From the NCBI GenBank assembly GCA_951406725.2, contig CATOCA020000001.1, forward strand, positions 2,418,001-2,482,000: 64,000 bases of DNA, given 5' to 3'. Below are positions 1 through 64,000 of this stretch, piece after piece. Below the pieces are notes generated by a model. The model was not told the DNA's origin. It did not search any database and saw only the letters and a program-made list of their open reading frames with translations. The stretch comes from Octopus vulgaris (lineage: Eukaryota). The translations under genes and the position numbers were made by a program. Every line of letters begins with the position of its first letter. Positions within the stretch are counted from its first letter, which is position 1.

Positions 1-26185: not shown

Positions 26186-28045
26186 AATAGCGCGCGTCTA
26201 CGATAAATCTACGATTTAAGAAAAAATTACCATCATTTTTTCCCATTTTTAATGCATTTTTTGCAATTTTTTGGCTATAACTCTCTAAAAATGCTTATAT
26301 GGTTATTTCCATTACAAACCCGAGCAACGCCGGGCGATACTGCTAGTTATATATAAAAATGAAGTTGTGTCAGACTCTGTCTCCTCTGATTTAGATTCCT
26401 AACTACTCCCACATTTTGCGGTGCAATTTAACCAAAAGCGGGTATCTTATAGTCGTGATTCATATCGAGCCCTTCTGGGTATTAGCGCGCGTCTACGATT
26501 AAAAAAAAAATTACCATCATTTTTTCCCATTTTTAATGCATTTTCTTGCTATTTTTTCGCTATAACTCTCTAAAAATGCTTATATAGTTATTTCCCTTAC
26601 AAACCCGAGCAACGCCGGGCGATACTGCTAGTCTTTATATATAAAAGTGAGGTTGTGTGCTGTTTGTCTTATACGATTTAGATTCCTAACTACTCCCACA
26701 TTTTGCGGTGCAGAGTAACCAAAAGCGGGTATCTTATAGTCGTGATTCATATCGAGCCCTTCTGGGTATTAGCGCGCGTCTACGATTTAAAAAAAAATTA
26801 CCATCATTTTTTCCCATTTTTAATGCATTTTTTGCTATTTTTTGGCTATAACTCTCTAAAAATGCTTATATAGTTGTTTCCCTTACAAACCCGAGCAACG
26901 CCGGGCGATACTGCTAGTCTTTTTATATAAAAGTGAGGTTGTGCGCTGTCTGTCTCATACGATTTACATTCCTAACTACTCCCACATTTTGCGGTGCAGA
27001 GTAACCAAAAGCGGGTATCTTATAGTCATGATTCATATCGAGCACTTCTGGGTATTAACGCGCGTCAACGATGAGTCTACGATTTTTAAAACAATTTACC
27101 ATCATTTTTTTCATTTTAATGCATTTTTTCGTTATTATATAAGGGAAGTAACTCTCTAAAAATGTCTACGATGAGTCTACGATTTTAAAAACAATTTACC
27201 ATCATTTTTTTCATTTTAATGCATTTTTTCATTATTATATAAGGGAAGTAACTCTCTAAAAATGTCTACGATGAGTCTACGAATTTTTAAAACAATTTAC
27301 CATCATTTTTTTTCATTTTAATGCATTTTTTCATTATTATATAAGGGAAGTAACTCTCTAAAAATGTCTACGATGAGACAACGATTTAAAAAAAATTTAC
27401 CATCATTTTTCCCCATTTTTAATGCATTTTTTGCTATTTTTTCGCTATAACTCTCTAAAAATGCTTATATGGTTATTTCCCTTACAAACCCAAGCAACGC
27501 CGGGAGATACTTCATAACGAGCCCTTCTGGGTATTAGCGCGCGTCTACGATAAGTCTACGATTTAAAAAAAATTACCATCATTTTTTCCCATTTTTAATG
27601 CATTTTCTTGCTATTTTTTGGCTCTAACTCTCTAAAAATGCTTATATGGTTATTTCCCTTACAAACCCGAGCAACGCCGGGCGATACTTCATAACGAGCC
27701 CTTCTGGGTATTAGCGCGCGTCTACGATAAGTCTACGATTTTAAAAAAATTACCATCATTTTTTCCCATTTTTAATGCATTTTTTGCTATTTTTTGGCTA
27801 TACCTCTCTAAAAATGCTTATATGGTTATTTCCCTTACAAACCCGAGCAACGCCGGGCGCTACTTCATAACGAGCCCTTCTGGGTATTAGCGCGCGTCTA
27901 CGATAAGTCTACGATTTTTAAAAAATTACCATAATTTTTTCCCATTTTTAATGCATTTTTTGCTATTTTTTGGCTATAACTCTCTAAAAATGCTTATATG
28001 GTTATTTCCCTTACAAACCCGAGCAACTCCGGGCGATACTGCTAG
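26186..28045 (+). mobile_element. Tandem array of a non-autonomous Helitron-like element
   Basis: 5' TC+TATATAAAA terminus; subterminal hairpin cccg-agcaacgc-cggg; 3' CTAG at 26343, 26628, 26914 and 28042; head-to-tail CTAG|TC junctions. Confidence 0.85.
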
Positions 28046-28079
28046 TAAATAATAATTTTCTTTTCTCCTAATTTCCTAG

Positions 28080-28178
28080 AATGACACTGCGAAAGATAAC
28101 AAATTACACGTGGCCAAGGAATTGAACCAATATTTCACACGTACCAAAAAACCAAAAGATGGTTTGGCAGTCATAGCA
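28080..28178 (+). CDS. DCLK: DCLK-family kinase, C-terminal tail exon
   Basis: ttcctag acceptor and GCA|gtaagt donor. Translates NDTAKDNKLHVAKELNQYFTRTKKPKDGLAVIA, resembling the vertebrate DCLK tail (...VAGKIKKHF...GVSVIA). Confidence 0.88.
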
Positions 28179-28352
28179 GTAAGTGAAAAATTCTTCAAAT
28201 AATGTGAAAAGACAAATTTTTTTTTAATATTTTAAAAATCTGAGATCGGAGTTCGATCCTGTGTATCTTTCATAGAACCATAATTTTTGGATATGTCTGG
28301 ATTAATTAGGAATTGAATTATAAGCAGAACAATCTGTAGATTGTATTCTGTG

Positions 28353-28760
<408 letters not shown>

Positions 28761-28769
28761 TTTTCTTGT

Positions 28770-28998
28770 TTTTACTTGTTTCAGTCATTTGACTGCGGCC
28801 ATGTTGGAGCACCGCCTTTAATCGAGCAACTCGACCCCGGGACTTATTCTTTGTGAGCCCAGTACTTATTCTATCGGTCTCTTTTGCCGAACCGCTAAGT
28901 GACAGAGACATAAACAACCAGCATCGGTTGTCAAGCAATGCTAGGGGAACAAACACAGACACACAAACACACACACATACACATACATACATATATAG
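28770..28998 (-). mobile_element. SINE family A 3' half
   Basis: Tail and post-microsatellite body only, abutting the hammerhead unit. Confidence 0.85.
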
Positions 28999-29180
28999 AG
29001 AGAAGTAAATATATGGCACAATGAAGTACCGATATTTACTGGAAATAGCGAACGTAATAATACGACGCTCATGTATAACTTCACCGCGTATGTACTAGCA
29101 AAAATGCGTGTGTGCAACAAACTTGAAAAAAATTGTCTTACCTCCAGGGAGAACATCTGAAAGATGAAATACCTAGAAAA

Positions 29181-29270
29181 GGATAATATGGGACCGGCGC
29201 CGGTTTCAGATTTTTCAAGATATGCCTGCCCACATATACTTGATCTATCTTCATCAGCCAAACATATACC
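29181..29270 (-). ncRNA. Type I hammerhead ribozyme (antisense copy)
   Basis: Same fold on the minus strand. CTGATGA is the complement of 29251-29257; stem III is ACCGGCGCCGGT; predicted cleavage between 29192 and 29191. Four differences from the + copy, all pairing-compatible. Confidence 0.9.
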
Positions 29271-29851
29271 ACGACAACCTTTCAGATGTTACCACATTAA
29301 TGCCATTACACTCGACTGAAACGCCGAAACGCTAACAGCACGAGAACGGTGAAGAAGTTTCAATAAATTAGTAATGCAATACTAGAGTATTGCTTTCCAG
29401 TAAAGAATAGCCCGTGAGGGAAAATATACAAAGAAGTAAATATATGGTACAACGAAGTACCGATATTTACTGGAAATAGCGAACGTAATAATACGACGCT
29501 AATGTATAGCTTCACCGCGTATGTACTAGCAAAAATGCGTGTGTGCAACAAACTAGAAAAAATTGTCTTACCTCCAGGGAGAACATTTTTGCTATTACAT
29601 ACGCGGTGAAGCTATACATTAGCGTCGTATTATTACGTTCGCTATTTCCAGTAAATATCGGTACTTCGTTGTGCCATATATTTACTTCTTTGTATATTTT
29701 TCCCTCACGGGCTATTCTTTACTGGAAAGCAATACTCTAGTATTGCATTACTAATTTATTGAAACTTCTTCACCGTTCTCGTGCTGTTAGCGTTTCGGCG
29801 TTTCAGTCGAGTGTAATGGCATTAATGTGGTAACATCTGAAAGGTTGTCGT

Positions 29852-29941
29852 GGTATATGTTTGGCTGATGAAGATAGATCAAGTATATGTGGGCAGGTAT
29901 ATCTTGAAAAATCTGAAACCTGCGCAGGTCCCACATTATCC
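29852..29941 (+). ncRNA. Type I hammerhead ribozyme (sense to DCLK pre-mRNA)
   Basis: Stem I 5' arm ATG-tt-TGG; CTGATGA at 29865-29871; stem II AGAT/ATCT extended by TCAAG/CTTGA and ATATG/TATAT; GAAA at 29915-29918; palindromic stem III ACCTGCGCAGGT; GTC cleavage triplet ending 29930; stem I 3' arm CCA-CAT. Confidence 0.9.
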
Positions 29942-30004
29942 TTTTCACCATCCTCGCAATTTTTTCTAGTTTGTTGCACACACGCATTTTTGCTAGTACA
30001 TACG

Positions 30005-30683
30005 CGGCAAAAGAGACCGATAGAATAAGTACTGGGCTTACAAAGAATAAGTCCCGGGGTCGATGCTGGTGTGTTTACGTCCCCGTCACTTAGCGGTTCG
30101 GCAAAAGAGACCGATAGAATAAGTACTGGGCTTACAAAGAATAAGTCCCGGGGTCGATGCTGGTGTGTTTACGTCCCCGTCACTTAGCGGTTCGGCAAAA
30201 GAGACCGATAGAATAAGTACTGGGCTTACAAAGAATAAGTCCCAGGGTCGATGCTGGTGTGTTTACGTCCCCGTCACCTAGCGGTTCGGCAAAAGAGACC
30301 GATAGAATAAGTACTGGGCTTACAAAGAATAAGTCCCAGGGTCGATGCTGGTGTTTACGTCCCCGTCACTTAGCAGTTCGGCAAAAGAGACCGATAGAAT
30401 AAGTACTGGGCTAACAAAGAATAAGTCCCAGGGTCGATGCTGGTGTGTTTACGTCCCCGTCACCTAGCGGTTCGGCAAAAGAGACCGATAGAATAAGTAC
30501 TGGACTTACAAAGAATAAGTCCCAGGGTCGATCCTGGTGTGTTTACGTCCCCGTCACTTAGCGGTTCGGCAAAAGTGACCGATAGAATAAGTACTGGGCT
30601 TACAAAGAATAAGTCCCGGGGTCGATTTGCTCGGCTAAAGGCAGGCGGTGCTCCAGCATGGCCGCAGTGAAATGACTGAAACG
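30005..30683 (+). repeat. SINE-A 3' half with a ~93-bp internal segment repeated ~7 times
   Basis: Units ggcaaaagagaccgatag...ggtcgatgctgg...gcggttc; the array ends in the normal SINE-A tail. Confidence 0.9.
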
Positions 30684-30779
30684 AATTTTTTTTTCATTAA
30701 AAAAATGGAATTGAAACAGTTTTACGTTTTTTATTGCTTTTTATTTATTTATTTTTTGTTTTTTTGTTTTTTTTTGCAG

Positions 30780-30863
30780 TCGACTGCTCTCGATAAAGGG
30801 TCCAAGTACTTCCGGGGCCGCGGAGCCTTTACTGTGCACCCGAAACAGGACGAAGTCTTTTAA
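30780..30863 (+). CDS. DCLK: DCLK-family kinase, last coding exon
   Basis: Long T tract plus gcag acceptor. Translates STALDKGSKYFRGRGAFTVHPKQDEVF* and matches vertebrate TTALDKERQVFRRRR at the same exon boundary. Confidence 0.88.
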   Translation, partial: STALDKGSKYFRGRGAFTVHPKQDEVF

Positions 30864-31011
30864 GCTCCACCAATGTTCCTTCCACATCTACTTTTATTGA
30901 ATTTTCATTGAAACACAACAACAACAACAACAACAACAACAAGCACAAAGCTATTTGAATTCTCGGCGACTCCAGCAATAGCAAGAACACTAAAAAAAAA
31001 ACTGCAGTGGA

Positions 31012-33400
31012 TGCGCAATGGCCCGGTGGTTAGGGCAGCGGACTCGTGGTCGGAGGATCGCGGTTTCGATTCCCAGACCGGGCGTTGTGTGTGTTTATTG
31101 AGCGAAAACGCCTAAAAGCTCCGCGAGGCTCCGGCAGGGGATTGTGGTGACCCCCTGTTGTACTCTTTCACCACAACTTTCTCTCACTCTTACTTCCTGT
31201 TTCTGTTGTACCTGTATTTCAAAGGGCCGGCCTTGTCACTCTCTGTGTCACGCTGAATATCCTCGAGAACTACGTTAAGGGTGCACGTGTCTGTGGAGTG
31301 CTCAACCACTTACACGTTAATTTCACGAGCAGGCTGTTCCGTTGATTCGGATCAAACGGAACCCTCGTCGTCGTAACCGACGGAGTGCTTGAATTGAGCG
31401 AAAACGCCTAAAAGCTCCACGAGGCTCCGGCAGGGGGTGGTGGCGAGCCCTGTTGTACTCATTTGCCACAACTTTCTCTCACTCTCTCTTTCTGTTTCTT
31501 GGGTAACGTCCCGTCCTGCTGGGGTGGGGGTCACATACGCCACAGAAACCGGGAAACCCAGGCCATGAGCCCGGCTAGGCTTGAAATGGGCGAAATTATT
31601 TTGTGGAGGCGCAATGGCCCAGTGGTTAGGGCAGCGGATTCGTGGTCGGAGGATCGCGGTTTCGATTCCCAGACCGGGCGTTGTGTGTGTTTATTGAGCG
31701 AAAACGCCTAAAAGCTCCACGAGGCTCCGGCAGGGGGTTGTGGCGACCCCTGTTGTACTCATTTGCCACAACTTTCTCTCACTCTTACTTCCTGTTTCTG
31801 TTGTACCTGTTGTACCGGGCGTTGTGAGTGTTTATTGAGCGAAAACACCTAAAAGCACCACGAGGCTCCGGCAGGGGTCGGTGGCGACCCCTGTTGTACT
31901 CTTTCACCACAACTTTCTCTCACTCTTTCTTCCTGTTTCTGTTGTACCTGTATTTCAAAGGGCCGGCCTTGTCACTCTCTGTGTCACGCTGAATATCCCC
32001 GAAACTCCGTTAAGGGTGCACGTGTCTGTGGAGTGCTCAGCCACTTACACGTTAATTTCACGTGCAGGCTGTTCCGTTGATTCGGATCAACCGGAACTCT
32101 CATCGTCGTAACCGACGGAGTGCTCCTGCAGGGGATTGTGGGGACCCCTGTTGTACTCTTTCACCACAACTTTCTCTCACTCTTTCTTCCTGTTTCTGTT
32201 GTACCTGTATTTCAAAGGGCCGGCCTTGTCACTCTCTGTGTCACGCTGAATATCCCCGAGAACTCCGTTAAGGGTGCACGTGTCTGTGGAGTGCTCAGCC
32301 ACTTACACGTTAATTTCACGTGCAGGCTGTTCCGTTGATTCGGATCAACCGGAACTCTCATCGTCGTAACCGACGGAGTGCTCCTGCAGGGGATTGTGGG
32401 GACCCCTGTTGTACTCTTTCACCACAACTTTCTCTCACTCTTACTTCCTGTTTCTGTTGTACCTGTATTTCAAAGGGCCGGCCTTGTCACTCTCTGTGTC
32501 ACGCTGAATATCCCCGAGAACTCCGTTAAGGGTGCACGTGTCTGTGGAGTGCTCAGCCACTTACACGTTAATTTCACGTGCAGGCTGTTCCGTTGATTCG
32601 GATCAACCGGAACTCTCATCGTCGTAACCGACGGAGTGCTCCTGCAGGGGATTGTGGGGACCCCTGTTGTACTCTTTCACCACAACTTTCTCTCACTCTT
32701 ACTTCCTGTTTCTGTTGTACCTGTATTTCAAAGGGCCGGCCTTGTCACTCTCTGTGTCACGCTGAATATCCCCGAGAACTCCGTTAAGGGTGCACGTGTC
32801 TGTGGAGTGCTCAGCCACTTACACGTTAATTTCACGAGCAGGCTGTTCCGTTGATTCGGATCAAACGGTACCCTCGTCGTCGTAACCGACGGAGTGCTTC
32901 AATTGAGTGAAAACGCCTAAAAGCTCTACGAGACTCCGGCAGGGGTCGGTGGCGACCCCTGTTGTACTCATTTGCCACAACTTTTTCTCACTCTCTCTTT
33001 CTGTTTCTTGGGTAACGCTGAGGGGAGGGGGACCACATACGCCACAGAAACCGGGAAACCGGCCCACGAGCCCGGCTAGGCTTGAAAAGGGCGAAATTAT
33101 TTTGTGGAGGCGCAATGGCCCAGTGGTTAGGGCAGCGGATTCGTGGTCGGAGGATCGCGGTTTCGATTCCCAGACCGGGCGTTGTGTGTGTTTATTGAGC
33201 GAAAACACCTAAAAGCTCCACGAGGCTCCGGCCGGGGTCGGTGGCGACCCCCTGTTCTACTTTTTCGCCCCCACTTTCTCTCATACTTTCTTCCTGTTTC
33301 TTGGGTAACGCAGAGGGTGGGGGAACACATACGCCACAGAAACCGGGAAACCGGGCCCATGAGGGTTAGGGTTAGGCTAGGCTTGAAAAGGGCGCACAAT
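31012..33400 (+). mobile_element. SINE family C cluster with 258-bp tandem bodies and an alternative 3' end
   Basis: tRNA-like heads at about 31012, 31604 and 33104; bodies repeated every 258 bp over 31880-32900. Confidence 0.85.
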
Positions 33401-33576
33401 AAAATCAGCAGCAATTGCTATAACAACAACAGCAACAAATGCAAGAACAAGAATTAAGACGATGACAACAGCTTCAACAATAATAATTAAAATATTCATC
33501 ATGGAAAGTGACAACGGAAGAGAGGACGAAAAAACATTGATTTTCCTTCCTTCTTTTTATATATTTTTTACTACCC

Positions 33577-34602
33577 AGCGTCCAAATTACTCCCTCCACC
33601 ACACTAATCTCAAAAAGTCTTCTTGTGAACGTGACCTGGGTATTATTGTCGACAGAGATTGGTGTTGGACAAAACACATTGCTAAAATTGCCAAGAAGGC
33701 TGAGGGTGTCTTGGCATCACTCACCAAGTCCTTTGTGAGCCGCTCTCCGACTATCTATCTGCGGCTTTATATAGCTATGGTAAGATCTCACCTGGAATTT
33801 GCATCACCGGTCTGGAACCCCTTTCTTGCCCAGGATATCAATCGTCTGGAAGCCGTTCAGCGATGTGCAACCAAAAGAATAACCTCCATCAGGAATTTGC
33901 CATATTCTGAACGCCTTACTTCCCTGGGCATGGATACATTGAAACTCCGACGTCTGGCAGCTGACTTGGCAGACACCCATAAAATTATTAACCATCTTAC
34001 AAACAATAACTCTGAGCACCTTTTCAAACCACACCCATCTAACACCCGTGGTCATATTTAGAAAGTCAGAAAACAGCACAGCTCCCATGACTTTCGGAAA
34101 CATTTTTTCACGCTGAGAGTTGCTGAAGCATGGAACAAACTGCCGGCATCAGTTGTTAGTTATCGGAGCACTGCATCCTTCAAAACTTCCATGCTTCCTG
34201 AGATTCGCCAACACTACACCTGATTTTGTCCCTTCCATACACACGCTGAAGCATGGAACAAACTGCCGGCATCAGTTGTTAGTTATCGGAGCACTGCATC
34301 CTTCAAAACTTCCATGCTTCCTGAGATTCGCCAACACTACACCTGATTTTCTCCCATCCATACACACACAAGCATGGAACAAACTGCCGGCATCAGTTGT
34401 TAGTTGTCGGAGCACTGCATCCTTCAAAACTTCCATGCTTCCTGAGATTAGCCAACACTACACCTGATCTTCTCCCCTCCATACACACGCTGAAGCATGG
34501 AACAAACTGCCGGTATCAGTTGTTAGTTGTCGGAGCACTGCATCCTTCAAAACTTCCATGCTTCCTGAGATTCGCCAACACTACACCTGATTTTCTCCAT
34601 AC
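33577..34602 (+). mobile_element. CR1-like LINE 3' fragment with its terminus repeated four times
   Basis: ERDLGIIVD...LYIAMVRSHLEFASPVWNP...LEAVQR. A ~123-bp terminal unit repeats from 34122. Confidence 0.88.
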
Positions 34603-34604
34603 CC

Positions 34605-34990
34605 CCTAGACGACGCCGTGGTGATCTCATTCTTGCTCACAACATCATAAGCGGAAAGTGTAACCTCTCGAAAGAGCTGTTCTTCACTCCTGCTCCAGAG
34701 CGTAGGTTGCGGGGTCACTCCGAAAAGCTCTATCTGCGACGATCTCATCTCAGTCGAAGGAGAGGGTCTTTCTCCGTCCGGGTTGCGGATCCGTGGAACA
34801 AGCTTCCGGACGAGATGGTGAAGATGCTGACGACCGCTCGGTTCAAAGTCTCCCTTGACCACAAATGGCCTGAACACTTTACATGAACACCACCCTGTAC
34901 ATAACTCCATGTCCCCCCTACATGGCCTTGCTTTTTGCTTTTTGAGCCAAAAATGAACTAACTAACTAACTAACTAATTATCTAACTAAT
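34605..34990 (+). mobile_element. Second CR1-like LINE 3' fragment with (AACT)n tail
   Basis: Translates RRRRGDLILAHNII...LRGHSEKL...FSVRVADPWNKLP...FKVSLD. Confidence 0.85.
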
Positions 34991-35156
34991 TACTACTACT
35001 ACTAGTTACAGCAACATGAGAATCCCTAGGAACAACTACCACCAAGACAATACCACTGATAGTACCAGTACTGCAACCAATACAACAAACGCTAACAAGA
35101 TTCCCGGATTTACTGATTCGTTTTATTGTTAATTAAAATGAATTTTTTTCTAATTC

Positions 35157-35162
35157 AATAAA
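35157..35162 (+). promoter_or_regulatory. Candidate DCLK polyadenylation signal
   Basis: AATAAA followed by T/GT-rich sequence at the end of the non-repetitive segments downstream of the stop. Other AATAAA sites at about 33398 and 35225 are alternatives. Confidence 0.35.
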
Positions 35163-35234
35163 ACAATTTTTTTACTAGAAAATGTTTTTTCTTGGTTTTT
35201 TTTTTTTACTTATTTCTGTGTAGCAATAAAGTAC

Positions 35235-35443
35235 ATTACGGAGATGTACTTGCATAGCAAGTGACCTGATCTGAGATCGTGTGCTGGAACGAAAATAATT
35301 GCAGCGTGGAAGGTGTTTATAAGCGATTTAAGAAACACACAAAAACCGTTAGATTCACTTCAACATTTCAATTGAATTTGTTCAAATCTTTTCCTCACTT
35401 TCCGTCCGTGACCTGTTCACTGACAAAGCTTCATATGTATATA

Positions 35444-35478
<35 letters not shown>

Positions 35479-35677
35479 TACGGAGATGTACTTGCATAGC
35501 AAGTGACTTGATCTGAGATCGTGTGCTGGAACGAAAACAATTGCAGCGTGGAAGGTGTTTATAAGCGATTTAAGAAACACACAAAAACCGTTAGATTCAC
35601 TTCAACATTTCAATTGAATTTGTTCAAATCTTTTCCTCACTTTCCGTCCGTGACCTGTTCACTGACAAAGCTTCATA

Positions 35678-35714
<37 letters not shown>

Positions 35715-35938
35715 TACGGAGATGTACTTGCATAGCAAGTGACTTGATCTGAGATCGTGTGCTGGAACGAAAACAATTGCAGCGTGGAAGGTGTTTATAA
35801 GCGATTTAAGAAACACACAAAAACCGTTAGATTCACTTCAACATTTCAATTGAATTTGTTAAAAGATTTGAACAAATTAAAATGAAATGTTGAAGTGAAT
35901 CTAACGGTTTTTGTGGTTTTTTAAAAATCGCTTATAAA
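35235..35938. mobile_element. Tandem ~240-bp units plus a terminal inverted copy (Penelope pLTR-like)
   Basis: Units start at 35235, 35477 and 35713. 35861-35938 is an inverted partial copy. A degenerate hammerhead-like motif lies on the minus strand. Confidence 0.6.
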
Positions 35939-36020
35939 ATATAGTACATATGTTGTGTAATGTCTGTAGTACATAGTTTATGATGTATTTAGTATTTCCA
36001 AACAAGAATATTATTGACAG

Positions 36021-36056
<36 letters not shown>

Positions 36057-36226
36057 GTTTGTATGTCTGTTTATCCCCCCAACACCGCTTGACAACCGGT
36101 GCTGGTGTGTTCATGTCCCCGTAACTTAGCGTTTCGTCAAAAGAGAAAATAGATTAAATACTAGGCCTACAAAAAATAAGTATTGGGTTCGAATTTCGCG
36201 AATAAAAGGCTGCTGCTGCAGTATAT

Positions 36227-36313
<87 letters not shown>

Positions 36314-36891
36314 TAATGTCTGTTTATTTCTCGAACATCGTTGGACAACGGGTGCTGGTGTGTACAATTCCCCGAACTTAGCGGTTCGGGAAAAGGGACC
36401 GATAGTTTAAATACTAGGCCTACAAAGTATAAGTCCTGGGGTCGATTTGCACGAATAAAGGCATTGCTCCACCATGGCCGCAGTCAAATAATTGAAAAAT
36501 TAAGTGTGTAAAATAGAAAATAACCAGAAAAGTTTATATTCTTTTAACTACATCAGTAAGGGAGATAACTGAAAATCAACTTTTAGAGTTACTTCCCTTG
36601 ACATATTGATAAAAGGCATGACAATTTAAGATGTAGGCGCGTTTGTTTTTGATGCGAAGGGCACACTTGCATTCGCGCAGGAAGATACAAACATACGCAT
36701 GCAAATTTTCTGCTGTTAACTTTAACAAATAAACATTATAATTTACATTTAATTACACCCGAAAACTATGTAAAGTACTCACCATATCTAGTACTACCCT
36801 TTGGACATGATCAGGTTTTCTTTTGTTTTAGATAGTATATATGCGTATGTGGGTATATACACGTGTATATGTATGAATGCATGTATTTCTG

Positions 36892-36938
<47 letters not shown>

Positions 36939-36997
36939 GTATTTATATATATATTCATAAATTTATAATTTTATATATATATATGTAGGTATATACC

Positions 36998-37039
<42 letters not shown>

Positions 37040-37040
<1 letters not shown>

Positions 37041-40030
37041 TCAAAAATGGAAGATAAAATTCCTGGAGGACTGGATCGATGCCCATCCAAACCACATCCC
37101 TTTCTTCGTCCTCACTGAAACCCATCTTAGTAACCTCCACTTGGAAGCCGAGGTGAAAGTTAAAAATTTCAAAGCCATTCGTGCTGATCGTGCTGGCAGA
37201 ATAAAGGGTGGGACTGCCATTTATGTTCATGATTCATTCTCAACAGACGCTATGAACATATTTTCCAATGGATACTGCGAAGCAGTCGCTGTATTCAGTC
37301 AAACCAACAACTTAACTGTAGTTGGGCTCTACAGACCACCCCAAACGCCCCTACCATGCTTCAAGGAATGCCTCAACAACATAAAGTGTTTCATTCAGCA
37401 GTGTCAACCTGACAACATTTTAATGACGGGAGACTTCAACCTTCCCGGGGCTGACTGGTCAACAAACAGTCTGCCGCCAGGTTCTTCTCTCTCAACCCCT
37501 GACAGGGAGGCAGTGGAATCGCTTCTTGACTTCATGGATGATTTCTTCCTGTCCCAACTGGTGCTCGAACCAACGAGATGTCACAAAAACGTCTTAGACT
37601 TAATTTTCAGCAATCACACTGATACTATCCACAATATTGCAGTGGAGAAAACTTTACTCTCTGATCATGACATGGTTCTCTGTGATCTGAGATTTCACCG
37701 GCCAAAATGCAAAACAAATGTCATCCCTCCTGTTCATCCATTTGACACTATGGATTTCCACAATGCAAACTGGGAAGCGATCAATAATGATCTTGCACAA
37801 GTCGATTGGTCCTTCACGCACACACACACACCCACTAACATCAAAAAGTCCTGGCAGTCATTTGTAGACACCATTACGAACATATGTGCAAACCACACCC
37901 CATTAAGATCTGCAAACAAATCTAAGTGTCGAATCCCTAGAAATAGAAAATATCTCATCAGGAAAATTAAAAGAATTAACAAAAAAAATCAACGAGCTGA
38001 AATACTGTCAACAGCAACACATCAACCTGACTGCCATCTCGTCGCTAGAGATTAAAAAACATAAACTCCAAAACAACATGATGTCTATCATCAATAGTCA
38101 GCGAAGAGCTGAAGAGGCCTGGGCCATTGAGAAAATCAAACTCAATCCCAAAGTATTCTTTTCATTTGCAAAAAAACACAGAGTCACTGGTTCTACTGTT
38201 GGCCCTCTGATTGATGAAAATGGTACTCTTCAAGACAATGCCAAAACCATGGGAGAGATATTGCAGAAACAATACTGCTCTGTTTTCAGCAATCCTGATA
38301 TCACTGATCTGGTCTGTATCAGTGATGTTACTCGCCAATACACTTTATCGGACATAACCTTTGGCGCTCCTGATGTCTTAGCAGCAATAAAGGAAATGAA
38401 GCATAAATCAGCAGTAGGTCCCGATAGGTTCCCTGCTTGTGTCTTGAAGATGTGTCAACACCAACTTGCACCCACTTGAGCCAATCTGTGGCGGAACTCA
38501 CTGGATGCTGGATATATACCAGAAGACCTATCCCAGTTTGTATTCCCAGTTTTCAAAAAAGGAAACAAATCGCTTGCCGTGAATTACCGTCCAATCTCAC
38601 TCACCTCTCATATCATTAAGGTATTTGAGAGAGTGCTGAGATCGCGTATGACTCACTTCCTTGAGAGTCATGATATGCTGAACTCCAACCAGCATGGATT
38701 CCGTAATGGAAGGGATTGCCTGACGCAGCTACTGCATCATTTTGATGTCATTTTGAGAGCCTTGGGAGAGGGTTCCAACACTGATGTCATCTACCTTGAT
38801 TTCAGCAAGGCCTTTGACAGGTTTGATCATAAGATCCTTTTGGGAAAGCTGTCTAATATTGGTGTCACTAGAAAGCTGCTACAGTGGATCAAGTGCTTCC
38901 TGTCTAACAGAACCCAACATGTTGTAGTCGAAGGAGTCAAATCCAGCCCAGCCAAAGTCAGCAGTGGTGTCCCACAAGGCACGGTGTTGGGCCCACTTCT
39001 CTTCATCATCTACATAAATGATATTACTGACACCATCAAACACAGTAACATCAGAACCTTCGCTGATGATTCCAAGCTCCAGAAGGTCATCAATGGCGTG
39101 GATGACCGAATAAGCCTTCAGTCAGACCTACTGGCTGTTGTCCAATGGGCGGAAAAGAACAACATATTGCTAAACATAGACAAATTCGAACTGATCCACT
39201 TTGGAAGGGAGGACGCTCTGAAACTCCCATACTCCCTTCCTTCTGGAGAAATTATCATGGCGTCCAACAACATCAGAGATTTGGGAGTAACAGTGGACAG
39301 CAACATAAGCTGGGCTACACATATAAGCAGCAAATTTGACATGGCCCGCAGAATGTGTTCCTGGATTCTCAGAACCTTCCAGTCGAGAGATTCCCACACC
39401 ATTATCCTTCTCTTCTTCACTTTTGCCCGACCCCCACCTTGAATACTGTTGTCCACTGTGGTCTCCCTACACGAAACAAAATATTATGAGAATTGAAGCT
39501 CCCCAAAGGTCAATCACAAAAAGATAGATGGCATGTCAGACCTTGACTACTGGGGTAGACTAGAGAAGCTGAAACTGTATTCACTCCAACAACACCGTGA
39601 ACGCTACATTATCTGTATGATGTGGAAAATATTCCATCAGCACTGTCCGAATGATGTTGGCATCACCTTCAAAATACATCCAAGGCTTGGACAACGTGCC
39701 ATCCGTCCACAACAAAAATCTAAATCGCATCACATAACAACAATACGGCACAATTATTTCACCTCAATTGGAACCGCTCTCTTCAACATTACACCAGGAC
39801 ACGTCAAAACAGAAACTGACCACACAAAATTCAAGAAGTCTTTGGACAAATTCCTTCAAACAGTCCCGGACAAACCATCCACACCCGGATATGTCTCCGC
39901 AAACAATAACTGTCTGCTCGAATGGGCCTTGGTGCCCAAATCCTGAATTGAAAGACTTCGCCAGGTGGTGCTATTAAGTTAGACATGGCCTGGGCCAATA
40001 CTGGCCAAAACCTTTCTAAGTTATTCTAAG

Positions 40031-40033
<3 letters not shown>
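37040..40033 (+). mobile_element. CR1/Jockey-group LINE ORF2 (APE + RT), 5'-truncated and disrupted
   Basis: LTETHL, GLYRPP, GDFNLP, SDH; NYRPISLTSHIIKVFER, YLDFSKAFD, GVPQGTVLGP, FADD. Several stops and frameshifts. Embedded in (TA)n. Confidence 0.93.
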
Positions 40034-40086
<53 letters not shown>

Positions 40087-40201
40087 GTATGTATATATGT
40101 ATGTATATATGTATGTATATATGTATGTATGTATATATCTATATATATCTATATATATATGCATGCATATAACTATGTATATATGTATGTATATATATGT
40201 A

Positions 40202-40246
<45 letters not shown>

Positions 40247-40460
40247 GTATGTATATATGTATGTATATATGTATTTATGTATATATGTATGTATGTATAT
40301 ATATATATATCTATATATATATACATACATACATGTATATATTTATGTATATATGTATATATTTATGTATATATACATGTATGTATGCATATATATATAT
40401 ATATATACATGTATATATATATTTGTATGTATGAGTATAAGCGTATGTATGAGTATGTAT
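40034..40460. repeat. (TA)n/(TATG)n microsatellite
   Basis: Seen directly. Confidence 0.97.
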
Positions 40461-40753
40461 GAGAAGGAGAAATTTTTTTTCAAGAATATTGTTTACTTTA
40501 ATATTTGTGTCTTTGTGAAATAGATGTTGGTTGGATTATGTTCTTCGTTATCTTTGTATTAATGGCGGGGGAGAAGGATGGCGTTCCAGTGTCTTTTGTT
40601 TATTTTAACTCATAAAATTATGTGTAATTAAAATTACTTCATCAGTAAATGAAGGATTTAAAAATATCCTTCCTTCCCCCCATCCCCATCCACTCTAATA
40701 CTCCAATATAAATATCTTTTATAGGTAATTCCAGCCTGAAGAATTCAATATGT

Positions 40754-40806
<53 letters not shown>

Positions 40807-41962
40807 TTTTAGTCAGTTGTCTGTTTGCTCAACAATATCAAAAATATGTTTGGGAAATTATTGGCAGATACATTCGTTTGCTTCCTGGAAAACTGAAAAT
40901 TGAGAATAATTTTTTAGCCTGAAGAGAAGGTGTGGAAGGATGAGCGGGAGGAGAGGTGGTGGTCATGGGGAAGACTCTTGTAAAGGATTATTCCTGTTGA
41001 AATTAAGTAATGAGATTATTAACTGAAAACATGTAAACTTGTCTTGTTCAATTATCAATGTCCCTTAAGTGTTGCATTATCTACACAAGTGCAATCTCTG
41101 AAATAATTTGAAAACAGCTAAATTGAATTGAGAAGAAATAATTAAATTAAAAACAGAATACATTGATAATGCTTGTTCTTTTCTGAAGAATTATATTTGA
41201 CAGAAGGAATTACACAATGTTGTTGTTTTTAACAATGCTGTTCAAATATTTGCTTTTAAATTTCTCATTTTTATATTAAAAAATATATAACACTGCTCCT
41301 AATGAAAACTGTTTTTCTTTTCTTTTTATCTTGCTTTAAATTTTTAAATTTTAAAATCAAACAAAATGTATTAAGGGGGTAAAACGTAGTGACTTCATGC
41401 AAAATTTTAATATGAAACAAATTCACAAACTGGAATAAAAACAAAAAAAATTATCATACTCAAATAAACTTGCAGACATAAGTCCATTAAAGGCATCATT
41501 ATGAAAACATATTCAAAATTTGGTTATTAATAACCAAATAGTAGAAACCGATTGACAAGATGAGACATTTCAAATAGATTTTTTATAATGAACTGCTGTC
41601 AAATGTAAATAAAGGAAATGTTAACACAGGAGATAATGACTGTGAACGATCTGCTAATTAAAGCGCAATTAGCAACATGGGTGATGGTTTAGTTAGCAAC
41701 ACTCACTGGTAAAGAAAAACAGGGATTACCTCCCCTTGCCTTTCAACTCCATCCAAGCATGTTCCATGCATTAAATACCTGCCAGTTGTTACTTGGGGAT
41801 TCGACAGGATTGTTAGCGGATTGCTTAGAATGTATTGAAGTAGTCATTCTGGCATTCTGTGCCCTGAGTTCAAATCCCATCAACGTCAACTTTGCTTTTT
41901 CATTCTTTCAATACAACATCAGGTACTGAAAGGAATACATCATTATATTTTGCACTCTCTCA

Positions 41963-42000
<38 letters not shown>

Positions 42001-43027
42001 TTCTCTTTTTCTTTGAAAGATTTCCACTGTAGTTTAACAGAGAGAGGGGTTAGCTACATCATGTTTAAAATACCCAAATATGAGTGTGAGGAAGGCGTCC
42101 TTATGATTCTGACAACATATGATGACTGAAGACAGGGAATGGATATGAATAGACCCCCTCATCAATAGATATACCCAATACTCAATCCTATTGAACAACC
42201 ACAGTTATCTGTGGTAGTAGTAAGTACATCAGATAAAAATGCTATCTGATGCGTCTACTGAAAATCTAAGCAGGGTCCTGTCAAACTGTTCCTGTCTATT
42301 TATTTGCACAAGCTAATAATGAACCAATGAGAGATCGTGTATGTGGTGGTTAGGTCTGTTAGATGTAGCAGCCACATCTGCCTCGTATCTTAAAACAAGG
42401 ACATGTGAACTCACATGGTTATATGGTCATTGCAAATAGGAAAAAGACAGGATGGTCACAGCTAGAATGCTTTTGATCTCAGGCCTGCGCAGTCAGGGTT
42501 GACCAAGGGCTAAACAGCACATTTTATTATTAGTATTGTTGTTGTTATTGTTGTTAAGGTGACGGAAATGTGAGCACATCAGGCAAAACGCTTAGTAGCA
42601 TTTCTTCTGACTTTACATTCCAAATTCTGATTACCATGAAGCTGACTTTGCCTTTCATCCTGTTAGGGTCAGTAAAATAGGTACCAGTTGAGTACTGGGG
42701 TTGATTAATGGACTATATATTCCACTTTACCAAAATTGTTTTTATCTTCATCATCATCATCATTATCATCATCATTATCATTATGGCGGCAAGTTGGCAG
42801 AAACATTAGCACATTGGACAAAATGCTTAGCAGCATTTTATTCACCTTTATGTTCTGAGTTCAAATTCCACCAAGGTAGACTTTGACTTTCATCCTTTCA
42901 GGGTCAATAAATTAACTATCAGTGAAACACTGGGGTCATTGTAATTGACTAATCATCCTTCCCCAAATTTCAGGCTTTCTGCCTTTAGTAGAAGTTATTA
43001 TCATTATTATTATTATTATTATTATCA

Positions 43028-43098
<71 letters not shown>

Positions 43099-43099
<1 letters not shown>

Positions 43100-45060
43100 T
43101 ATGTTTGACTTTTGCTTTATATTTGTACAAGTTGGCTCCAAGTCTCACCCAGAGACCTCAAGAGACAACAGGGTTGGAAGTTCATGTTGTTGTTATGCCT
43201 AGTGTGCCATATATTCAGGGTGTGGGGATGTTGTACTAATGAATGTCTAAAAAAAAAAAGGTTTTTTTTTTTTTTTTTTTAAACCGAAAATTATGTTTGT
43301 TTTAAACCTTGAGATTACATAGAGAGTATTTTGCGTAGGATATGAGCAGTTCCCATGAGCACTATCTTTTGAACTTCTGCCATTTTTGGGTTTCCTGGTA
43401 TCTGAGTTAGGTAGCTATCAGCCCCTTTTGCTATCATTCCCAGGGCACCTATGACAACAGGTATTGTTTTAGTCTTCAGCTTCCACATTTTGCTGATTTC
43501 TATTTCAAGATCTTTATATTTGCTCAGTTTTTGGTAGGTCTTGACAGATACGTTTATATCAATTGGGACAGTCATATCAATGAGGAGGCATGTTCTTTGT
43601 TTGAAGTTTTTCAATATGATGTCTGGCCTATTTGCATCTATCTTCCTGTCAGTTTGAATGGTGAAGTTCCAGAGGAGTGAGATGTGGTCATTTTCAAGCA
43701 CTGGGGGTGGTTTGTGTTCCCACCAGTTTTTTTCATGGGGCAAATCCAGGTTTTTACAGATTACCCAGTGAATATATTGTGCAGCTCTATCGTGCCTGTT
43801 GAGATACTCTGTAGGCGCTAGAAGACTGCACTTGGAGACCACATGGTCAATGGTTTCATTTTGTTGCTTGCATACACGACACGTTGGACTGCTTCTGATC
43901 TTTAATATGTTGGCCTGGTAGTTTCTTGTTGGTAGGCATTGATCTTGAGCTGCTATGATAAACCCTTCTGTTTCAGATTTTAAGCCAGAGGCCATTAGCC
44001 ATTGATGGGTCAGGGCTTTGTCGATATCTGCATTATTCGCTCTCTTTGGGTATTTGCCATTTAGAGGTTTTTCTTGCCATTTATTATTCAGAATATCTAA
44101 GGCCGCAGTTTTGGCACGGGTTTTCATGCGCCTAGCTTTTTCTGTGCTTGTTTCTTGTATATCTATCTCTAATTCCGAAATTGGTTGTATTCGGAATTCA
44201 CTTAGATATTCCTTTGCCTGTTTTGTGACTGAGTATGATGCTTTCTTGTTTTCATGTTTTGAGACAAGTTTTAGCATCCAGTCCTCAGAGTTTTTCAGGT
44301 AGGTGTCTAGGCCAATTGTAGCAATCTTCATTGTTATTGCCAGTTGCAAAAGACCACGGCCTCCCTCTTTTCTTGGCAGATAGAGTCGTTCTGTATCTGC
44401 CTTAGGGTGGTGCATTCTATGCATTGTCAACAGTTTCCTTATTTTTCTGTCGAGCTGACATATTTCAGTAATTGACCAGTTAACAATATTGAAACTGTAA
44501 GTCAGGACTGGTATAGCTAATGCATTGATTGCTTCGATCCTGTTTCTTGCATTCAGCTCTGTCTTGAGTATTGCTCTCACTCTTCGATAGCATTCTCTCC
44601 TGATCCTTTCCTTCATCTCTGAATGCCTTATTCCGTTCCCTTCAATTACCCCTAGGTACTTGTAGCTCTCCGCTGGGTCTAGTTCTTTTATGACATTCTG
44701 TTGGTCAAGGTTAACGTTAGATGTTTCTGTCATTTTTCCTTTGATAAAGGTAGCCTTTGCACATTTATCGAGGCCGAATTGCATTCTGATGTCGTCACTG
44801 AATTGTTTGACTATCGCTAGTAAGCCCTTGAGTTGTTGATCATTTTTTGCAAAAGCTTTAAATCATCCATGTAAACGAGATGATTTATATTTTTATCAAA
44901 CATTTTATACCCGTACTGCGCGTCATTGAGCAGCTTTGAGAGAGGTATTAAGGATAAACAAAAGAGGAGTGGTGACAGTGAGTCACCCTGGAAAATGCTA
45001 CACGAAATTTTTACATCACCAGCATTTAGGGATTCACTGTCACTGTTCAGAGTTAGTGTG
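43099..45060 (-). mobile_element. R4/Dong-clade non-LTR retrotransposon with restriction-like endonuclease, 5'-truncated
   Basis: RT motifs IFQGDSLSPLLF and YMDDLK. ORF 43315-44784 has FGLDKC, GGRGL, a CRVC..ETIDHVVSKC knuckle, RHD, RPDII, IDMTVP and KYKDL. Flanked by (TAA)n on both sides. Confidence 0.92.
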
Positions 45061-48627
<3,567 letters not shown>

Positions 48628-48759
48628 TTATCTATCTTTCTATCTATCTACCTATCTATTGATGTCAATCTCTCTCCGTCTCAGTCACTCTCTCTCCCTC
48701 TCTCCCTCTCTCTCTTTTCTCCCTTATTATATATATATCGCTATATAACTCCGGCTTAA

Positions 48760-48990
48760 TTGTTTATTGCCCACAAGGGGCTAAACATAGAGGGGACAAA
48801 CAAGGACAGACAAACGGATTAAGTCGATTTCATCGACCCCAGTGCGTAACTAGTACTTAATTTATCGACCCCGAAAGGATGAAAGGCAAAGTCGACCTCG
48901 CTGGAATTTGAACTCACAACATAAAGGCGGACGAAATGCCACAAAACATTTGGTCCGGCGTGCTAACGTTTCTGCCAGCTCGCCGCCTTC
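48760..48990 (-). mobile_element. SINE family B, single copy
   Basis: Matches the other B copies. Confidence 0.85.
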
Positions 48991-50689
48991 TTATTGATTC
49001 TCTTACCTCACACACTGTTTTCCTCACATCCGCTTTCTCCTCTCTCTCTCTCTCTCTCTTTCCTATCCTCTCTCCCTCTCTCTCTCTCTCTATTCCTCGC
49101 ATCTACATCATATATTCGAGTTATCCCTCTTTCTCTCCTTTCTCTCACCATCTCGTTACACATTCATTTCAATCTCTCCACCTCCCTTGCTACATCACTT
49201 ACCTTATCCTCTCCCTCACTTGCCGCAACTCTGTCTCATACTCACCCCCTCTCTTTCTCTGTTACCCCCATTCATTAACGTATCACACCCCGCCCTCTCC
49301 CTTTTCCCACTCCCCCCACCGCATTAGACATTACCCTTTCCCTCTTCCTTTAATTTTATTTCTCAGACGCTTCTGTCCTTCTAATAAATTATATTTTCAG
49401 ATTTGCCTTAAAATTGTTTTCTTGTTTACGTTGATTACTAACTAATTAATTATTTAACTAATTTAATGAAAATAGTTCAGTCATTGAAGGACAATTTAAG
49501 AAACCTTTATTAAAAGAACTGTCTTATAGAGGACTTCACTTTATGCTAGAAATAACTGTCAAGTGCTCAGAAATTTGTGTTCTTTTTCATAGAGAACTGA
49601 AAGGTCTTAAAGAATCATAAATCTGCCCCCGTCAAAGTGGTCAGTATTGATGCTGAAAACACAAACCAAGGGACTTCAAATTCCCTTTGTTTATCCTTTG
49701 TTATGTATGTAAGTGAAGGATAACTTCAGAAAACTTTATGAAACAATCTGACCCCTATATTGTCTCGCATCATTCAAGAAAGACCAACGATGCTTCGTAT
49801 TGTACTACAGGTGGTCCGGTATCTTGCTAGAAATAATAGCTCATTGTATCATTTTCATGCACGACTGAAGGATACTTTAAAAAGCATCTGGAGAAATATT
49901 GTCCATCTGGTGGTCTTACGTGATGCTAGAAATAACAGCCACGTACGCTAAAATTTTGTATTGTTTTCCTATAAGAAATAAGGACACTTAAAAACCCTCT
50001 ACACACACACACACATATCCTTCGCTGTGCTTCTCCAATTCTTTCACTCCCTCTCTCAACCGATACACTCCCTCTCCCATCTTTGTCTCAGAGGAGACCC
50101 CCTCACTCTCTCTCTCTCTCTCTCCCTCTTTACCACCTCATATATCATAATATCCCTCTACTTCTTTTGCTTTCTCGCCCACGTCAATCCCTCCCCCTCA
50201 ATTTCCAAACCTCTCTCTCTCCCCCCACCTCATTATATAATGCTCTATGACTACGCCTTCTTTGCTTTTATCTCTTACCTCATACTTTCCCTCTTTTGCT
50301 AAGCTTATATATCCCCTCCCTTTCTATCCTCTTTCTATCTCTCTCTCTCTTCATCTCTCTCTCTATCTCTCTCTCTCTCTCTCTCTGTCGCTTTGTCTGT
50401 CTCATTATTTGCCTCTCTCCTTCTCACTCTCTTTTCTTACTACTCTCTCTCTCTCTATCTTCCAACCCCTGTCACTGTCACTCCCCCTCTCTCTCTTACC
50501 TCATTATATATTAACTCTCCGCCTATTTTCTCCTTGTCTCTCAACTCCTACTCTCCCTCTCTATCAATTATGTTTTGTTCTAATCCTCTCTCTCTCTCTC
50601 TCTCCTTCTTACTCTCCATATTTCTCCCTCTCTTTCCGTCTCTCTCTTTTTCTCCCACTCACTCTCCCTCCTCCTCTCTTCAAAGAACG

Positions 50690-50869
50690 AAAGAATCACT
50701 TCGACTTTCTTTCTTTCCTTCTTTTTCCTTTCCTTTCTTTTTCTTTCTTTCTTTCTTTCCTCTCCTTTCCTTCTTTCTTTCTTCTTTCTTTCTTTCCTGC
50801 TTTCTTTCTTTCTTTCCTTTCCTTTCCTCTCTTTCCTTCTTCCTTTCTTTCTTTCTTTCCTTCTTTCTT

Positions 50870-50913
<44 letters not shown>

Positions 50914-51217
50914 TCCTTTCCTTCCTTCCTTCTTTCTTTCTTTCTTTCTTTCTTTCTTTACTCTTTCTTTCTTTCTTTCTTTCTTTCTTTTCTTTCTTTC
51001 TTTCTTTCTTTCTTTCTATTTGTCTCTAGCCTTGTTTCCTTCTTTCATTCATTCTTTCTCTCTTACTATCTTCTATTCTCTCTCTCTTTCTCTCTCTCTT
51101 TCTTTCTCTCTTTCTTTCTTTCTATTTGTCTCTAGCCTTGTTTCCTTCTTTCATTCATTCTTTCTCTATTACTATCTTCTATTCTCTCTCTCTCTCTCCC
51201 CTCTTTCTCTATCTCTT

Positions 51218-51260
<43 letters not shown>

Positions 51261-51331
51261 ATTTGTCTCTAGCCTTGTTTCCTTCTTTCATTCATTCTTT
51301 CTCTCTTACTATCTTCTATTCTCTCTCTCTT

Positions 51332-51364
<33 letters not shown>

Positions 51365-51800
51365 CTATTTGTCTCTAGCCTTGTTTCCTTCTTTCATTCA
51401 TTCTTTCTCTCTTACTATCTTCTATTCTCTCTCTCTCTCCTTCCCCTCTTTCTCTCTCTCATTCTCATCTCGTTCTTTATTACAGAATCACTTCACGTTT
51501 TTTTCTTTCTTTCCATCTTTCTTCCTCACTTTCTTGTTCTGTTTCTTCTTTCTTCCTTCATTTCATTATTCCTTCCTTCCATCTTTTCTTTCTTTCTTTT
51601 TCCCTCCCATCCTTCCCTTCTTTCTTCTTTTCTCTCTTGATTTCCTTCTTTCTCGTTGTCTCTTCCTCCCTCTCTCCTTTCACTTTCTCTTTTGTCATCT
51701 CTGTAACCCCATCTCTCAATCCTTCCTGTCTCTCTCTCTCTCTCTCTCTCTCTCCTTCAAACCCATCTCTTTGTCTCCCTCTTCTTCTCTCTCTTTAACT
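50690..51800. repeat. (TTTC)n/(TC)n low-complexity tract with internal duplications
   Basis: Seen directly. Related tracts lie at 56540-57520 (inverted) and 59950-64000. Confidence 0.9.
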
Positions 51801-52409
51801 CTGACCCTTCCTGTATCTGACTGTCTGTCTGTCTACCTGTGTGTCTCTCTCCTTTTCTTTGCTTCTCTCTCCCTCTCTCTCTCACCTCATTATTTATTAC
51901 TCTACCATTCTGCCTCTCTTCCCATTTATAAGTCTGAAACCTATTTAGGGGTAATTTGGGGTCACTAAGTTTTAAAATAGCAATATTTTTCTTTTCTATC
52001 ACATCACGTGATTTTTCCCTACGGACTGGTCCATATTAACCCACCCATAGCTCCATCTTTCAGAAATTTCTCGATGTGTTTTTGGTAGAGTAGCTTAGCA
52101 GTAAGAATCTCAGAGTCAGTTGAGCATTCAGTGAGTGAGGTTGTGACGCTCTGTTGGCCTCGTATACATACATGTATAGAAGTGTGTTTCCTAATATCTC
52201 TGTGCTTCAACGCTCGGTCGTCTCAATCTGCTTTGTTAATCTCTTCTTACTATCAACAAATGTACAAAAGACATCATCGTTAAACATTTCTGTTGAATAT
52301 TTATTTTATCCAAGTATTTCGACATCTATTTAGACAAACCTAGATACATAAATATGCTCTTTGTTATTTTCTCTCTTTTCACATTTATCTCCTGAAATAA
52401 TGCAGAGGT

Positions 52410-53745
52410 TCAGTAGCATGGTGTCATTGCGAAGGAAATGATTGAAATTCCCTGACACCTGTGGGTGTTTTACAGTATCAAGTCCAAGAATGAACATTGC
52501 TCAATTGACTTACCTGAAGATTAAAGTTGGCAATCGGTATAAATCATGGGTCCCGCTCAATATATGTAAACCCGGTGCCGAAAAATCTATGCCAATCAAC
52601 AAAGGACTCAAACAAACAACTAACTTTTGGCATTCCTATGGCATGGTAAGAACCGAAGAACCATATTAAAGATTGCTACTTTTGTCTCACAAATTCTTCT
52701 GGTTATAGCAAGAGATTGCGACAGAACAAATCTGGATTCATCAAATCGTCCAATGTTTCACCCAGAACCCAGTTTCAAGGATCTACCGTCATTGCAAGAT
52801 AAAACTGGTATATGTGAAGTAGATGTAAAACATGAAGATGACAGTGATACAGACTTTGTAGTAACATCGACCAAAGAACGTGAAAACCAGGCAGAACTCA
52901 AGTATTTCGTTAGAGACCTACGACTGTCACAAGAGTTATCGGAACTTATCTTCTAGGCTTAAAGAGAAGAATGTGTTGCAGAAACGTGACTTTTTATCAG
53001 AACAAAGAAAAAGTCCTCTTAGCATTCATTACAACTGAAAATTATTTTGTTTACTGTTGTGACGTGGCAGGACTGTTAAATGCGATGGGTGGTGGATACT
53101 ATGACCGTAGTGAGTTTATAGATAGCTGAAAGAAGTGTCTAAAATGTTTGTTAGTCCATAATTGAAACTTGTTTGCTGCGCTTCCTATTGGTCACTCTGT
53201 GAACTTAAAAGAGAATTATGATCACATAAAAGTTGAATTAGATTTACCCAAATCTGATGAACACAAATGGGTCATATGTGTGGATCTAAAAATGCTCAAC
53301 TTTTTACTTGGTCAACAAAGAGTTTACACAAAACATCCGTCTTTCCTGGGTTTATGCGATAACCAAACGAGAGACAATCATAGGGAGCCGGAAACTCTGG
53401 CAAGTAAGGAAAAGTTTGACTTCTGGAGAGAAGAATATCATACACGAAACACTTGTTGAGCGAGAGAAAATCATCTTCTCAACCCTTCATTTTAAACTAG
53501 GACTAATGAAGTAATATATCGAAGCTCTTAATGTGGAGAGTAGCTGTTTCAAATTCATATGTTTAGCATTTCCTGTGTTATGATAAAATAATGGATGGTG
53601 TTTTTTGATGGGTCACAAATCCGAAAGTTAATGAAATGCCAGACATTCTCGTGCTCGATGACTGACGTAGAAAAAAGAGCATGGGATTCATTTGTGGCTG
53701 TTGTGAAAGGATTTGTAGCGAGTGAAAAGGCTGAGAACTACAATA
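52410..53745 (+). mobile_element. Decayed Chapaev3-like (CMC group) DNA transposase
   Basis: Fragments KVGNRYKSWVP..ICK, FGIPMAW*EPKNHIKDCYFC, WVICVDLKMLNFLLGQQ, LHFKLGLMK and FDGSQIRKLMK. Many stops. Family assigned from recalled motifs. Confidence 0.72.
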
Positions 53746-53796
53746 AGGATTCATTATTTATTTGTCCTCATTTTGTTTGTTGTTCTCATTCCTAAG

Positions 53797-54942
53797 GTAT
53801 TTTTCGATGTTATTATTATTATTAAGGTCATTGCCTGGATTCGAACTCGGAATCTTGGGGTTAGTAGCCTGTGGGCAATTATGGAGTGAATTTTATGGGT
53901 TATAAACCTAATATTTCCCTATCCTTCCTTAATACCGGTTCCCATATGCTGCTCATATCTGCACTCGGTCTGCTTAGGAGGATGTTGTGTCTTTGCATAT
54001 GTGCTGCTTCTTTTAGTTTTCCTATTTTCCAGTGGTGTTCTCTGTCTATTATTTTAACTTCATCCCACCCGGATGAGGTGGTCTCCATTTTTCCATACAT
54101 GATCACCTATACCCGTTTTATCAATATCTCCTCGTGTCACAGCTTTGCGATGTGCGTCTACCCTTATTTTGAGGGGGAGGCATGTTTCGCCTTTGTATAA
54201 CCTACCACAGCTGCATGGGATGGAGTACACGCAGTCTTTGGTCATATTCTCTTCTATTGGTGGTTTAACTCGAAGGAAATATTTGCGAAGTGTTGTATTA
54301 CTCTTGAATACTGTCCTGATGTCATATGGACCGCATATCTTTTGTATCTTTTCGGAGAAGCCTTTCACATAGGGTAGACAGACTGTGGACAGTTTATTGG
54401 TTTCATCCTCTCTTTTCTTCATAATTAGAGTGGATTGTATATTTTGGGGTAGTTGTTACTTAATAGATTGTTACTTAGCTTGATCATTTCTTCGTTGTGG
54501 GTATCACAATCGCTACTTATATTCATTGCTCGATGTTTTAGGCACTGAGCAATCCCTCTCTTTACACTGTATGGATTGTAGGAATTGAAGTTGAGGTATC
54601 GTCCGGTGAAGGTCGGCTTGTAGTATACGGATGTCCTGAATCCATACTTGGTGCATGTTATTAATACGTCCAGGAATGCCAGCTGATTGTATTTCTCCTT
54701 TTCCATTGTGAACTGTATGGATGGCTTTATTGAGTTCACATGATATAACAGCACTTGGCCATATTCCTGGTGGGGCCAGACTATAAACGTGTCATCAACA
54801 TATCGCAGACATAGGGTTGGTTTTAGTGGTGTTGATACTAAGATTCACTCCATAATTGCACACGGGCATATGACGCAGTGGTTAAGAGCGCGGGCTACTA
54901 ACCCTAAGATTCCGAGTTCGATTCTCGATTCCAGACAGGGAT

Positions 54943-55006
<64 letters not shown>

Positions 55007-55016
55007 TGGAAAATAT
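53797..55016 (-). mobile_element. Penelope-like element (RT C-terminus + GIY-YIG), 5'-truncated, with inverted termini
   Basis: LRYVDDTF, IQFTMEKE, FLDVLI, YYKPT; CLPYVKG, CVYSIPCSCGRLYKGET, KLKEAAH. Inverted repeats at 53797-53891 and 54843-55016. Confidence 0.9.
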
Positions 55017-55439
55017 GTAGTACTCCTTGGAGTAGTCCGTCCGCTTTGGTCCTCCCGTGACTCCCACCTCTCACCTGTGGTTCATCAATGCTATCTGCAT
55101 GCAACAATATCCACACCCACGCTCACGGCTTCCACAGGCTGGCTAAACCATGGTAAGGGTAGCACACGGCCTTTAACCATTGGTGGACTAGGGCTTGTCT
55201 ACCTAAGGATGTGAACCGGTTGAGTGTGCTGAGGAAACCACTAGACAGGCTCAACGGACCCGCAAACTTTGTGGAGGGTGAACTGCAACCTGTCTGTAGT
55301 TTTCTTGACTTCATCCTTCCACTGGAATCACAGAGGAAGGGACGAGAGAGTGAGCCAGATGCTATTGTGCAACCTTCCCTCACTTTAATCCATGTCACGC
55401 TCAATTCAAGATATCACACCATCCCAGGGTCAAGTAAAA

Positions 55440-64000: not shown

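Follow-up and report, generated by a model that had tools for sequence, protein, structure and literature searches.

Probable origin of a DCLK intron fold-back of Octopus vulgaris as a Penelope-type, two-armed insertion with a hammerhead motif on each strand

A long fold-back is located within the window, i.e. the whole stretch of 64,000 nucleotides analysed, in the last intron (28179-30779) of a copy of the DCLK gene, between the penultimate exon and the last coding one. Very probably, the structure is a non-autonomous, retrozyme-like insertion of Penelope type, composed of two arms in inverted orientation, for which we infer no selected role in DCLK processing. The order of the arms, with the antisense copy preceding the sense one, would result from the mechanism of insertion, since the two-armed, antisense-first form is routine in the family to which the element belongs.

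Two inverted arms, 29176-29537 and 29584-29946, lie around a 46-nt loop, as described in the first-pass annotation of this DNA; in a global alignment they are identical at 356 of 363 columns, differing by six substitutions and one indel, and similarity reaches 98% in both sub-blocks (29176-29424 with 29698-29946, and 29418-29537 with 29584-29703). Further pairing, also anticipated there for 29084-29134 with 29957-30007, was found at 98% between 29084-29131 and 29960-30007, and is present in the fold predicted for 28990-30010, a long hairpin of -757 kcal/mol, a value reported without a shuffle control at that length, the 360-bp arm being far beyond chance. The segment 29957-30007 pairs better (100%) with 29515-29565 than with its outer partner 29084-29131.

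The left side of the structure is made up of 1.4 tandem copies (28993-29586) of a 430-nt unit, indicated as U and numbered on the minus strand from 29586 to 29157. The unit is non-coding, with a GC content of 38.8% and a longest stop-free stretch of 80 codons in the doubled unit. From left to right, the locus consists of U1-163 minus, U1-430 minus, U50-411 plus, 10 nt, and U22-72 plus, the two arms overlapping by the three bases CAT. The elements of the locus are the following.

28778..28990, plus strand: abundant repeat flanking arm 1, identified by its dispersal and presumably SINE-like
28993..29156, minus strand: end piece of arm 1, U1-163, ending at the first standard end of the family, U163, against a TA/CA microsatellite
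29140..29170, minus strand: splice-like motif at the unit junction, with a pyrimidine tract-AG, a 15-nt ATG-initiated segment (29156-29142) and a GTAAG donor, a sequence motif only
29157..29586, minus strand: full 430-nt unit of arm 1, U1-430
29176..29273, minus strand: type I hammerhead, core 29257-29192, stem III allele CCGG-CG-CCGG, predicted cut 29192/29191
29538..29583, no strand assigned: loop or spacer of 46 nt, U4-49, part of arm 1
29584..29586, no strand assigned: inversion junction, the 3-nt CAT overlap of U1 and U50
29584..29946, plus strand: arm 2, inverted second copy, U50-411
29849..29946, plus strand: type I hammerhead, core 29865-29930, stem III allele CCTG-CG-CAGG, predicted cut 29930/29931
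29947..30007, plus strand: remnant of arm 2, in which 10 unrelated nt replace U412-U21 and are followed by U22-72, U73-224 being absent
30005..30626, plus strand: 94-bp tandem array of 6.6 copies, made of pieces of the SINE-like repeat

The remnant of arm 2 joins the SINE-derived array via CGG. The number of 94-bp units, 6.6 in the window, ranges from about 4 to 22 in other copies of the region, and at C31:2.12-2.17 Mb the array apparently spans about 53 kb, both of its ends being seen. Further tandem arrays, with units of about 100, 177, 287, 141 and 258 bp, are found within 26200-28135, 31000-32960 and 8900-11000, and ORF-like units are repeated at 8.9-11 kb; such arrays are typical of a repeat-rich contig.

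Both arms contain the elements of a type I hammerhead core, i.e. CUGANGA, GAAA and UH around three stems, with stem I open. The geometry of the locus is symmetric, each arm carrying a hammerhead on its own strand, because the left arm has its own minus-strand motif. The cut predicted on the plus strand falls 849 nt upstream of the acceptor of the exon encoding the TALDK tail, in line with the distance of about 850 nt previously given. Comparison of the insertion with Rfam produced no matches at the gathering score and seven at E<=10, none of them to a hammerhead, the hairpin having only weak miRNA-type matches; the long stem II may be the reason for the missing hammerhead match. For the isolated plus-strand ribozyme, the lowest-energy fold (-20.5 kcal/mol) is not a hammerhead, which reaches -14.4 kcal/mol when imposed (6.1 higher), while the corresponding values for the minus-strand one are -20.4 and -18.8 kcal/mol (1.6 higher). 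Over 44 family copies, picked by the core pattern, so that the invariance of the core is circular, 96.6% of the cells in the hammerhead stems are paired. Stem III has four pairs, one of which covaries between G-C and U-A; this compensatory change corresponds to one inherited event and is weak support for the hammerhead. Both alleles of the locus are found in the family, CCTG-CG-CAGG in 13 and CCGG-CG-CCGG in 6 of 43 copies counted. Two other matches to the pattern CTGANGA...GAAA are present on the minus strand of the window, at 58118-58194, where convincing stems are absent by eye, and at 46574-46745; both are probably due to chance.

A genome search with the right arm gave 113 matches from the 40 candidates scored out of 1387, and the exact hammerhead core was matched 135 times in the genome and never in the control. 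The geometry of the family was evaluated at 75 dispersed loci, 35 taken by best match (one of them by its junction) and 40 taken from further single-strand core matches on C1-C12, neither sample being random. Two arms were present at 37 of the 75 (17/35 and 20/40), with junction overlaps mostly of 0-6 nt. Thirty-three of these 37 (17/17 and 16/20) end near U163 on one side and near U224 on the other, the remaining four being irregular; in no case do the two sides share an end. The standard ends abut (TA)n, within TA-rich flanks. The orientation of the ribozymes was examined at 85 loci, derived from the first 100 of the 135 core matches and located on C1-C18: exact cores lie on both strands at 11, invariably in minus-then-plus order (11/11), and on one strand only at 74, while same-strand ribozyme tandems occur at four. 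Hammerheads on both strands were detected by alignment at four further loci (L029, L145, L161, L166). Given the minus-then-plus order, the antisense copy is the first to be reached by a read-through transcript, whichever its direction. Copies are mostly 1.4-2.4 units long, and their identity, ranging from 91 to 100%, points to a young family. The U1/U50 CAT junction, besides recurring at six loci on C31, is found identical in an unrelated TA-site insertion, at C5:73691037, with TA on both sides, and is thus a recurrent joining site.

These features closely recall those of Penelope-like elements, which typically consist, according to PMC8557442, of a partial tandem with an adjoining inverted, 5'-truncated copy near the pLTR, carry at one end a tail of 30-40 bp, and are biased towards microsatellites. 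PMC11167929 describes a Penelope protein by which AT-rich DNA is cut on both strands, each of them being then extended, and two start sites of reverse transcription which define the tail; type I hammerheads of low in vitro activity are located within the pseudo-LTRs, as stated in PMC4209133. The octopus family shares with these elements the partial tandem (pseudo-LTR) with 5' truncation, seen both in the family and at the locus, the adjoining inverted, 5'-truncated second arm (37 of 75 dispersed loci), the type I hammerhead, two alternative ends of which the longer is found on one side only, the AT-rich or microsatellite target, and splice-like signals within the repeat. It differs from them in its tail, 61 nt against 30-40, in its stem III of four pairs instead of one or two, in that both arms reach the ribozyme, and in that the doubled unit lacks the RT and GIY-YIG ORF of an autonomous element.

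An autonomous partner was not found in the loci checked, a Penelope ORF being present upstream in none of 40. Another, older Penelope family, represented in the window by a fragment at 54063-54455 (minus strand), GIY-YIG-like by eye and without a Pfam match, was rejected as a partner: at the 30 loci checked it has no similarity to the 430-nt unit and a different ribozyme. The fragment is repeated eight times on C31; the older family counts 3612 candidates genome-wide (78-88% outside C31), and the hammerhead found in its relatives is a minimal one, unlike that of the unit. The literature searches brought up no description of the young octopus family, which the supplementary repeat libraries of PMC8557442 or PMC9068888 might already contain.

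A relationship to metazoan non-LTR retrozymes is also apparent. PMC7229834 and bioRxiv 10.64898/2026.07.22.740005 define these as derivatives of Penelope elements, with units of 150-450 nt and a GC content below 45%. Size and composition of the octopus unit (430 nt, 38.8%), its non-coding nature, the type I hammerhead and the dispersal of copies all agree with this definition. In contrast to such retrozymes, copies of mostly 1.4-2.4 units prevail, same-strand ribozyme tandems are limited to 4 of 85 loci, inverted arms are common, and the locus under study has one ribozyme per strand and no same-strand tandem.

The Penelope-type insertion may have been generated as follows. A Penelope RT-endonuclease, supplied in trans, would cut both strands of a TA-rich target, and each target strand would prime one cDNA, starting from either U163 or U224 on the element RNA; the asymmetry between these two ends suggests that reverse transcription starts at a different RNA site on each of the primed strands. 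A head-to-head junction of the two cDNAs would then form through a few matching bases, in this case CAT. The arms probably derive from two RNAs, because they carry different stem III alleles, CCGG in left arms and mostly CCTG in right ones, both common family-wide. Subsequently, arm 2 would have lost by deletion its outer end, U412-U21 and U73-224, and the 3' half of DCLK, presumably at a later time, would have undergone many duplications on C31, in which the palindrome was copied with it. Target, two ends, anatomy and frequency of the geometry are all observed in the family, and the U1/U50 junction of the unrelated C5 insertion also favours this origin. Against it stand the partner, absent from 40 upstream flanks and not provided by the one Penelope family compared, and the 61-nt tail, longer than the 30-40 nt quoted in PMC8557442.

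The fate of the palindrome was followed in the eight copies of the last DCLK intron found on C31. The palindrome is intact at 2.12, 2.45 (the window) and 9.57 Mb. At 3.71 Mb the spacer is flipped, at 7.79 Mb half of the spacer has been made palindromic, at 7.84 Mb the right arm and the last coding exon are deleted, and at 2.72 Mb the whole structure is deleted together with its flank. The copy at 8.99 Mb is garbled: about 350 nt following the SINE-like repeat align, with many deletions, to the loop and the right arm, with a score of 203 against at most 109 for shuffled sequences (n=30), and this looks like a failure of long-read consensus at the hairpin. When copies are compared, left arms group together (1-5 differences), with arm-specific variants swapped in patches. 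As judged from sequence comparison, these states fit an unstable DNA palindrome, which after the duplications would have undergone spacer inversion, patchy arm exchange, possibly by gene conversion, and deletions, although flips, swaps and frameshifts could in part be mimicked by consensus or polishing errors.

Neither of the two most altered copies was retained as an uninterrupted site: that at 8.99 Mb was rejected as a pre-insertion allele, being a garbled version of the palindrome, and that at 2.72 Mb was rejected as an empty site and scored as a deletion, flanking unique DNA and the SINE being also gone. A role of the palindrome as a centre of the large C31 duplications found no support, as the turning point of the head-to-head pair near 7.81 Mb is more than 15 kb away. 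Large palindromes with arm-to-arm conversion and spacer inversion are known from sex chromosomes, where they extend over tens of kb. The octopus copies share with them the spacer flip, in one copy, the patchy exchange of arm variants and the deletions, but the structure is only 0.8 kb long and of retroelement origin, and its changes may partly be assembly errors.

The host of the insertion is itself a partial gene. The exons present in the window, all on the plus strand, are the following.

6956-7089, plus strand: DCLK exon a, defined by its match to the O. bimaculoides protein
13668-13745, plus strand: DCLK exon b
15702-15798, plus strand: DCLK exon c
25401-25481, plus strand: DCLK exon d
28080..28178, plus strand: penultimate DCLK exon e
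30780..30863, plus strand: last coding DCLK exon f, STALDK...EVF stop, present in 7 copies, all on C31

These exons encode only the kinase C-lobe, their match to the O. bimaculoides protein (645 aa) beginning at residue 456. Upstream exons are absent from the 100 kb preceding the window, from the 20 kb preceding two other copies and from the 10 kb preceding a third. A genome search placed exon c in 13 positions (12 on C31), exon e in 8 and exon f in 7; DCLK 3' fragments are distributed over C31 from 2.1 to 9.6 Mb and at C28:9.32 Mb, for a total of about 13 partial copies, several of them broken, which diverge by 1-4%, unique intron DNA included. The doublecortin half, searched in the assembly, gave only a 35-40% paralog on C17, and the exons for the kinase N-lobe were found neither by a less sensitive whole-protein genome search nor in the upstream stretches inspected. 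The C17 locus was rejected as the true DCLK, being a 35-56% paralog of that of O. bimaculoides, and so were doublecortin matches on C24, which do not match the N-terminal half of the orthologue. The former (C17:8.14-8.22 Mb) is exon-poor, with an inverted duplicate of the kinase part at 8.14 Mb. Two LINE remnants with endonuclease and RT domains (Pfam PF14529, PF03372, PF00078) are also found in the window, at 36961-38052 (plus strand) and at 19162-21260 (minus strand), the latter lying antisense in the intron between exons c and d.

DCLK protein records are limited to fragments of 95-168 aa in O. vulgaris and of 146-187 aa in O. sinensis, with no full-length or N-terminal form among them, whereas full-length proteins are on record for O. 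bimaculoides and Argonauta. The missing full-length gene reflects either a lineage-specific loss or the same assembly gap occurring twice. No paper on octopus DCLK was found in a literature search judged by title and beginning of the abstract. Five copies contain a full exon a, which is interrupted by indels in three of them, while a fourth shows a stop in exon c; some of these defects may be consensus errors, and only the window copy has six exons with AG/GT sites and an open frame, together with two private missense changes, A477S and L539P. An active kinase requires the N-lobe and the catalytic loop; the window copy cannot make one, unless its 5' half exists outside the assembly.

The antisense-before-sense order had initially been interpreted as a switch, in which the hairpin mutes the ribozyme within the DCLK pre-mRNA until ADAR editing or a helicase frees it and the last exon is cut off. 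Some data are compatible with this scheme: geometry and predicted energies permit muting, the window copy has its frame open over exons a-f with AG/GT sites, stem III has four pairs with one compensatory change in the family, and squid introns commonly have their repeats edited, as reported in PMC9068888. The scheme is nonetheless highly unlikely. Two arms are an ordinary arrangement in this family; the host copy is a duplicate truncated at its 5' side, with two missense changes of its own, and its 5' half was found neither by the assembly search nor in the upstream stretches inspected; and in two of eight copies the structure, or its sense arm, is lost or broken; moreover, a Penelope hammerhead tested in vitro was cleaved only with the protein of the element, according to PMC11167929. 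Release by editing did not withstand calculation either. In a model treating each edited A as unpairable, 30% editing leaves a duplex of -109 kcal/mol or stronger, with all five core adenosines unedited at p = 0.17, while 50% editing leaves -78 kcal/mol and p = 0.03; editing should therefore inactivate rather than release the ribozyme in this model, because heavy editing also hits the core adenosines while the duplex persists; a helicase might still release it. The long duplex is a plausible substrate of ADAR or Dicer, and editing of the hairpin, if found, would be ordinary, given the editing known from squid intronic repeats (PMC9068888). Cleavage within an intron, in addition, does not necessarily prevent splicing (Dye 2006, cited by PMC4410947).

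As for sequestration of the ribozyme, also proposed at first pass, the antisense arm does come first, and the duplex over the ribozyme was calculated at -169.9 kcal/mol, against -14.4 for the plus-strand hammerhead fold: if transcribed, the hairpin would be expected to mute the ribozyme. That such protection explains why the insertion is tolerated gained no support. Passive tolerance would imply that two-armed insertions persist in introns more than single sense-strand copies, their hairpin silencing the ribozyme. This is quite improbable: the duplex is strongly favoured energetically, and a depletion of vertebrate retrozymes from introns is reported in bioRxiv 10.64898/2026.07.22.740005, but 74 of 85 loci have an exact core on one strand only, and protection would be superfluous for a copy that is truncated and redundant. 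The palindrome, or its copies, could alternatively have been produced by the assembly, through a fold-back read or a false duplication. The deletion-rich copy at 8.99 Mb indicates that the assembly struggles at the hairpin, and the two raw DNA runs inspected over 28580-30900 gave 1 and 16 reads, which did not confirm the junction. An artefact is nevertheless extremely unlikely, because read-back would give identical arms, whereas these differ at sites common to the copies and match two real family alleles; furthermore, the same junction occurs at six loci with differing flanks and at the unrelated C5 site, and the unique intron DNA of the copies has diverged by 1-4%. Over the same 28580-30900 stretch, which does not include exon e, two contig sets, whose RNA origin is a guess, revealed no loop joint and no splice joint; of the 13 differences listed by kind, one was A>G.

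A role in the host has been proposed for some intronic ribozymes, such as that of mammalian CPEB3 and the ultraconserved hammerheads of amniote introns. They share with the putative octopus ribozyme a motif of self-cleaving type, an intronic position and the proximity of a downstream exon; however, they are conserved, single-locus motifs, while the octopus ribozyme belongs to a recent, multi-copy insertion, is masked by its own antisense and resides in a gene fragment. The window copy may still be the end of a real gene with an unassembled 5' half, which weighs against denying the insertion a function. It would then be the transcribed end of O. vulgaris DCLK, with its 5' half unassembled or as a short isoform starting from the first Met of exon a, and the last-intron hammerhead, muted by its own antisense arm, would be freed when a helicase unwinds the duplex or the left arm is lost, uncoupling the TALDK tail exon. 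We regard this as highly improbable; if true, a single insertion would have created a natural ribozyme switch that masks itself, and we know of no earlier self-masked genomic ribozyme.

As a switch of DCLK the fold-back would matter, but the evidence points to a by-product of insertion. For the host gene, the seemingly missing full-length form and the amplification of its 3' half may matter more than the fold-back itself. For the repeat family, the insertion follows a clean genomic rule, by which the ends on the two sides differ in 33 of 37 two-armed insertions and coincide in none, and which fits priming from two strands.

Follow-up and report, generated by a model that had tools for sequence, protein, structure and literature searches.

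Penelope-like elements (PLEs) are described as leaving tandem and inverted copies with tails (PMC8557442), and with purified PLE protein, reverse transcription was initiated at two internal positions, which delimit the tail, and both strands were extended (PMC11167929). Among hammerhead-bearing retrozymes, only one of nine Xenopus dimers is reported to have cleaved in vitro (bioRxiv 10.64898/2026.07.22.740005), and in cephalopods 235 Rfam hammerheads are given for the giant squid genome (PMC6962438). The copying of retrozymes by PLEs, and the role of the ribozyme and of the circle, are posed as open questions in PMC4209133, PMC11167929 and bioRxiv 10.64898/2026.07.22.740005. The retrozyme class is known, and the PLE footprint is known qualitatively. 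In the literature on octopus or cephalopod hammerheads, retrozymes and helix III duplication we found no description of the family or of the stem III switch presented below (supplements and repeat databases may list it), and the supplements of PMC4209133, one file excepted, hold no octopus entry.

Here we analysed a 64,000-nt stretch of the Octopus vulgaris genome (assembly GCA_951406725.2, contig CATOCA020000001.1, positions 2,418,001 to 2,482,000; hereafter the window), a preliminary description of which had reported two complete type I hammerhead ribozymes differing at exactly four positions. Both statements held up. Core, helices and cut sites could be located in each motif (Table 1), a strict type I descriptor gave two matches in the 64-kb window against none in 100 doublet-block shuffles, and the two 90-nt copies differ at 29898, 29921, 29926 and 29934 only. 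The motifs have the CUGANGA core, GAAA, a NUH site and helices I–III with helix I open, as in type I hammerheads. In the plus-strand motif, stem I comprises 3+3+4 bp, the core CTGATGA lies at 29865–29871 (29251–29257 in the minus-strand motif), stem II (29872–29914) is built of 4+5+5 bp with a 3×3 internal loop, and GAAA, stem III and GTC occupy 29915–29930; stem III is 12 nt long in both motifs, closed by T-A in the plus copy and by G-C in the minus copy. Two kinds of search had been proposed for these motifs: the descriptor recovered both, whereas the Rfam hammerhead models matched neither, at the gathering threshold or at E up to 10, likely because of the long stem II. The hammerhead fold is not the minimum-energy structure of the isolated plus copy, which is the weakest of the 12-nt copies that were fold-tested, and the folding z-scores of the window copies (0.18 and −0.13) are in neither case better than those of shuffles.

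Table 1. Features of the window discussed in the text (u, position in the 431-nt unit; positions are those of the window).
Feature	Position	Strand	Remarks
Penultimate coding exon, DCLK kinase gene	28080..28178	+	Octopus bimaculoides protein mapping
Left arm	28993..29586	-	594 nt, 1.38 units of 431 nt; unit at 29156-29586
Minus-strand hammerhead, type I	29181..29270	-	antisense to DCLK; predicted cut after 29192
Tail segment in left arm	29363..29423	-	61 nt, u164-u224, between the two fixed 3' end sites
Head-to-head junction of arms	29584..29586	.	3-nt overlap
Right arm	29584..30007	+	424 nt, sense to DCLK; stops at u72
Tail segment in right arm	29699..29759	+	61 nt
Plus-strand hammerhead, type I	29852..29941	+	sense to DCLK; predicted cut after 29930
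Locus-specific junction	29947..29957	+	11 nt in place of 41 nt of unit
Tandem array	30005..30626	+	94-bp repeat, 6.6 copies; abuts right arm
Last coding exon, DCLK	30780..30860	+	96% identical to C-terminus of Octopus bimaculoides protein P0001
Broken PLE remnant	54063..54844	-	RT and endonuclease-like pieces; abundant old family, 3612 candidates; no Pfam match

The two retrozyme-like units that had been recognized are present; that the two motifs are the head-to-head arms of one inverted insertion had gone unremarked. The placement in the last intron of DCLK is confirmed, as the element lies between two mapped coding exons, the second of which ends the protein and so makes this the last coding intron. 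The window kinase exon matches Octopus bimaculoides DCLK at 93%. The left arm has its 3' end at family site u163, joined to a TA-rich tract. The right arm is fused directly to an array of 94-bp repeats, putatively of SINE origin, and its usual 3' end is missing, having apparently been removed by a deletion. The unit spacings noted previously, 431 and 401 nt, are both real, but the second does not represent a 401-bp family variant: it results from the junction in which 11 nt replace 41 nt of unit, and among 217 loci compared this junction was found only in the duplicates of the locus on contig C31.

On that contig the locus is duplicated, with five other copies whose flanks and introns are 93–95% alike. 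Comparison of the duplicates shows an inverted central segment and a reassortment of the stem III states, a pattern that we read as probable recombination between the arms. An empty insertion site, sought among the C31 duplicates, was not found; one of them has a larger deletion and one reads as garbled. The penultimate DCLK exon (28080–28175) occurs eight times at 100% protein identity, in each case on this 12-Mb contig and on no other, a count that stems either from genuine amplification of the DCLK 3' end or from a fault in the assembly. A further DCLK exon, at 15694–15798, encodes two kinase C-lobe residues that depart from the Octopus bimaculoides protein (L to P and K to H), and the duplicate to which it belongs may be decaying. 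Shortly past the cut site on the minus strand lie an acceptor-like tract and, after it, a strong splice-donor-like motif (29136–29144 and 29566–29574). These motifs recall the 5' UTR intron of Penelope, and the sense-arm junction removes both; no spliced joint at the donor-like motif was present in the contigs.

The window copies belong to a dispersed non-coding family with a 431-nt unit of 39% GC, in which the longest frame of the repeated unit is 119 codons and no copy was found to continue into an ORF. The 2.8-Gb genome holds at least about 220 ribozyme copies. An exact pattern for the 12-nt stem III context gave 159 matches, two of the 100 listed being unrelated by eye; the exact T-A form of stem III is present in 58 copies genome-wide and the exact 6-nt form, which defines subfamily C, in 32. 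A DNA search of the genome returned 1396 candidates, 40 of which were scored, and 30 loci of an older subfamily, E, were fetched, mostly 80–86% identical to the unit. Copies diverge by 1.4–1.9% from their subfamily majority. The proposal that the window samples a cephalopod retrozyme-like, PLE-linked, non-coding family with structure-conserving changes is supported by these copies.

Ends and pairs were counted over 123 non-redundant loci, chosen by ribozyme context and comprising 197 arms (overlapping loci, C31 duplicates, subfamily E and the distant family D were left out). The 5' ends are scattered, with variable truncation. At the 3' side, 175 arms end at two fixed sites 61 nt apart, 101 of them at u159–166 and 74 at u215–225, with 22 ending elsewhere, and of the 175 fixed ends, 149 are followed by (TA)4 or longer. 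More than half of the loci (66 of 123) are head-to-head inverted pairs, of which 38 overlap by 1–5 nt; in 51 of the 66 the two arms occupy different sites, the remaining 15 include an atypical end, and in no case do both arms end at the same site. Six more loci with short partner arms show the opposite end type in every case, so that all 57 classifiable pairs use one site each. Arms longer than one unit (68 of 197) continue head-to-tail into the same 431 nt; the longest is 907 nt, or 2.1 units, no long array was seen, and only four arms cross the cut site twice. In run X15, summed contig depth over window positions 29630–29740 peaks at about 650,000, as against about 25,000 over the ribozyme, hinting at many short copies or relatives missed by ribozyme-based counts.

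How well is the ribozyme scaffold preserved across this family? In 24 hand-picked copies (21 distinct) of subfamilies A, B, C and E, 97.9% of cells are paired, and the intact 5' core is kept in 101 of 113 copies. Both partners have changed in five pairs, of which stem I and distal stem II hold two each and stem III one, against none or one in slid controls, and the covariation score is 0.137 compared with 0.079 in shuffles, a score that relatedness inflates. The covariation claimed for the two motifs stands in part: compensatory pairs do occur across subfamilies, but their number does not exceed that in column shuffles (mean 4.6; 293 of 500), and the double changes reflect only two lineage splits. 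A single double change within a palindrome is weak evidence by itself, as template switching can produce it; the stronger evidence comes from comparison with the older subfamily, relative to which stem I and the long stem II show four compensatory changes. Family D keeps the AGAT/ATCT base and the internal loop on an unrelated distal stem sequence, and this likeness, together with the conserved changes, points to the long stem II as a conserved scaffold. Family D itself (L185–L196; eight motifs among 22 pattern matches) is ORF-less, with a unit of about 440 nt, a long bipartite stem II, a 6–7-bp stem I, an 8-nt palindromic stem III and a GUA site. The idea that it shares the tail of the 431-nt family was dropped, the tail being present in only one of eight fetched loci.

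The window copies had also been taken to represent structurally selected variants. This is borne out insofar as the G-C/T-A difference in stem III marks two amplified subfamilies, but not for the two G-U swaps: among 121 copies, 29898T occurs in four and 29934T in six, the latter number matching the six arms of the duplicated C31 locus with that base. Both swaps thus look like rare private changes and are not supported as selected.

Stem III itself appears to record a change of state. Subfamilies C and E have a 6-nt stem III, consisting of an A-U pair plus a palindromic tetraloop (6 nt in 23 of 23 scored E copies). The 12-nt form was surveyed in 113 copies, a sample enriched for the T-A version because loci matching that version were among those fetched: 55 copies have a G-C closing pair and 53 a T-A one, 5 have lost the pairing, and the loop takes eight forms. 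Both forms seen in the window are perfect palindromes, but palindromy is not a conserved feature of the 12-nt stem III, being absent from 53 of the 113. In nine 12-nt copies, with the loop GTCC, stem III is a literal tandem duplication of CCGGTC. A tree was built from 49 sequences (42 of 139 arms, one more duplication-type copy and six E copies), with stem III removed and rooted on E. It places C at the base and all 12-nt forms in one clade (SH-aLRT 87, bootstrap 93), within which four of the six duplication-type copies branch first and subfamily B is nested (91/90); the other two lie with or inside subfamily A, in a tree whose branches are short and whose copies recombine. As judged from these sequences, the 12-nt stem III likely arose once, by duplication of CCGGTC, and intermediate copies survive.

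By nearest-neighbour folding, a monomer of C would have to pay 11.7 kcal/mol to reach the active fold and one E copy 11.3, compared with 2.1–5.6 for six 12-nt copies; none of the copies tested has the active fold as its predicted minimum. The model predicts that the duplication switched the ribozyme from dimer-dependent to monomer-capable cleavage. Under this scenario the older E and C ribozymes, with their 6-nt palindromic stem III, would have required a dimer, tandem duplication of CCGGTC would have created a 4-bp hairpin that could allow cleavage as a monomer, and later the hairpin loop would have drifted and the closing pair changed from G-C to T-A in subfamily B. Contigs carrying three other species labels (runs X7, X12 and X16) cover 21, 27 and 30 of 30 unit bins, respectively; that of X16 combines a 6-nt stem III and a GUA site with a C-type stem I arm, and is a possible E-to-C intermediate.

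With regard to mobilization, two fixed ends, a tail, an inverted partner and a (TA)n target amount to a PLE footprint. We suggest, with considerable confidence, that the locus is an inverted two-armed insertion of a 431-nt retrozyme, likely a non-autonomous passenger of a PLE (likely of Neptune type) that was copied from one continuous RNA, likely a circle, at two fixed internal start sites. The first step would be transcription of a source copy longer than one unit; the hammerhead would then cut the RNA after unit position 395, and the monomer would be ligated into a circle. A dimeric PLE protein would then nick both (TA)n strands, the 3' ends would prime reverse transcription at u163 and u224, and the two cDNAs would join head-to-head via 1–5 nt of microhomology. 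The composite picture, in which a record of a stem III switch on a long-stem-II scaffold missed by Rfam goes together with a PLE dimer that copies one circular RNA from two ordered sites, one per nicked strand, is offered more tentatively, as somewhat short of an even chance.

The polymorphism of the copies bears on the template. Over 24 variable sites, successive direct passes through the unit in a single insertion disagree in 9 of 174 comparisons, where random copies would give 73.5, and the arms of one insertion disagree in 12 of 507 (213 expected). With mismatches at 3 of 22 sites, the two arms in the window are less alike than most pairs. Moreover, among 74 arms that were not search-selected, 23 of the 24 that reach u415 cross the cut site at u395. 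Read-through and low within-insertion differences together indicate a template continuous across the cut site, with one genotype per insertion.

A young Neptune-like PLE is present in the genome. Among GIY-YIG matches, for which 150 of 6136 candidates were scored, 16 of the 150 lie in 781-aa frames with RT and GIY-YIG, and the linker CGRPNCGIC fits the Neptune motif as given in PMC8557442. This element (L156–L165, e.g. L159:368-4068) has a 4.7-kb unit, a 30-nt tail and two overlapping frames, of 479 aa (no Pfam match over the cut-off) and then 781 aa (RT and GIY-YIG), together with a hammerhead-like motif, identified by eye, with a U3-A8 core. An older Neptune-like family (L198–L217) has a tail of about 52 nt and inverted pairs, and its motif, also seen by eye, combines an A3-U8 core and a 2-bp stem II with the same 6-nt palindromic stem III as subfamily C. 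No autonomous element sharing the 431-nt unit was found within this scored set of 150 candidates, 20 PLE loci being without BLAST similarity to it, and the tails of three PLE families matched the unit no better than shuffles. A fourth tail looked alike by eye and was rejected, as the fraction of shuffles scoring as high was 0.28–0.92. Also rejected as partners were the three Neptune-like families from the GIY-YIG search (no similarity to the unit), the PLE remnant of the window (whose ribozyme differs and which, over 15 loci, shows no resemblance to the unit) and a PLE piece lying head-to-head with the copy at L063, which is a separate older element. At L090, L025, L009 and L063, fragments from other Neptune-like families adjoin copies of the unit; in two cases a single (TA)n tract lies between fragment and copy, which suggests that the elements share target hotspots.

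Two other accounts of the copies retain a PLE and differ in what was copied. The copies might be 5'-truncated terminal stubs of an autonomous PLE and not a separate non-coding family, a reading already disfavoured and, in our view, very unlikely. The shared footprint is what it would lead one to expect, most solitary PLE ribozymes have been attributed to truncated PLEs (PMC4209133), and our loci were chosen by ribozyme context from about 1,400 candidates that were scored only in part. Stubs, however, fit poorly with the 68 of 197 arms that run on head-to-tail into the same 431 nt and with a longest open frame of 119 codons; PLE protein matches occur at only 7 of the 162 family and 30 E loci taken together, and the five of these that were inspected (L063, L009, L090, L104 and L025; not L112 or L049) proved to be separate neighbouring pieces. 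Nor was an RT plus GIY-YIG ORF found between terminal repeats in the family copies. The passenger reading could also hold with an uncut tandem transcript as template, the hammerhead being dispensable for copying and no circle being formed. We consider this rather unlikely, while granting that read-through and a single genotype per insertion fit a homogeneous tandem source equally well, that in PMC11167929 unprocessed RNA is the main in vitro substrate with no RNA-seq ends at the cut site, and that ribozyme mutants inserted normally in the same study. Against it, the longest of the 197 arms spans 2.1 units, the core and helices have been preserved between subfamilies that differ by about 15%, implying that the fold is under selection, and abundant circles are reported from related mussel and coral elements (PMC7229834). 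Of the two, a circle is the likelier template, because no array exceeding 2.1 units was seen and circles are formed by related elements. The unit is covered by contigs from runs presumed to be RNA, but their depth profile resembles that of a large run of unknown kind, and this coverage was counted neither for nor against expression; a joint 401 nt back in the contigs, considered as a circle junction, is explained by the unit's own sequence.

Selection by the host, or on the ribozyme, can be questioned in the same way. One arm lies sense in the last DCLK intron with an intact core, and the inverted pair would make a long double-stranded RNA, features that could suit a ribozyme pair co-opted to cut or regulate DCLK pre-mRNA. 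In a predicted fold of that pre-mRNA, however, 92% of 29100–30007 is paired (co-transcriptional folding lies outside the model), and the sense ribozyme pairs throughout with 29182–29270 of the opposite arm, so locked that its active fold would cost 106 kcal/mol; changes peculiar to the window copies weaken the ribozyme, and the duplicates of the locus have reassorted or in part lost their arms, one of them being without the region. Co-option is accordingly most improbable, no sign of it was seen in the window copy, and that copy is, on the folding model, likely a passive relic whose location in DCLK looks incidental. As for the G-C to T-A change in stem III, it could have arisen by one-step template switching in the palindrome and spread by hitchhiking, with no selection on the ribozyme. 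Both forms are perfect palindromes, the change is a single event at the base of subfamily B, and a half-changed form exists in one duplicate of the window locus. On the other hand, the closing pair is mismatched in only 5 of 113 copies while the loop varies freely, and four other double changes lie outside palindromes; we regard such switching as quite possible, though we lean away from it.

For the PLE passenger, then, the family counts constrain the copying mechanism: 57 of 57 pairs use opposite sites, each insertion carries one genotype, and the cut site does not halt copying. The family also provides a natural ribozyme series (E, C, duplication intermediates, A and B) on one scaffold, which makes the dimer-versus-monomer question testable with wild sequences.

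Compared with metazoan non-LTR retrozymes (PMC7229834, bioRxiv 10.64898/2026.07.22.740005), the octopus family shares a short, low-GC (39%), ORF-less type I unit continuing head-to-tail, in a genome that also holds autonomous PLEs, and its 431-nt unit is near in size to the 350–390 bp given for the mussel retrozyme (PMC7229834). Unlike retrozyme arrays, the octopus copies are dispersed, reach at most 2.1 units and form inverted pairs at about half of loci; stem II is bipartite and 43 nt long, whereas canonical metazoan motifs have 4 bp (PMC4209133), and the family is missed by Rfam. With endonuclease-bearing PLEs (Neptune, PMC8557442; Poseidon PAc, PMC11167929) it has in common 5' truncation, partial tandems, an inverted 5' partner, a tail at one end, (TA)n targets and a hammerhead upstream of two start sites. 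It differs from them in having no ORF, in a tail of 61 nt as opposed to 30–40, and in showing no sequence link to the PLE families examined. Within the family, C and E have a 1-bp stem III plus a palindromic tetraloop, as do the dimer-dependent amphibian motifs (HHR_Amex1; PMC7229834), with which the minimal motifs of PLEs are grouped as dimer-type, while the stable stem III of A and B is like that of monomer-active invertebrate motifs (PMC7229834, PMC7761336, PMC4209133). The axolotl has two families, with 1-bp and 2-bp stems, for which the literature consulted describes no derivation of one from the other; the octopus lineage holds both stem III states, intermediates and a traceable 6-nt duplication. 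What the octopus copies add to the known systems are thus the counts, the long stem II scaffold and the traced duplication in stem III.
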